Of a stretch of 64,000 nucleotides of DNA, positions 1 to 64,000 are shown one piece after another. The stretch is from an uncultured Acidobacteriaceae bacterium (GTDB taxonomy: Bacteria; Acidobacteriota; Terriglobia; Terriglobales; Acidobacteriaceae). Location: assembly GCA_963719575.1 (NCBI GenBank), contig CAVRCN010000004.1, forward strand, positions 226,875 to 290,874, in the 5' to 3' direction. How positions within the stretch are numbered: the first letter of the stretch is position 1; every line of letters begins with the position of its first letter. The position numbers and the translations under genes were made by a program. Below the pieces are notes generated by a model that saw nothing but the letters and a program-made list of their open reading frames with translations, did no database searches and had not been told where the DNA came from.

Positions 1-1
1 G

Positions 2-310
2 CCTCTTGTCGCGATTGAGCACGAAATTTCGCCTCAACCAGCGCGCGTCGGCCCCATTACTGTCACTCTCAAGTTGGCCGACGGCACCCGCGAACCTCTC
101 ACGGGAGCGCGCATCGCGATTGAGGCTGACATGTCGCACCCGGGCATGAGCCCCGGGTTCGCAGAGGCGAAAGAAACAGATCCTGGCCGCTATCAGGCTC
201 GCCTGGAGTTTCCGATGGCAGGTGACTGGGTTATCCTCCTCCATGTCACGCTGCCCGGCGGGAAGAAACTAGAACGGCAGTTCGAGGTGAGCGGAGTCCG
301 ACCCGATTAG
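2..310 (+). CDS. FixH/YtkA-like domain protein, C-terminal part (5' end outside window)
   Basis: Frame is open from the window edge to TAG at 308-310. The tail GPITVTLKLADG...MSHPGMSPG...GRYQARLEFPMAGDWVILLHV resembles the FixH/YtkA family by eye. Confidence 0.55.
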   Translation, partial: PLVAIEHEISPQPARVGPITVTLKLADGTREPLTGARIAIEADMSHPGMSPGFAEAKETDPGRYQARLEFPMAGDWVILLHVTLPGGKKLERQFEVSGVRPD

Positions 311-318
311 GCAAGCTG

Positions 319-783
319 TTGAATCCATCCTCCATCCCGGCCCCAGAGACGTCAGAGTCGCTTCCGTTCGATTTGATGCGAGTGCCGGGAGTGGGCCATT
401 TATTCCGCTGGCCTTATGCCCGCCCCGTGCTTCAGGCTCCGCTGCTCGTACTCAGTCTCGTGATGATCGTGCACGGATTGTTCGGGCCCTCCCTGGCGCC
501 CAAGAATCTGGCCACCACTTTGAGCTGGCTTCACTTTCGCGGGGTGCTGGTGCTTGTCCTGCTCTGCGCGGGGAATTTCTTCTGTCTTGCTTGTCCCTTC
601 ATGCTGGTGCGTCAATGGGCGCGCAAGGTCTTTAGACCTCGGTTCGACTGGCTGCGAGTCTTGCGCAACAAGTGGCTGTCGGTCGGTGTTTTTGTCCCGA
701 TTCTCTTTACGTACGAACTGTTCGATCTGTGGTCGTCGCCGTGGTGGTCGTCGCCTTGGTGGACGGCACCCAATCCCGCATAG
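319..783 (+). pseudogene. N-terminal fragment of a polytopic CxxCP-motif membrane oxidoreductase (FixG/NapH/NosR-like 4Fe-4S family), apparently truncated
   Basis: Hydrophobic segments plus NFFCLACPF motif. Ends at WSSPWWSSPWWTAPNPA* right after a 15-bp in-frame tandem duplication (730-759). The cytoplasmic Fe-S/FAD part expected in full-length relatives is absent. Confidence 0.4.
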
Positions 784-836
784 ATGCGGGCGATGGGAAC
801 GGTGCCGATTGACTTGCGATTGCCGAAACCTTTTCG

Positions 837-3800
837 ATGGAGACTATTTTCCTAATGCGCGTTGACTCGCACAGATCTCGCACCTCCGAAGTCCGTCTCC
901 GGCGCGCGGCTTCGTTGCTGCTTCTCGCAAGCATCGCCATCGTGCTCTCCGGTTGCCATTCCGGCCCCAGGCTTCCTGAGAAAGGATCCAAAGCCTACGC
1001 CAATGTTGTATCGGCATTCTATGTAGGTCTGGCGGCTCTACAGGTGGGCGATGACGTTCACGCCGAGAGCAAACTTTCTGAAGTAACTCAACTCGTGCCC
1101 AGCGAACCAGCGGGATGGGCGAATTGGGGAGTGCTGGCATTGCGTCAGAGGAACTATGGCGCGGCGGCGTACCGGCTCGAACGGGCGCGCGATCTGGCGC
1201 CACACAACGATCACATCTACGATTTACTGGGAATTCTTGAAAGCGATCGTGGCCATTCCGCGGAAGCCATCGCCAGCCTGCGGAAAGCGGTGGACCTGAA
1301 TCCGAAGAATCTGCGGGCAGCTTATGCGCTTGCAGAAGAAATCGAGCGGCAGGGCGATCCCAACAGCCAGGTGGAGTTTCAGAAAGTGATGCAGAAGATT
1401 CTGGCCGCGCAGCCAGACAATCTGGCCGCGTTGCTGGAGCTTGCCCGTGTTGCCGCAAAACGGGGCGATGCGCGCACACTGAAGTCGGCCGTAGCGCAGA
1501 TCGGCGCGCAATCCTCCACATGGCCTGCGGAAGTAAAGCAACAGCTCGCGGCAGTGCAAGCTGCGGAAGCCGGCACCGATTTACGCGCGGCCGCGACCCG
1601 AACCACTTTCCTGCGCAACGTGCTCATGCGCGTTCCCGAGTACCGCCAAAGTCTCTCCCTCATCAAGGCCCCCGCTGGTGAAGAAGCGCAGCCCTTCACT
1701 CATTTCGTGCGATTGGAATCTCCCGTGTTCAAGCCCGCGCCGGCAGACACGGCCATCCAATTCGCCCCTCAGCCGGTGGCGGATGCCGGCAATCGTCACT
1801 GGAATTGGATTGGAGCCATTCAACTCGGCAGCGCAGGTGCGCCTGTGATCGCTGAAGCCGACGGCCGCGAAGTGCGCCTGTCCACCGGCGCCACTCTTCC
1901 CTTCCCCGGCGGACCATCCCATATTCCGCCCACGCCTGAGGGCATTCTGCAAGTCGATCTCAACTACGACTTCAAAACTGATCTGGTGCTGGCGGGCGCG
2001 GGCGGCGTCCGTTTGTTTCGCCAGGATAGCCCGAGCGCATTCACCGACGTAACCACGCAGACCAGGTTACCGAAGCCGGTCACGAATGCCCGCTATACCG
2101 GCGCCTGGGCGGTTGACATTGAAGCGGACGGCGATCTCGATATCGTGCTGGGCGCGAACGAGGGATTACCGGTCGTGCTGAGAAACAATGGCGACGACAC
2201 ATTTCTGCCGATTCACCCTTTTACCGGAATCTCAGGCGTGCGCGGATTTGCCTGGGCTGATCTTGATGGCGACGGCAATCCCGACGCCGCCATCATCGAC
2301 AGTGTGGGACACCTTCACGTCTTTATGAATGAACGCCAGGGCCAGTTCCGGGAGCGCGCGCTGCCTGCTGGTCTGCCCGTCGTGAAGGCAATTGCAGTCG
2401 CTGATGCCAACAACGACGGAGTGCTCGATTTGTTGGCGGTGCAGGCGGATGGCGCCATCCTCCGAATTTCTGACAAGAACGATGGAGAAAGCTGGGAGAC
2501 GGCGGAGATTGCGAGGGTCCCGGACGCGCCCACAAATCTCGCGGGCGATGTGCACCTGCGCGTGGCTGATCTCGATAATAACGGAGCGCTCGATCTGCTT
2601 CTGGCTCCCACGGCACAGGCTTCCAATTCCAGCGCAGCCGGCGCGCTGATTTGGCTGGGCGACGACAATGGCAAATTCGTCTTGCTGGACCATCCCACGG
2701 GGCCGGCGCTGGTGTTTGCCGTGGCCGATTTGCTTGGAAACGGCAAGCTCGACCTGCTGGGTCTTTCCGCCGATGGACAAGCGGCGGAGGCCATAAATCA
2801 CGGATCGAAACATTATCACTGGCAAGTGGTCCGGCCGCACGCCGTACAAGCTGTGGGCGACCAGCGCATCAACCCGTTTGGTGTTGGCGGCGAGATTGAG
2901 GTTCGCTCCGGCCTGCTGGTACAGAAACAACCCATCACTGGCCCGCAACTTCATTTCGGTCTGGGTGACCAAACCGAAGCAGACGTCGTGCGCGTCGTTT
3001 GGCCGAACGGAACTGTTCGCGCCGAATTCGGAGTAAAAGCGGACATGGAGATTGTGACCGAGCAACGCCTGAAGGCGTCCTGCCCGTTCCTCTTCGCATA
3101 CAACGGGAAGCAGATGGAGTTCGTGAAAGACGCGGTACCCTGGGGCTCCGCAATCGGTTTGCGCATCAACACGCTTGGCTCCGCGCAAATCGCGGCGACC
3201 GGCGAATGGTACAAAATTGGCCGTGACCAGCTCGTGCCGCACGACGGCTATTACGACCTGCGCATCACGGCGGAATTGTGGGAAGTTTATTACTACGACT
3301 ATCTCGCGCTCATGGCGGTGGATCATCCCGTGGGCACGGAGATTTTTGTCGACGAGCGTTTCGTGATTCCGCCGTTGAAGCTTGGCCTCACCACCGTGAA
3401 CACGCCGCACAAGATTGCGCGGGCCATTGACGATACTGGCCACGATGTTACCGACATTGTCAGCACGCTCGACGGCAAAGCCCTTGCCAGCTTTGGCCGA
3501 GGCCAGTATCAGGGCATCACGCGCGATCACTATCTCGAAGTCGATCTCGGCGACGACGCGCCGAAAAGTGGTCCGCTGTATCTGATTGCGCAGGGATCGA
3601 TTCACGACACCGAGTCCTCGGTGAACGTAGCGATTACTCAGGGCACCCGCTGGCGCGCCCACGGGTTGAGTGTGGAAGTCCCGGACGGACACGGCGGCTG
3701 GGTTACCGCTCAGGATAATCTGGGTTTCCCGGCCGGCCGCAAGAAGACGATTCTTTTCAATCTGACGAACGTCTTTCGGCCCGGAACTCCGCGCCGCGTG

Positions 3801-4415
3801 CGTATCCGAACCAACCTGGAAATTTACTGGGATGCGATTCACTGGGCGCAGGGCGCGCCGGATGCGCCGCTGAAAACCGTGACTCTGAATCCCACCGTGG
3901 CCGATCTGCATTATCGCGGATATTCCGTCATGCACATGCCCGGAGCCGCGCGCGCGCCCGAGGTTCCCGATTACAACCGGCTTGAAGGGACCAAACAGCG
4001 TTGGCGCGATCTCATCGGCTACTACACCCGTTATGGCGACGTCCGCGAACTCGTTGACCGCATCGACGATCGTTACGTGATCGTAAATTCCGGCGACGAG
4101 TTGTCGCTGCGCTTTGCCGAGCAGCCACCTCCACCCGCAGGCTGGGTGCGCGATTTTGTCATCGTCGGCGACGGCTGGATCAAAGACGGCGACTACAATT
4201 CTACTTTCTCGAAAACCGTGCTGCCTCTGCCCTATCACGCGAAAAATGAATACACGACGCGCCCCCGCAGCCTTGAGGACGAGTGGGTCTACCGGCAACA
4301 TTCCGACGACTGGAAAACTTACCACACGCGCTATGTCACTCCTGAAGTCTTCAGGAACGCATTAAGGGATGAATCCGGCAGCGATGAAACCGGCAGGAGT
4401 GCAATCGGGAAATGA
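837..4415 (+). CDS. TPR + FG-GAP/VCBS repeat + ASPIC/UnbV lipoprotein (CRTAC1-like) with long C-terminal extension
   Basis: 1192-aa ORF with lipobox IVLSGC and N-terminal TPR-like helices. Repeated DxDxDGxxD motifs (VDIEADGDLDIVLG, ADLDGDGNPDAAI, ADANNDGVLDLLA, ADLDNNGALDLL). UnbV-like LHFGLGDQTEADVVRVVWPNG. Confidence 0.8.
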   Translation: METIFLMRVDSHRSRTSEVRLRRAASLLLLASIAIVLSGCHSGPRLPEKGSKAYANVVSAFYVGLAALQVGDDVHAESKLSEVTQLVPSEPAGWANWGVLALRQRNYGAAAYRLERARDLAPHNDHIYDLLGILESDRGHSAEAIASLRKAVDLNPKNLRAAYALAEEIERQGDPNSQVEFQKVMQKILAAQPDNLAALLELARVAAKRGDARTLKSAVAQIGAQSSTWPAEVKQQLAAVQAAEAGTDLRAAATRTTFLRNVLMRVPEYRQSLSLIKAPAGEEAQPFTHFVRLESPVFKPAPADTAIQFAPQPVADAGNRHWNWIGAIQLGSAGAPVIAEADGREVRLSTGATLPFPGGPSHIPPTPEGILQVDLNYDFKTDLVLAGAGGVRLFRQDSPSAFTDVTTQTRLPKPVTNARYTGAWAVDIEADGDLDIVLGANEGLPVVLRNNGDDTFLPIHPFTGISGVRGFAWADLDGDGNPDAAIIDSVGHLHVFMNERQGQFRERALPAGLPVVKAIAVADANNDGVLDLLAVQADGAILRISDKNDGESWETAEIARVPDAPTNLAGDVHLRVADLDNNGALDLLLAPTAQASNSSAAGALIWLGDDNGKFVLLDHPTGPALVFAVADLLGNGKLDLLGLSADGQAAEAINHGSKHYHWQVVRPHAVQAVGDQRINPFGVGGEIEVRSGLLVQKQPITGPQLHFGLGDQTEADVVRVVWPNGTVRAEFGVKADMEIVTEQRLKASCPFLFAYNGKQMEFVKDAVPWGSAIGLRINTLGSAQIAATGEWYKIGRDQLVPHDGYYDLRITAELWEVYYYDYLALMAVDHPVGTEIFVDERFVIPPLKLGLTTVNTPHKIARAIDDTGHDVTDIVSTLDGKALASFGRGQYQGITRDHYLEVDLGDDAPKSGPLYLIAQGSIHDTESSVNVAITQGTRWRAHGLSVEVPDGHGGWVTAQDNLGFPAGRKKTILFNLTNVFRPGTPRRVRIRTNLEIYWDAIHWAQGAPDAPLKTVTLNPTVADLHYRGYSVMHMPGAARAPEVPDYNRLEGTKQRWRDLIGYYTRYGDVRELVDRIDDRYVIVNSGDELSLRFAEQPPPPAGWVRDFVIVGDGWIKDGDYNSTFSKTVLPLPYHAKNEYTTRPRSLEDEWVYRQHSDDWKTYHTRYVTPEVFRNALRDESGSDETGRSAIGK

Positions 4416-6208
4416 CCCGCAACCGGATCGCTAGAGTGTTTCTGAGCCTCTTCTTTATAGCGCTGTTGGCTACTCCTTTCGTCATGAAGCGGATCTCGGA
4501 GGGTCGCGACGCCGACAGATCAAAGGCTGACGCAAAGACCGCGCTGGCTCGACACGGCTTTTATCTGGAAGAAGTCTCCCATGCGGCCGGTATTAATTTT
4601 ATCCATCAGTCTCCCAAGCTCGATCCCAAGCTGGATCCCATCATGCCGGAAGTTGCCTCCATGGGGGCATCCGTGTCGATCGTCGATTTCGATCGCGACG
4701 GCTGGCCTGACATCTATGTGACGAACAGCGCCATCGGCAGCAAGAACGCACTCTATCGCAACATGCATGACGGCACTTTTAAAGACGTGGCCGGCGAACT
4801 AGGCATTGCCGACGTCAACCAGCCCGGCACCGGAGTTTCCACCGGCGCGGTTTGGGGCGACTACGACAATGACGGATACGAAGATTTGTTCCTGATCAAG
4901 TGGGGCCGTCCCGAGTTGTTTCACAACAACCAGGGTCACGGCTTTACGCGCGTCACCGAGCAGGCAGGTCTGCCCCCGTGGATCAACGCGAACACAGCCA
5001 TCTGGTTCGACTACGACGGTGACGGACTCCTCGATCTTTTCGTCGGCGGCTATTATTCCGAAGATATCGACCTTTGGCATCTCACCACAACGCGCATCAT
5101 GCCTGACAGTTTTGAATACGCAAAGAATGGAGGCCGCAAATATTTATTCCACAATCTTGGCAACGGCAAATTCGAAGAGGTCAGCGCCAAGGTCGGCATC
5201 AACAGTCGCCGCTGGGCATTGGCCGCCGCCGCCGCGGATTTGCGCGGAACTGGACATCCGGATTTGTTTGTCGCAAACGATTACGGAGTGTCCGAACTCT
5301 ATTTCAATGACGGCAAGCGATTCCACGAGGTCGGCCAACAGACGGGCGTCGGCTTCGCCCCCAAAAGCGGTATGAATGCTGCCTTTGGCGATATTCTCAA
5401 TCAGGGCAGGTACGCCGTTTACGTTTCCAATATTTCGGAGGACGGGATCCTCATCCAGGGAAATAATTTATGGGTGCCGGAGGAAGGCACTGCGGGCGAT
5501 GCCGTCAAGTATCAGAACCTGGCCCGAGACTTTGGCGTAGAGCTCGGCGGATGGAGTTTTGGCGCGCAGTTCGGTGATCTGAATAACGACGGAACACTCG
5601 ACCTGTATCTGACGAATGGCTACATCTCGCTCGACCGAAATCGAAGTTACTGGTATGACTTTTCGAAAGTGGCTGGTGGAAACAGCACCATCATCGGCGA
5701 CGCGAAAAACTGGCCGGCGTTTGACGGACGCAGTTTGTCAGGCTATCAAAGCAAAAGAGTCTGGCTCAACGACGGCGCCGGCAAGTTCGTCGATGTCGCC
5801 CAGGCCGTGGGCGTGACCGACATCTACGATGGACGTTCCGTTGCCCTGGTCGATTTGTGGAATCGCGGTGTGCTCAACGTCGTTGTTGCCAACCAGAATG
5901 GACCGTTGCTCCTTTACAAGAATACGGTCGCGCCCCAGAACGAGTGGATGGAATTCGAGTTGGAAGGAACAACCAGTAACCGCAGCGCGATCGGCGCCCA
6001 AGTCACATTATTTTGGAACGGTCAAAAGCAGGTGCAGGAGGTTTCCGGCGGCAGCGGTTTCGCCGCGGAAAATGACCGGCGCCTGCATTTCGGTCTGGGC
6101 GCAAACCCACAGATCGACAAGGTCATAATTCGCTGGCCCTCCGGCAAACTTCAAACCATCGACAAGCCGGCACCGAATCAGCTGCATAAGATGAAGGAGC
6201 CCGCATGA
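4412..6208 (+). CDS. CRTAC1 family protein (FG-GAP/VCBS repeats + ASPIC/UnbV), N-terminal membrane anchor
   Basis: ATGA overlap with the upstream stop. Motifs VDFDRDGWPDIYV, GDYDNDGYEDLFL, FDYDGDGLLDLFV, GDLNNDGTLDLYL. C-terminal RSAIGAQVTLF...LHFGLG...IRWPSG. Confidence 0.85.
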   Translation: MTRNRIARVFLSLFFIALLATPFVMKRISEGRDADRSKADAKTALARHGFYLEEVSHAAGINFIHQSPKLDPKLDPIMPEVASMGASVSIVDFDRDGWPDIYVTNSAIGSKNALYRNMHDGTFKDVAGELGIADVNQPGTGVSTGAVWGDYDNDGYEDLFLIKWGRPELFHNNQGHGFTRVTEQAGLPPWINANTAIWFDYDGDGLLDLFVGGYYSEDIDLWHLTTTRIMPDSFEYAKNGGRKYLFHNLGNGKFEEVSAKVGINSRRWALAAAAADLRGTGHPDLFVANDYGVSELYFNDGKRFHEVGQQTGVGFAPKSGMNAAFGDILNQGRYAVYVSNISEDGILIQGNNLWVPEEGTAGDAVKYQNLARDFGVELGGWSFGAQFGDLNNDGTLDLYLTNGYISLDRNRSYWYDFSKVAGGNSTIIGDAKNWPAFDGRSLSGYQSKRVWLNDGAGKFVDVAQAVGVTDIYDGRSVALVDLWNRGVLNVVVANQNGPLLLYKNTVAPQNEWMEFELEGTTSNRSAIGAQVTLFWNGQKQVQEVSGGSGFAAENDRRLHFGLGANPQIDKVIIRWPSGKLQTIDKPAPNQLHKMKEPA

Positions 6209-7083
6209 GTCAGCCGACAAGCGCACCCGTCTTGCCTGCCCAATCACCGGGCCAGCCGCCTCATGCGTCCGGCCAGCGGAAGCCGCTGTTCAGTCTCGAC
6301 AACCGCTACATCGCTCCCGCTTTCATCACCTGCATTCTGCTGGCCGGGCATTTGTCGTTCGGCATTCTCGAGAGCTATCAGAAAACGCTGCTGGCGATCG
6401 TTACAAGTATTGTGCTCGAGCTCCTGCTCGGGCGAATTTTCTTTCAGAAGTGGCTACATCCCGCCAGCGCTTACATCACGGGCATCAGCGTCGGCATTCT
6501 GATTCGTTCGCCAGCGTTCTGGCCCTACGCACTGTGCAGCGCGATCTCCATCACATCCAAATATGTGTTGCGCGTGAAAGGACGCCATATCTGGAATCCC
6601 TCCAACTTCGGCATCTCTGTAATGCTGTTTCTGGCTGCCGAAACAGTGGCAACGCTGAGCATCCAGTGGGGCAACTATCTCTTGCCCATGCTGGTAATCT
6701 GGGCGCTTGGTTCCGTTATCATCTGGCGCTTGCGGCGCTTTCACATTACGGGAATCTATGTCGTATCGTTTATCGCGTTTGCATTCTTACGAAGCTGGAT
6801 GACGGGAAGCCCCTGGCAGTCGGAGATTGCGCCAATCACCGGCCCCATGTATCAACTGTTTATTTTCTTCATGATTACGGATCCAAAGACCACAGTCCGG
6901 TCGCGACGAGGCCAATGCGTGGTTGTTTTCCTGGTAGCGCTGTTTGAAATGGTGCTGCGCCTGTACCAGATTGTCTACGCGCCTTTTTATGCGCTCTTTA
7001 TTGTGGGCCCGGCCGCGATGCTGATCGAAATCTGGCTGGATTCGCGGCGCGCGAAATCTGCGAAGCTAACGGTGGCGCAGTGA
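6205..7083 (+). CDS. solo RnfD/NqrB-like polytopic membrane protein
   Basis: ATGA overlap with the upstream stop. Multiple TM segments. HIWNPSNFG (compare HxFNPA of RnfD/NqrB) and FFMITDPKTT (compare FxxTDPxT). No other Rnf/Nqr subunits nearby. Confidence 0.6.
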   Translation: MSQPTSAPVLPAQSPGQPPHASGQRKPLFSLDNRYIAPAFITCILLAGHLSFGILESYQKTLLAIVTSIVLELLLGRIFFQKWLHPASAYITGISVGILIRSPAFWPYALCSAISITSKYVLRVKGRHIWNPSNFGISVMLFLAAETVATLSIQWGNYLLPMLVIWALGSVIIWRLRRFHITGIYVVSFIAFAFLRSWMTGSPWQSEIAPITGPMYQLFIFFMITDPKTTVRSRRGQCVVVFLVALFEMVLRLYQIVYAPFYALFIVGPAAMLIEIWLDSRRAKSAKLTVAQ

Positions 7084-8963
7084 TTGCGGACACACGTGGA
7101 TTTACTTTTTTCGAGCTGCAACGTTTGTTCACTGGCGCACTGTTGCTGGCCGTCCTCGCCGGATTGGCGAGTTGCAAACCGGGGCAATCTACCACGCACC
7201 AAGCTTTTTCGCCGGCTACAACTCCTGTCCTCCCGCCGTCAGCGTCGGCATCCGCTGCTCCGCCCCCGGACACGCATGCCAAACCCGCCCGTCCTTCCGG
7301 TCCAATCGAGTTTACAGACGTAACCGCCCAGGCCGGCATTCACTTCAAACACAACAGCGGGGCTTTCGGAAAGAAATATCTTCCCGAGACCATGGGCAGC
7401 GGCGTCTGCTTTCTCGACTACGACAATGACGGCTGGCAGGATATTCTGCTGGTCAATTCAATGGACTGGCCCGGGCATAAGTCGGGCAAGTCGTTCCCTG
7501 CTCTCTATCACAACAATAAGGATGGCACGTTCACGGATGTCACGCGGCAAGCCGGCCTTGCGGTTGAAATGTACGGGCTCGGCTGCGCGGTTGGCGACTT
7601 TGACAATGACGGCAATGTAGATATTTACATTACCACCGTGGGTTCCAACCATCTCTTTCGTAATTTAGGGAATGGCAAGTTTGCCGACGTCACGGCCAAG
7701 GCAGGAGTGGCCGATCCAGGATTTTCCGCCAGCGCCGTGTGGTTTGATTACGACAACGACGGCAAGCTGGATCTTTTCGTCGCCCACTACATCGACTGGT
7801 CCATCGAGACCGATCAATACTGTTCGCTCGACAACAAAAACAAGTCTTATTGCACTCCGCAGAGATACAAAGGCCAAAGCTCCACTCTGTTTCACAACAA
7901 GGGCGACGGAACTTTCGAGAACGTAACGCGGCGCGCCGGTCTCTACGATCCCACCAGCAAATCCCTTGGCGTCGCGCTGCTGGATTATGACAACGATGGC
8001 TGGCTCGATCTTTTCGTTTCCAACGACACCGAACCCAACAAGCTCTATCGCAACAATCACGACGGCACCTTCACAGATGTCGCGGTACCCGCCGGCGTGG
8101 CCTACAGCGAAGCCGGCACCGTGCGCGCCGGCATGGGCACCGATGCGGCCGATTACGACAGCTCCGGATGGCAAAGCCTGGTGATCGGCAACTTCACCAA
8201 CGAGGGGATGGCCCTTTACCACAACGACGGTTCGGGCTTGTTCACGGACGAAGCCCCCGCAACTGGCCTCAAGCGGATCTCCACGCAGTCGCTCACCTTC
8301 GGCACTTTCTTTTTTGATTATGATCTCGATGGCCTGCCCGATATTCTCGCCGTCAACGGCCACGTCTCCGACGACATCAGCGTAGTGCAACCCAACGTCA
8401 AGTATGCGCAACCGCCTCATCTTTTTCGAAACCTGGGCAAGAACAAATTTGAAGAAGTGACAACGACACTCGGCCCCGCGCTGCAAAGGGCAATCGTGGG
8501 TCGAGGCGCGGCTTACGGAGATTTTGACAATGACGGCGATCTGGATTTATTGATCACCGCCAACAACGGGCCCGCACGCCTGCTGCGCAACGACAACGGA
8601 AACCAGAATGACATGCTGCGAGTGAAGACTGTGGGCACACGATCGAATCGCGATGGCATAGGCGCGAAGGTCACGGTCACTACCAACACGGGAGCTCGCC
8701 TTTTCGGCATGGTGAAAACAGGTTCAAGCTACTTATCTCAAAGCGAATTGCCGCTCACCTTCGGTCTCGGCAAACCGCAAGCTGGCAAAACTGTGAGATT
8801 GGAGATTGTTTGGCCCAGCGGCCAGAAGGATAGCTTTCCAGACGTTAAGCCGAATCACTTCATCACGGTGAAAGAAGGTATAGGAATTATTTCGGCCCAA
8901 CCCATTGTCTTCGCCAGAGGCGGGTCTCCTCAGTCTTCAACTTTGGCCTCCCCGCGAAAATAA
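7080..8963 (+). CDS. CRTAC1 family lipoprotein (FG-GAP/VCBS repeats + ASPIC/UnbV)
   Basis: GTGA overlap with the upstream stop. Lipobox LAGLASC. Motifs LDYDNDGWQDILL, GDFDNDGNVDIYI, FDYDNDGKLDLFV, LDYDNDGWLDLFV, GDFDNDGDLDLLI. C-terminal RDGIGAKVTV...LTFGLG...IVWPSG. Confidence 0.85.
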   Translation: MIADTRGFTFFELQRLFTGALLLAVLAGLASCKPGQSTTHQAFSPATTPVLPPSASASAAPPPDTHAKPARPSGPIEFTDVTAQAGIHFKHNSGAFGKKYLPETMGSGVCFLDYDNDGWQDILLVNSMDWPGHKSGKSFPALYHNNKDGTFTDVTRQAGLAVEMYGLGCAVGDFDNDGNVDIYITTVGSNHLFRNLGNGKFADVTAKAGVADPGFSASAVWFDYDNDGKLDLFVAHYIDWSIETDQYCSLDNKNKSYCTPQRYKGQSSTLFHNKGDGTFENVTRRAGLYDPTSKSLGVALLDYDNDGWLDLFVSNDTEPNKLYRNNHDGTFTDVAVPAGVAYSEAGTVRAGMGTDAADYDSSGWQSLVIGNFTNEGMALYHNDGSGLFTDEAPATGLKRISTQSLTFGTFFFDYDLDGLPDILAVNGHVSDDISVVQPNVKYAQPPHLFRNLGKNKFEEVTTTLGPALQRAIVGRGAAYGDFDNDGDLDLLITANNGPARLLRNDNGNQNDMLRVKTVGTRSNRDGIGAKVTVTTNTGARLFGMVKTGSSYLSQSELPLTFGLGKPQAGKTVRLEIVWPSGQKDSFPDVKPNHFITVKEGIGIISAQPIVFARGGSPQSSTLASPRK

Positions 8964-8994
8964 AATGATGCCTGGCTCTTAGGTCCGCCGGTCA

Positions 8995-9207
8995 CTAGCT
9001 CAGTCTCGCGAGAATCTCTTTTTGATTCTCAACGATCGTCTGGAGGGCTCCCTGGTTCTTGAGAATTCCCGTCTGATTCTTCAGAATGCTTGCCTGATTC
9101 TTCTTGATGGCGGTCTGATTCGCACGAAGTTCAGCCTGATTGGCGATGATGGTCTTCTGATTCTTGATAATAGCCTTCTGATTCGCGATCACTTTGCTTT
9201 CTGACAT
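8995..9207 (-). CDS. 70-aa heptad-repeat (xNQxxIx)x7 coiled-coil-like mini-protein
   Basis: ATG start with GGAGG 11 nt upstream. Seven tandem heptads with invariant Asn-Gln. The variable codons differ between units, which suggests peptide-level constraint. Confidence 0.55.
   Translation of the reverse strand: MSESKVIANQKAIIKNQKTIIANQAELRANQTAIKKNQASILKNQTGILKNQGALQTIVENQKEILARLS
9052..9198. repeat. 21-bp periodic tandem array (coding repeat of the NQ-heptad ORF)
   Basis: CTGATT/CTGGTT recurs at 9052, 9073, 9094, 9115, 9136, 9157 and 9178, exactly 21 bp apart. Confidence 0.85.
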
Positions 9208-9377
9208 TGTGTAAATGGCCTCCAGCCGCGCGGCGTCGTAACTTCCGCCAACAACCGTCGATTATAAATCGGCGAAACACTGAGTCCCTAATGCGAAGGG
9301 AGTATCAGCCGTCGCGGTCGCATATTGTGGAAATACCGTACACGCAGAGCAAACACAAAAATCGACATCGAAGTCCG

Positions 9378-10160
9378 CTACTCAGCCAGAAACGCCCCGC
9401 CCCCAATCCAGAATTCCGCCAGCGACTTAAGATTTTTCTTGTAAGTGCGCGTCACCGTGTATTCCCTTCCGCCTTTCACTCGCAGGCCGTATTCTCCCGT
9501 CACATACGGTTTGATTTCTTCGACGAAAGAGGCATTCACCAGCACTGAGCGATGGATCCGAATAAACCCGTAGGGCCTGAGTTTTTCAGCCACTACCGAG
9601 ATGGAGTCGCGCAGCAGATACGATCCCGACTCCCTCTGCAGCAGCACATAATTGCCCTCCGCTTGCACGGCGACCACATCGCCGGGGTTGATGAACAGAA
9701 TCCTCCCCTTCGCTTTAATCGCAATTCTCGTATATTGCGGACGAGTCAGTTTCTGCAGCTGGGGCAAGGCTTCGATCAATTTCGCGGCGCGCTCGCCCTC
9801 GGCCCTGCGGAAAGCGCGGTCCAGGGCTTCGCCGATTCGTTCGTTGGAGAATGGTTTTAAGACGTAATCGACGGCGTGTTTCTCAAAAGCGGCGATCGCG
9901 TATTCATCGTGCGCGGTTACAAACACAACGGACGGCAGCGGCGGGTTTTTTCCTCTAAGCTGATCTACAAGTTCAGTTCCAGACAGCTCCGGCATATTGA
10001 TATCGAGTAGCAAAACATCATAGGACTCGGTCGCCAGTTTCTCGAGCGCCTCGATGGCATCGTTGGCCGAATCGAAATGCTCAACGTCCGCTCGTGCCGC
10101 CAGAATATTTGACAAGGCGGTTTGAGCCAGGGGCTCATCATCCACGATCAGCACGCGCAT
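9378..10160 (-). CDS. LytTR-family response regulator (REC + LytTR DNA-binding domain)
   Basis: MRVLIVDDEPLAQ...DVLLLDINMP receiver domain. C-terminal LytTR-like RIAIKAKGRILFINPGDVVAVQAEGNYV...IRIHRSVLVN. Start taken at ATG 10160, overlapping the kinase stop by 23 nt. Confidence 0.9.
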   Translation of the reverse strand: MRVLIVDDEPLAQTALSNILAARADVEHFDSANDAIEALEKLATESYDVLLLDINMPELSGTELVDQLRGKNPPLPSVVFVTAHDEYAIAAFEKHAVDYVLKPFSNERIGEALDRAFRRAEGERAAKLIEALPQLQKLTRPQYTRIAIKAKGRILFINPGDVVAVQAEGNYVLLQRESGSYLLRDSISVVAEKLRPYGFIRIHRSVLVNASFVEEIKPYVTGEYGLRVKGGREYTVTRTYKKNLKSLAEFWIGGGAFLAE

Positions 10161-11283
10161 GGGTTCCCTCTTCCATTTCCGTTCCCAACGGACCGCAGCC
10201 CAGGGCCGGCAGTCGTAATGTCGCGGTCGCCGAGCGGTCGTCAGTTTCGGCGAAAGTAAAACTCGCCTCGTCGGAATACAAATATCGAAGCCGTGCATCC
10301 GTGTTTCTCAACCCAACTCCCAAGCCTGGCGTGCGCTTGCCGCCGATGCTGTTGCGAATGCGGAGTTCAAGCGTTCCCGCTCGCTTCCTGGATGTAATCT
10401 CCACCCAGCCGCCGTCCCGCGAGCAGGCGATTCCGTGGCGCACGGCGTTTTCCACCAGCGGCTGCAGAATCAGTTGCGGAACCAGCGCCGGCCCCGTGTC
10501 CGGATCGATCGACCACTCCACGTTGAGACGAGTTCCCAGACGCATCGCTTCGAGATCAAGGTACTCTCGGACGAACTTCAGTTCCTCGCTCAGCGGAATC
10601 AAATCAGAACTGTTGTGCTCCAGCGTGCCCCGCAACAGGCTGGAAAGTTTAACCACCATGTTCTTGGCACTGCCCTTGTCGGTGTCGATCAACGTCGAAA
10701 TGCCATGCAACGTATTAAAAAGAAAATGAGGATGCAGCTGCATCTTCAGCGCCTGGAGCTCGCTGGCGGCCAGCGCCCTCTGAAATTCGACCTTTTCCAT
10801 CTCCTGCCTACGCAGCTTTTCGAAGTACTGGTAAGCATGGGCAGCCGCCACAATCGCGATGTACATGGTGATTTGATCGGCAAATCCCGAGTAGATCAGC
10901 TCCAGTGGTCCGTGCTTGGTCCGCGGGACATATTGCTGCAGCGCTGCGTCCCACGGCGGCAAAATGGTCCACCGAATACACGCATAAAGCAGCATGAACG
11001 GCGCAACGCCGAGGCAGTAGGCCAACACATACTGAAATCGATTTCGCGTAATGCCCATGTAACGACGAGCGAAATAGAAGATTGGCGGGGTTAACAGAGC
11101 AAAGGAAAATCCCCGTGACTCTGCCAGCAGCAGCATGTCGAACAGAGACGACTGTATGTTCATCGCCTTATCGAAGACACGGTACTGCACACCAGTCAGC
11201 AAAGAAAGCCCGCACCACACGGCAATCGAGAGGCCGTACGCGCGAGCCACTGGCCGAAATTCTTTCAGCTTCATCCTCGGCAT
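10138..11283 (-). CDS. LytS/YehU-type sensor histidine kinase (membrane N-terminus, His_kinase + HATPase)
   Basis: Several N-terminal TM segments. LHPHFLFNTLHGISTLI phosphoacceptor box. C-terminal LQPLVENAVRHG ATPase motif. Confidence 0.85.
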   Translation of the reverse strand: MPRMKLKEFRPVARAYGLSIAVWCGLSLLTGVQYRVFDKAMNIQSSLFDMLLLAESRGFSFALLTPPIFYFARRYMGITRNRFQYVLAYCLGVAPFMLLYACIRWTILPPWDAALQQYVPRTKHGPLELIYSGFADQITMYIAIVAAAHAYQYFEKLRRQEMEKVEFQRALAASELQALKMQLHPHFLFNTLHGISTLIDTDKGSAKNMVVKLSSLLRGTLEHNSSDLIPLSEELKFVREYLDLEAMRLGTRLNVEWSIDPDTGPALVPQLILQPLVENAVRHGIACSRDGGWVEITSRKRAGTLELRIRNSIGGKRTPGLGVGLRNTDARLRYLYSDEASFTFAETDDRSATATLRLPALGCGPLGTEMEEGTHARADRG

Positions 11284-11730
11284 CTTATTCCCCTCGCCGC
11301 GTTCCCTGACGATAGAGGTGCAGAACTACAAGCAAACGCTCCGAGCATACTTTCACGAGGTTTGGACCGTGGCAAACACAGACCAACTCTGAACTCGTCG
11401 GCAACCGCCCCGAAGTCCCGATGCGTGCCGCCGCGGATAACACAAAAACCTCTCCCGACCCGCAGCTCCACTCCGTCTTTTTGTAGACTTCTATGCGCAA
11501 AATTCCTTTTCTGGTAGATGCGCCGCAATTTCTACGAGCAGATCGATCCCATTGCCTCGAACCGCAAATCCTAATCCCGTTTGCCGGATGTTCAGATTTG
11601 TAGGACGGCACCTTCCTTTTGTCTTGCCGTAACTCGGCCCCCAGAACTCGCCGCGGGTGGTCCTGTGACTGCACTAGACACTGCTAGTCAGAACGGTGTC
11701 AGTCAGTGGACTTAACAAGGGAGACCAACA

Positions 11731-14700
11731 ATGCGATCGAACACATCCAGCAGGCTATTTGTTTTGGCAGCTGTGTTGACCCTTGCGCTACCGTGCGCGC
11801 TGTTGTCGCAGAGTGCAACCGAAGGCGCAGTCAGCGGAACGGTTACCGACGCATCGAACGCAGTTCTCGCCAATACTGCCGTCACGTTGAAAAACTTGGA
11901 CAAAGGTTACTCGCGCCAAACCACCACCAACGCGCAGGGCATTTACCAGTTTCCTCTGGCCGACCCAGGCAATTATGAAGTGGTCATCGCCGCCACCGGC
12001 TTCAAGCAATTTGGAGCCAAGGCCGCGGTGAACGTTGGTCAGGTAACCGTGGTCAATGCCAAGCTCGAAGTAGGTGCTGCCGGAACCACGGTGGAAGTCT
12101 CCGCCTCAGCCCCGCTCATGGATACGGAAGCCGCCGACATGTCCACCTCTTTTGATAGCAATCTGGTCCAAAACCTGCCCAACGGCGGTAACGACCTGAC
12201 CGCCGTCGCCTATACCGCGCCGGGAGTCGTCATGAACAGTGGCGGCATGTACGGCAACTTCACCGCGAATGGTCTGCCCGCCACCTCAAACGTGTTCACG
12301 GTGGACGGCGAAAATCAAATGGACCCGTTCCTCAACCTGAACAACTCTGGTCCCACCAACCTGATGCTGGGCAAGAACAGCATCGACGAAGCCACCGTCG
12401 TCACCAACGCCTATTCCGGCCAATACGGTCAACAAGCCGGAGCTCAGGTCAACCTGGTGAGCAAGGGCGGCACCAACAACTACCACGGCAACGTGCAATA
12501 CCAGTGGACCGGGCGCCTTCTGGATGCAAACGACTGGTTCAACACATTCTTTCAGCCACAGCAGCCTCGTCCATTCGCCAACAATAACCAGTGGGCGGCT
12601 TCTTTCGGCGGACCCATCAAGAAGGACAAAACTTTCTTCTTTGTCGACACCGAAGGCATTCGTTACATTGTCCCGTCGACAACCACCGTCTACACTCCCA
12701 CAGCTGCGTTTTTGGCTGACACACTGAACATCGGCCTTGCTGGAGCATCTGCCAACACGATCGCGACCTACACCAAGGCATCCACAATTTGGCAGGCCGC
12801 TCCCGGCTTCAAGAACGGCGCTGCGATCGCGGCGAGCCAAAGCTGCGTCGACCCACTCACCGGGCTGCAAATCGATAACGGCCCAACCGCAACCGCCACC
12901 GCCGGCTGCTTGCAGTCGTACAGCGCGAGCCCAGCCCTGCCCGCGAAAGAGACGCTGCTGATCGGCCGTTTCGATCAGAACTTCGGCACCAATGACCGCC
13001 TGTTCTTCCGTTTTGACATCGACACCGGCACTCAGGCCACTTACGCGGACCCGATCGATCCCTCAGCTTTTTCCGCCGCGAGTTACCAGCCGGAATACAA
13101 CAACAGCCTGAACTGGTCGCATACTTTTAGCGGCACTGCCACCAACCAGTTCGTCGCTGCCGTCAGCTACTATCGCGCGATTTTCATCGAGAACACCAAC
13201 CAGGCCACCTCGCCCTTTCCTTACTCGATGTTTGTCGGCACGACCGTCGGCGTCTCCAGCCCTTTTGGGCTGCCTTCCGCCACCGGTCTGAACGCCGAAA
13301 ACTTTGCATTCCCGCAAGGCCGCAACGTCACACAATCGCAACTAGTCGACGATTTCGCCAAGACCTTCGGCCGCCACAGCATGAAAGTCGGCGTCAACTT
13401 CCGGCGCTATGACATCACCAACTATGACGCTTCTGAATTAGTGACTCCGTTGGTCTATTCCGGACTCGGCGATTTCTTTAGCGGCAACGCGTCCATCTAC
13501 GCGCAGAACAATCCGCTTCATCCCACCGCACCCATGAACACCGGCGGTCTCGGCGTTTACGCCCAGGACGAATGGGCCGTCATGTCACGACTCAAGCTGA
13601 CGTTTGCCCTGCGCGCGGAGCATAATTTCAATCCCACCTGCGATATCAACTGCTTCACCTTGCCCAGCGCGCCGTTTTCGCAAATCAAGACGCAAGGTGT
13701 AAACATCCCTTACGACCAGGCGCTGCTCACCGGACGAAAAGATGCGTTCGGCTCCGTGGACAGCATCAATTTCGCTCCGCGCTTTGGCTTTACCTGGTCG
13801 CCGCGAGCCGACAGCAAGACTGTCGTCAGCGGCGGCTTCGGAATCTTCTATGATGCGTTCCCGGCGTTTATCACCGACTCGTTCGTCAACCTCCCCTACC
13901 TCGTGGGAGTAGATCTGTTCGGTCCAGACATCGGAGGCGGACCCGTGGCTTGGGGTGATTCGGCCGGCGCTGCCGCTACCGTAACCAATACCGCAAATAC
14001 CATTCGCAACGGAAACGCTGCGCTCGGAATTCCCTCCCTCACCAACGGCCTGACGGTGAACCAGCTTCTGGCCGCCGGCGGCGCGCAGCCAAACGTTACC
14101 GGGTTCCCGACCAAGCTGCGCACGCCGCAATACCAGGAATGGAACCTCCAGGTGCAAGAGGCCATCGACAGCAAAAGCAAAATCACCATCGCCTATGTGG
14201 GAAGCCATGGCTACCACGAGCCCTACCCCAACAACACGCTGAACGCAAGCACGGCCAGTGTCCCCGGCTTCGGCCCGCAGATCACCGGCTACGCCACCAC
14301 CACGCCCGATCCCCGCTTCGGCACGTTTACCGAGTGGAATTCCGGAGCCGTATCCAACAACAACGAAATGACCGCCACCTTCACTCGCCGCCTAGGAGCC
14401 GGCTTCGTGCTGAACTCCAACTTCACCTGGGCGCACACGCTCGACGAAATCTCCAACGGATCGCTCCTGCCCTCAAGCACCAGCGCCATCCAGGGGCAAA
14501 TCAACCCGCTCAACTTCCGGGCCAACAATTACGGCAATGCCGATTACGACATTCGTCACAGCTTCAACGCAAACTACGTTTGGACCGAGCCGTTCCACTT
14601 CCAGAACCGTGCCATGAGCGGCATCCTGGGCGGCTGGATTCTCTCCGAGAACTTCATCGCCCGCACCGGCCTGCCTTACACGGTCACCGACGGCACCACC

Positions 14701-15150
14701 TCGATCACCAACGGCGGCACGGCCACCCCCGCTCAGCTGACCAGCCTGAACGCTTCGCAAAACTGCGTGAACGGGTACAGCACGTGTTTCAATTCCGCCG
14801 ACTTTGCCAGCGCCAATAACTTAGGGCTATTCCCAACCCAAATGCGCAACCAGTTCCGCGGGCCCGGATTCTTCGACTCGGACTTCACCGTCGGGAAGAA
14901 CTTCCACGCCACCGAGCGTGTGAAGATTACGGTTGGTGCAAACATCTACAACATCTTCAACCATCCCAATTTCCAAAACCCGAACAAGAACTGGACGCCC
15001 GGCTGTTCCACCATTCCAGCCGGGTCGCAGCAGGCCAGCTGCGGCAACATCACGGGACAAGCCGCACCGCCAACCGGACCTTACGGCTCGTTCTTTAACG
15101 GCCTCCCCGCCGGGCGCGAGGGGCAGCTTCAGGCTAAAATAGTTTTCTGA
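11731..15150 (+). CDS. TonB-dependent receptor with N-terminal carboxypeptidase-regulatory-like domain
   Basis: 1139 aa with signal peptide. GAVSGTVTDASNAVLANTAVTLKN...GIYQFPLADPGNYEVVI CarboxypepD_reg-like start. C-terminal aromatic residue (..AKIVF). AAGGGA RBS upstream. Confidence 0.85.
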   Translation: MRSNTSSRLFVLAAVLTLALPCALLSQSATEGAVSGTVTDASNAVLANTAVTLKNLDKGYSRQTTTNAQGIYQFPLADPGNYEVVIAATGFKQFGAKAAVNVGQVTVVNAKLEVGAAGTTVEVSASAPLMDTEAADMSTSFDSNLVQNLPNGGNDLTAVAYTAPGVVMNSGGMYGNFTANGLPATSNVFTVDGENQMDPFLNLNNSGPTNLMLGKNSIDEATVVTNAYSGQYGQQAGAQVNLVSKGGTNNYHGNVQYQWTGRLLDANDWFNTFFQPQQPRPFANNNQWAASFGGPIKKDKTFFFVDTEGIRYIVPSTTTVYTPTAAFLADTLNIGLAGASANTIATYTKASTIWQAAPGFKNGAAIAASQSCVDPLTGLQIDNGPTATATAGCLQSYSASPALPAKETLLIGRFDQNFGTNDRLFFRFDIDTGTQATYADPIDPSAFSAASYQPEYNNSLNWSHTFSGTATNQFVAAVSYYRAIFIENTNQATSPFPYSMFVGTTVGVSSPFGLPSATGLNAENFAFPQGRNVTQSQLVDDFAKTFGRHSMKVGVNFRRYDITNYDASELVTPLVYSGLGDFFSGNASIYAQNNPLHPTAPMNTGGLGVYAQDEWAVMSRLKLTFALRAEHNFNPTCDINCFTLPSAPFSQIKTQGVNIPYDQALLTGRKDAFGSVDSINFAPRFGFTWSPRADSKTVVSGGFGIFYDAFPAFITDSFVNLPYLVGVDLFGPDIGGGPVAWGDSAGAAATVTNTANTIRNGNAALGIPSLTNGLTVNQLLAAGGAQPNVTGFPTKLRTPQYQEWNLQVQEAIDSKSKITIAYVGSHGYHEPYPNNTLNASTASVPGFGPQITGYATTTPDPRFGTFTEWNSGAVSNNNEMTATFTRRLGAGFVLNSNFTWAHTLDEISNGSLLPSSTSAIQGQINPLNFRANNYGNADYDIRHSFNANYVWTEPFHFQNRAMSGILGGWILSENFIARTGLPYTVTDGTTSITNGGTATPAQLTSLNASQNCVNGYSTCFNSADFASANNLGLFPTQMRNQFRGPGFFDSDFTVGKNFHATERVKITVGANIYNIFNHPNFQNPNKNWTPGCSTIPAGSQQASCGNITGQAAPPTGPYGSFFNGLPAGREGQLQAKIVF

Positions 15151-16353
15151 GTGGGTACGAAAACAGAATTGCGAACGCACGATTGTAACGAACCAGATGC
15201 CGTGTCTCACCGCCCTGCAATCCGGAAGCCGCGAAGAATATTCGTGGCTTCCCTATTTCTATTGCTGTCGCTGTGCCTCGCGATCCCCGCACTCGCCCAG
15301 ACCGGCGATAACGACAAGACGATCGACCTGACAGTCCATCACGCCCCGGATTTCGGAGCCGAGGGCGTGTGGCTTGACCAGGGATCTCCAGCTCCGCATC
15401 ACATCTCCGGCTATCGCGGCCGCGTTCTGCTCATCGATTTCTGGGAGTACACCTGCATCAACTGCATCCGCGACTTCGGCGTGGTCAAGCGCTGGTACGG
15501 CAAATACCACCAGTACGGCTTGGATGTCGTCGGAGTCCACTACGGCGAGTTCGCCATCGGCTTCAATGTCGAGAACGTCCGCGCCGCGGCGCAGCGCTTC
15601 CGCCTGCCCTGGCCCGTGGTCGCCGATCAGAAAGGCACGACCTGGAAGGCGTATGCGTCTAACGGATGGCCCAACCGCTATCTCGTGGACCCGCAGGGCA
15701 ACATCGTCATGAAAGTTTTCGGCGAATCCGGCAACCGCGAGCTCGAATCGAAGATCCGCGAACTGCTCGTGGCCGCGCATCCTGAAATGGCGCAGGAAAT
15801 ATCGAAGATCCCGCTCGATCCCGACGAGAACGCTTTCAAACCAGAATGCGGCGTGACGACTCAGGAAACTTTCGTCGGTGAAATCTACGGACGCAGCGCC
15901 GTCGAAGATATGGCCGGCCACCACGCCGGCGACGAAGCCGATTTCCAGCCTCCGCATTCCCCGCCCGACGGCGGAGTCATGCTGGTCGGCCGCTGGCGCG
16001 TCGAACGCGACGGCGTATTTTCCGACGGTCACGGCGCAGCCGCCGAACTCCGTTACCACGCCCGCTCGCTCTACGCCGTTCTCAGTCTCAAAAACGATAG
16101 CCCGAAAAGCGACAAGCCCATCCGCGTCAACTTATTCCAGGATGGCAGCCCCCTGCCGAAAGATAGCGGCGGCGCCGATGTGAAATTCGACGCCAAGGGA
16201 GCCTTCATCAACGTCACCGGCTCACGCATGTACTACGTGGTGCGCAGCCCCGCCTTCAGCGCTCACCTGATCTCCCTGCAACCAGAAAGCCCAGGCTTAG
16301 GCCTGAATTCCTTCACCTTCGGCAACAACTGCCAACTCGCAGACATCCCGTAG
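15151..16353 (+). CDS. secreted thioredoxin-fold (TlpA/DipZ-like) protein with C-terminal beta-rich domain
   Basis: Signal peptide LLLSLCLAIPALAQ. LIDFWEYTCINCIRDF CxxC motif with WPNRYLVDPQGNIV. GTG start abuts the receptor stop codon, and the exact start is uncertain. Confidence 0.75.
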   Translation: MGTKTELRTHDCNEPDAVSHRPAIRKPRRIFVASLFLLLSLCLAIPALAQTGDNDKTIDLTVHHAPDFGAEGVWLDQGSPAPHHISGYRGRVLLIDFWEYTCINCIRDFGVVKRWYGKYHQYGLDVVGVHYGEFAIGFNVENVRAAAQRFRLPWPVVADQKGTTWKAYASNGWPNRYLVDPQGNIVMKVFGESGNRELESKIRELLVAAHPEMAQEISKIPLDPDENAFKPECGVTTQETFVGEIYGRSAVEDMAGHHAGDEADFQPPHSPPDGGVMLVGRWRVERDGVFSDGHGAAAELRYHARSLYAVLSLKNDSPKSDKPIRVNLFQDGSPLPKDSGGADVKFDAKGAFINVTGSRMYYVVRSPAFSAHLISLQPESPGLGLNSFTFGNNCQLADIP

Positions 16354-16422
16354 CCCTACGCATTACCCTGTGACCCTCAGTGTCCTCTGTGGTCAAGCCC
16401 TTGGCATGAACCCTGATCGACC

Positions 16423-17805
16423 CTAATCGTAATACTCCAGCCCCAGATGCGTAATCAACTCCTCGCCCTTCAAATGCCGCAGCGTGTTCTTCAACTTCAT
16501 CAACTGAATAAACAAATCATGCTCCGGATAAAGCCCCGGCGCCGTCATCGGAGACTTAAAGTAAAAGCTTAACCATTCCTGAATTCCAATTCCCTTCAAC
16601 TCCGAACAACGCTGCGCCAGGTCGACAAACAAAACCAGGTCGAGCACAATCGGCGCCGCCAGAATCGAATCGCGGCACAGAAAATCCACCTTGATCTGCA
16701 TCGGATACCCCAGCCATCCGAAGATATCAATGTTATCCCAACCCTCTTTATTATCACCACGCGGCGGATAATAGTTAATCCTCACCTTGTGAAAAATATT
16801 CCCGTACAAATCCGGATACAGAGCCGGCTGCAGAATGTGCTCCAGCACCCCCAGCTTCGATTCTTCCTTGGTCTTGAACGACCCCGGATCGTCCAGCACC
16901 TCCCCATCGCGGTTGCCCAGAATGTTGGTGGAATACCATCCGCTCAGCCCCAGCAGCCGCGCCTTGAACGCGGGAGCAAGCACAGTCTTCATCAAAGTCT
17001 GCCCGGTCTTAAAATCTTTCCCGCAAATCGGCGCGTTATTCTTGCGCGAAAGTTCCAGCATCACCGGCAGATCCACCGTAAGGTTCGGCGCGCCATTCGC
17101 AAACGGAACGCCTTCCATCAGCGACGCATACGCATAAATCATCGAAGGCGCAATCATCTCGTCGCTCTCATGCAGCGCCTTCTCAAACGCCTTTATCGAC
17201 TGGTGCGCCGCCGTCGCCTCGATGTAAGACTCGGTGGATCCGCACCACATCGTCACCAGCCGGCTCGCCCCGCTGGTCTTCCGGAAGTCGCGGATATCGG
17301 CGCGCAACTGCTCCGCCAGCTCCATTTTGTTTTTGCCCTTCTTCACGTTGGGCCCGTCAATCTTCTTCACGTAATTGTGGTCAAACACCGCCGCCCGCGG
17401 CTTCACCGACGAAAGAAACGGCTTCAGTTGGTCGAGCAGCCTCTGGTCGAGCACGCCCGCATGCGTCGCGGCGTCATACATGTTGTCTTCAAAAATGTCC
17501 CAGCCCGTGAACACCAGATCATCAAGCGTAGCCAGCGGCACAAACTCCGTAACCTTCGGCGAGCGCCCATCCGTGCGCTTGCCCAGCCGCACCGTGCCCA
17601 TCTGCGTGAGCGACCCAATCGGCTTCGCCAGCCCCTTGCGAATCGCCTCCACGCCCGCGACAAACGTAGTCGCCACGGCGCCCATGCCCGGGATCATCAC
17701 CCCCAGCTTCCCTTTCGCCGGCGCAATCGTAATCTCATGCCCCGAAGCAACTTCCACTCTCGCCGTCTTCCCCGCCACTTTTGCAGACTTCTTCTTTGTC
17801 GCCAT
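16423..17805 (-). CDS. ino1: inositol-3-phosphate synthase (myo-inositol-1-phosphate synthase)
   Basis: 460 aa. GVMIPGMGAVATTFVAGV Rossmann start, then GKDFKTGQT, STNILGNRDG and SILAAPIVLDL motifs typical of the MIPS family. Confidence 0.85.
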   Translation of the reverse strand: MATKKKSAKVAGKTARVEVASGHEITIAPAKGKLGVMIPGMGAVATTFVAGVEAIRKGLAKPIGSLTQMGTVRLGKRTDGRSPKVTEFVPLATLDDLVFTGWDIFEDNMYDAATHAGVLDQRLLDQLKPFLSSVKPRAAVFDHNYVKKIDGPNVKKGKNKMELAEQLRADIRDFRKTSGASRLVTMWCGSTESYIEATAAHQSIKAFEKALHESDEMIAPSMIYAYASLMEGVPFANGAPNLTVDLPVMLELSRKNNAPICGKDFKTGQTLMKTVLAPAFKARLLGLSGWYSTNILGNRDGEVLDDPGSFKTKEESKLGVLEHILQPALYPDLYGNIFHKVRINYYPPRGDNKEGWDNIDIFGWLGYPMQIKVDFLCRDSILAAPIVLDLVLFVDLAQRCSELKGIGIQEWLSFYFKSPMTAPGLYPEHDLFIQLMKLKNTLRHLKGEELITHLGLEYYD

Positions 17806-17958
17806 AGGTCGACCGCTTCCTCAGTAAGTATCAGTATGGATACGCAAACCTTGTATGTTCTCGTATCCGGCAGTGATATTGCAAACCAGCGCCGCCAAAT
17901 GCGCAGAAAAATCGGTCCAACGGTGCAGAGTCGGCACTGGACGGAAAAAATGCAACAT

Positions 17959-18032
17959 CCTTTGCGACCTTCGCGGCCGTTCTTTGCGATCTTCGCGGTT
18001 AAAAGCTTTAAAGGCCCTAAAGCTTTAAAACT
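17959..18032. repeat. dispersed intergenic repeat (CTTTGCG...CGCGGTTAAAAGCTTT family)
   Basis: CCTTTGCGACCTTCGCGGCCGTTCTTTGCGATCTTCGCGGTTAAAAGCTTTAAAGG is related to the left arm of the palindrome at 25487-25612. Confidence 0.5.
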
Positions 18033-18306
18033 CATTACTTAGGTCACGCCCTCCCTACAAATGCCCCCCATAATTTTTTTGAATTGGACTCTCGCTCTCT
18101 CATCCGTCACAATGTACTCACTTCACCAACCAGCTCTGCAGCCGGTCCCGTGAAGCCGACGTTTGCCTGCGAGCTTTGCTGCCCGCAGCGCAAATCTCCT
18201 GACCTCGTTGTTCTCCACCGCAATCTGAGCACTCCTTCAGGCCGGACGCCGAAGTGTGCTCGCAGATTGGTCTTCGGACCTGGTTTTTACAAGAACAGGA
18301 GATTCC

Positions 18307-18732
18307 ATGACTTCCATTCGCAGATTCGTCTACGCCGCAGCCCTCACCCTCACCGCCTTCAGCTTCGCGCCCACCCCGGCTTCTGCCCAGGCAGCGCGCG
18401 GCCGCTTCGTGCTCACGCACGAAGTGCACTGGCAAACCACGCTGCTCCCTGCTGGAGAGTACGAGTTCTCTTTCCAGCCCGACGGCCCTTCCGACATGCT
18501 GTTCGTTCGCACGCTCAGCGGCTCGGGACCCGGATTCATGATGCTGGTGAATGACGTCACCGAAATCAAGCCTTCCGGCACCGACCACCTGCTCCTGGTG
18601 CCGCGCGAAGGAAAGAGTTTCGTCAGCGCCATGGAACTACCCGAGGCGGGCGTGACCCTGCATTTCGCGGTGCCCTCCGCGGCCCGTCAGGTTGCGGCGG
18701 CAGACCCGGCGCCAATCCCGGCATCCCGGTAA
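18307..18732 (+). CDS. secreted hypothetical protein
   Basis: AGGAGA RBS 5 nt upstream of ATG 18307. Signal peptide ending ASAQ. Followed by a strong terminator. Confidence 0.6.
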   Translation: MTSIRRFVYAAALTLTAFSFAPTPASAQAARGRFVLTHEVHWQTTLLPAGEYEFSFQPDGPSDMLFVRTLSGSGPGFMMLVNDVTEIKPSGTDHLLLVPREGKSFVSAMELPEAGVTLHFAVPSAARQVAAADPAPIPASR

Positions 18733-18751
18733 ATTAACCCGCACCAAAACC

Positions 18752-18790
18752 AGAGAGCAGATTCCGCAAGGAACCTGCTCTCTTTTTCTT
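18752..18790 (+). terminator. Rho-independent terminator
   Basis: AGAGAGCAG-(14 nt, internally pairing TTCC/GGAA)-CTGCTCTCT followed by TTTTTCTTT. Confidence 0.6.
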
Positions 18791-18810
18791 TGTTGTCCGT
18801 TGGAGTATTA

Positions 18811-18890
18811 GGTCCTGGGAAGGGCACGAGTTTCACTCATGCCGTTAAGGGAGTCGAACCGATCCGCGCTTCAGCGCCTGAGGAGCGCTC
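18811..18890. repeat. dispersed intergenic repeat containing GGCACGAGT-NNN-ACTCNTGCC hairpin
   Basis: GGCACGAGTTTCACTCATGCC at 18823-18843 has a second copy of the hairpin core, GGCACGAGTGGAACTCGTGCC, at 31574-31594. Confidence 0.45.
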
Positions 18891-18907
18891 TCTATTCCCC
18901 GCACAAC

Positions 18908-19633
18908 CTATGAAGGCACCGGCAACCGCGACTCACCCTTCACTTCGTCGCTCAACACGATGGCCTCGGCAATTTCCTTCATGGGCTTGCGTTTCTGCCG
19001 GCTCTGACGCTGCAATGCCAGGTAAGCCTGCTCTTCGTCCAACCCCAGATCGCGCTGCAGGATGCCCTTCGCCCGCTCCACAATCTTCCGCGTCTGCAAC
19101 TGTTCCGACAGGTTGGAGTTCACGGTATCGAGCCGCGCCATTTCGATCTCCGCTCCCACCAGAAATCCAATGGTAGAAATCAGCTGGATCTGCCGCCGAT
19201 TGTAAACATGCGGCAGCCGGTGCTGCAGGTTAATCACTCCCATCACCCGACCCCGGCACATCAGCGGCACCGAAAGAAAGGCCTCATAAGTATCTTCCGG
19301 CAGTTCATGAAAAAAACGAAACCGCGGATCCGACTGCGCCTTTCCCGACACCGAAACCGGTTCGCCATGTTCCGCGACCCAGCCCGTAATCCCTTGTCCC
19401 ACGCGCAGCTTCAACCGGTCCACCACTTCTGGATGCGGATTCTTCGACGCGCGCAAAACCAATTCCTCGCCCTCCAGCACATACACCAGGCAGGAATCGC
19501 ACTTCACCAGCCCCGCCGCAAACTCCACGACTCGGGTTAACACTTCATGAAATCCGTCCGCCGTTCCCAGCCGGACGCCAATCTCATGCAATAAATCAAC
19601 GTGTGAATCCTCAAACGACATGATCGGTTCCAT
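18908..19633 (-). CDS. GAF + ANTAR RNA-binding antiterminator-type regulator
   Basis: GAF-like N-terminus (LVYVLEGEELVLRAS...GITGWVAEHGEPV...VPLMCRGRVMGVINL). C-terminal ANTAR (IVERAKGILQRDLGLDEEQAYLALQRQSRQKRKPMKEIAEAIV). Confidence 0.85.
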   Translation of the reverse strand: MEPIMSFEDSHVDLLHEIGVRLGTADGFHEVLTRVVEFAAGLVKCDSCLVYVLEGEELVLRASKNPHPEVVDRLKLRVGQGITGWVAEHGEPVSVSGKAQSDPRFRFFHELPEDTYEAFLSVPLMCRGRVMGVINLQHRLPHVYNRRQIQLISTIGFLVGAEIEMARLDTVNSNLSEQLQTRKIVERAKGILQRDLGLDEEQAYLALQRQSRQKRKPMKEIAEAIVLSDEVKGESRLPVPS

Positions 19634-19872
19634 GATCTAAAAGTAGGGCGCGCCGCCCGCAATGTCTAATTCCAAATTTTGATGGGCCTGATAAAGGATT
19701 TCCCTCGCAATTATTACCTTGGTTTAACATCCTTTTCGAACCCGCTGCATCGCGCCCCACCCACTCGAAACCGCAACTCACGGAGTAAAATCTCCCACCT
19801 TCGTGTACCTGAGTGCCCCTTTGTGGTGGATGGTTTACCCCGTGAAACTCCGTGTCCCCTGTGGTAAAAGCT

Positions 19873-20325
19873 CTAAGGTTTACCGTCGAGATCCACAACC
19901 TTCACCGGCAAATCCCAATGCGCGTCCAGAATCTCAAACCGCCGCTGCTCCTCGCGCGCATACGTATCCTGATCGGGCCAGAGCTGCTTTTTGATGGCAT
20001 CCTCCTCGAATGGCTCATTAGCCACGGTCGCATTCTTGAACACGATGGTCACCCGGAAGTCCCAGCGCCCGTCTTCGGTAGTGTGATACCGCGGCTGGTC
20101 CATCCAGACCTTCACCATCCTCCCCATCTCGACTTCCTTCTTCAACAGCGGATAATGATTCTTCTTGAACAGCTTCAAGAATTCATCCGCATGCCCCCAC
20201 TTCGTCTTGTAGTAATACTCCACGACAAACGGTTGCCCGGACGCAGGCGCCTGAGCATGAGAGACAACCGGCAGGATGAAAGCCAAGAACAAAACCAGCG
20301 CAAGAACGCGAAACATTCGAATCAC
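19873..20325 (-). CDS. secreted hypothetical protein
   Basis: Signal peptide LALVLFLAFILPVVSHAQA and a protein-like composition. No family recognised. Confidence 0.55.
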   Translation of the reverse strand: MIRMFRVLALVLFLAFILPVVSHAQAPASGQPFVVEYYYKTKWGHADEFLKLFKKNHYPLLKKEVEMGRMVKVWMDQPRYHTTEDGRWDFRVTIVFKNATVANEPFEEDAIKKQLWPDQDTYAREEQRRFEILDAHWDLPVKVVDLDGKP

Positions 20326-20422
20326 AAAATCCTCCTTACGTTAACGACTGCGTTTGCTTGTACACCAACCCGTCGTTAGCATCAATAAAATGGTTGGAGT
20401 GCGGCGACGCCGCGATTACGTT

Positions 20423-20643
20423 TGTCATCCTTGCGCGGAGTGGATGCTTCGCGAAGCGAAGCATCCACTCAGTCGAAGAATCCCTATAGTCGTCAGGACC
20501 TCAGCGTCGAGGGGTTCTCACGCCGCTTCCGACCGCGCGGAAAGAACTCCTCGAATCGCCGGCGAAGGCGGTTGTGCCATTAGAGGTCCTTCGGCTGCGT
20601 TGCCGTTCGCTTCGCCAGCGGCAACTTCGCTCAGGATGACAAA
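20423..20643. repeat. composite element: two inverted GTCATCCTGAGCG...hairpin...GTCGAAGGACC units flanking about 100 bp
   Basis: Unit at 20423-20484 (stem GAGTGGATGCTTCG/CGAAGCATCCACTC) and inverted unit at 20584-20643 (stem GTTGCCG/CGGCAAC). Same architecture as 23146-23376. Confidence 0.7.
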
Positions 20644-20661
20644 TCTTGGGAAGGCGACTCG

Positions 20662-21060
20662 ATGCAGATAAGCAACGACGAAGACCAAATCCACCAACTC
20701 TTCATAGACGGCGACCGCGCCCTAATCGCCGCCGACCAAGCCGCACTCGCGCTCATCTTCGCCGACGACTACATCCAATACGACGAATCGGGCAAGGCGT
20801 TCACCAAAGAAGACGTGCTCAACAATCTCACCTCCGGCGCAATCCGCTATATCTCAATGACCTCCACCGCCCGCCAAATCCGTCTGCTAAAAGACGGCGT
20901 AGCTCTGGTCCACGGCTCCGAAGAAGACGAAGTCGAACAACATGGACGCCGCTTCCAAGTCCGCTACATCTACACAGACGTAGTCATGAAGCGCAATGGC
21001 AATTGGCAGATCGTAGGATCACAGCTGGCGAAACCGAGCAAATCGTCGTACCCAAAGTAG
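20662..21060 (+). CDS. SnoaL-like / DUF4440 (NTF2-fold) protein
   Basis: 132 aa. The pattern IHQLFIDGDRALIAADQAAL...FTKEDVL...VVMKRNGNWQIVGSQL is typical of NTF2-like DUF4440 proteins. Confidence 0.7.
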   Translation: MQISNDEDQIHQLFIDGDRALIAADQAALALIFADDYIQYDESGKAFTKEDVLNNLTSGAIRYISMTSTARQIRLLKDGVALVHGSEEDEVEQHGRRFQVRYIYTDVVMKRNGNWQIVGSQLAKPSKSSYPK

Positions 21061-21069
21061 CGACGCTTA

Positions 21070-21711
21070 CTAACCCCTAATCCCTGACCCCTGGCCACTG
21101 ATTCTATTCTGCCAGTGACTCCACACAAACCACGCCGCCCCCGCCACCAGCACCACAACAATCACCGCGTCGAACTTATGGAAATATTTTCCCAGCGCCC
21201 GCCAGTTCTCGCCCAGCTTCATCCCGAAGTAAGCCAGCGCAAAGCACCACGGCCATGATCCCAGAAACGTATAGACGTGAAACCTTCCCCGCGGCATCCG
21301 CGCCACGCCCGCCGGCAGCGCGATGAAGGTGCGAATCACCGGCAGCAGCCGCGCAATGAACACGGCCAGATATCCCCAGCGCAAAAAGAAACGGTCGGCC
21401 CAGTCGAGCTCGCGCTTGCCCATCAGAATCCAGCGCCCGTAGCGCTCCACCAGCGGACGCCCGCCGTAACATCCAATCTCATACGCCACCAGCGACCCCA
21501 GGTTGCACCCGATCGCCCCCGCCGTCGCCACCCACAGCAGTTTGAACGTGCCCTCAAACACCAGGTATCCGCCAAACGGCATAATCAATTCCGAAGGCAG
21601 CGGAATGCACGCCGACTCAATCGCCATCAGCAGCGCGATCCCGCCGTAGCCGGTCGCCGCAATCACCGACTTGATAAATATAAAAACCACCGCCAGAAGT
21701 TTTTCAGTCAT
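21070..21711 (-). CDS. DedA family membrane protein
   Basis: 213 aa. ESACIPLPSELIMPFGGYL and RLLPVIRTFIALPAGVARM motifs. Confidence 0.85.
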   Translation of the reverse strand: MTEKLLAVVFIFIKSVIAATGYGGIALLMAIESACIPLPSELIMPFGGYLVFEGTFKLLWVATAGAIGCNLGSLVAYEIGCYGGRPLVERYGRWILMGKRELDWADRFFLRWGYLAVFIARLLPVIRTFIALPAGVARMPRGRFHVYTFLGSWPWCFALAYFGMKLGENWRALGKYFHKFDAVIVVVLVAGAAWFVWSHWQNRISGQGSGIRG

Positions 21712-21721
21712 GAGAAGAAAT

Positions 21722-21815
21722 CAGTTCTCGGTTCTCGGTTCTCGGTTCTCGGTCCGACACATCAAGTTCTTGGGTTTACTGAGAACCGACAACTGAGAAC
21801 TGAGAACAGAGAACT
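21722..21815. repeat. heptanucleotide microsatellite (GTTCTCG x4) with inverted GAGAAC-rich arm
   Basis: GTTCTCG at 21724, 21731, 21738 and 21745. Opposing CTGAGAAC/TGAGAAC/AGAGAAC at 21781-21814. The arms can pair across a loop of about 28 nt. Confidence 0.75.
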
Positions 21816-21901
21816 AGCCAGTAGAGTGTATCGGAAAAAAGCAGAGATACCGCGTAGGTGTTGCCTTTACTGGCGGCTGATAGCCGAGAGCTAGCAGCTT
21901 C

Positions 21902-22126
21902 CTAAAACGACCCGTCCTGCGTGAACGTATACCCGGGCAGCGTTGCGCCTTCCGGGCTCTTGGTGACTTTAATGCGGAGGGTCGGCGCGTCCGGAGCCGT
22001 AATCCCCGCTGGCCGCAACATGGCAAACTGCGAGAACACTTCGTTGTAGACCTTGGTGACAAGATAATCCAGCCCATCGGCGTTACTCCGCCAAACTTGC
22101 CCGAGTTGGATCGCATTCACCGCCAT
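21902..22126 (-). CDS. small hypothetical protein
   Basis: ATG at 22126 preceded by AGGAAA. 74 aa. No family recognised. Confidence 0.4.
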   Translation of the reverse strand: MAVNAIQLGQVWRSNADGLDYLVTKVYNEVFSQFAMLRPAGITAPDAPTLRIKVTKSPEGATLPGYTFTQDGSF

Positions 22127-22287
22127 AACTTTCCTGACTTCGTTCCTGTAACTCGCATGCCTGACTCGAAGGATTGTCATCAGACTACCCGCGCCCCCAT
22201 CCCCCGTCAATGACGCCCCAGGTTACGGATGGACACTGCAACCTCGGCCAGTTCTCTGTCCTCGCTCCTGTTAAAATATTGCTCCTC

Positions 22288-23118
22288 ATGCCCCCCCGCC
22301 AGAAAAGTACTCGCGCGAAAAAAGGTCCGAAGGGTTCTAGTGGTCTTAATGTGGGGACGGGCACTCCTGCCCGTCCCCGGGGCGCAGCCCCGGCGGCAGC
22401 GCCACAGCCCTCGAAAAGCTCCCCGAAGAAATCTCCCGCCTACAATCCCCTCGCTCCCAATCGCATCGCCGAAATCCTGCTCCGCCTCGACCACCTCTAC
22501 CCCGCCGTCACCTGCGCCCTCACCCACTCCAGCGCTTGGGAGCTCCTGGTCGCAACCATCCTCTCCGCCCAATCCACCGACGCCAACGTCAACCGCGTCA
22601 CCCCCGAACTGTTCCGCAAATATCCCACCGTCGAAGCCTTCGCTGCGCTCACCCCCGAACAGCTCCAGCCCGACGTGCGCTCCACCGGCTTCTTCCGCAA
22701 CAAATCGAAATCCGTCGTGGGCGCAGCGCAAAAAATCGTCGCCGACTTCGGCGGCCAGGTCCCCGACGACATGGAAAAACTTCTCACCCTCCCCGGCGTC
22801 GCCCGCAAAACCGCCAACGTCGTCCTCGGCTCGTGGTTCCACAAAGCCGACGGCGTAGTCGTCGACACCCACGTCCACCGCATCTCCCGCCGCCTCGAAC
22901 TCACACCGAACGACGACCCGCAAAAAATCGAGCAGGACTTGATGAAAATCATCCCGCGCGAAAAGTGGATCCTCTTTTCTCACCAGATCATCCACCACGG
23001 CCGCTCCCTCTGCGTCGCCCGCAAACCCAAATGCGTCGATTGCCCCCTGGAAAATCTCTGCCACGCCGCCGACAAAACCTGGAGCACCGTAGAGATCCAC
23101 AAGAACGCGAAGGCGTGA
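22288..23118 (+). CDS. nth: endonuclease III (DNA glycosylase/AP lyase) with Pro/Lys-rich N-terminal extension
   Basis: LVATILSAQSTDANVN HhH-GPD core, LPGVARKTANVVL helix-hairpin-helix, and C-terminal Fe-S cluster CVARKPKCVDCPLENLC. Confidence 0.9.
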   Translation: MPPRQKSTRAKKGPKGSSGLNVGTGTPARPRGAAPAAAPQPSKSSPKKSPAYNPLAPNRIAEILLRLDHLYPAVTCALTHSSAWELLVATILSAQSTDANVNRVTPELFRKYPTVEAFAALTPEQLQPDVRSTGFFRNKSKSVVGAAQKIVADFGGQVPDDMEKLLTLPGVARKTANVVLGSWFHKADGVVVDTHVHRISRRLELTPNDDPQKIEQDLMKIIPREKWILFSHQIIHHGRSLCVARKPKCVDCPLENLCHAADKTWSTVEIHKNAKA

Positions 23119-23145
23119 ACGCTCCCGTAGTCAACCAAGGTGCCC

Positions 23146-23376
23146 TGTCATCCTGAGCGAAGTAATTGCCTCGGCGAAGCCGAGGCAATTACGCAGTCGA
23201 AGGACCCCATGCATGCGTGCGCTGCCACCGGCCCCTCGAGGAGTTTCTGCCAAGGCAATCAAACGAGTTGAAACAGAAACCCCTCTCAAGGCTCCCGGAG
23301 ATGCCGCCGCGCAAGGGGTCCTTCGACTCCAAGGGAAGTGCGCTTCGCGCCCTTCCCTCTGCGCTCAGGATGACAG
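23146..23376. repeat. composite element: two inverted GTCATCCTGAGCG...hairpin...GTCGAAGGACC units flanking about 107 bp
   Basis: Unit at 23146-23207 (stem GTAATTGCCTCGG/CCGAGGCAATTAC) and inverted unit at 23315-23376 (stem GGGAAGTGCG/CGCCCTTCCC). Confidence 0.7.
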
Positions 23377-23441
23377 CTGGAAGCGTCGCGCAACGACTCT
23401 GCTAAACTTTCTCTTCACCCTCACGCGAGGCTCCCGATCCC

Positions 23442-25475
23442 ATGCGCGCTTTCATCCCGTTTGCTATCGTCATACTCATGACCACAGTCGCCGCCGAAAC
23501 TGCCTCTGCCCAGACTCTGCCCGCTCCCCAGGCCATCAGCGACCCGAAAAAGATCGCTTCCAAGCCCAACGCGCAAGTCGAGCCGCGCACCCTGACCATC
23601 GAAAAGCTCTACATGACGCGCCAGGTGGGCCGTCCCACGTGGGCGCCCGACGGCAAGAGCATCGCCTTCGTCTCCAACATGAGCGGACGCAACAACATAT
23701 GGCTCGTTCCCGCCGAGGGCGGATGGCCCACTCAACTCACGGTCAGCGACCAGCGCCAGACCTCGCCCGCGTGGTCCCCCGACGGTAAGTGGATCGCCTA
23801 TCAATCCGACTACGACGGCGACGAGCAGTGGGATATTTTTCTGGTCTCGCCCAAGACCGGCAAAGTCGTCAATTTAACCAACACGCGCGAAATCGCCGAA
23901 ATGAGTCCGACCTGGTCACCGGACGGCCGTTACCTGGCCTACGAAGTGAAGCCGAAAACTTCCGCTGCATTTGAAATCGACATCTACGACACGCTGATGC
24001 GCGAAGTGAAGCATCTCACGACGAACACGCCGCAGGATAAGCGCAATGTGAATCCCATCTGGTCGAAAGATGGGGCATACATCGTGTACACGCAGGAGCA
24101 GGCCAAGGGGACGGATTCGAACATCTTCATCGCAGATGTAGCGACTGGAAAAAGCACGCTGCTAACGCCGCACGAAGGCGAACAGTTGTACTTCGCGAAC
24201 GATTTCTCTTTGATCGCTGGCATGCGCGACGCCTTGACCGTGCTACTCACGTCCAACGCCAGCAATGGATACGACAACATCGGGTTACTGGACGTAGGAA
24301 TGAGGGGCGCACCTTCAGGACACATCGGTCATGGCGAGGTTAAGTGGCTGACTAAAGACAAATGGGAAATCCGCGGCGGCGAATTTTCGCCCGACGGCAA
24401 GCTCCTCACCTTCAGCGCCAACGTTGACGGCAACGAAGACATTTTTCTCCACGATCTCGCTACGGGCAAGTCTACTACCCTGCGGATCCCGAAAGGCGTG
24501 AACGAACCGGCCGGCGGCCACTCCGCTTTCACAAAAGACGGCTCGCGCCTGCTCTACATGCACAACGGCCCCACTGCTCCGGGTGATCTCTGGGTGTACA
24601 ACGTCGCCACCGGCAAATCGCATCAAGTCACGCACTCACTCGTGGCGGGCGTGCGCTCTGAAGACATGGTCGAGCCTTATCTCGTGCACTATCCCAGCCG
24701 CGACGGCAAGTGGACCATCTCCGCGTTTCTCTATGTTCCCTACAACATGGCGCGCAACGGACAGAACGCCGCCATCGTCTACATCCATGGCGGCCCCACG
24801 TCGCAGAGCATGAATTCGTTCAACCGCTTCGTGCAATACGCCGCGAATCAAGGCTACATGGTGCTTGCGCCCAACTATCGCGGCTCGACCGGATACGGCA
24901 AAGAATTTCAGCAGGCCAATTTATTCGACATGGGCGGCGGCGATCTGCAGGACGTGCTCGCTGGAGTCGACTGGATCAAGCAGACCGGACACCTCGATCC
25001 CAAAAAGATCGCCGTGATGGGCGGAAGCTACGGCGGCTATCTCAGCATGATGGCAGTCACGAAAGCGCCCGACGTCTGGGCAGCGGGCGTTCCCATCGTG
25101 CCTTTTGTAAATTGGTTTACAGAGATTGAACACGAAGACCCGGTGCTGCAGCAATCCGATCTCGCGACCATGGGCGATGTCGTGAAAAATAAAGCGCTCT
25201 ACGAGGACCGGTCGCCCATCAACTTCATCGACCAGATCAAAGCGCCGCTGCTGTTGCTCGCCGGCGGACACGATCCACGGTGCCCCAAGGAAGAAACGCA
25301 GCAGGTGGTCGACGCCATCAAGAAGCGCGGCGGCACGGTCGAATACAAAATTTACGACAACGAAGGCCACGGCTTCGCGCGCGTCGAAAATCAAATCGAC
25401 GCCTACAAGCGCGTCGCGGATTTTCTGCTGGCGCACGTGCAACCCGCCGATTGCAGTTGCTCGCTAACGGAGTAG
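23442..25475 (+). CDS. S9 family serine peptidase with N-terminal TolB-like beta-propeller
   Basis: Signal peptide. Repeated WAPDGKSIAF / WSPDGKWIAY / WSPDGRYLAY PD40-like blades. Catalytic GGSYGGY, plus downstream D and H (EGHGF). Confidence 0.9.
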   Translation: MRAFIPFAIVILMTTVAAETASAQTLPAPQAISDPKKIASKPNAQVEPRTLTIEKLYMTRQVGRPTWAPDGKSIAFVSNMSGRNNIWLVPAEGGWPTQLTVSDQRQTSPAWSPDGKWIAYQSDYDGDEQWDIFLVSPKTGKVVNLTNTREIAEMSPTWSPDGRYLAYEVKPKTSAAFEIDIYDTLMREVKHLTTNTPQDKRNVNPIWSKDGAYIVYTQEQAKGTDSNIFIADVATGKSTLLTPHEGEQLYFANDFSLIAGMRDALTVLLTSNASNGYDNIGLLDVGMRGAPSGHIGHGEVKWLTKDKWEIRGGEFSPDGKLLTFSANVDGNEDIFLHDLATGKSTTLRIPKGVNEPAGGHSAFTKDGSRLLYMHNGPTAPGDLWVYNVATGKSHQVTHSLVAGVRSEDMVEPYLVHYPSRDGKWTISAFLYVPYNMARNGQNAAIVYIHGGPTSQSMNSFNRFVQYAANQGYMVLAPNYRGSTGYGKEFQQANLFDMGGGDLQDVLAGVDWIKQTGHLDPKKIAVMGGSYGGYLSMMAVTKAPDVWAAGVPIVPFVNWFTEIEHEDPVLQQSDLATMGDVVKNKALYEDRSPINFIDQIKAPLLLLAGGHDPRCPKEETQQVVDAIKKRGGTVEYKIYDNEGHGFARVENQIDAYKRVADFLLAHVQPADCSCSLTE

Positions 25476-25486
25476 AGCCTGACGAT

Positions 25487-25612
25487 TCTCTCTGCGACCT
25501 CCGCGGAATTTCCTTTGCGCTCTCTGCGGTTAAGAGCTTTTAAAAGCCGTTTAAAAGCCGTTGACCGCAAAGTACGCAAAGAACAGCCGCGAAGGCCGCA
25601 AAGAAAATCAGC
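25487..25612. repeat. long imperfect palindrome (CTTTGCG...GCGGTTAA / TTGACCGCAAAG arms)
   Basis: The left arm TCTCTGCGACCTCCGCGG..CCTTTGCGCTCTCTGCGGTTAAGAGC pairs with the right arm GTTGACCGCAAAGTACGCAAAGAACAGCCGCGAAGGCCGCAAAGA. It lies just after the S9 peptidase stop. Confidence 0.6.
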
Positions 25613-25636
25613 CCTCACGCCGATTTTATCACTCCA

Positions 25637-25674
25637 ATGTTATCAATAACTTGCGGCTAAGTTGTTGATTCCAC
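25637..25674. repeat. 38-bp direct repeat, copy 1
   Basis: ATGTTATCAATAACTTGCGGCTAAGTTGTTGATTCCAC matches 25846-25883 at 33 of 38 positions by eye. Confidence 0.7.
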
Positions 25675-25845
25675 TGAGAAGCATTTTCGTGGGCGGCGAT
25701 TCTAGCGCCGCAGTTCGCAGGATGACCCTGACCGTCCACCTGTGACCCGATCGTCGATCCTAGGGCCGTCGGAAGCTCAAGAAATGGCCTTCTGATGAAC
25801 GACCGAGACCGCAATCGCGGGCTCGGTCTGTCAATTGCCGCGCTC

Positions 25846-25883
25846 ATGTTTTCAATAACTTGACGCTAAGTGCTTGATTCCAC
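25846..25883. repeat. 38-bp direct repeat, copy 2 (overlaps hemD stop codon)
   Basis: ATGTTTTCAATAACTTGACGCTAAGTGCTTGATTCCAC. The hemD stop (CTA on the plus strand, 25866-25868) lies inside it. Confidence 0.7.
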
Positions 25884-26708
25884 ATGGGCTGATTTTGCAC
25901 CAGTAACGATCGCGTCGACCAGGCCGGGTATGGTGAACTCCCTGGCCTCGATGTCTACCCCTAGTCCTAGCTCACGCAATGTCGAAGATGTGACTGGACC
26001 AATCGACGCTGTGAGGATTCCGTCGAGACTCGGGCGGGCGCGCGAGCCTCCGAGCAGCGTCACGAAGTTGCGTACCGTGGAAGAACTTGTGAATGTGATC
26101 ACATGGGGACGCCGGCGCAGATTCTTCAGCGCCGCGCGCAGGCGCGCGCGCGAAGATTGCGGCACTACGGTTTCGTAGGCTTCGACAACGTCGACATGCG
26201 CGCCCGCTTTGCGCAGTTCTTGCGGAATCACGTCGCGGGCAACTTTGGCGCGCACCAGCAGCACGCGCTTCCCTTTCACGCGGCGGCGCAGGCTGCGCAC
26301 CACGGACTCGGCTACGTACTCTTTGGGAACGACATCGACTTTCACGCCGCGCTTCTCGACGGCATTCTTCGTTGCGGGGCCGATGGCGGCGAGGCGGGCA
26401 TGCTGAACACTTTTTCTTGTGAGTTTCAGCTTGTCCAGCCGCGTCCACATGGCTTCGACGCCGTTCACGCTGGTCAGGATCAGCCAATCGTATTCGCCTA
26501 AATTTCTTAGCGCGGAATCGAGCGGCTTATAGGAACGAGGCTGGCGAATTTCGATGAAAGGAATTTCGAGCACGCGGGCGCCCAGGTTTCGCAATTCGGC
26601 GGAGAGAGCGCTGGCTTGATGGCGGGCGCGGCCGACCAGTATGCGGACTTTGCTCAATGGGCGGTTTGTGGATGCGGGACTCGTTGATGCGGGAACTTTT
26701 TTGCTCAT
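25866..26708 (-). CDS. hemD: uroporphyrinogen-III synthase
   Basis: ILVGRARHQASALSAELRNLGARVLEIPFIEI...YDWLILTSVNGVEA and a second-half ITFTSSSTVRNF repeat pattern. Start could be 26744 or 26708. Confidence 0.8.
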   Translation of the reverse strand: MSKKVPASTSPASTNRPLSKVRILVGRARHQASALSAELRNLGARVLEIPFIEIRQPRSYKPLDSALRNLGEYDWLILTSVNGVEAMWTRLDKLKLTRKSVQHARLAAIGPATKNAVEKRGVKVDVVPKEYVAESVVRSLRRRVKGKRVLLVRAKVARDVIPQELRKAGAHVDVVEAYETVVPQSSRARLRAALKNLRRRPHVITFTSSSTVRNFVTLLGGSRARPSLDGILTASIGPVTSSTLRELGLGVDIEAREFTIPGLVDAIVTGAKSAHVESST

Positions 26709-26754
26709 GGTTAGAGTTGGCGGGCAAGAGTGTCGGCCCCACACAGGCTCTTCA

Positions 26755-27387
26755 TCACTTTTCTGGGGGCTTACCCATGCCTTGCTGCTGCATCAGGCAG
26801 GCCACGCCCTTCACAGCCGTGTCTTCGGCTTTGCTCAGGGACGCCAGCATGTTGGCCTGTTCTTGTTTCGAGCGGTTCTGGCCCAGCTTGAATTTGGCTT
26901 CGAGTTTGGTGGCGGTGATTTCGAATCCTACGATGTGCCGGAGCATGTTATCGCGGTATTTCTGGTCGAGGCTGTCCCATTGCTGCGCGTAGGCGGCCTC
27001 GAAGGTGGCGATCAACTCGTGAAGGACGCCTTGCAGCGCTTCCGGCGACGCGAACACGCGCGCGGTTCCGTAAAGATGCACCGCCCCGTAGTTCCACGTG
27101 GGAACGTTTTCGCGCGTGGTGTAGTTGCTGGGCGAGATGTAGGAGTGCGGTCCGTGGAAAATGGTGAGGCATTGCGGATTCTGTTCGAGATAGCGCCAGT
27201 GCGGGTTGGCTTTGGCGACGTGGCCGCGGACGATGAGTTGGTCTCCGGCTTCGCGGATGACGACCGGGACGTGGCTGGCGAAGGGGCCGTCGTCGGTGGC
27301 CGAGACCAGAATCACAAACGGATTCGCCTGCATGAACGCGATGGCGGCGGCGTGGTCGCGGAGAACGAAATGTTCGGGGATGTACAC
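26755..27387 (-). CDS. paiB: FMN-binding negative transcriptional regulator, PaiB family
   Basis: MYIPEHFVLRDHAAAIAFMQANPFVILVS...HVPVV...GHVAKANPHW is a characteristic PaiB N-terminus. Confidence 0.85.
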   Translation of the reverse strand: MYIPEHFVLRDHAAAIAFMQANPFVILVSATDDGPFASHVPVVIREAGDQLIVRGHVAKANPHWRYLEQNPQCLTIFHGPHSYISPSNYTTRENVPTWNYGAVHLYGTARVFASPEALQGVLHELIATFEAAYAQQWDSLDQKYRDNMLRHIVGFEITATKLEAKFKLGQNRSKQEQANMLASLSKAEDTAVKGVACLMQQQGMGKPPEK

Positions 27388-27420
27388 GGTCTAATTTTCA
27401 TTCGCCCCTGCGGGGCTGGT

Positions 27421-27978
27421 TCAAACTTTGGCGGTGATCCCCGCGGCTTGCGCCGTGGGCTGCATTTTTTCGCCGCTTTGCGGCCGATCTGACACTGCGT
27501 CTTTTCTGCGCACGTGGAGAACTTTTTCTACTTCAGCGATTACCACGCCAGCTTCGTCTTTCACTTCGATCGTGAACACGGGTTCGTATTTTGGCAGCGT
27601 CTTTAGTTTCTCCCGAATGTCGTCGATTTGGCTATCGCTAAGGCGAAATTCGGCGCGCACTGTGCCGCGTCCGGGCTTGCGGTAGCGGATGCTGGCAGCT
27701 TTATCCCACACGATGTAATCGCTGCCCAGGTTGGCCATCAGCATCAGCATATAGGGCGGGTCGGTCATGGCAAAGAGCGATCCGCCGAACTGGGTACCGA
27801 CGTAGTTGGCGTTCCACCAGTGCAGCTTCATTTCGACGTCGATGGATTTCATGTCGGGCGCAATGCGCCGGATGCGAATGCCCGCGCCCAGAAGCGGCGG
27901 CCACAGGTTGACCCAGCGGCGCAGGGCTCGGGAGCGCTTGGTGCCGCCGAGGAGTTGGAGGAGAACGCGGTGAGTCAT
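27421..27978 (-). CDS. DUF4442-like hotdog-fold (thioesterase-like) protein
   Basis: 185 aa. The NYVGTQFGGSLFAMTDPPYMLML...VRAEFRL pattern resembles the DUF4442/YiiD C-terminal family by eye. Confidence 0.6.
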   Translation of the reverse strand: MTHRVLLQLLGGTKRSRALRRWVNLWPPLLGAGIRIRRIAPDMKSIDVEMKLHWWNANYVGTQFGGSLFAMTDPPYMLMLMANLGSDYIVWDKAASIRYRKPGRGTVRAEFRLSDSQIDDIREKLKTLPKYEPVFTIEVKDEAGVVIAEVEKVLHVRRKDAVSDRPQSGEKMQPTAQAAGITAKV

Positions 27979-28014
27979 GATGCACGATCTTAATTCACGA
28001 TCTTAATTTCACGA

Positions 28015-29014
28015 TCATGGTTGGGGCGGGGCAGCGAGGCCGCGGCTGTAGACGGCGGCGAGGATCGCGGCGCCGCCGCGGGCCAGAAGCGCGGCGCCGG
28101 CATCGCTGCCGAGTTGTTCGGGATCGTCACCGTCGCGGGAGTCGCGGAGGAGTTTGGTGCCGTCGGGGTCGGCCACGATAGATTCTAGATGGAGTTTTCC
28201 ATTCTTCATTTCCGCGAAGGCTCCGATGGGGACCTGGCAGCCTCCGCCTAAGCGGTTCAGGAGGGCGCGTTCGCAGGTGGTGGCTGCGCGAGCGGCGGGG
28301 TCGTTGAGGAATTCGAGATGCTGGCGCGTGGCGGCATCGCCTGCGCGGATTTCGATTCCGAGCGCGCCCTGGCCGGCGGCGGGGCACATGATTTCGGCGG
28401 GGATGATTTGTTTGATCAGTTCGGTTTTGCCGAGACGCTTCAGGCCGGATGCGGCCAGGATGATGGCGTCGTATTCGCCTTGCTTCGAGTTTGCGCAGGC
28501 GGGTATCAACGTTGCCGCGCAGAGGATGGATGTCGAGATCGGGGCGTATAGCTTTAAGCTGTGCCTGGCGGCGCAGGCTGCTGGTGCCGACGCGGGCGGC
28601 CTTCGGCAGGTCTTTTATTTGTGAATAGTGGCGCGAGCAGAAGGCGTCGCGTGGGTCTTGGCGTTCGGTGATGGCGGCGATTTCGAATCCTGGGGGAAGT
28701 TCGGTGGGCAGGTCTTTTAAGGAATGCACGGCGAAGTCGACGCGTCCGGCGGCGAGGGCTTCTTCGATTTCTTTGGTGAAGATTCCTTTGCCGAGTCCGG
28801 CTTTGGTGCCGACCATGGCGAGAGGGACGTCGGTGATTTTGTCGCCGGTGGTGTGGATGATTTCGATTTCGACTTCATGGCCGCGGGCGCGCAGGAGGTC
28901 GGAGATGTGGTTGGCCTGCCACAGGGCGAGCTGGGAGCCGCGGGAGCCGATGCGGAGGAGGATTCCGCCGTTGGCGAGTTGATTGTCGCTGGTCATCGCT
29001 GGGTGTGTGGGCAT
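28015..29014 (-). pseudogene. hemC: porphobilinogen deaminase (hydroxymethylbilane synthase) interrupted by a single-base frameshift
   Basis: The N-terminal two-thirds ([14 protein letters not shown]...SLRRQAQL...[14 protein letters not shown]) is in the frame of ORF 28127..29014. The C-terminal third ([17 protein letters not shown]...[11 protein letters not shown]) is in the frame of ORF 28015..28509. The junction is at 28480-28483. Confidence 0.85.
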
Positions 29015-29070
29015 TGTCCTGGTGCACGGGGGAAAAGTCCTCGCATTGCCGGCGGCAGTGCAAGCTTATA

Positions 29071-29135
29071 GGGGTCCTTCGACTTCGTCTGGCGATTCGC
29101 TTCGCGGATCGCCAGACTGCGCTCAGGAAGACAAG
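29071..29135. repeat. solo GGTCCTTCGAC...hairpin...GCTCAGGA(A/T)GACA repeat unit
   Basis: GGGGTCCTTCGACTTCGTCTGGCGATTCGCTTCGCGGATCGCCAGACTGCGCTCAGGAAGACAAG differs from 31664-31728 at 3 positions. Confidence 0.7.
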
Positions 29136-29162
29136 GGGGTGGAGTGTGGGGCCCGGGCGACA

Positions 29163-30518
29163 TTAGTGGCGCGGCTCCGCTTCTTTCTGGATCGAGCTTT
29201 CTTTCTTGCTCGATGATTCTTTGTTGGCTTGCGAGGCGGGGCCGGATTCTTTGTCGTGGAGGTTGAAGAGGCGGCGGACTACTTCGATGACCGTCGTGAC
29301 TTCGGATTCTTTGGCGGCGGTTTTCAGGGTGGTGATGGGGGTGTGCATGACTTTGTTGATGATGCCGCGGGTTAAGGCTTCGACGGCGATTTCCTGTTCG
29401 GGGGTCATGTGGCCGAGGCGGCCGCGGACGCGGTCGATTTCGGCCTGGCGGATAGTTTCGAGATGGTCTTGTAAGCTCACGATTGTCGGGACGACGTCGC
29501 GGGTGTGGCGGCGGGCTTCGAAGCGGGCTTTGAAGTTTTCGACTTCGCTGGCGATGATGGCTTCGGCGATTTCGGCTTCTTTGCGGCGGTCGGCGACGTG
29601 GCTGGTGACGGCTTGCTGCAGGTCGTCGAGGTCATAGGTGAAGATGCCGTCGAGCTTGGCCATTTCCGGGGAAACGTCGCGGGGGACGGCGATGTCGATG
29701 AAGAACATGGGCTTGTTCTTGCGGCGGGAGAGGAATTGCTCTCCGTGCTCGCGGCGGAAAATGGCGTGGGGCGCGCCGGTGGAGGTGATGACGATATCGG
29801 CGCGGTCGCAGGTCGCGTAGAGGTCGTCGAACTTGATGGCCTGGCCGTTGAATTTTTGCGCCAGGCCGACGGCGCGGTCGTAGGTGCGGTTCGAGACGAA
29901 GATGCTGGCGCAGCCGTGGGCCATGAGGTGACGGGCGGCGAGTTCGCTCATTTTTCCGGCGCCGACGAGGAATACGTTCTTGCCCTGCAGGTTGCCGAAA
30001 ATCTTCTTCGCCAACTCGACTGCGACGCTCGCGATGGAAACCGAGGAAGAGCCGACTTCGGTTTCGGTGCGTACTCGTTTGGCGACGGCGAAGGCGCGGG
30101 TGAAGAGTTGATCGAGTTGGCCGCGAGCGGCGCCGATGGCGCGGGCGGTGGCGTAGGCTTCCTTGACCTGGCCGAGAATTTGGGCTTCGCCGACGACCAT
30201 GGAATCGAGGCTGGAGGCGACGCGGAAGATGTGGCGTACGGCGTCCTTTTCTCGAAACTCGTAAAGATGCGCATCCAGTTCTTCGGCGGTGAGGCGGAAG
30301 TGATGGTGCAGGAATCCGCGCAGGTCGGCGCTGCCGTTGGTGGTGTGGGTGATCACTTCCACGCGGTTGCAGGTGGAGATGATCATGCCCTCCTCGATAC
30401 CGGGGTGGGCGGTGAGATCGCGGCAGGCGTCGGGCAGACGAGATTCCGGGATGGCCAGGCGCTCGCGCACGTCGAGGGGAGCGCTTTTGTGATTCACGCC
30501 GATGAGCTGGTATCTCAT
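29163..30518 (-). CDS. hemA: glutamyl-tRNA reductase
   Basis: MRYQLIGVNHKSAPLDVRERL...ISTCNRVE...LVGAGKMSELAARHL. ATG at 30518 chosen over the upstream ORF extension. Confidence 0.9.
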   Translation of the reverse strand: MRYQLIGVNHKSAPLDVRERLAIPESRLPDACRDLTAHPGIEEGMIISTCNRVEVITHTTNGSADLRGFLHHHFRLTAEELDAHLYEFREKDAVRHIFRVASSLDSMVVGEAQILGQVKEAYATARAIGAARGQLDQLFTRAFAVAKRVRTETEVGSSSVSIASVAVELAKKIFGNLQGKNVFLVGAGKMSELAARHLMAHGCASIFVSNRTYDRAVGLAQKFNGQAIKFDDLYATCDRADIVITSTGAPHAIFRREHGEQFLSRRKNKPMFFIDIAVPRDVSPEMAKLDGIFTYDLDDLQQAVTSHVADRRKEAEIAEAIIASEVENFKARFEARRHTRDVVPTIVSLQDHLETIRQAEIDRVRGRLGHMTPEQEIAVEALTRGIINKVMHTPITTLKTAAKESEVTTVIEVVRRLFNLHDKESGPASQANKESSSKKESSIQKEAEPRH

Positions 30519-30540
30519 AATGCGAGCCTCATAATGTGCC

Positions 30541-31353
30541 TCATGAGGCGGCGAACCTGTGGATGGCGGAGAAATAGTTGGCGGCCCAGGCCACGACTGC
30601 GGCCACGAAGGCGCAGGTGGCGAGCACGGCGGCGCGGCGGCCACGCCATCCGGAATTCCAGCGGGTGAAGATCATGAGCATGTACACGATCCACATCAGA
30701 ATCGAGAGCAGAATTTTGGGGTCGAGGAAATTGATGCGGCCGTAGGCCGAGATGGCGACGATGGAGCCGGTCAGCAGGCCGAGAGTCATGAAAGGAAAAC
30801 CGAGCAGCAGCGAACGGTAGCCGATCTGGTCGATGACTTCGAGCGCGGGGAGAAATGAGATCAGGCTGCTGGGCTTCTTGGCCTTGAGACGGCGCTCCTG
30901 CAAAAGGTAGAGCAGGCTGGCGCCGAAGCTGAGGACCAGCGCGGCGTAGCCGGTGAAGATGAGGATGATGTGGGCGATCAGCCATCCTTTGACGTGGACG
31001 AAGGAGGTCAGCAGAACGGGTTGCTCATCGAGGGCGGCGACGAAGGTTAAGAAGAAAACGATGGGAAAGACGACCACGCCCGGGGAGGTGGTGTGGTAGA
31101 TGGCGTAGATGAGCATGAAAAAGCTCATCGAAAAGAAGGCAAGCAGCGATTCGCCGTTGTGCACTGAGGTCCAGAGCACGTGGCCGGAGAGGAAAAGTTC
31201 GGAGAGGGAGACGAAATGGAAAACCATGCCCACGCTGACGGCGTGCAGGGCGATGCGGCTGAAGAGATCGCTCGGGCGGGTGAGCGCCACGAAAGCGTAG
31301 ATCAGCCCGACGAAGTAGCAGGCCAGCGCGAAGCGGAGCCAGAGCAGAGCCAT
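30541..31353 (-). CDS. cytochrome c assembly (CcsA/HemX-like) membrane protein
   Basis: 270 aa with about 8 TM segments. Sits directly upstream of hemA, as in hemX-hemA arrangements. The Trp-rich region is only weakly recognisable. Confidence 0.7.
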   Translation of the reverse strand: MALLWLRFALACYFVGLIYAFVALTRPSDLFSRIALHAVSVGMVFHFVSLSELFLSGHVLWTSVHNGESLLAFFSMSFFMLIYAIYHTTSPGVVVFPIVFFLTFVAALDEQPVLLTSFVHVKGWLIAHIILIFTGYAALVLSFGASLLYLLQERRLKAKKPSSLISFLPALEVIDQIGYRSLLLGFPFMTLGLLTGSIVAISAYGRINFLDPKILLSILMWIVYMLMIFTRWNSGWRGRRAAVLATCAFVAAVVAWAANYFSAIHRFAAS

Positions 31354-31663
31354 AGGCCAGGCAAGTATCAGAGTCTGGAGAGTTTAATGCAAGTCTTGAG
31401 GGGCTTCGAACTTCAGGGACCATCCCCCCACGCATTATATTCTGCACTGGTGATTCTGCCGGGCGAATGGCATGGGTCACAGGGGATTGTGATTGGGATC
31501 ACAGGGGGGGCGGAGCTGCGGCAGAAGGCAGCCTCAGCGGGTGGAAGACCGCCAGGGTTAGTGAGCGTATCGCGGCACGAGTGGAACTCGTGCCCCCGGC
31601 GCTGCGAAATGGAGGGACGTCGAGGGAACGCCTTGCATCGCCGGTCGCGCTGCGCGGGGGCAC

Positions 31664-31728
31664 GGGGTCCTTCGACTTCGTCTGGCGATTCGCTTCGCGC
31701 ATCGCCAGACTTCGCTCAGGATGACAAG
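31664..31728. repeat. solo GGTCCTTCGAC...hairpin...GCTCAGGATGACA repeat unit
   Basis: GGGGTCCTTCGACTTCGTCTGGCGATTCGCTTCGCGCATCGCCAGACTTCGCTCAGGATGACAAG. Confidence 0.7.
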
Positions 31729-31748
31729 CTTTAAACTTTTTGGGCGGG

Positions 31749-32123
31749 TCATTCCACGCCGAGGCTGGTGAGGGCTTCTTCGAGCAGAGCGCCGTCGATG
31801 AGCAGGCGGCGGCCTTGAGACTTTACGTCTTCGAGGTCGTCGAAGGCGCGGAAGAGGCGGAGCTTGGCGGCGGCGTATTGCTCGGCGTCGCTGAGAGTGC
31901 GGTGGCGGGTAGCGCTCCAGGCGGTGATTGCCGATGCGGTCAGGAAGACGCTGACGGCGTAGGTGAGCTTGCGGTCGGAGGTTACGTCGAAGATGAATTC
32001 GGTGGCTGGGGCGGCGGGATCGTCGGGCAGGGCGGGGCGCTTGCCGACGAAATAGTACTGGTACACGTAGCCTTGGGCGCCGGTGTAGGTCTTCAGGCGG
32101 CGGACGGGCTTGTCGGGGGGCAT
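31749..32123 (-). CDS. hypothetical protein
   Basis: 124-aa ORF with protein-like composition (YTGAQGYVYQYYFVGKR...). No family recognised. Confidence 0.5.
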   Translation of the reverse strand: MPPDKPVRRLKTYTGAQGYVYQYYFVGKRPALPDDPAAPATEFIFDVTSDRKLTYAVSVFLTASAITAWSATRHRTLSDAEQYAAAKLRLFRAFDDLEDVKSQGRRLLIDGALLEEALTSLGVE

Positions 32124-32200
32124 GCGGGTATTATGCGCTTGCGAACACGTTCTTCACCACGGACGAAGGTCGAGAAGTCTATCTACGTGAGCTGGCTTCG

Positions 32201-32244
32201 AAATCCCCACTTCTCGCAAAAAACGCGAGAAATGGGGCACCCGG
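32201..32244. repeat. 44-bp hairpin repeat (CCCCACTTCTCGC-loop-GCGAGAAATGGGG), copy 1
   Basis: AAATCCCCACTTCTCGCAAAAAACGCGAGAAATGGGGCACCCGG matches 40339-40382 with one mismatch. Confidence 0.75.
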
Positions 32245-32432
32245 CGCGGCTGTGGTTCGCGGGGTCGATCGTTAGAAAAATTAAACATGATGCGCGACTT
32301 TGCACCGAGGTACTCGGGGTTCTTCTGGCTCACTCACCTGGATTGGTAAGTTGCCGATAGCTTTCTTGGGAGATGGACTGCCCGCATCGCCTCGCAGGGT
32401 GCGAGGGCGGCGATCTGCTCACCAGGTGATTA

Positions 32433-34280
32433 ATGATTCAGGGATGGATGTGGCTGGTTCTGGCTGCGCTCGTAGTTCTCGTGGGATACCAGCGATTGCG
32501 ATTCAACGAGATTCAGCGGCAGTCGAAGAATCGCGAAGAACTGTTTCAGATCGTGGCCGAGAATGCCGCCGACATGATCGCGCTGGTGGATATGAAAGGG
32601 CGGCGACTGTACAACAGCCCCGCCTATAAGAAAATTCTGGGTTATTCCCCGGCTGAGCTGGGAGAGACGTCGTCGTTCGAGCAGATTCATCCCGAGGATC
32701 GGTTCAAGGTGCTGGAGGCGGCGCGAGAGGCGCGGCAAAGCGGCGTGGGGAAGAAGATGGAGTACCGCATCCGGCACAAGGACGGATCGTGGAGAGTTCT
32801 GGAGTCGCTGGCCAGCGTGGTGCGGGACGAGAAAGGCGAAGTGGTGAAGCTGGTCATCGTGAACCGGGACATCACGGAGCGGCGGTCGACGGAAGATCAA
32901 CTGGAACACAATTCGTATCATGATGCGCTGACCGGACTGCCCAATCGCCGGCTTTTTCTCGACCGGCTGGGACTTTCTTTCATCCGGACGCATCGCAATC
33001 CGAACTCGCACTACGCGGTGTTGTTCGTGGACGTTGACGGCTTCAAGAGCTTTAACGAGACGATGGGAGCGGGGGCTGGGGATCAGGTGATTGTGGAAAT
33101 GGGAAAGCGAATGGCGGCGGCGCTGCGAGGGGAGGATACCGTGGCCCGACCGCAAGTTCCGGGGGCGCGCATTGATGCGGTGCTGTCCCGGCTGGGCGGC
33201 GACGAATTTACGATTCTGCTGGACGGAATCGTGGATCCCAGCGATGCCATGCGGATCGCGAACCGAATCAAGGTAGCGGTGGCGATTCCGATTCTGATCG
33301 AAGGACGAGCGGTGTGCATTTCGGCAAGCGTAGGGATTGCGTTGAGCACGGCCACGCACCTTCAGGCTGAGGACCTGTTGCTGGATGCGGACACGGCCAT
33401 GCGCAGGGCCAAGGCGCTGGGCGGAGCGCGGTGCGAATTGTTCGATGAAGCGATGCAGACCCAGGCGGTGAACCGGCTGAAACTGGAATCGGAATTGCGG
33501 ACGGCGGAAGAGGAAGGGCAATTTCAGGTTTATTACCAGCCGGTGGTCACGCTGAAGACCAGGCAGATCACGGGGTTTGAAGCCTTGTTGCGCTGGACGC
33601 ATCCGCAGCAGGGAGTGATCGCGGCGGATAAATTCCTGGAGGCCGCGGAAGACACGGGACTGATGATTTCGATCGGGCAGTGGATGATGATGGAAGCGTG
33701 CCGCCAGCTGCGAAAGTGGCAATTGAAATACGGGGCTGCCGGACCGCTGAGCCTGGCGATTAATCTTTCGGCGGGGCAGCTGGCGCACAAGGATCTGGTA
33801 AGCGACCTTCGGGACGCGATCCAGGCCAGCGGCGTGGGGTCGGGCAGCGTGCAGGTAGAGATGTCAGAAAAACTTGCGATGGCGAATCCCAAGCTGACTT
33901 CGAGCGTGCTTTCGCAACTGCGAAGTGTGGGCGTGCGCGTAACCCTGCAGGAGTTTGGCAGCGGGCATTCTTCGCTCATCGAGCTGCGCAATTTTCCCGT
34001 GGAAGCGATGAAGATCGACCGGCCGCTGGTGCACGAGTTGCTGGCGGACTCCGGCACCTGCGATGTTGTGGAGTTGATTATTACGCTGGCGCGCAAGATG
34101 AACGTGCGAGTGATCGCGGACGGGGTTGAAACCGCCAGACATTTGGAGCGATTGCAGGAACTGGGCTGCCAGTCCGGCCAGGGCTATTTTTTCTCGCCGC
34201 CGCTCGAGGCGAGCGCCGCAGAAAAACTGTTGTCCCGGCAGGTTGTGCAGGCGCAGGCGAGCGGAGCAGTGGCGCAGTAG
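32433..34280 (+). CDS. membrane-anchored PAS-GGDEF-EAL cyclic-di-GMP signalling protein
   Basis: N-terminal TM segment, then a PAS-like region (NAADMIALVDMKGRRLYNSPAY...), RLGGDEFTILL (GGDEF) and FEALLRW...EMSE...QGYFFSPP (EAL). Confidence 0.9.
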   Translation: MIQGWMWLVLAALVVLVGYQRLRFNEIQRQSKNREELFQIVAENAADMIALVDMKGRRLYNSPAYKKILGYSPAELGETSSFEQIHPEDRFKVLEAAREARQSGVGKKMEYRIRHKDGSWRVLESLASVVRDEKGEVVKLVIVNRDITERRSTEDQLEHNSYHDALTGLPNRRLFLDRLGLSFIRTHRNPNSHYAVLFVDVDGFKSFNETMGAGAGDQVIVEMGKRMAAALRGEDTVARPQVPGARIDAVLSRLGGDEFTILLDGIVDPSDAMRIANRIKVAVAIPILIEGRAVCISASVGIALSTATHLQAEDLLLDADTAMRRAKALGGARCELFDEAMQTQAVNRLKLESELRTAEEEGQFQVYYQPVVTLKTRQITGFEALLRWTHPQQGVIAADKFLEAAEDTGLMISIGQWMMMEACRQLRKWQLKYGAAGPLSLAINLSAGQLAHKDLVSDLRDAIQASGVGSGSVQVEMSEKLAMANPKLTSSVLSQLRSVGVRVTLQEFGSGHSSLIELRNFPVEAMKIDRPLVHELLADSGTCDVVELIITLARKMNVRVIADGVETARHLERLQELGCQSGQGYFFSPPLEASAAEKLLSRQVVQAQASGAVAQ

Positions 34281-34291
34281 CGCCGGACGCC

Positions 34292-35236
34292 CTACCGGAC
34301 GCCGTTTCCGGGGGACACCACGCGGCCGTATTCCGTGGCACGGCTCAAGCGGTCGAACATGCGCCAGGCTTCGAGTGACACTTTGCTGATGGCCTCTTCG
34401 CCTGCGCGTTCATTTTCGAGATAGGCGGTCATCACGCAGATCACGTAGGGGCGGCCTTCGACGAACACGATTCCCGAATCGTTGCGCACGGCTTCGAGCG
34501 CGCCGGGCTTGTCGGCGATCTTCAGATCCGGAGGAAGGTCGCGGGGGATCCAGGAATCTTTTCCCGTGCTGAGCATGGTGAAGAAATCATTTTCCATTTC
34601 CTTGTTGAGGACTTGGCCGCGGTAGAGGGCGGCGAGCAGGGTCATCATTTCGCGGGGCGTGGAGATGTTTTCGCGGCCTTGCTTGGCGGCGTTGAGGTCC
34701 ATCATCTTGCGGCGCAGGCGGGTGTGCGAAAGGCCGAGCGAATCGAGCATGGCGTTGACGTTCTCCATGCCGACACGATCGATGAGCACGTTGGTGGCGG
34801 AGTTGTCGCTGACCGCGACCATCATGGTGGCGAGATCGCGCAGGGTGATGCGAGTGACGCCGGGAGTGAGGCCGCCCATGATGTTGCTGTCGGCGACCAA
34901 GTCGGAAGCCTGCACGGTGTAGAGATCGGTGAGCTTGAGTTTGCCTTGCTGCGCCTGCCGGTACAGCTCGGCGAGCACCGCGATCTTGATGGAACTGGCC
35001 TGGGCGAAGACTTCGTTTTCGTGGAGGAAAAACTGGTCTCCGGTGGTGAGGTCTTCGAGGGCGACGCCCATTACGCCGTCGAGATGCTGGTCGATTTCGT
35101 GGATGTTCGCCTCGAGTTTTTGCCAGAGAACTTTCTGCTTTTCTTGCTGCGGTGAAGAAGGACTCGCAGTTGAAGGATTCGACGTTTGGGCGAAGCTTAA
35201 GGAAATCAGTACGAGGCAGCACAGCAGATGTTTCAC
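34292..35236 (-). CDS. class A beta-lactamase-like serine hydrolase
   Basis: Signal peptide. SxxK (ASSIKIAVL), SDN (VSDNSATN) and a KTG-equivalent KPG (ADKPGAL). Confidence 0.8.
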   Translation of the reverse strand: MKHLLCCLVLISLSFAQTSNPSTASPSSPQQEKQKVLWQKLEANIHEIDQHLDGVMGVALEDLTTGDQFFLHENEVFAQASSIKIAVLAELYRQAQQGKLKLTDLYTVQASDLVADSNIMGGLTPGVTRITLRDLATMMVAVSDNSATNVLIDRVGMENVNAMLDSLGLSHTRLRRKMMDLNAAKQGRENISTPREMMTLLAALYRGQVLNKEMENDFFTMLSTGKDSWIPRDLPPDLKIADKPGALEAVRNDSGIVFVEGRPYVICVMTAYLENERAGEEAISKVSLEAWRMFDRLSRATEYGRVVSPGNGVR

Positions 35237-35323
35237 GCAGGGTCTCCTGAAGTTCAGTGGGTAGTGATCAGTGGCTGGTGGTCAGTTAAGATCAAGGGCT
35301 CGGATACTAGTGATTATTGTTTT

Positions 35324-36334
35324 TCAGCCGTCGATTTTCGCTTCGCGTAATTGTTTTACGGCGCTCTCGCTGCTGACCGGCGAATAATACACTTCCTTGA
35401 ACGTGTAGGAGCGCGCTTTCGAGGTCACGACCGGCAGGATTTCGATGTGCCAGTGGTAATCCTCGTCGAGGGTCTTCCAGTAGCCGAGATTCTTTGAGGG
35501 ATGCATGCTGTTGGGCGAGGTGTGCAAGACCAGGTGGAAATTTTCAGTGATGGTGCGCACCCGCTGCAGCGTGCGGCGAAGCAGCGCTGCGAGATTGGTA
35601 AGCACGACTCCGCGAGCCAGGCCGGTGCGCTCGAAAGAGGCTTCGTGGGTGCGCGGGAGAATCCAGGTTTCGTAGGGAACACGGGGAGCGTAGGGACACA
35701 GGGCAACGTAGTCTCCACGCGCTTCGAGCACACGCAGGGCTTGCCGCTCTTCCTGGTTGAGAATGTCGCAGAACACGCAACGCTCTTTGGCGACGAAATA
35801 TTCGCGTCCCGCGCGGAGTTCGTAAAGTACGCGGCGCGGAACGAACAGAGTTGCCGTTATTTGCGACGTGGGATGGCTGAACTCCTGGCCGGCGCTGGGA
35901 CCGTAGTCTTTGAAAAGGCTGACGTATTTGACGCGCGGGTCGCGCTTGAGGTCAAAGATGCGTTCGGCAGCGAGGCGCAGAAATTGTTCGATCTCTCCGT
36001 CGCTCGCGTTCCAGAGATGGCGGTCGTGCTGCGGATTTTCGACGATTACTTCGTGCGCGCCTACTGAGTGCATGCGGTCGTAGAGGCCATCGCCGCGGCG
36101 TCCGGGCTCGCCTTCGATGTGGTAGAGAGGAGTGGGATGCACCACGGCGCGCGCCGACCAGCGCGCGCCGACCGCATTGGGAACTGACGAAATCACTTGC
36201 GGCGTTTCTTTAGAATCCGCACAGAAGCGGCAGGCTGATTCGGGCCGCGGTCCGGCCTCCGTGGGATCGTCGCCGGTAATGACCCACGAGCGCGTGATGG
36301 GATCCTTGCGCAGCTCCATGCGATAAGAGAACAC
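35324..36334 (-). CDS. GalT-like (galactose-1-phosphate uridylyltransferase / DUF4921-type HIT superfamily) protein with non-canonical HPTSQ motif
   Basis: ELRKDPITRSWVI start, CRFC Zn-knuckle, two-lobed layout ending YHWHIEILP. The active-site position reads SHPTSQ instead of HPHxQ. Confidence 0.7.
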   Translation of the reverse strand: MFSYRMELRKDPITRSWVITGDDPTEAGPRPESACRFCADSKETPQVISSVPNAVGARWSARAVVHPTPLYHIEGEPGRRGDGLYDRMHSVGAHEVIVENPQHDRHLWNASDGEIEQFLRLAAERIFDLKRDPRVKYVSLFKDYGPSAGQEFSHPTSQITATLFVPRRVLYELRAGREYFVAKERCVFCDILNQEERQALRVLEARGDYVALCPYAPRVPYETWILPRTHEASFERTGLARGVVLTNLAALLRRTLQRVRTITENFHLVLHTSPNSMHPSKNLGYWKTLDEDYHWHIEILPVVTSKARSYTFKEVYYSPVSSESAVKQLREAKIDG

Positions 36335-36440
36335 TGCGATCGAAGGCGAGTCAACTGTGATTTCCTGCGGGGCACAATGAGAAATGACGCAGATGCTGGG
36401 CGGTCAGCTTTGTTATAATCCGCGCCAAGCCCCGCCTCGA

Positions 36441-39167
36441 ATGACCGAGCCCGTAACCGAGCCGATGACTGAGCCGTCCACTCCGCTGATGCGGCAGTAT
36501 GCCGCAGTCAAGAAAGATCATCCCACGGCCTTGCTGTTCTTTCGCCTGGGAGATTTCTACGAGCTTTTCTTCGATGACGCGATTGTGGCGGCCAAGGAAT
36601 TGCAGATTACTCTGACCTCGCGCAATAAGGAAAAAGGCATTGCGGTACCCATGTGTGGCGTGCCACATCATGCGGCCGAAAACTACATTGGGAAGCTTAT
36701 TCGCAAGGGCTTCAAGGTGGCGATCTGCGAGCAGGTGGAGGATGCGCGGCTGGCAAAGAAGCTGGTGCGCCGCGAAGTGACGCGCGTGGTCACTCCGGGG
36801 ACTGCGGCAGATTCTTTGCTGGGAGCGGAGGATAATAATTTTCTGGCGGCGCTGGCGCAGGTAGGCGACCGCGTGGGATTTGCGGCGCTCGATGTCTCGA
36901 CGGGAGAGTTTCGGGCGACGGAGTTTTCTGGCGACGGAGCGCTGCGGCGGGTGCAGGAAGAGTTGGAGCAGCTGCGGCCGAAGGAGTTGCTGTATGGGTC
37001 GGCGGCGCCATTGTTTGAGGCGAAGAGCAGCCGAGCTTCGCTCGGCGAAGCGGGCGGGGCGCCAGTTCCCGCACAACCCTTGGCGCCGCATGGGCCTCAG
37101 CCTCGGGGGGCTGGGGTCACTTGTACCGAGACTCCGCTGGATGATTGGGTGTTCGCGCCGGATCACGCCATTCCTCTGCTGGAGAATCATTTTGGGGTTT
37201 TGTCGCTGGAGGGATTTGGGCTTTCTGGGCGCGCGGCTGCTGCGTCGGCGGCGGGAGCGATTCTTTATTACGTGCGGTCCACGCAGCGGGGGTCGCTTGA
37301 TCATGTGGACCGCATTGGCTGGTACGAACGGCAGAACTGTCTGGTGCTCGACGCGGTTACGGTGCGCAATCTCGAGTTGATTGAGCCGCTGTTTGCGGGG
37401 ACGGATGCGGGAGTCACATTGTTTCGCGCGGTCGACTGCACCGCTACACCGATGGGGAAGCGTTTGCTGCGCTCGTGGATGCTGCGGCCGGCGCTCGATC
37501 TGGGCGAGATTAATGCGCGGCTCGACGCGGTGGAAGCGGGAGTGAAGGCGACCGTGGCACGGGAGGAACTGCGCCGGGCTCTTGATGGAGTGCTTGATCT
37601 GGAGCGGCTTTTGAGCCGGGTTGCGCTGGAAACGGCGAATCCGCGCGATGTGCTGGCGCTGGGAAATTCGCTGGGGAGACTTCCCGCGATCAAGGCGGCA
37701 TTGGGGCGGGTGACTTCGCAACGGTTCAATGCGCTTCACGAATCACTCGATGACTTGAACGACCTGCGCGAGCGCATCGACAAGACGATCGTGCCGGAGC
37801 CGCCGCTTACTTTCACGGATGGCGGCGTGGTCGCGGCGGGCGTGGACCGCGAGCTCGACGAACTGCGGGAGCTTTCGCGCAACAGCAAGCAGGTGCTGGC
37901 GCAGATCGAGCAGCGCGAGCGCGGGCGTACTGGCATCGGTTCGCTTAAAGTTAAGTTTAATTCGATCTTCGGGTATTACATCGAGATCTCGAAGGCGAAT
38001 CTGCATCTGGTGCCCCAGGACTATGACCGTAAGCAGACGCTGGTGGGCGCTGAACGGTTTACTACTCCGGAGCTCAAGGAGTATGAGGCCAAGATTCTTG
38101 ACGCGCAGGAAAAGATCGTCGAGATCGAACGGCGGTTGTTTGCCACGTTGCGGACGGCAATTGCAGGCGAGGCCAAGCGGATACGGCAGACCGCGCTGGC
38201 GCTGGCGGAAGTGGATGTGCTGGCGTCGCTGGCGCACGTTGCCGCGCTGCGAAATTACTGCCGGCCGCAGTTCGAGTCGGACGGCGCGGAGAAAACCGGG
38301 GAGTCTGGCGTTTTGGAAATTATTGAGGGCCGGCATCCGGTGATTGAGCAGCAGGAGTTGGCGGGCGGCAGCGACCGGTTTGTGCCGAACGATCTTTACC
38401 TCAACGCCAACACGCACACGATTGTGCTGCTGACGGGACCGAACATGGGCGGCAAGTCGACTTACTTGCGGCAGACGGCGCTGATTGTGATTCTGGCGCA
38501 GATGGGCTCGTTCGTTCCGGCGCGGTCGGCGCAGCTGGGCGTAGTGGATCGCGTGTTCACGCGCATTGGAGCCAGCGACAATCTGGCTCGCGGTCGGTCG
38601 ACGTTTATGGTGGAGATGACGGAGACGGCGGCGATTCTGCACACGGCGACGGCGCGATCGCTGATTTTGCTGGATGAAGTGGGACGCGGGACTTCTACGT
38701 ATGACGGGCTTGCGATTGCCTGGGCGGCGATTGAGTATCTGCATGCGCGGGTGCGGGCCAAGACTTTGTTCGCCACGCATTATTTCGAGTTGACGGAGTT
38801 GGCGCAGCAGCTTTCGGGGGTGAAGAATTATCACGTCTCCGTGAAGGAGACCGGCGGTGGGGTTGTTTTTCTGCGCAAAGTTGAGCCGGGGGCGGCGGAC
38901 CGGAGCTATGGCATAGAAGTCGCCAAGTTGGCGGGGTTGCCGAATGAAGTGGTGGTGCGGGCGCGGGAAGTGCTGGCCGAGCATGAGTCCGCGGAGCGCG
39001 AGGTGACCGGACATCTTTCTCCAGGGGCAACGCCTGCGCCGACGCAGCTGACGATCTTCACACCAATCTCGCAGCCGGTGCTGGAGAAGCTGCGCGAAGT
39101 CGACTTGAATCGGCTCACACCGCTGGAAGCGTTGAACTTGTTGGCGGAGTTGAAGAAGCAGATCTAG
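36441..39167 (+). CDS. mutS: DNA mismatch repair protein MutS
   Basis: [34 protein letters not shown] and Walker [14 protein letters not shown], then STFMVEMTE and [12 protein letters not shown]. Start is ambiguous among 36384, 36441 and 36465. Confidence 0.95.
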
Positions 39168-39218
39168 ACAAAGAGTACGCTGAGGAAAACGATCCCGACG
39201 AATCGTTCGCAATCTCGA

Positions 39219-40388
39219 ATGCCAGCCACGACCAAGCTTTCAAGCCTCCAGACCACGGGCCAGTTGCTGATCGTTGGCTTCAACGGCACGGAGATGACGC
39301 CGCGGCTCAGTTCCCTGCTCGCGCGGCTGCAGCCGGCGGGGGTGATTCTGTTTGCGCGCAACATCAAGAGCGCGGAGCAGACCTGGCGGCTGCTGAGAGA
39401 ATGCCGGAAGTGCGTTTCCACGCCGCTGTTCACTTGCGTTGATCTGGAAGGCGGAAGCGTCGATCGTTTTCGCGATGCGATCGGACCCACGCCTTCGGCG
39501 GCGGAGGTGTTCGCGACCGGAGACCGCAAACTTTTTCGCGCGCACGGCCGGATGATCGGCGAGAACTGCCGCGGTTTCGGCTTCAACATCGATTTCGCGC
39601 CTGTGCTCGACCTGGCATTTGAAGCCTCAAGCAGCGTGATGGGCTCGCGGGCGGTTTCGGAAAACCCGCGAAAGGTCGTGGCGTATGCGCAGGAGTTTCT
39701 TGCGGGATTACGCGCTGCGAACGTGTTCGGGTGCGGCAAGCACTTCCCTGGCCTCGGCGAAGGCAAACTGGACAGCCACCACGCGTTGCCGGTCATCCAG
39801 AGGTCGATGAAGAAACTTTGGGCTGAAGACCTTGTTCCCTACCGTACGCTGCGCCAGCAGTTGCCTTTTGTGATGATTTCGCATGCGGCTTATCCGCAGG
39901 TGACACACGATCAGACTCCCGCATCGCTGTCGAAGGTCTGGATTACGGATATCCTGCGCAAGCGCATCGGCTTCCGCAACCTGATCGTGTCGGATGATTT
40001 GGAGATGGGCGGAGTGCTTTCCGCCGCGCCTATTGGGCAGGCTGCGGTGCAACATATTCGGGCGGGCGGAGATTTGTGTTTGATCTGCCACCGCGAGGAC
40101 TACATTCTGCAGGCGTTTGAAGCGTTGACTTCCGCAGCGGAAAGCGATTCGAAGTTTGCCGCCCGTGTCCAGGACGCCGCTAAGCGCGTGCTGGCATTCA
40201 AGAAGAAATCGCGGACAATGATGCGCGCGGGTAAAGCGCCCTCCGCGGCCGGCGTGGGGAAGTTGTCGCGTAAGCTGTGGGAATTTGGCGAGCAGGTGCG
40301 TATGGAAGCATTCAGCCGGTCTGAATCGTCGGGCCAACAAATCCCCACTTCTCGCAAAGAACGCGAGAAATGGGGCACCCGGCCATGA
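39219..40388 (+). CDS. nagZ: beta-N-acetylhexosaminidase (GH3 N-terminal domain), NagZ-like
   Basis: GGSVDRF..., KHFPGLGEGKLDSHHALPVI and VSDDLEMGG motifs. The last roughly 16 codons are supplied by the 44-bp hairpin repeat. Confidence 0.85.
   Translation: MPATTKLSSLQTTGQLLIVGFNGTEMTPRLSSLLARLQPAGVILFARNIKSAEQTWRLLRECRKCVSTPLFTCVDLEGGSVDRFRDAIGPTPSAAEVFATGDRKLFRAHGRMIGENCRGFGFNIDFAPVLDLAFEASSSVMGSRAVSENPRKVVAYAQEFLAGLRAANVFGCGKHFPGLGEGKLDSHHALPVIQRSMKKLWAEDLVPYRTLRQQLPFVMISHAAYPQVTHDQTPASLSKVWITDILRKRIGFRNLIVSDDLEMGGVLSAAPIGQAAVQHIRAGGDLCLICHREDYILQAFEALTSAAESDSKFAARVQDAAKRVLAFKKKSRTMMRAGKAPSAAGVGKLSRKLWEFGEQVRMEAFSRSESSGQQIPTSRKEREKWGTRP
40339..40382. repeat. 44-bp hairpin repeat, copy 2 (inside nagZ 3' end / anmK 5' region)
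   Basis: AAATCCCCACTTCTCGCAAAGAACGCGAGAAATGGGGCACCCGG. Confidence 0.75.
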
Positions 40389-40414
40389 GCAAGAAAGACA
40401 GGTCCCGTGAAGAC

Positions 40415-41635
40415 ATGATCGTTGCCGGAGTGATGAGCGGCACCTCGGCGGATGGAATTAATGTTGCTTTGGTGCGAATTGGCGGCGCTCTCACGTCAGG
40501 TTTCCGCGCGCCATCCCGTACTGTTTCTGACGCTCGCGGGCGACGCGTCCGCGGCTCGATGAGCAGTTTTGAATTGCTGGGGCACGCGGAGTATTCCTAT
40601 CCCAAGAAAGTTCGCGCGGCTGTGCTGGCGGCGATGAACGCGCCGCAGGCTTCGGTCGCGGACCTGGCGCGGCTCAACTTTCTGCTGGGGGAACTGTATG
40701 CGGATGCCGTGTTGGCGACGCAGCGCAAATTCCGGATCAAGGCTGCGCTCGTGGGCTGTCACGGGCAGACGCTTTACCATCAGGGCGAGGTCGCGCCGTA
40801 TCTTGGGCGCAAGTTGGCGGCGACCTGGCAGACCGGCGAGGCGGCGATTCTGAGTGCGCGATCGGGTGTTCCGGTGGTTTCCGATTTTCGTCCGGCGGAT
40901 ATGGCGGCGGGCGGCAAAGGTGCGCCGCTGGTTCCGTACCTTGATTACTTATTGTTTCGCGACGCGCACGTGGGGAGGATGGTTCAGAATATTGGCGGGA
41001 TCGCGAACCTTACCGCGATTCCGGCTGCGGCATCTTCGAGCGAAGTGATTGCGTTCGACACTGGGCCGGGAAACATGGTGATCGACGCGGTCGCGCAACA
41101 GCTGTATGGCCAGCCGTTCGATAGGGATGGGAAGATCGCGGCGTCTGGGACTTGGATCGAGCCCGTCATCGCGAAGATATTGCGTGATGCTTTTTTCTGT
41201 AGAAAGCCGCCCAAGACAGCTGGCAGAGAAGAATTCGGCCGGGAGTTCGTGGAAAGCTTTCTGCGGCTGTGCGGAAACGCCCGCGCGTGCGACATTGTGG
41301 CCACGGCGACGGCCCTGACTGCGCGTTCGATTGCTGAGGCCGTGCGCCGGTTGCTGCCACGACGCCCGAATGCGCGGAAGAATGCGTTTGGTGAGATGGT
41401 GGTGTCGGGCGGCGGTGCCAAGAATGCGCGGCTGATGGCGATACTATCGGATGAGATGGATAGACTGGGTTTGCGATTGAGATTCTCCGACGAGTTTGGC
41501 GTGCCCTCGGAAGCAAAGGAAGCCGTCGCGTTTGCGGTTCTGGCATATGAAACATGGCACCGCCGATCGTCGAATATTCCATCGGCCACGGGCGCGAAAT
41601 GGCCGGCGGTGTTGGGTAAAATCTCGTATCCTTAA
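40415..41635 (+). CDS. anmK: anhydro-N-acetylmuramic acid kinase
   Basis: IVAGVMSGTSADGINVALV N-terminus, then GCHGQTLYH, FDTGPGNMVID and VSGGGAKN. Start could also be 40370 or 40385. Confidence 0.85.
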   Translation: MIVAGVMSGTSADGINVALVRIGGALTSGFRAPSRTVSDARGRRVRGSMSSFELLGHAEYSYPKKVRAAVLAAMNAPQASVADLARLNFLLGELYADAVLATQRKFRIKAALVGCHGQTLYHQGEVAPYLGRKLAATWQTGEAAILSARSGVPVVSDFRPADMAAGGKGAPLVPYLDYLLFRDAHVGRMVQNIGGIANLTAIPAAASSSEVIAFDTGPGNMVIDAVAQQLYGQPFDRDGKIAASGTWIEPVIAKILRDAFFCRKPPKTAGREEFGREFVESFLRLCGNARACDIVATATALTARSIAEAVRRLLPRRPNARKNAFGEMVVSGGGAKNARLMAILSDEMDRLGLRLRFSDEFGVPSEAKEAVAFAVLAYETWHRRSSNIPSATGAKWPAVLGKISYP

Positions 41636-41671
41636 TAGTTTGACCCAATAATTCGATCCGAATTCGACTCG

Positions 41672-42220
41672 ATGCCTACCTACGTCGCCATGCTGCGTGG
41701 AATCAATCTTGGCCCTCACAAACGGGTCAAGATGGAGGCGCTGCGAAAATCGTTCGAGTCTGCCGGACTCAGGAACGTGCAGACGTATATCCAGAGCGGC
41801 AACGTGGTTTTCAAGGCAGGGAAAACTTCTTCCGCCACTCTGCGCAAGAAGATTGAAGAACAAATCACCGGCGATTTAGGATTTTCCTCGCTGACGATTC
41901 TGCGATCGCAGGAGGAACTTGGCAAGGTCATCAAGGCGAATCCGTTCCTGAAGCAAGCTGGCGCAAACCACGAAGGGCTTCATGTCATCTTTCTACCCAA
42001 ACCTCCGGAAACTGATGTCCTGAAACAACTGCAAAGCCTTACCAAAGCGCCCGACGAATCCTGTTGCCTTGGCCAGGAGATTTATCTTCATCTGCCGAAC
42101 GGATTTTCCCGCAGCAGTATGATGAACAATCCCATCGAGCGAAAATTCCTGGTCCAGGCGACGACCCGCAACTGGCGCACTGTGAACAATATCTACCAGA
42201 TGTGCCTGGGCTGCGAATGA
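41672..42220 (+). CDS. DUF1697 domain protein
   Basis: MPTYVAMLRGINLGPHKRVKMEALR...VQTYIQSGNVVF is the typical DUF1697 N-terminus. Confidence 0.8.
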   Translation: MPTYVAMLRGINLGPHKRVKMEALRKSFESAGLRNVQTYIQSGNVVFKAGKTSSATLRKKIEEQITGDLGFSSLTILRSQEELGKVIKANPFLKQAGANHEGLHVIFLPKPPETDVLKQLQSLTKAPDESCCLGQEIYLHLPNGFSRSSMMNNPIERKFLVQATTRNWRTVNNIYQMCLGCE

Positions 42221-43818
42221 AGGGGAAACCGGCACCAGGTCTGCGAATTACTGCCCAGCGAATTAGCGCTCAACGAATGATTGGTCCACTCCTTCTCTCG
42301 TTTTTTTGTTTTGCCGTCCTCTTCACACTGCTCTCTTGTTCGGGCAAGCCCGATCCCAATACGCTGGTGATGATTATCGAATCGAGTCCTACTAACCTTG
42401 ATCCGCGTGTGGGGCTGGACGCGCAATCGGAGCGCATCGACAGCTTGATCTTCGACGACCTGCTGAGCCGGGGCGATGACCTGAACGTGGCGCCGGGCCT
42501 GGCCGAGCGCTGGGAGATTCCGGACCCGCTCACCTACATTTTTCATTTGCATCCCGGCGTGAAGTTTCATGACGGGCGTCCGCTGACGTCGCGGGATGTG
42601 AAGTGGACATTCGATTCCCTGCTCACCGGAAAAATTCGCAGCCCCAAGGCGGCAGCCTATCGCTTTGTTGATCACCTCGAATCGCCGGACGACCTTACGG
42701 TTGTCTTCCGCATGAAAGAACCGGATGCCGCTCTGCTGTGGAACCTCTCCGACGGAGCAATTGGCATTGTGCCCTATGGCAGCGGCGATGAGATTGCACG
42801 CCGGCCGATCGGCTCGGGGCCATTCGAGTTTGTGAGCGCGGAGACTGATAAGGAGGTTGTGATTGCACGTAACGACAACTACTGGGGCGAGAAGGCCAGG
42901 CTGTCGCGCGTGCGCTTCGCTGTGGTGCCCGACGCGACCACAGAAGCTCTCGAAATGCGCAAAGGCAGCGGAGATGTAATTATCAACCCGTCGTTCCCTC
43001 CCGATACCGTACGGACACTGGAGCGAGATCCGTCTCTCGTCGTCGAGTCTGCGCCCGGCACCCGGCTCGCGTATCTGGGATTCAACATGCGGGATCCGAT
43101 TCTAAAAGATGTCAGAGTGCGCCAGGCCATCGCATATGCGCTCGACCGCCGGCCGATGATTGAGTATCTGTGGCGGGGCGAGGCGCAGCCGGCGCGCAGC
43201 GTTCTTCCGCCGCAGAGTTGGGCCTACTACGGCAGCGTACCAGCTTACGATTTCGATCCGGAAAAATCGCGGAAGTTGCTGGACGCGGCGGGCTATGTTC
43301 CGGTGAATGGAGTTCGTTTTCACATCACCATGAAGACGTCCACGGACGAGAACACGCGCCTGATGGTTGCGGTTATTCAGCAACAGCTGCGGGAAGTCGG
43401 CATTGCGCTCGATATCCGCAGCTTCGAATTTGCAACATTTTTCGCGGACGTGACTCACGGGGCATTTCAGCTTTACGGACTACGCTGGATCGGAGGCAAC
43501 GAAGATCCGGATATTTTTTACGTCTTCCATTCCTCCCGGTTTCCGCCGAATGGGGCCAACCGCGGCTATTATTCGAATCCGAAAGTGGATGCGCTGATTG
43601 ACCGGGCACGCCGCGAGGTCGATCCGGCGGTGCGCAAGCAGCTCTATGCGGAGGTGCAGCGGATTCTGGCGGAGGAGTTGCCTTACATCGATCTTTGGTA
43701 TCTGGACAACGTTCTCCTACACACGCGGCGCGTACGGAATATAAAGCTGAACCCGGCCGGAAACTATGATTTTCTGCGCACGGCGGAGTTGGCGCCACTG
43801 AATAATTCGAATCTGTAG
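42217..43818 (+). CDS. ABC transporter substrate-binding lipoprotein, family 5 (peptide/nickel type); no cognate permease or ATPase genes adjacent
   Basis: ATGA overlap with the DUF1697 stop. Lipobox LLSCSG. Then LDPRVGLDAQSERI..., GPFEFVS and WGEKARLSRVRF patterns. Confidence 0.85.
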   Translation: MKGKPAPGLRITAQRISAQRMIGPLLLSFFCFAVLFTLLSCSGKPDPNTLVMIIESSPTNLDPRVGLDAQSERIDSLIFDDLLSRGDDLNVAPGLAERWEIPDPLTYIFHLHPGVKFHDGRPLTSRDVKWTFDSLLTGKIRSPKAAAYRFVDHLESPDDLTVVFRMKEPDAALLWNLSDGAIGIVPYGSGDEIARRPIGSGPFEFVSAETDKEVVIARNDNYWGEKARLSRVRFAVVPDATTEALEMRKGSGDVIINPSFPPDTVRTLERDPSLVVESAPGTRLAYLGFNMRDPILKDVRVRQAIAYALDRRPMIEYLWRGEAQPARSVLPPQSWAYYGSVPAYDFDPEKSRKLLDAAGYVPVNGVRFHITMKTSTDENTRLMVAVIQQQLREVGIALDIRSFEFATFFADVTHGAFQLYGLRWIGGNEDPDIFYVFHSSRFPPNGANRGYYSNPKVDALIDRARREVDPAVRKQLYAEVQRILAEELPYIDLWYLDNVLLHTRRVRNIKLNPAGNYDFLRTAELAPLNNSNL

Positions 43819-43890
43819 AGACGTAGCTTGCTGCGTCTTTGCGGGCGGCGTTCGGGATCATGGCGGGAGAGACGTTGCAAGCAACGTCTC
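43819..43890. repeat. pair of related palindromic REP-like hairpins (AGACGTAGCTTGCTGCGTCT and GAGACGTTGCAAGCAACGTCTC)
   Basis: The two hairpins lie 30 bp apart, immediately after the SBP stop codon. The second has a perfect 10-bp inverted repeat. Confidence 0.55.
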
Positions 43891-43964
43891 TACGGACGCG
43901 GCGGTGCCCATACATCGCAACGAGCCGAAAATGGCGCGTGTTACCATCGAACCCTGTATCCAAC

Positions 43965-44756
43965 ATGCGAATTCTTTTTATCGGCGACATTTTCGGAAGG
44001 CCGGGACGCGCCATCGTCAAAGACCGTCTGCCGGGGATGGTGCGCGACCACGCGATCAATCTGATTGTTGCTAACGGAGAGAACTCCGCGGCTGGGTTTG
44101 GCATTACTCCGGCGCTCGCTGAAGAACTCTTTGAACTGAATATTGACGTCATCACGACCGGGAACCACGTCTGGGACAAGCGCGAGATCGTCGATTATTT
44201 TCAGATGGTCGAGGGCAACGGGCACGGGCCGGCGCGGCGGTTGCTGCGCCCGGCAAATTATCCTTCGGACATGCCGGGGTGGGGCTTGTATCAGGGCCGA
44301 AAGGGCCAGGTGCCTTATGCGGTGATCAATCTGCAGGGGCGCATTTTTATGGCGTCGAATGACGATCCCTTCCGCGTCGCCGATCAGCTCTTACAGAAAG
44401 TGACGGCCAAAGTGATTCTGGTGGATATCCACGCCGAAGCGACTTCAGAAAAAATCTCGCTGGGGTGGTATCTCGATGGCCGCGTGACCGCGGTCGTGGG
44501 CACGCATACACATGTTCCCACTGCGGACGAGCGCGTTCTGCCCAACGGCACCGCCTACATTACCGATGTCGGCATGACCGGGCCCTATGACGGCGTCATT
44601 GGCGTGAAAAAGGAACTGGTGGTGGGAAAGTTCCTGAACGGCATGCCGGTGCGCTTTGAGCCAGCTACGGGCGATGTACGCCTGTGCGCGGTGGTGATCG
44701 AATGCGACGACAATACCGGCAAGGCACGCCACATTGAACGGCTGATGTTGAGCTGA
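43965..44756 (+). CDS. YmdB-like (TIGR00282) metallophosphoesterase
   Basis: MRILFIGDIFGRPGR, NGENSAAGFGIT, TTGNHVWD and VDIHAEATSEK...GTHTHVPTADE. Confidence 0.85.
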   Translation: MRILFIGDIFGRPGRAIVKDRLPGMVRDHAINLIVANGENSAAGFGITPALAEELFELNIDVITTGNHVWDKREIVDYFQMVEGNGHGPARRLLRPANYPSDMPGWGLYQGRKGQVPYAVINLQGRIFMASNDDPFRVADQLLQKVTAKVILVDIHAEATSEKISLGWYLDGRVTAVVGTHTHVPTADERVLPNGTAYITDVGMTGPYDGVIGVKKELVVGKFLNGMPVRFEPATGDVRLCAVVIECDDNTGKARHIERLMLS

Positions 44757-44876
44757 GCTGGAACCAATCGAGCAACTTGATCGCCGACTGCAAGAATACG
44801 AAACTCCGGCGTTCTCCCGCCAGAGGGACCAAACGTGCCCAGCCAAAACTCCCGAGCCGAGGGTAGAATCATAAAG

Positions 44877-46739
44877 ATGCGACGGCCACTGTTCATCTTG
44901 TCGGTGGGGCTTCTGGCCACGGGGCTTTCGATCCCGTCCCGCGCTGCTGCGAACGACCCGACAGCACCGGCTCCTGTTTCTTGCAGCAACGGTATTCCCG
45001 GGGGCGTGAACTGCGTCCGCTCTAAGAAAGATGAAAAAGAAGCCCGCAACGCCTATTCCCGCGGGCTGAAGCTGGAAAAGCAACAACAGTTCAACGAAGC
45101 ATTCGACCAATTTGATCGGGCGGTCCGCCTGGATCCGCGCAACCCACAATTCTTCGAGACCCGCGAACTGGCCAAAGCTGGGTTGGTCTACCAGCACGTG
45201 GAGCGCGGCAACCAGTTGCTATACGGGGATGAACGACTCCGCGCCGCCGAGGAATTTCAAGCAGCGCTCGATCTCGATCCCGGGGATCAATTCGCGCGCC
45301 AGCGGCTCCAGGCAACCGCACAGGCCCCTCGCCAGGAACTCCTGCGAGCGGCCTCGACCGTCGGAGACTCCGAAGAGATCCACCTACAACCGACGAAGGC
45401 ACGGGCCAGCTTCCAGTTCCGCGGGGATGTGCGCGCGATGTTCGCTCAGCTGGCATCGTCCTACGGCATGACCGTGGAATTTGACGACTCGGTGACTTCG
45501 CAGCAGGTGCGTTTCTACGTGGACGATGTTGATTTCGAAACCGCGTTGAAACTGGCTTGCGACGTCAGCAAGACCATGTGGACTGCGCTCGGCGCGCGCC
45601 AGTTCTTTGTCGCCAAAGATAATACCGAGAATCACAAGCAGTTCGACCGCATGTCGCTGCAGACGTTTATTCTTCCGCCGCACAGCACGACCGCGGAAGT
45701 GCAGGACATTGTAAACACCCTGAAGAATGTGCTGGAGGCGCGTTTTGTCAGCAACCCCGGACCGACCGGCGACATCATCGAAGTGCGCGCTCCGCAGCCC
45801 GTTCTCGCCGCCTGCGCCAAGCTGATGGCGCAACTCACCGGCGACCATCCCCAGGTCATGCTCGACATTGACGTTTACGAGATCAGCCACCAGCTCACGC
45901 AAAATATCGGCGTGCACGTGCCCAACACTTTTAATCTTTACAACATTCCCGCGGCCGCCCTGGCGGGCCTGGGCGGACAAAATATTTCGCAGCTCATTAA
46001 TCAGCTGATTTCTTCCGGCGGCATCAACCAGGCCAACGGCACCGCAATTTCCTCGCTGCTCGCGCAACTGGGCAGTCAGGGAAACTCCATTTTCAGCAAT
46101 CCACTGGCGACCTTCGGCGGCGGCCTCACCTTTATGGGACTCAGCCTCGATCAACTGGCGGCAAATCTTTCCGTGAACGAATCGTGGGTGCGCAGTCTCG
46201 AGCATCTGAACATGCGCGCCGCCGACGCCGGGGACGCCACATTCCACCTGGGAACCCGCTATCCCATCCTCAACGCTTCCTACGCTCCCATCTACAATTC
46301 ACCGGCGATTGCTTCGGTGATCGGGAACAACAGCTACCAGGCGCCGTTCCCTTCGGTGAGCTACGAGGATCTGGGACTGAATGTGAAGGTGAAGCCGGCG
46401 ATTCACGGCAATGGTGAGGTGAGTCTGCAACTGGAATTACAAGTGCGCTCGCTTACCGGACAAAGCTCAAATGGCGTCCCGGTGATTTCCAATCAGGAAT
46501 ACAAAGGCAGCATTAACCTGAAAGACGGCGAGCCCGCGGCAGTCGCCGGCGAGGTATCGCTGACGGAACAACGTTCGCTCGCCGGCATCCCGGGCTTTGG
46601 ATTTCTTCCGGGACTGAATCAGGTCGCGGCCGAAAATACCCGTGACGATGAGCAGGATGAACTCATGATTGTGGTCACGCCTCACGTGCTGGCCAATAAC
46701 GAGCGGGTCTCGAACGAAATCTGGTTGAGCGGGAAATAA
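44877..46739 (+). CDS. secretin-family outer membrane protein with N-terminal TPR-like region
   Basis: Signal peptide and a TPR-like block (AYSRGLKLEKQQQFNEAFDQFDRAVRLDPRN). C-terminal secretin signature (VMLDIDVYEISH...GIPGFGFLPGL...DELMIVVTPHVL). Confidence 0.75.
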   Translation: MRRPLFILSVGLLATGLSIPSRAAANDPTAPAPVSCSNGIPGGVNCVRSKKDEKEARNAYSRGLKLEKQQQFNEAFDQFDRAVRLDPRNPQFFETRELAKAGLVYQHVERGNQLLYGDERLRAAEEFQAALDLDPGDQFARQRLQATAQAPRQELLRAASTVGDSEEIHLQPTKARASFQFRGDVRAMFAQLASSYGMTVEFDDSVTSQQVRFYVDDVDFETALKLACDVSKTMWTALGARQFFVAKDNTENHKQFDRMSLQTFILPPHSTTAEVQDIVNTLKNVLEARFVSNPGPTGDIIEVRAPQPVLAACAKLMAQLTGDHPQVMLDIDVYEISHQLTQNIGVHVPNTFNLYNIPAAALAGLGGQNISQLINQLISSGGINQANGTAISSLLAQLGSQGNSIFSNPLATFGGGLTFMGLSLDQLAANLSVNESWVRSLEHLNMRAADAGDATFHLGTRYPILNASYAPIYNSPAIASVIGNNSYQAPFPSVSYEDLGLNVKVKPAIHGNGEVSLQLELQVRSLTGQSSNGVPVISNQEYKGSINLKDGEPAAVAGEVSLTEQRSLAGIPGFGFLPGLNQVAAENTRDDEQDELMIVVTPHVLANNERVSNEIWLSGK

Positions 46740-46774
46740 AATACCAGCCCGCTGAATCACCTTCCGTCCCTTGC

Positions 46775-47704
46775 TCACTGTTTCGCAGCGAATTCCACCA
46801 GTTGCTTTAGCACATCGGCAGGAATATTGCTGACGTTGCCGATTCTGCGGCCGTTGATAAACAGCGTCGGCGTGCTGGTCACTTCCATGGACTTGCCGAA
46901 TGCCACGGAAGCATCCACGCGAGCTTTCGTATCGGGCGCGGCGGCGCAGGCGGCAATGTCGGCTCCCTTTACGCCGGCTCCGTCGGCAATCGCAGTGAGT
47001 TTCTCGTCGGCATTTTCGGCCGTGATGTCGGCCTGGGTCTCATAGGTTTTCGAAACGAATTTCCAGAAAGCCTCATTCGACGAACGGCCCACGCAGTCCG
47101 CATAGGCGGCGCCCTTGGCCGCCCAGTTGTGCATCTCCAGCGGGAAATTCTGAAATACGAGGCGCGCGTTGGGCTCGGCGGCCATCAGCGCTTCGATTGC
47201 AGGCTGCGCCGCTTTGCAGGCAGGACACTGCAAATCGCCGAATTCCACAATGGTTGCAGGCGCATCTTTGGGGCCGCGAGAGGGTCCAGTGATTCCCTTC
47301 TCCAGCGCCTTGCGCGCAGGGGCGAACGGCTGCGCCCCGAATGGGATAATATCGCCGGTCAAGGCGTGCGCTCCATCCGCGGTGACGTAGAAGCGGCTGA
47401 GTTGCTGGCCCTGCGGACTGGCGAGAACCACCGACACTTCGGCGAGCCCCGGCACTGGCGCGGGCATGATGGAGGAAATTTTCCACGTCAATTGCGGGTC
47501 ATAGCCGAAAGTGGCGTGCAGAAAGGAATCCACCGTGGCTTCCGATGGAAGAATTGTCGCCGGGTCGTTGGCCGCCGGTTTAGCCGCGGGCTTTGAGGGA
47601 ACATTCAACGAAGGAGCAGTCTGCGCGCCCGTCGACGAGAAAAAGGCAAGCACCGAGAATAATGCTGGAACTAGGATACGAACTGATTTATTAGAACTGC
47701 GCAT
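46775..47704 (-). CDS. DsbA-family thiol:disulfide oxidoreductase
   Basis: Signal peptide. EFGDLQCPACK CxxC motif and a thioredoxin-fold C-terminus (TPTLFINGRR). Confidence 0.75.
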   Translation of the reverse strand: MRSSNKSVRILVPALFSVLAFFSSTGAQTAPSLNVPSKPAAKPAANDPATILPSEATVDSFLHATFGYDPQLTWKISSIMPAPVPGLAEVSVVLASPQGQQLSRFYVTADGAHALTGDIIPFGAQPFAPARKALEKGITGPSRGPKDAPATIVEFGDLQCPACKAAQPAIEALMAAEPNARLVFQNFPLEMHNWAAKGAAYADCVGRSSNEAFWKFVSKTYETQADITAENADEKLTAIADGAGVKGADIAACAAAPDTKARVDASVAFGKSMEVTSTPTLFINGRRIGNVSNIPADVLKQLVEFAAKQ

Positions 47705-47766
47705 GGTTTCCTTTCAAGTTGAAGCTTGTTAAAGAATGAAATATATAACGCCGAACAACCGACCGT

Positions 47767-49407
47767 TTAAACCTCGCTCTTCGCCGCGATCGGAAAACGC
47801 CGGCCGTAGCCGAAAGCCTTGGGCGAAATCTTGAGCCCGGGGGCGGCCTGCTGACGCTTGTATTCGGCGCGATCCACCAGCCGAATCACGCGCCGCACAA
47901 CTTCAATGTCAATGCCTCGCTCCGCGGCGATGCGCTCGGCCGGATGCGATTCTTCCACGTAGTCTTCGAGCACGGCATCGAGAATGTCATAAGGCGGCAG
48001 CGAGTCGCTGTCTTTCTGATTGGCGCGCAGTTCAGCCGAAGGCGGCTTCTCCAGCGTGGCCCGCGGAATCACTTCGCGGCGCGAGTTTACATATTCGCTT
48101 ACCCTGTAGACCAGCGTTTTCGGAACGTCGGAAATTACCGCAAGCCCTCCCACCATGTCTCCATAGAGCGTGCAGTATCCCACGCCCAGTTCGCTCTTGT
48201 TGCCGGTCGAGAGCACGATGGCTCCGAACTTGTTCGAAAGCGCCATCAGGATCATGCCGCGGGCGCGGGACTGGAGATTTTCTTCCGTCACGTCTTCCTT
48301 GTATCCAGTGAAAACACCCCGCAGCGTTTCTCGGTAAGCCTCGTAAGCCTGGTTGATCGAAAGCAGTTCGAAGCGGATGCCGAGATTCTTCGCCAACGTG
48401 CGGGCATCGTCGATGGAACCCTGCGAAGAATAGGGTCCCGGCATGCCCACGCCGATCACATTCTCGGGACCGACCGCGTCGGCGGCGATGGTCGCTGTGA
48501 GCGCCGAATCGATGCCGCCGCTCAGTCCGATGATCGCTTTCTGAAAGCCGCACTTCTGAATATAGTCGCGCGTGCCCAGCACCAGAGCGCCGTAGACGCT
48601 GGCCTCATCGCCGGCGATCTGTTCGTGCATCTCCCCGGTGAGTGTCTTCGAGTCGAAGGTAATCAGGTCTTCCTCAAACGATCGCCCCTGCGCAATGACT
48701 TTGCCCTCGGAATTCAGCACCAGACTGGAGCCATCGAAAACCAAACTGTCGTTGCCGCCGACCTGGTTGACCATCACGACCGGAACTTTGTGCTGTCGCG
48801 CGATGCTGGCCAGCATGTCGCGGCGAAGCTGCCGTTTGCCGATCCAGAACGGCGAGGCCGAAATATTCAGCACGAAGTTGCCGCCGGCGCGTATCAGTGC
48901 ATCGACGGGATCGAGCGGGTAGAGTCGCTTCAGCCAGAACTGCTTGTCGTTCCAGGCATCTTCGCAAATGGTGAGCGCCATGCGGTTGCCGCAAAAAGAA
49001 AATAGTTCTTGCGCTTTGGCGGGCGCGAAGTTCCGCATTTCGTCGAAGACGTCGTAAGTCGGCAGCAGCATTTTCGATTGTATGAAGGCGACTTTGCCAT
49101 CCATGAGCAGCGCGGCGGAGTTCCGCACCGATTTACCCGTCTCCGAATCGGCCGGCGTCACCACGCCGCAAATCACAGCGATGCCTTTAGTTTCTCCGGC
49201 GATCCGCTCTAGGGTTTCACGGTTCCGTGCGACGAACGACGGCCGTTCGACCAGATCCCGCGGTGGATAACCACACACCGAAAGCTCGGGAAAAAGAATC
49301 AATCCCGCGCCCTCGGCCTGAGCGCGGCGCGAAAACTGGATGATCTTGGCGGCGTTCCCGGCAAAATCTCCGACCGTAGGATTGATCTGTCCCAGTGCAA
49401 TCTTCAC
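47767..49407 (-). CDS. nadE: glutamine-dependent NAD+ synthetase
   Basis: N-terminal CN-hydrolase domain (MKIALGQINPTVGD...FPELSVCGYPP...ICEDAW). C-terminal NAD synthase domain (GLSGGIDSAL). Confidence 0.9.
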   Translation of the reverse strand: MKIALGQINPTVGDFAGNAAKIIQFSRRAQAEGAGLILFPELSVCGYPPRDLVERPSFVARNRETLERIAGETKGIAVICGVVTPADSETGKSVRNSAALLMDGKVAFIQSKMLLPTYDVFDEMRNFAPAKAQELFSFCGNRMALTICEDAWNDKQFWLKRLYPLDPVDALIRAGGNFVLNISASPFWIGKRQLRRDMLASIARQHKVPVVMVNQVGGNDSLVFDGSSLVLNSEGKVIAQGRSFEEDLITFDSKTLTGEMHEQIAGDEASVYGALVLGTRDYIQKCGFQKAIIGLSGGIDSALTATIAADAVGPENVIGVGMPGPYSSQGSIDDARTLAKNLGIRFELLSINQAYEAYRETLRGVFTGYKEDVTEENLQSRARGMILMALSNKFGAIVLSTGNKSELGVGYCTLYGDMVGGLAVISDVPKTLVYRVSEYVNSRREVIPRATLEKPPSAELRANQKDSDSLPPYDILDAVLEDYVEESHPAERIAAERGIDIEVVRRVIRLVDRAEYKRQQAAPGLKISPKAFGYGRRFPIAAKSEV

Positions 49408-49574
49408 ACCTCAAGTGTAAAGCCCGCCGCGGTCCAGGGCCAAGTCCGCAGGGACTTGACGGCGCTGATAGCATGTCAGGTGCGCTGCAAAGAATGCGGC
49501 AGAAATTTGACAAAAGCGTTAACATTAACGATTTGGTAGAGGCTTTTCTAACGTTTCTCGAAAGAGGAGAATTC

Positions 49575-51830
49575 ATGATTTTGCCGGCCGGCTCCCCCTG
49601 CGCTGCACGCTCGCTGTCCGCGATCGTCGTTCTCGGTAACGTACTTCTCGCGTTGTTCCTTTTTCCAGCGCATCTGCAATCGCACCCGCAAGACAAGCTT
49701 GCGGCGCATCCCTGGATGAACAGCTCACTTTCGCCCGACGAACGCGCCGCGATGGTGCTGAAGGAAATGACCCTCGACGAGAAAATCACGATTCTGCACG
49801 GCACCGGGATGCAGGGCCTGAGCCCGATGAGCCCGCTGGCAATTCACTCAAACGGCGGCGCCGGGTACGTTCCGGGAATTCCGCGCCTCGGCATCCCGGC
49901 AATTCAAATGTCGGATGCAGCCTACGGAATCCGAAGCAGCGGCGAGAACGGACGTTACTCCACCGCTCTGCCCGCCGATGTGGCGGGCGCGGCCAGTTGG
50001 GATCTCGATGCCGCTTATGAATATGGCGCACTGATCGGCCGCGAACTGCGCGCGCAAGGCTACAACATGACGCTGGGCGGAGGCATCAACCTAACCCGCG
50101 AACCCCGCAATGGGCGCACGTTTGAATACCTCGGCGAAGATCCGGTGCTGGCCGGGACGATGGTCGGCTCGGTAATGAAGGGCCTGCAGGCGCAACACGT
50201 CATCGGCGACATTAAGCATTACGCTCTCAACGATCAGGAGAGCGGCCGCAACGCGGTGAACATCACCATCGACAAGCGAGCCGCGCGCGAAAGCGATTTG
50301 CTGGCGTTCGAAATTGGAGTGCACGAATCGAATGCGGGTGCGGTGATGTGTTCCTACAACCGGGTGGGGGGCGATTATGCCTGCGAGAACAAGTATTTGC
50401 TGACCGATGTGTTGAAGAACGACTGGAAGTTTCCTGGATTCGTCGTGTCCGACTGGGGAGCAACACATAGCGACGCGAAGGCTTCGGCTGCGGGACTCGA
50501 TCACGAGGAGCCCGGCGAGATTTTCTACGGCGACACAATGAAAAAAGCCGTGCAGTCCGGCAAAGTGCCGGTAGCCGAACTGGACGAGCATGTGCGCCGC
50601 ATCCTGCGCTCCATGTTTGCCTGCGGCGTGGTCGATGATCCGCCGGTAAGGGGCGTAGTCGACGTGCTCGGGGGCCTCGAGGTTGCGCAGAAGATCGCGG
50701 AGCAGAGCATCGTGCTGCTCAAGAATGACCGGGCCATCCTTCCGCTCGATGCCTCCAAGATTCACAGCATTGCGGTGATCGGTCCGCATGCCGATGTCGG
50801 AATGATTTCGGGCGGAGGATCGGCGCAGGTGGATCCGCCCGGCGGAAATGCGATCATGCCTCCGGGCAAAGGCCAAACGCACTGGCAGGAACAAATCTGG
50901 TTTCCGACTTCGCCACTCAAAGCGATTCGCGCAAAAGCTCCGTCGGCCAACGTTCAATATGATTCCGGCGCCGATCCTGCTTCCGCGGCTGCTTTGGCGA
51001 AATCGTCCGACGTGGCTGTGGTATTTGTCTACGTATGGGAAAGCGAAGGGATGGACCTGGAGAACCTCTCACTTCCGGGAAATCAAGATGCACTGATCGC
51101 GCAGGTTGCGGCCGCGAATCCGCGCACGGTGGTGGTGCTCGAGACGGGGAGCCCCGTGACTATGCCTTGGGTCGATCAAGTTGGAGGGATTCTCGAAGCC
51201 TGGTACGCCGGAAGCCGCGGCGCCGAAGCCGTGGCGAATATTTTGTTCGGCGAAGTCAATCCGAGCGCGAAGCTGCCCAATACTTTTCCCCGGAGCGTCG
51301 CTGACTTGCCGCATCCTGAGATCGTGAAACCTCCGCGCCAGTCCCAGAGGGGAGGATGGAAGAGGATTGCCGCCGGCTTGCCTGCATTCCAGGTCACCTA
51401 CGACGAAGGCGTGAAAGTCGGATACAAGTGGTACGACGCCGAGAATAAACCCGTTCTCTTTCCCTTCGGCTACGGACTTTCTTACACCACGTACTCGTAT
51501 TCGAATCTCGCGGTCACGCGAAACAAAGATGATGTGCACGTGAGCTTCACCGTTACCAACACCGGCGCGCGGCCGGGAGCGGAAATCGCAGAGGTCTATG
51601 CTGGATTGCCAGCCGCTGCCGGCGAACCGCCGAAGCGTCTGGTGGGCTGGAGCAAGATCAAGCTCAATGCGGGGGAGAGCAAAGAAGCTGCGGTGGTGAT
51701 CGACCCGAAGTATCTTTCAATCTTCAACGTCGACAAGAATGCGTGGCAGTTGCTCCCGGGCGATTACACAATTCTGGTGGGGGGTTCATCGCAGAGTTTG
51801 CCGCTGAAGGAATCAATCAGCGTGAAGTAG
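49575..51830 (+). CDS. GH3 family beta-glucosidase with C-terminal Fn3-like domain
   Basis: AGGAGA RBS before ATG 49575 and a signal peptide. KHYALNDQE and the GFVVSDWGA nucleophile motif. C-terminal FGYGLSYT and EVYAGLP...PKRLVGWSKI. Confidence 0.9.
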   Translation: MILPAGSPCAARSLSAIVVLGNVLLALFLFPAHLQSHPQDKLAAHPWMNSSLSPDERAAMVLKEMTLDEKITILHGTGMQGLSPMSPLAIHSNGGAGYVPGIPRLGIPAIQMSDAAYGIRSSGENGRYSTALPADVAGAASWDLDAAYEYGALIGRELRAQGYNMTLGGGINLTREPRNGRTFEYLGEDPVLAGTMVGSVMKGLQAQHVIGDIKHYALNDQESGRNAVNITIDKRAARESDLLAFEIGVHESNAGAVMCSYNRVGGDYACENKYLLTDVLKNDWKFPGFVVSDWGATHSDAKASAAGLDHEEPGEIFYGDTMKKAVQSGKVPVAELDEHVRRILRSMFACGVVDDPPVRGVVDVLGGLEVAQKIAEQSIVLLKNDRAILPLDASKIHSIAVIGPHADVGMISGGGSAQVDPPGGNAIMPPGKGQTHWQEQIWFPTSPLKAIRAKAPSANVQYDSGADPASAAALAKSSDVAVVFVYVWESEGMDLENLSLPGNQDALIAQVAAANPRTVVVLETGSPVTMPWVDQVGGILEAWYAGSRGAEAVANILFGEVNPSAKLPNTFPRSVADLPHPEIVKPPRQSQRGGWKRIAAGLPAFQVTYDEGVKVGYKWYDAENKPVLFPFGYGLSYTTYSYSNLAVTRNKDDVHVSFTVTNTGARPGAEIAEVYAGLPAAAGEPPKRLVGWSKIKLNAGESKEAAVVIDPKYLSIFNVDKNAWQLLPGDYTILVGGSSQSLPLKESISVK

Positions 51831-51880
51831 CGGTGCGAAATAACGGCCTGAAATAAGGAACGAGACCGAGCGCGGACCGT

Positions 51881-53399
51881 TCACTGCGGAGTGGCAGCAC
51901 GGTTGCCGACGCCGCTGTTCTTTTCCCCGGCGGAAAGATCGTGCATGCAGAGCCGTGTAAGATCGTTTCCGCCGCACTCATCGATCTCCGTCATGGGGAG
52001 ATCCTGCGGACGGACCACATACTTGCCGTCTTCCATCGCCTGGGAAGAATCCACCGAATCCGTCGCCACGGGGCTTCCCGGCCGCACGCGAATGCGAAAC
52101 TGTCCCGAGGCAGGTTCGTAATTGGCATAAGCAAAACATCGTCCAATGCAGGCTCGATCCACGATGTGGTTGATGAAGAGAATCCTCGAATCCCGCGGAG
52201 CAGCGATGGTTTCGATCACGCGGCGGCCGTATGGCAAGGTCTTCGTCATCTGTTCAGCTTGATCTTCCATTTTGTTCAGAGTGCCGGTGTCACGGTACAG
52301 GAAAGAGAAAAAAATAACCGCGCACACCGCAAGACCGGCGAGGTGCCACCTGTGTGGCCGGACTGATCCGAGAATGCACAGCCCGACAATGGCTGTTACC
52401 GCGGTCAGCCGGGCGACTGCGAATGCGACCGGCGCGGCGTAGCGCGGCAGATAAATCAATTCCGGAATCATCGCAGCCACGAACAGCAGGATCGCCCACA
52501 ACTCCAGCGCAGTGCGAAACGACCACACCGGTTCGCCGCTTTTTCGTTGTTGCACCCGGCCATGAATGAAGCAGCCGCTGCCGAAGATGAGTGCGATCCA
52601 AGCCACGACCAAATAGCGATTTCCGTAGAGCACCAATTGGTCGGCGCCATTCAGCAGATAGAAGAACGCGGTGTCCCAATAAGCGACCCGAAAATGGCGG
52701 ACGATATACCAATGCAACCCCAGCACGCCGAGAAATGCTGATGCAAACACCACCCACCGGTACGAGCCGCTAGTCCTCTCCGCCAATCGAATGTAGGCCA
52801 CCGTCCCCACCAAGCTCAAGAAGCCCATGGGATGGGCCAGTAGTGTGAGACCACCCAAAAGAAGTCCAGCGATCCAGTCGACGGCCTGCCCCCGCCAGAA
52901 CAGAGCGCCGTTGCAAAAAGGCAAAGCCCAGCGAGACGTAGTAATTCATGAAGCCCATCTGGAACGTCCAGCCGTAGGCGATCATGGCGATGGCAGGCAC
53001 CAAAAACCATGGCGGGCGTCGCGTAGCCGCCGCGATGAAAGCAAAAGCGCCCCAGAAAAAAATCAACACGCACGCCGACACAACAATCTTTTCTGCCGCG
53101 GCGAATCCGACGGCGCTGCCTAGTTTGGCCAGAGCCACGTCTACGAGAACGTTGTTCCACTGCCGCACCAGGTAGAGCCCAGGCGCGTTTCCCTGCGCGA
53201 TCAATTGCGCCAGCCAGGCGTTGTAGGTATGGCTGGCAAGGTCGCCGGCTTCGATTCGTTTATGCCAGAAGCAAGGCAACAGCAGGACGAGGGAAATTGC
53301 CACGATCGGCCGCCATCGATCGGCCACGAAGGTTAGGGCGCCGAACAAGAGCGGTTTTCTGCGATAATGGGGAGTTGGTGAAGAGACGGTGACGTTCAT
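51881..53399 (-). pseudogene. polytopic membrane protein with soluble C-terminal domain, split by a frameshift in an A5/T5 run
   Basis: ORFs 52770..53432 and 51881..52924 are consecutive TM-rich pieces in different frames. Removing one base from the homopolymer at 52925-52929 joins ...YYVSLGFAF to CNGALFWRGQ.... Confidence 0.6.
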
Positions 53400-53437
53400 C
53401 GAGCGTGACCCAGAACATAAATCCGCGCGCAACAGCC

Positions 53438-56311
53438 TCAGTCCTCGTCTTTGCCCGCTGGAAAAATCGTATGCCGGGGCGCGGGCATCGGCGCGTCGCC
53501 TTTCTGGTCACGCCACAGCACGCGGTTCAACCGAGTCGCGCCGGCCGCATCGGGCCGGGAGAAATCCATCTTGGACGAAATCTTCGCCCCCGGCGCCGTG
53601 CGTTTGTTGACTTCGTAGATCAAGCCATTCTTTAGATTCCTGTCGTCCGCCGTGAAAGCGGGCTGATCGCCAGCCCCGGAAAATAGCGACCCCATTAGCG
53701 GCGCATACGCGTCGTTCTGATTCATCGGAGGTAAGCCCAGCAGCGTCTCCAGCGTGTGAATCATGTTCACCGTGGTGTAGAAGCGATGCTCGAGATAAGG
53801 CTGCGCGGCCGATCCCGGTGAATATTTGCTCACCACAAAAGCGATCGACCGGTGCGCATCCACATGGTCGCCGCCGTCCTGGGCATCGTCTTCCAATACA
53901 AAGATGGCAGTGTCATCCCAATAAGGGCTGTGCGAAACCGCATCCACCACGCGGCCCACAGCCAGATCGTTGTCCGCTACCGAGGCCGCCGGACGCGGAA
54001 AAGTAGGCCGCGTACCCCCGGTATGATCGTCGGGCAGATATAGCAGCACGAACGCCGGCAACTGAAATTCCGGCGCTTCGTTTTCCTTCCGTGCCCGCAC
54101 GAACGCCGAGAACTCGTTCAAAAATTCATCTGCCCGGAGCTGGTCGGGATAGTCGGTATTGAAATCCGGAAACAGCGGATCGAAATGATCGCGCAGCGCC
54201 GCCTTGGTGGGCTTCACCCCGCTAAACAACGGCACCGCCCACGGCCACGGGCTCGGCCCCGCATGCGGATCTCCCACATTCGGAGCCAGCAACTCGCCCT
54301 TGCGAACCGCGGTCCGCGGGCAGCGCGCTTCCTGCCCCGAAGGAGTTCCCTGCTTCGGCGTCGCCGCTTTTTTCTTCTCGTTGCACCACTCGGCATTCAC
54401 AAACTCGCCGTAGTCGCGGAAACTGACGTGGTTGCGCGCCAGATTATCCCAGAGAAATCCGGTGCCCGGATCGTCAACATCCGGCTGATTATGTTCCAGC
54501 GGATATTCGTCGGCCACTTGCCCCTGAAAATCGTAAGTCCGTTCCTTACCGCGATAAGCAATCTGCCACGTCTTCTCGTTGTAATCGCTGGTGATCGCCG
54601 CCGTCGACCACAAGTGTCCGTCGCCGGAAACTTCTCCGCTGTCATAAAAATTATCCAGCACACCAAACTGCAGTGCCAACTTGTGCTCGTTGGGAGTGAT
54701 CTCTTCTCCATACATGGTGAGCGAAGGATCGCCATCGCCGACTTTCAAGTCACCTAAAATCTGATCGTAGGTGCGATTTTCCTTGATCACGTAGATTACA
54801 TGCTTGATCGGGTTCGAGCCTTGCGCAAACGAAATGGTTCCAGGATCGGCATGCAGCAGGTTGTCGTGCTCAACGACTCGAGTCAACTCTGGAAGCTTCT
54901 GGATCGTTGATGGAATGTTGAGCCGGGCGATCGATCCCCTCAGCAGAGTAGGAATGTAAGGATGGTCGCGGTGCCGTTTCTCGTAGGAAGTTTTCCCCAT
55001 ACCTTTGTTGGGGCCGGCACCTTCGCCTTTGGCAGTCGCGATCAGCAGGTCGTCGCCGTGGACGGCCAGTGCGCTTGGATACCAGTCGGTGGGGATGAAA
55101 CCAACTGCTTGTCGCAAACCCTCAAGCGGAGCTGACGAGCCGAATGGGACTGTGGCCCACGGGTCCAGTTCCGACGTATCAAAGACGGCAACCGCGTCCA
55201 ACGATGAATCCGCGACGAAAAGATATTTGCCGTCCGAGGATTGTGCCAGGGCCGTCGGGTAGCTACCGGGATATTTTTTCGGGCGCGTGCCCGTCGAAAG
55301 GTGGTAAATCCTGCGCGTTGCGGTCGGGCCGGGCTCTACCGTCGGAACCGCCTCCACGGTATCGAGGTTCGAGAGAGCAACATACAACATCTTCTCAGTC
55401 GGACTCAGCAGCAACGCCGTCGGATGGGATCCAGGTGCGAGCGGATCCTTCGGCTCCTCCACCTTGATCCATCGGACGACTTTCCCTTCAACAAGGTCGA
55501 GTTCGGCCACTTTCGACGCGTTCCACAGACTGCACCACGCGCGCCGTCCATCGCGCGTGGCCACGCACGTATACGGAAATGACGACGGCACCAGTGCATT
55601 CGTGCTCAGGTCGAACGTTTGGAGCACCTTTCCGCTGGCCGGGTCGAGCAGGACGACGTTATCGGAGAGATTGTTCGCGACCAGCAGCTTGTCCTGTCCT
55701 CGAACCGAAACCATCGCCAGCCCCGCAGGATACGGAATCGCTGTGCCAGCGAGCGTCTTCTGCAGGCCGATTGCGACTTTCTTCCCCGCAGCCAGTGGCT
55801 GTGGCGCAATCGGGATAAAGCGTTCGGGCGCGACCTTGCCTTGTGAAAACGTGTAGACCGCAATGCCGTTGCCCGTGTTGCCCGCCTTTTCGCCAGTCGG
55901 GTCAGTGACGGACCCCACCGAGGCATACAGGTGCTTGCCATCCGAACTAAAAACCAGCCCCAGAAAATAACTCTGATAGGACTCATCACTCAACCGCGCG
56001 TCGGGATAATCGACGAGATGACTATTCGTGAGATCAAGGACAGCGATCGACTGGTGGGCCAAGCTTTCCTGCGTTCCGTACCCATCGTTGAGCAGCGCGG
56101 CGTAGCGGCCATCGGGGCTGAGCGCAATCGTGGCGGGGAAACTGTTGGTGCTGCCGATCTTTCCGGGGGACGGAACCGTCAACAGCTTGCTGGTCGGCAG
56201 ATTCACAGCCGGACGATCTGCGGGCGGCGCAGATTGCGCGGAGGCGATTCCAATCGCTGCCGGAAAAGCCAAGGCGAGATAAAGAAACTCACGGCGAGCG
56301 CAGAAAATCAC
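53438..56311 (-). CDS. secreted fusion of a YncE/lactonase-like beta-propeller with a phosphoesterase (PLC/AcpA family) domain
   Basis: Signal peptide. The N-terminal half has repeated SPDGRY / SSDGKHLY / SSDGKYLFVA propeller blades. The C-terminal half starts HVIYVIKENRTYDQILGD, with later YLPDDHTGG and DGGDHVDAHRS. Confidence 0.8.
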   Translation of the reverse strand: MIFCARREFLYLALAFPAAIGIASAQSAPPADRPAVNLPTSKLLTVPSPGKIGSTNSFPATIALSPDGRYAALLNDGYGTQESLAHQSIAVLDLTNSHLVDYPDARLSDESYQSYFLGLVFSSDGKHLYASVGSVTDPTGEKAGNTGNGIAVYTFSQGKVAPERFIPIAPQPLAAGKKVAIGLQKTLAGTAIPYPAGLAMVSVRGQDKLLVANNLSDNVVLLDPASGKVLQTFDLSTNALVPSSFPYTCVATRDGRRAWCSLWNASKVAELDLVEGKVVRWIKVEEPKDPLAPGSHPTALLLSPTEKMLYVALSNLDTVEAVPTVEPGPTATRRIYHLSTGTRPKKYPGSYPTALAQSSDGKYLFVADSSLDAVAVFDTSELDPWATVPFGSSAPLEGLRQAVGFIPTDWYPSALAVHGDDLLIATAKGEGAGPNKGMGKTSYEKRHRDHPYIPTLLRGSIARLNIPSTIQKLPELTRVVEHDNLLHADPGTISFAQGSNPIKHVIYVIKENRTYDQILGDLKVGDGDPSLTMYGEEITPNEHKLALQFGVLDNFYDSGEVSGDGHLWSTAAITSDYNEKTWQIAYRGKERTYDFQGQVADEYPLEHNQPDVDDPGTGFLWDNLARNHVSFRDYGEFVNAEWCNEKKKAATPKQGTPSGQEARCPRTAVRKGELLAPNVGDPHAGPSPWPWAVPLFSGVKPTKAALRDHFDPLFPDFNTDYPDQLRADEFLNEFSAFVRARKENEAPEFQLPAFVLLYLPDDHTGGTRPTFPRPAASVADNDLAVGRVVDAVSHSPYWDDTAIFVLEDDAQDGGDHVDAHRSIAFVVSKYSPGSAAQPYLEHRFYTTVNMIHTLETLLGLPPMNQNDAYAPLMGSLFSGAGDQPAFTADDRNLKNGLIYEVNKRTAPGAKISSKMDFSRPDAAGATRLNRVLWRDQKGDAPMPAPRHTIFPAGKDED

Positions 56312-56492
56312 GATGCCTCCGAGCAGGAACCACTGCAGAATGAAATCGAGATGAGCCTAATGCAAATTGCACCGGGCGGTCAAAGGCGGGAGTGTGATGT
56401 GTCGTAAAATTCGCGGACAATGGCGATGAAAAAACCAGGCGAGCTTCGCTCCACCGGACAGCCGAGGGCGCCCACATGAGCAAGTCACAAGC

Positions 56493-57206
56493 CTAGAGTC
56501 CCGACACCCGCGGGGTCCGGCGGGTGGGGTCGGACGACTCCGAAGGTTCCACGCCCACGTTGTGGCGCACGTCGGCGCCCTGCACCCAGAAGATCACGTC
56601 TTCGGCGATGTTGGTGGCATGGTCCGCAACGCGCTCCAGGTTGCGGGCCACCAGCAGGGCGTCCAGAGCCTGGCGCACAACCTCGGGCCGCTCGTTCATG
56701 GTTTTCACCAGCTGGATGAAGGCGTCGTCGCGCATGCGGTCAATCACGCTATCCATTTCCAGCACGGCTTGCGCCAGTTCGACTTTCGCTTCGATAAACG
56801 ATTCCAGGGAACGGCGCACCATCGCGCTCACTGCCGACCCCATGCGTGCGATGTCCACCGGCAATTCCACCGCCGGCAGCTCCGTCATGTCCATCACGCG
56901 CTCGGCAATGTTCACAGCCTGGTCGCCTACGCGCTCCAGATCAGAATTGATCTTCGTCACTGCGAGGATGAACCGAAGGTCCACAGCCATGGGCTGCTGC
57001 ATGGCCAGCAAATCGAAAGCCGCTTCGTCGATTTCACGCTCCACGGTGTTGATCAGGCCTTCGCCTTCCAGCACCATCTGGCAGCGTGTGAGGTCGCGCT
57101 CCACGTATGCCTGGCGGGCGCGGTCCACCGCCTGCTCCGCCAGTCCGCCCATGCGAAGAAGCTTCTCCCGCAGTTCGTCGAGACCGTGTTGAAAACGCGT
57201 GCGCAT
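56493..57206 (-). CDS. phoU: phosphate signalling complex protein PhoU
   Basis: Two PhoU repeats, including DLERVGDQAVNIAE and NLERVADHATNIAEDV. Confidence 0.9.
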   Translation of the reverse strand: MRTRFQHGLDELREKLLRMGGLAEQAVDRARQAYVERDLTRCQMVLEGEGLINTVEREIDEAAFDLLAMQQPMAVDLRFILAVTKINSDLERVGDQAVNIAERVMDMTELPAVELPVDIARMGSAVSAMVRRSLESFIEAKVELAQAVLEMDSVIDRMRDDAFIQLVKTMNERPEVVRQALDALLVARNLERVADHATNIAEDVIFWVQGADVRHNVGVEPSESSDPTRRTPRVSGL

Positions 57207-57269
57207 TATCCGAACCTTTCCTGTCTGAATCGGCCTTATCCGACTCGACCTTATCCGAACCAGCCGGGC

Positions 57270-58028
<759 letters not shown>

Positions 58029-58031
58029 AAG

Positions 58032-58916
58032 TTATGCCATCCCGAAACTGCCGCGCCGCACCGCGTAGCGTACCGCCGCGATTGCGCTCACGATGAGAAG
58101 AATCAGCACCAATGCTCCGGCCCAGGCCTGGCGATGCCAGTCATCGTAGGGGGACTGCGCGTATTTGTATATCTCCAGAGGCAAAGCTGCGGTGGGCTGG
58201 TCCAGGCGCAGATTCCAGAATTCGTTGCCCAGGGTAGTAAACAACAACGGAGCGGTCTCACCCGCGACTCGGGCAAAGGCCAACATCACTCCGGTAATCA
58301 CTCCCGAAGTCGCGCTGCGCAGGGTGATGGAAAGCGTGGTCCGCCAGCGTGGGATACCCAAGCCATACGCCGCTTCGCGCAGCGCCTGGGGCACCAGCAG
58401 CAGCATTTCTTCGGTAGTCCGGCTGATCGTAGGAACCATCATGATCGCCAGCGCCACCCCACCCGCCAGCGCGGAGAAATGCCAATGTAAAACCACAAGG
58501 GCGTAAGCCACGATGCCGATGACAATCGAGGGTACTCCGTTCAGCACATCGGCGGTGAAGCGCACCGCATCTCCCAGCCGGTTGCGTCCATACTCCGCCA
58601 GATAAATGCCGGCTCCGATCCCAAGCGGTACGCCCAGCAGACTGGCGATCCCGAGAATCATACCCGAACCTACGATCCCGTTGGCCACACCGCCCCCGAC
58701 TTCTCCTGGGGGGCGTGGCATCTTGGTCAGGAACGCCCAATTCACCGAAGCCAGGCCGCGATACAGGAGGTACCCGAAAATTGCGATCAGCGGCACCAGG
58801 ACCACGATCACGGTCAGAACCGCGATGCCCGTCATGGCATGGTCGGTCACCCGGCGCCGCAAGCTGATCGGCGGCACCTTGTGCTGCATGGCGGCAATGT
58901 TGGCGGCGTCAGGCAT
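58032..58916 (-). CDS. pstA: phosphate ABC transporter permease PstA
   Basis: GGVANGIVGSGMILGIASLLGVPLGIGAGIYLAEYG and the EAAYGLG...W EAA-loop region. Confidence 0.9.
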   Translation of the reverse strand: MPDAANIAAMQHKVPPISLRRRVTDHAMTGIAVLTVIVVLVPLIAIFGYLLYRGLASVNWAFLTKMPRPPGEVGGGVANGIVGSGMILGIASLLGVPLGIGAGIYLAEYGRNRLGDAVRFTADVLNGVPSIVIGIVAYALVVLHWHFSALAGGVALAIMMVPTISRTTEEMLLLVPQALREAAYGLGIPRWRTTLSITLRSATSGVITGVMLAFARVAGETAPLLFTTLGNEFWNLRLDQPTAALPLEIYKYAQSPYDDWHRQAWAGALVLILLIVSAIAAVRYAVRRGSFGMA

Positions 58917-59973
58917 GGGTGCTCGCAGGTTGCCCGCGCGTCACTGTCCACACTAAAACACGCGCCAGCGTATTTACCACAATCGTCACCAGAAACAGCG
59001 CTAGCCCGATTTCCACCAGCGCAGACAGGTGCATGTTGCTCGTGGCCTCGGCAAACTCGTTGGCCAGCACGCTGGCCATGGTGTATCCCGGCGCAAACAG
59101 CGACCGCGAAATATTCGGGCTGTTTCCGATCACCATGGTGACGGCCATGGTTTCACCGAGGGCCCGGCCCAACCCCAGGATGATACCGCCCACAATTCCC
59201 GCGCGCGCGTTGCGCAGCACCCCGATGCGGATCATCTCCCAGCGCGTGGCGCCCAACGCCAGCACCGCTTCGCGCTGATGCTGCGGCACCACCACGAGCA
59301 CCTCGCGGGCAATCGACGAAATGATGGGGACGATCATGACCGCGAGAATGATCCCCGCGGCCAGCATGCCCGCGCCCAGTGGGGGTCCAGTAAACAATCC
59401 CGTCCAGCCCAGGATTTTGGGCAGGCCCAGGGTTTTTGCCAGGAACGGCTCGACGTGGTTGCTCAAAATCGGTTCGAGCACGAAGATCGCCCACAAACCA
59501 TAAATCACGCTGGGAATTGCCGCCAGCAACTCCACGAAAAATGAGAGTGGTCCGCGCAGGGCGCGCGGGCACATTTCGGTGGTGAAGACCGCGACCCCAA
59601 CCGCCAACGGAACCGCGATGATCAGCGCCAGCAAAGACGAAACCAACGTCCCGTAGATGAACGGGAACGCGCCAAACTGCTCGTTCACCGGGTCCCAGTC
59701 GCTGGTGCCGAAGAACTTGAATCCAAAGGCGTGCCAGGAAAGGCTGGAGCGCAATAGCAGCTCGTAAATGATGAGCGCCAGCAGGCCCAGAACCGCCATC
59801 CCGCACGCCACCATCGCGTACTTGAAAATGCGGTCAGGCATTTCCCCGTCGGAAACCCGCAGCAGGGGTTCCGGCCGGGGGCCAGGAGTGCTGTTAACCT
59901 TTGTCTCTGCAACGGGTTGCAGTCCGGGCATATCAGGCCGATGGAATGCGGGATTGGCCATTCGCATCCCCAC
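58909..59973 (-). CDS. pstC: phosphate ABC transporter permease PstC
   Basis: FPFIYGTLVSSLLALIIAVPLAVGVAVFTTE and the EAVLALGATRWE EAA loop. Overlaps the pstA start by 8 nt. The start codon is uncertain (59973 GTG, 59967, 59961 or 59841). Confidence 0.9.
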   Translation of the reverse strand: MGMRMANPAFHRPDMPGLQPVAETKVNSTPGPRPEPLLRVSDGEMPDRIFKYAMVACGMAVLGLLALIIYELLLRSSLSWHAFGFKFFGTSDWDPVNEQFGAFPFIYGTLVSSLLALIIAVPLAVGVAVFTTEMCPRALRGPLSFFVELLAAIPSVIYGLWAIFVLEPILSNHVEPFLAKTLGLPKILGWTGLFTGPPLGAGMLAAGIILAVMIVPIISSIAREVLVVVPQHQREAVLALGATRWEMIRIGVLRNARAGIVGGIILGLGRALGETMAVTMVIGNSPNISRSLFAPGYTMASVLANEFAEATSNMHLSALVEIGLALFLVTIVVNTLARVLVWTVTRGQPASTHA

Positions 59974-60142
59974 CGTAGCAGATAGTTGTTACAAAGGTGT
60001 TAAAATCACGGTGCTTTCTTGGGATTCTGTGGCGCAAGGGTGCAAGGCGGTCAACGACAAAGAGTGTGGCACTTCCTGAGGATTGCGTTTTCTGCACAAA
60101 GTTGTATAGTTCCTGTCCCAACGCCGGACTGAGTCTATTTTG

Positions 60143-61006
60143 ATGGCGAAAGACCCTATCCAGTCTGTTTTTCAGAAGCTTGAGCGCGACCTGGTGAAGG
60201 TTTCGTCCAAGCAGAATGCCGAAAGTGTGCACCGCTTCCGCAGCGCTGCCCGGCGGCTCGAAACTTTGCTGGAAGAACTGCTCCCGAAACAAGAGCGTGC
60301 CCACCACAAACTACTGAAGGCGCTGGGGCGAATCCGCAAACGCGCGGGCAAATTGCGCGATCTGGACGTGCAACTCGCGGCCTTGCGGAGCCTGAAGGTT
60401 CCACAAGAACCGCGGCGCAAGAGCCAGCTGATGAACGGCCTGATCGAGCTTCGCGCGGAACACGAGAAAAAACTGCGCAAAGCATTGAATAAACAGGCTG
60501 TTCACGAAATTCTAAAGCGGCTGAAGCGCGGCGCCAGGGACGTGAAAGCAGCGAAGGTTGAAAACCCGCTCGCTGTCGCCAGAAAGATGCTCGGCCAACC
60601 ACCCCAGCCCGACGCCCGGGGCACTCTGACCGAAGATCTTCTGCACCATTACCGTATTGTCGGCAAGCGGGCGCGCTACATCGCCGAGTTCGCCCCGCCG
60701 TCTCCCGAGGCAACGGAATTCATAACGCAACTCAAGCGCATGCAGGATGCCGCCGGGGACTGGCACGATTGGTTCACGTTGACCCACACCGCGGCCAAGC
60801 GGCTCGGTGGGGTGCACGAGTCTTCGCTGGTAGCCGTGCTCCACAACGTAACCGGAGCGAAGTTTCGCGGCGCGGTGACGGCGCTCGCCGCCCTGCGCGC
60901 CGGTCAAACCACGCACAAGCCCGCGTCCGAATCTGCAGGCTCGGCGCGCCGCGGAGCGCCTGGCCAGCCGCGCAAGACTGCCCGGCCCGCAGCTACGGCG
61001 GCGTAG
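60143..61006 (+). CDS. CHAD domain protein
   Basis: HRFRSAARRLETLLE..., LGRIRKRAGKLRDLDV and HHYRIVGKRARYIAEF helical CHAD patterns. Confidence 0.8.
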   Translation: MAKDPIQSVFQKLERDLVKVSSKQNAESVHRFRSAARRLETLLEELLPKQERAHHKLLKALGRIRKRAGKLRDLDVQLAALRSLKVPQEPRRKSQLMNGLIELRAEHEKKLRKALNKQAVHEILKRLKRGARDVKAAKVENPLAVARKMLGQPPQPDARGTLTEDLLHHYRIVGKRARYIAEFAPPSPEATEFITQLKRMQDAAGDWHDWFTLTHTAAKRLGGVHESSLVAVLHNVTGAKFRGAVTALAALRAGQTTHKPASESAGSARRGAPGQPRKTARPAATAA

Positions 61007-61086
61007 TCCGATTTTCCGGTAGTGAACGCCGGTTTTCGAACTGTACCGAAGCCGCGGACGTTATAAGATAAGAGACGAGAGGCGGC

Positions 61087-61251
61087 ATGAAAACCTCATT
61101 CTCGGTTTTGGCGGTCACTTTTCTTTGCCTCGGAATTCTCGCGCTTTGCCTCGCGACGCAAGCCCTTCATCGTGGCAATATTGCTCTCTTCTTCGTCTTG
61201 CTTATCATCGCCGTCATTTTCTGGAATCGGCTGCAAGGGAAACGATCCTAA
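61087..61251 (+). CDS. 54-aa two-TM small membrane protein (below the ORF-track size cut-off)
   Basis: ATG 61087 preceded by GAGAGG. Translation by hand: MKTSFSVLAVTFLCLGILALCLATQALHRGNIALFFVLLIIAVIFWNRLQGKRS. Lies between CHAD and ppx on the same strand. Confidence 0.4.
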   Translation: MKTSFSVLAVTFLCLGILALCLATQALHRGNIALFFVLLIIAVIFWNRLQGKRS

Positions 61252-61328
61252 GAATTTCGAACTGAGAGCACCACCTGCTTTTCCTGACGGCTGGGGGCTG
61301 ACGGCTGTACACTGTGGTGCTTCCCTCC

Positions 61329-62858
61329 ATGCCCACCTTTGCCGCGGTCGACATCGGCTCAAACTCTGTTCGGCTGAAGATTGCGCGTCTGGCTGGACGC
61401 CGCCTGCGGCCGATCCACGAAGACCGTGAAGTCACGCGTCTCGGCGAAGGAGTATTCCGCTCCGGATTTCTCACGCCCGAATCGATGGCGGAAACGGTGA
61501 AAGTGTTGCGCCGTTTTCACCGGGCGGCGCAGCAGGTAGTCGCCGACACGGTGCGCGTGGTGGCGACCAGCGCTTTGCGCGATGCGCGAAATTCGCAGGC
61601 GTTTATCGAGTGGGTGCGCTCGGCAACGGGCTGGCGCGTCGAGATCATTTCCGGAGTGGAAGAAGCGCGGCTGATTCACCTGGGACTGGTTTCCAGTCCG
61701 CGCGTGGATCGTTTGCCCACGCTGATGATCGATCTCGGCGGCGGCAGTTGCGAGCTGACGGTCTCCACGAAAGGACAGATACGCGATACGGTGAGCCTTC
61801 CGCTGGGCGCGGTTCGGCTTACCGACGAATTCCTGCGGCACGACCCGCCACGCAAGGGAGAATTGAAACGCCTGCGCGGATTCGTCACCCGCGAAGTGAA
61901 CCGCATTGCACCGCGGATCGTGGCCGCGCGGGTGAAGAATGCGATTGCCACTTCCGGGACGGCGGCGGCGCTCGCGGCCGTCGCGGCCAACTTGAGCAGC
62001 AACCGCCGAAACCACCGGCTGATGGTCTCAAGCGCGGAGATGAGCCGCATCGCCAAGCGCCTGGCCCGGCTGCCCGTGGCCGACCGCCGCAAGATTGAAG
62101 GCATTGGTCCGCGCCGCGCAGAAATCGTGGTGGCGGGCGCCATGGTCTACCACGCCCTGGTGGAACATTGCCATCTCAAGGGATTTCGTTACTCGCCGCT
62201 CGGGTTGCGCGACGGCCTGCTGGCGCAGATGGCTGCGGAATATGACCGCAACACGCGGCCCGGCAAACAGATCGAATCCGAGCGCTGGGAGTCGATCGGC
62301 AAAGCCGTGGAGCATTACGGCGTGGACCGCAAACATGCGCTCGATGTCCGCGAGTCGGCTATGTTTCTTTTCTCCGCGTTGCGTTCAGTGCACCGCCTGG
62401 CCCCGGAGTATCGCGAGTGGATCTCCGCCGCGGCCATGCTTTACGAAGTGGGAGACTATGTGAACCGCGCCGGGCGGCACCGCCATACTCACTACATTAT
62501 TTCGAATTCGGAGATTCTCGGTTACACGCCGCCGCAGCGGCGCATTATCGCGGCCATATCGCGATACCTGGGAAACTCGCGCCCCACGGTGGAGGATGGA
62601 CCCATGAAGGTGCTTGATCCCGCCGACCGGCCCGGGGTGCAGAAGGCCATCTTGTTGCTTAGGCTTGCTCGGGCCCTGAATCTGGGACGCAGCCGCGCGG
62701 TGCAGAAAGTGCGGGTGAAACTGCACGCCGCCGATGTGCGATTGACGCTGGTTCCGCGCCGACGCATGGGAGTGGATTTGGAACTCTGGGCGATTGAAAA
62801 AGACTGCGCTTATTTCCGGGAAGTCTTCGGTCGGGAACTTTCTACCGCTGTGTCGTAA
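61329..62858 (+). CDS. ppx: exopolyphosphatase (Ppx/GppA family)
   Basis: FAAVDIGSNSVRLKIA, then ATSALRDARN and IDLGGGSCEL. C-terminal HD-like region (HTHYIISNSE). Confidence 0.9.
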   Translation: MPTFAAVDIGSNSVRLKIARLAGRRLRPIHEDREVTRLGEGVFRSGFLTPESMAETVKVLRRFHRAAQQVVADTVRVVATSALRDARNSQAFIEWVRSATGWRVEIISGVEEARLIHLGLVSSPRVDRLPTLMIDLGGGSCELTVSTKGQIRDTVSLPLGAVRLTDEFLRHDPPRKGELKRLRGFVTREVNRIAPRIVAARVKNAIATSGTAAALAAVAANLSSNRRNHRLMVSSAEMSRIAKRLARLPVADRRKIEGIGPRRAEIVVAGAMVYHALVEHCHLKGFRYSPLGLRDGLLAQMAAEYDRNTRPGKQIESERWESIGKAVEHYGVDRKHALDVRESAMFLFSALRSVHRLAPEYREWISAAAMLYEVGDYVNRAGRHRHTHYIISNSEILGYTPPQRRIIAAISRYLGNSRPTVEDGPMKVLDPADRPGVQKAILLLRLARALNLGRSRAVQKVRVKLHAADVRLTLVPRRRMGVDLELWAIEKDCAYFREVFGRELSTAVS

Positions 62859-63340
62859 AGCGTACGGAGAATTTTCGGGGTTACGCACCAGCTCAGGGTG
62901 CCGGAACTGCGCCGCATTTCCACTTTCGCAACGGCCCCTTTTTTCAGCTCGAGCGAGGCTTCACATCCGGAGTCGCTGATGATCGCCCCCAGAAACTGGC
63001 TCAGGTTCGGATTGTGGCCGACGACCATGATGGCTTCCTGTCTCGCGTATTTTTCCAGCAGCTTGCGGAAATCGGCGAAGCCGGCTTCGGGGCGAAGGCC
63101 GGCATCGATCTGCAGTTTGCCTTCGTAGCCCAGTTCGTTGCCCACCAGAGAACCCGTCTGCGTGGCGCGTTTCAGAGGGCTGGAGACGATCACATCCACC
63201 TGAACGTCGAGCGCAGCGAGCGCGCGGCCGATGTAGCCGCATTGCGCGATGCCTTCTGGGTCGAGCGCGCGCTTCTCGTCCTTCTTGGGATTGGTGACGT
63301 GCTCGCCGGCGCTGGCGTGACGCAAAAAGTAAAGAATCAT
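62810..63340 (-). CDS. sixA: phosphohistidine phosphatase SixA
   Basis: MILYFLRHASAG (RHA/G motif), LDPEGIAQ and VVGHNPNLSQF. ATGA overlap with the ppk1 stop. Confidence 0.85.
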   Translation of the reverse strand: MILYFLRHASAGEHVTNPKKDEKRALDPEGIAQCGYIGRALAALDVQVDVIVSSPLKRATQTGSLVGNELGYEGKLQIDAGLRPEAGFADFRKLLEKYARQEAIMVVGHNPNLSQFLGAIISDSGCEASLELKKGAVAKVEMRRSSGTLSWCVTPKILRTLYDTAVESSRPKTSRK

Positions 63341-64000
63341 TGCGGACTACGTTCCTTCCCCACGATTACTCTGTGCTTTCGCGGCGCGGCCGGCGGAGGC
63401 AGCGTGGCAGCCTGCTTACCTTCCGCCAGGCTGATCAGGAAATCCTGCGCGCTGAAAGCGGCCGCGCCAACCGGAGGCTTGGTCTTGTGCTTCCCCTGCG
63501 GCGATTGCCAGGCGCGAATGTAGGTGGCATCGCGGAGCAAAACGCGCGCCTTGAGATTGTCGGCCAGATAAGCGCCGAGAATTTCATGACGCACGCGATC
63601 GCGCAACAGTTCGTCGCGCAGAGGGACCAGAACTTCCACGCGTTCGTAGAGATTGCGCGGCATCCAGTCGGCGCTGCCCATGTAGATTTCTTCTTCGCCG
63701 CCGTTGGCGAAATAGTAGATGCGGCTGTGTTCGAGGAACCGTCCGACGATGCTGCGCACGCGGATGTTGTCGCTCACGCCGCGCACACCGGGCCGCAGGG
63801 AGCAGATGCCGCGCACGATCAGATCAATCTCCACTCCCGCCTGCGAGGCGCGGTAAAGGGCCTGCACCACACTCTTATCCAGCAGCGCGTTCATCTTGGC
63901 GATGATGCGAGCCTCGCGGCCCTGGCGGGCGTGCTCGGCTTCGCGATCGATCAGCGCAATCGACTTCTCGGCCAGATCGAGTGGAGCGACCAGCAGCGGA
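63337..64000 (-). CDS. ppk1: polyphosphate kinase 1, C-terminal part (5' end outside window)
   Basis: Frame is open to the window edge. VEIDLIVRGICSLRPG...RSIVGRFLEHSRIYYF...YMGSADWMPRNL is the conserved PPK1 C2 domain. Confidence 0.9.
   Translation of the reverse strand, partial: PLLVAPLDLAEKSIALIDREAEHARQGREARIIAKMNALLDKSVVQALYRASQAGVEIDLIVRGICSLRPGVRGVSDNIRVRSIVGRFLEHSRIYYFANGGEEEIYMGSADWMPRNLYERVEVLVPLRDELLRDRVRHEILGAYLADNLKARVLLRDATYIRAWQSPQGKHKTKPPVGAAAFSAQDFLISLAEGKQAATLPPPAAPRKHRVIVGKERSPQ

Follow-up and report, generated by a model that had tools for sequence, protein, structure and literature searches.

What does a protein of only 70 residues do when it is built from one heptad repeated over and over? 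The question is raised by a short gene in a stretch of 64,000 nucleotides from an uncultured Acidobacteriaceae bacterium (hereafter the window). The gene lies directly downstream of a LytS-type histidine kinase and a LytTR response regulator, and an earlier note, made by reading the DNA unaided, had suggested that it could be the output gene of this pair. The analysis described here points elsewhere. The reading that we favour, by a modest lean, is an autonomous ion-binding trimeric coiled coil, whose family travels with an FG-GAP/ASPIC operon and an SsuA-like ABC transporter rather than with LytTR systems.

The locus

What had been read directly from the DNA stood up in full. The 70-residue translation of the minus-strand ORF agrees exactly with the ORF listing, the GGAGG and the TATAAT hexamer are where they had been placed, and the gene is indeed co-oriented with the kinase/LytTR operon across the 170-bp spacer (Table 1). 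The periodicity is equally real. CTGATT or CTGGTT (AATCAG or AACCAG on the minus strand) recurs on the plus strand at 9052, 9073, 9094, 9115, 9136, 9157 and 9178, and Tandem Repeats Finder calls a period of 21. The NQ codons of the seven heptads thus span 9052-9183, and an eighth NQ (AATCAA) lies at 9022-9027, one 10-codon step on. A degenerate pattern of four NQ pairs plus Ile has a single match in the window and none in 100 dinucleotide-preserving shuffles. The product is predicted to have a mass of 7.7 kDa, a pI of 10.3 and a net charge of +7.

A hand count in the earlier note had given about 47% G+C over 9001-9180 and judged this low for the window. The computed value is 47.2% vs 58.9% for the window, which falls in the lowest 0.8% of 180-bp windows. 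Is this foreign DNA? The ORF has a GC3 of 0.63, close to the 0.65-0.74 of neighbouring genes, and low GC1 and GC2 (0.46 and 0.30). Therefore, the dip reflects a composition rich in Asn, Lys, Ile and Gln, and not foreign DNA.

Table 1. Features of the window around the mini-protein gene, with the evidence for each.
Feature	Position	Strand	Evidence and remarks
TPR+FG-GAP+ASPIC	837-4415	plus	Domain assignment; first of four-gene operon 837..8963; 1192 aa
FG-GAP/ASPIC	4412-6208	plus	Domain assignment
RnfD-like membrane protein	6205-7083	plus	Domain assignment
FG-GAP/ASPIC	7080-8963	plus	Domain assignment
70-aa NQ-heptad mini-protein gene	8995..9207	minus	ORF listing, homologues, dN/dS, AlphaFold2; TAG stop 8995-8997
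Periodic core: seven NQxx[I/L]xx heptads, 10-residue NQGALQTIVE, terminal NQKEIL	9022..9183	minus	21-bp period
ATG of mini-protein ORF	9207-9205	minus	
Shine-Dalgarno GGAGG	9219..9223	minus	Read from sequence; 11 nt upstream of ATG
Spacer, LytTR stop to mini-protein ATG	9208..9377	minus	170 bp
TATAAT hexamer, possible -10 box	9261..9266	minus	Read from sequence; lineage-specific
Response_reg+LytTR regulator	9378-~10163	minus	Pfam; lineage-specific neighbour
LytS-type histidine kinase (PF06580)	10138-11283	minus	Pfam; end overlaps regulator

A family of NQ-heptad proteins

The mini-protein is one of many. It has 87 homologues, and the wider family comprises 880 clusters at 50% identity (E<=1e-3), or 316 at E<=1e-10, nearly all of them small proteins. 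A pattern scan found at least 120 further metagenome loci. Members are 44-152 residues long, with peaks at 50, 57, 63-64 and 70-71, and consist of NQxxIxx heptads and a conserved 10-residue unit, with nothing else. The repeat number varies by whole heptads, the spacing of NQ pairs (7,7,7,7,7,7,10) is conserved across the family, as is a C-terminal ILAxLKK motif, and Ile at heptad position a is strongly conserved. This NQ-heptad family is large, unannotated and found mainly in Acidobacteriota, and also in other soil phyla.

The earlier note could not name a family for the mini-protein, and database searches bear this out. Nothing credible matches the window protein in Pfam, NCBIfam or PADLOC, and a Pfam scan of 45 family members likewise gives no credible family. 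PHROGs returns one short partial match over residues 6-26 (phrog_24169, E 1.7e-6), whose function is unknown. Searches of the literature turned up no account of the family, and the exact 70-residue product is absent from a collection of 15 billion proteins. The long proteins picked up by the family profile are low-complexity sequences of eukaryotes or giant viruses and are uninformative as fusions, apart from P0175, a fibre protein that carries a Peptidase_S74 domain and mixes NT with NQ heptads. When a DNA pattern of five NQ pairs was run on genome contigs, the matches listed were mostly unrelated perfect tandem repeats, such as the cyanobacterial NNQQPTT, and these were set aside.

A helix that probably assembles

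AlphaFold2 models the monomer as one continuous helix (residues 3-69, pLDDT 97.5). Across 695 heptads from 114 proteins, position a is Ile in 93%, d is Asn in 98% (His in 2%), e is Gln in 100% and b is Leu, Ile or Val in 66%. The window protein has seven consecutive heptads with Ile, Leu or Val at a and Asn at d. The earlier note had likened this register to the layers of asparagine at d (N@d) in trimeric autotransporter stalks, a view upheld by the heptad statistics and by UspA1 and SadA (PMC2396876, PMC12933892). In UspA1 eight chloride ions are bound at Asn@d (PMC2396876), and the halide site of such trimers consists of Asn at d together with Ile or Val at a (PMC12933892). The absence of a signal peptide was also correctly noted. 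None of the 114 unique family sequences has a hydrophobic run of more than five residues in its first 25, and the mini-protein is therefore presumably cytoplasmic.

These features suggest how the protein might be built. It would form a single alpha-helix of about 10 nm that self-associates into a coiled coil, most likely a parallel homotrimer with Ile at a and Asn at d alternating along the core. Each Asn triad would then enclose a buried anion, for example chloride, much as the N@d layers of trimeric autotransporter stalks do. The conserved three-residue insertion near the C-terminus (NQxxLxxI[VIL]xNQ) might change the supercoil locally. Leu or Ile at b in about two-thirds of heptads would give a semi-hydrophobic outer stripe, suggestive of a partner-binding surface or of higher-order bundling. 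Such a protein could be a small oligomeric scaffold or regulator that acts with its envelope and transport neighbours, perhaps with ion-dependent folding. We infer the trimer by analogy with UspA1, SadA and CpoB, and the ion binding, cytoplasmic location and functional coupling are of the same inferred kind.

What if the helix assembles in some other way? It might be a dimer, a tetramer or a larger bundle, or an antiparallel coiled coil with Gln at a, Ile at d and Leu at e, and Asn-anion layers would then not be its organising principle. This is possible, though on the doubtful side. On a heptad wheel Ile lies midway between Asn (-51 degrees) and Gln (+51 degrees), and the register with Gln at a and Ile at d fits equally. 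The hydrophobic residues at b could also mean a wider interface and a different oligomer. In addition, the best PDB profile match is not an adhesin. It is the trimeric N-domain of CpoB/YbgF (2wz7/2xdj, E 0.011), with the 10-residue unit included in the match and an hhalign probability of 76% over 32 columns, and CpoB trimers come apart on partner binding (PMC4458516). The N@d stalks of SadA (2wpq) and UspA1 (6qp4) are matched at E 0.3-0.4. All of the PDB matches are weak (E 0.01-4), with scores inflated by coiled-coil composition, and the Pfam TolA_bind_tri model matches 0 of 45 family members at E<=1. A Foldseek search of the PDB, which the earlier note had suggested, returned no match to the single-helix model, an outcome that is uninformative for a lone helix.

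In one variant of this alternative, the helix might serve as a hetero-oligomerisation module with the TPR domain of the adjacent ASPIC protein as its target, just as the CpoB coiled coil gives up its trimeric state to bind TolA. However, the TPR-ASPIC protein carries an N-terminal membrane or signal segment and the mini-protein does not, which means that the two may occupy different compartments. Other observations that do not fit a non-Asn core are that the Asn is conserved to the degree expected of a core position and that the IxxNQxx heptads of UspA1 directly show chloride with Asn at d (PMC2396876). The ion-binding parallel trimer remains the form that we prefer.

The neighbouring two-component system

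Is the mini-protein made for the LytS/LytTR pair? If so, it would be a dedicated output of the pair, or a signalling or effector peptide, expressed from a promoter within the 170-bp spacer that depends on LytTR. The arrangement is inviting, with a co-oriented gene at short distance downstream, a TATAAT in the spacer and no terminator predicted within 9208-9377, which makes read-through possible. The arrangement is also retained in one other locus, L258. However, when NQ-heptad ORFs were tabulated against LytS/LytTR pairs, a LytTR regulator adjoined the NQ gene in just two of 133 non-redundant loci. These are the window and L258, whose regulators are 94% identical, so the two are essentially one lineage. 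In relatives of 80-83% identity the same slot is taken by a TPR protein, a CMD/AhpD-like protein or a divergent HisKA_3/GerE (NarL-type) two-component pair. The array thus occurs independently of LytTR systems, and the proposed output role is not supported by this result.

The spacer itself tells a similar story. Homology between the window and the 80-83%-identical relatives reaches only about 25 nt upstream of the ATG; the GGAGG block is kept in all close relatives whereas sequence further upstream is not conserved, and TATAAT is common only to the window and L258. The hexamer lacks a good -35 box and a full sigma-70 promoter was not called. Direct repeats of the LytTR type (about 9-10 bp, about 21 bp apart) are missing from the spacer, with only two chance-level repeats in 9195-9400 (spacings of 118 and 54 bp), and none were found in the divergent region between the kinase and the TonB-type gene. 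The peptide genes of Agr, ComCDE and Blp/Pln systems are likewise small ORFs beside a histidine kinase/LytTR pair. However, the mini-protein has no double-glycine leader or other leader-cleavage motif and no processing or export gene of the kind found in those systems, in addition to the lack of LytTR repeats and of any LytTR association in 131 of the 133 loci. The NQ gene has no specific tie to the LytTR regulator beside it, and an output role is decidedly improbable. In this lineage alone, the gene could have been captured through read-through from the LytTR operon, since no terminator is predicted between the genes.

FG-GAP/ASPIC operons and ABC transporters

The other neighbour of the mini-protein gene, and the conserved one, is a four-gene operon on the plus strand, with which it is convergent (Table 1). 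An equivalent FG-GAP/ASPIC operon adjoins the NQ gene elsewhere (L001-L004, L224, L312 and L323), and ASPIC genes lie near it, in several orientations, in 33 of the 133 loci, the window included. Neighbours were clustered from home-made ORF calls with a GC3-GC2 filter against antisense shadow ORFs, and a cluster of CarboxypepD_reg/TonB-type outer-membrane proteins (c4) was excluded from the ASPIC counts. An ABC transporter of the NMT1/SsuA type is near the NQ gene in 26 of the 133 loci, although the window itself holds no ABC operon. This SsuA-like transporter has HMA-like and DUF169 partners.

One or the other of these neighbours is present in 14 of the 18 loci having at least 9 kb of flank, and the lineages concerned span G+C contents of 0.43-0.73. 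At the upper end (L289, G+C 0.73) the NQ gene is followed after 69 bp by genes for a substrate-binding protein, a permease/ATPase and a TPR-FG-GAP-ASPIC protein; in another locus (L309) it overlaps the start of the binding-protein gene. The association is not universal, as ASPIC and ABC neighbours are missing in roughly half of well-flanked loci (e.g., L006, L319, L239, L241 and L294), and part of it may be synteny inherited within Terriglobia. Nevertheless, the NQ family travels with the FG-GAP/ASPIC operon and the SsuA-like ABC transporter, and not with LytTR systems.

The link with ABC operons raises another idea, namely that the ORF is a translated leader, a sensor of Asn/Gln-tRNA or nitrogen status through which attenuation would control the downstream transporter. 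In at least 11 loci the NQ gene is immediately upstream of the ABC operon and co-directional (gaps of -4 to about 600 bp), and Asn and Gln make up 24% of residues, at fixed positions. However, many loci, the window among them, have the gene convergent with or divergent from an ABC operon, or unlinked to one. Its products, at 44-152 residues, are also well above the length of known leader peptides, Ile at a and the C-terminal ILAxLKK are strongly conserved, and the helix is predicted with confidence. We regard this as very unlikely.

Selection on the peptide

Could the 21-bp array be a non-coding satellite, or a regulatory DNA or RNA element, that happens to be open? The strict period and a 60-residue antisense ORF, likewise open across 9022-9204, are what such a reading would lean on, but the evidence for selection on the peptide, as the earlier note had argued, is strong enough to make it extremely improbable. 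The dN/dS ratio in the NQ frame is 0.06-0.16 (window vs eight relatives). The seven units share 60% pairwise DNA identity, lowest at codon position 3 (52%), and both synonymous codons are used family-wide for Asn (AAC 517, AAT 467) and for Gln (CAG 738, CAA 246). The conserved sequence of the homologues begins at the Met of the window ORF, with unconserved sequence upstream. Start, stop and Shine-Dalgarno sequence are conserved over hundreds of loci from genomes of 0.39-0.73 G+C, no relative with the DNA period intact and the reading frame broken was seen among about 130 loci, and Rfam has no match. Thus, the mini-protein ORF is a true protein-coding gene, and the selection on it is purifying.

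The same conservation of start and stop, with purifying selection over hundreds of independent loci, makes it just as improbable that the gene is what remains of, or a piece broken from, a trimeric autotransporter adhesin or phage fibre gene, for although the heptads resemble adhesin and fibre stalks and there is the weak match to phrog_24169, head, anchor and signal sequence are all missing and the NQ-pattern scan of viral contigs gave essentially no family members, almost only AT-rich junk.

What the family might mean

To our knowledge, accounts of N@d layers to date place them in designed peptides and, as inserts, in giant surface fibres, and we know of no function for the module of FG-GAP/ASPIC proteins and SsuA-like ABC transporter. 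In an ambitious extension of the preferred reading, the family would be a class of coiled coils not recognised before, autonomous and cytoplasmic, whose folding or assembly follows the binding of anions. A column of 7-20 chloride or nitrate ions, buried in each trimer, would be stored or sensed there, and the protein would be a partner or regulator of this module in soil bacteria. As a whole this proposal is unlikely, and it is offered as a speculation.

A natural protein of N@d layers alone, if that is what the mini-protein is, would serve as a pared-down model of polar-core coiled coils and would permit a direct test of whether folding in vivo is driven by ion binding. The family is abundant in soil metagenomes and gains and loses whole heptads. 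It is also a handle on two very common and poorly understood gene sets of Acidobacteriota, the FG-GAP/ASPIC (CRTAC1-like) operons and the SsuA-like ABC transporter with its HMA-like and DUF169 partners. A practical consequence concerns annotation, because hundreds of NQ-heptad genes are currently missed or mis-called with spurious N-terminal extensions.

Comparison with known systems

The nearest parallel is with the stalks of trimeric autotransporter adhesins, whose N@d motif was reportedly given as [IVL]xxN[TQ]xx by Hartmann and colleagues in 2009. The mini-protein shares the heptad of the UspA1 and SadA stalks, in which a is hydrophobic and beta-branched, d is Asn, and e is either Gln or a small polar residue. 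Heptads of the form IxxNQxx occur in UspA1 too, with chloride at every Asn@d (PMC2396876), and long unbroken N@d runs occur naturally, with adhesin stalks in which 37 of 40 heptads carry N@d (PMC13580157). However, adhesin stalks are segments of huge secreted fibres with a signal peptide, heads and a beta-barrel anchor. In the mini-protein and its relatives the motif is the entire protein and there is no export signal; signal peptide, head/neck and C-terminal YadA-type anchor are all absent from the 70 residues, which have no Pfam domain. Position e also differs, being mostly Thr in adhesins and invariant Gln in the NQ family, as do the hosts (Moraxella for UspA1 and Salmonella for SadA, as opposed to Acidobacteriota and other soil phyla). 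At a sequence similarity of only E 0.3-0.4, the likeness is put forward as an analogy and not as homology.

A second parallel is with the N-domain of CpoB/YbgF (PDB 2XDJ, 2WZ7; Pfam TolA_bind_tri), which like the mini-protein is a short polar coiled coil and which trimerises. The C-terminal segment ENQYQLNQVVERQKQILLQI closely resembles KNQGALQTIVENQKEILARL, with the 10-residue spacing included. TPR repeats feature in both settings, in the large neighbouring protein of the window and in the C-terminal domain of CpoB itself. In contrast, CpoB is periplasmic, has its coiled coil and TPR domain fused in one chain, and comes from a gene of the tol-pal operon, whereas the mini-protein has neither signal peptide nor fused TPR domain and the neighbours of NQ genes are ASPIC, ABC-transporter or two-component genes. 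CpoB also has no regular run of NQ heptads, and the match between the two is borderline by both profile search and hhalign.

The last parallel is with designed peptides. Like the mini-protein, NHCC/degNHCC and the TDENTKR repeats are repetitive Asn@d heptads; they are derived from adhesin motifs and hold chloride along the trimer axis (PMC13580157). The designs have no hydrophobic core residues and need GCN4 adaptors for folding (Hartmann et al., 2026, PMC13580157). The NQ family, unlike the designs, keeps Ile at its a positions and has conserved capping ends of its own.

The NQ gene and its repeat array

The minus-strand ORF reported in the earlier note is present, both when the strand is read over 8800-9500 and in the ORF listing, and its product is MSESKVIANQKAIIKNQKTIIANQAELRANQTAIKKNQASILKNQTGILKNQGALQTIVENQKEILARLS. 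The surrounding features claimed there were also borne out, namely a GGAGG (SD), a TATAAT, a 170-bp spacer to the LytTR gene and a 21-bp array, to which Tandem Repeats Finder assigns a period of 21. A degenerate pattern of four NQ pairs with interleaved Ile has one match in the window and none in 100 shuffles. The G+C content of 9001-9180, previously put at about 47% and thought low, is 47.2% vs 58.9% for the whole window, within the lowest 0.8% of 180-bp windows. This dip reflects amino-acid composition, because GC3 of the ORF (0.63) is similar to that of neighbouring genes while GC1 (0.46) and GC2 (0.30) are low.

Coordinates of the NQ gene and associated features in the window
Feature	Position	Strand	Remark
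Four-gene operon	837-8963	plus	Stop/start codons overlapping; convergent with NQ gene; products in order: TPR+FG-GAP+UnbV_ASPIC (1192 aa), FG-GAP/ASPIC (598 aa), RnfD/NqrB-like membrane protein (292 aa), FG-GAP/ASPIC (627 aa)
NQ mini-protein ORF	9207->8995	minus
TAG replacing terminal Lys codon AAG of relatives	8995-9000
Eighth Asn-Gln pair	9022-9027		10-codon step after array
Antisense ORF	9022-9204	plus	60 aa; open over array
Asn-Gln codon pairs, 21-bp recurrence	9052-9183
GGAGG (SD)	9223-9219	minus	11 nt 5' of ATG
TATAAT	9261-9266	minus	In spacer
Variable slot	9378-11283	minus	Between TonB-type receptor gene and NQ gene
Intergenic region	11284-11730		447 bp
CarboxypepD_reg/TonB-type outer-membrane protein gene	11731-15150	plus	1139 aa; divergent from histidine kinase gene

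Two details of the locus can be added. The window protein is one residue shorter than its relatives (70 vs 71 aa), which end in L-S/N/K-K-stop, owing to the AAG to TAG change. The antisense ORF arises as a shadow of the periodic coding sequence; the frame under selection is that of the minus strand.

A large family under peptide selection

The view that selection acts on a peptide, and not on a non-coding satellite, holds. dN/dS between the NQ ORF and eight relatives is 0.06-0.16, synonymous codons are mixed across the family for both Asn (AAC 517, AAT 467) and Gln (CAG 738, CAA 246), and the seven 21-bp units of the window, with 60% DNA identity, are least alike at third codon positions. The NQ ORF is a real gene and a member of a large unnamed family.

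In a protein search, 87 homologues were returned, every one labelled 'hypothetical', with no Pfam assignment except a PspA/IM30-type match (PF04012) on the weak match P0084. The N-terminal extensions called for the homologues are mutually unrelated, and conservation starts exactly at M-S/A-E/D. Among 1.84 billion cluster representatives, a profile search found 880 clusters at E≤1e-3, nearly all of them small proteins, and 316 at E≤1e-10. A DNA pattern for the conserved 10-residue unit matches all known family loci and zero unrelated sequences; in metagenome contigs it finds at least 120 further loci, for the most part from soil and peat. Viral contigs are essentially free of the family. Among the genome-contig matches listed, hosts are Acidobacteriota/Terriglobia and also Armatimonas and Gemmataceae, and the G+C content of family loci ranges from 0.39 to 0.73. 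Members consist exclusively of NQ heptads and 10-residue NQxxL[D/N]xI[L/V]x units. Their length (44-152 aa) peaks at 50, 57, 63-64 and 70-71 aa, which means that members gain and lose heptads as whole units. The earlier note could name no family for such a protein, and indeed no member has a convincing match among Pfam models.

Some variants deserve mention. Long members of 119-148 aa from high-G+C metagenome loci (L318, L310, L284, L289) alternate 7- and 10-residue units (ANQAKIAGNQKKLDQVLANQ...), a 17-residue super-period that is unusual for coiled coils. In Bacteroidota (L017 from Arcicella, L105, L122), five to six NQxxIxx heptads precede a C-terminal tail of about 50 aa that lacks repeats; possibly this is a related family that has acquired an extra domain. 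Separately, the genome-contig matches listed for a 5xNQ pattern are dominated by unrelated sequences, namely perfect tandem repeats of period 7 or 21 nt (such as NNQQPTT; L012, L014, L034, L087 and others) from cyanobacteria and other hosts. Stop codons break up many of them, so these are non-coding satellites.

Is the NQ gene a LytTR output?

The LytS/LytTR pair was correctly recognised: the genes 5' of the NQ gene encode a PF06580 histidine kinase and a Response_reg+LytTR regulator. The proposal that the NQ gene is their output did not survive a survey of 133 non-redundant family loci, in which neighbours were clustered by blastp and ORFs were called with a GC3-GC2 filter that recovers the real genes of the window. 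A LytTR regulator homologue occurs only in the window and locus L258. The two regulators are 94% identical and the loci therefore represent the same lineage, a restriction with which independently annotated contigs are consistent. Upstream of the NQ gene, relatives carry a TonB-type receptor and a TPR gene (P0008, 83% identical, L001/L002), a divergent CMD/AhpD-like gene (P0011, 81%, L003/L004) or a divergent HisKA_3/GerE two-component pair (P0012, 80%, L323). The entire spacer, TATAAT included, is common to the window and L258, whereas other close relatives have a different upstream block in common, with TTGAC(G/A). The two groups can be aligned only from about 25 nt 5' of the ATG, at the SD. 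The 170-bp spacer lacks direct repeats at 21-bp spacing, and it has neither an acceptable -35 box nor a predicted terminator. Taken together, the lineage restriction, the differing relatives and the unshared spacer place the LytS/LytTR pair in a variable slot beside an older, autonomous gene. Read-through from the LytTR operon is possible, but it would be lineage-specific at most and no family property.

The contents of this slot also include CMD/AhpD-like genes in L311 and L312, which suggests repeated gene turnover. The divergent CarboxypepD_reg/TonB-type gene is a more conventional candidate LytTR target; the intergenic region before it showed no direct repeats.

Recurrent neighbours

In this window as in its close relatives, the NQ gene always has the four-gene FG-GAP/ASPIC operon beside it, and several metagenome contigs keep this operon at 85-92% identity. 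Across the family, FG-GAP/ASPIC genes lie near the NQ gene in 33 of 133 loci, in convergent, divergent or co-directional arrangement. CarboxypepD_reg/TonB-type receptors far outnumber ASPIC genes in Acidobacteria, yet they lie nearby in only 11 loci, which makes chance an unlikely source of the ASPIC count.

A NitT/TauT-type ABC transporter (NMT1_2/SsuA-like binding protein, two permeases and an ATPase) is found in 26 of the 133 loci, although none is present in the window. Of the 48 loci flanked by 6 kb or more, 25 have the ASPIC or ABC set, as do 14 of the 18 flanked by 9 kb or more. The NQ gene is directly 5' of the transporter and co-directional in at least 11 loci (gaps of -4 to about 600 bp), divergent from its 5' end in three and convergent in five. 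All three partners recur together in distant lineages. In L289 (G+C 0.73) the order is NQ, 69 bp, binding protein, permease/ATPase and TPR-FG-GAP-ASPIC (domains confirmed with Pfam); in L309 (0.66) the NQ stop overlaps the binding-protein gene start; and in L270 (about 0.43) the binding-protein gene is immediately 5' of the NQ gene. The pattern has exceptions: a subfamily of 63-aa members is flanked by DHQ synthase and other housekeeping genes. There is moderate evidence for functional coupling of the NQ gene with its ASPIC/ABC neighbours.

The transporter has frequent companions of its own: a Tat-signal protein of 102-116 aa with a CxxC HMA/CopZ/MerP-like domain, and DUF169 (L216, L005, L010, L229 and others). 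Also recurring near NQ genes are a NapH/MauN-like ferredoxin membrane protein, a His-rich membrane protein, a Trp-halogenase-like flavoprotein and CMD/AhpD-like proteins. As a group, these companions and neighbours hint at redox or metal chemistry.

Predicted structure and likeness to known coiled coils

AlphaFold2 with the family alignment predicts a single unbroken helix (residues 3-69, pLDDT 97.5). As modelled, a 67-residue amphipathic helix of such composition must oligomerise. Foldseek with this lone-helix model gave no match. In 695 heptads from 114 unique proteins, position d is Asn (98%) or His (2%), e is Gln (100%), a is Ile (93%) and b is Leu (51%), Ile (9%) or Val (6%), with Lys, Ala, Thr, Ser and Gly at f, g and c. 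The earlier reading as Ile@a/Asn@d layers is sound. On a 3.5-residue wheel, however, Ile lies midway between Asn and Gln, so that Gln@a/Ile@d/Leu@e is an equally possible register. The hydrophobic position b may reflect a wider interface, bundling of higher order or a surface for binding a partner. The median net charge of the family is +7 and the pI of the window protein is 10.3. None of the 114 proteins has an N-terminal hydrophobic segment, and the NQ protein is probably cytoplasmic.

In sum, the observation and structural reading of the earlier note stand and its regulatory reading does not. The best account is that the autonomous gene would encode a small homo-oligomeric coiled coil built entirely of Ile@a/Asn@d layers, most likely a parallel trimer by analogy, in a large unannotated family associated with FG-GAP/ASPIC and SsuA-like ABC transporter genes.

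The motif itself is already known; no description of a free-standing protein of such layers alone, or of its gene neighbourhood, was found in the databases and literature searched. Chloride-binding layers of trimeric coiled coils have Ile@a together with Asn@d as their hallmark (PMC12933892), and there are natural adhesin stalks in which 37 of 40 heptads have N@d (PMC13580157). The resemblances that follow are analogies, each too weak to demonstrate homology. The trimeric autotransporter adhesin UspA1, a weak match to the query (E 0.32), has IxxNQxx heptads of its own and binds eight chloride ions at Asn@d positions (PMC2396876). A fragment of the adhesin SadA (2wpq), also a weak match, has NTxxIxx heptads, and NT and NQ heptads are intermixed in a fibre protein of 1479 aa that carries a Peptidase_S74 domain. 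Among solved structures, the family profile best matches the CpoB/YbgF N-terminal coiled coil (E 0.011; hhalign probability 76%); in this match ENQYQLNQVVERQKQILLQI aligns with KNQGALQTIVENQKEILARL, 10-residue spacing included. CpoB is a trimer that dissociates upon TolA binding (PMC4458516).
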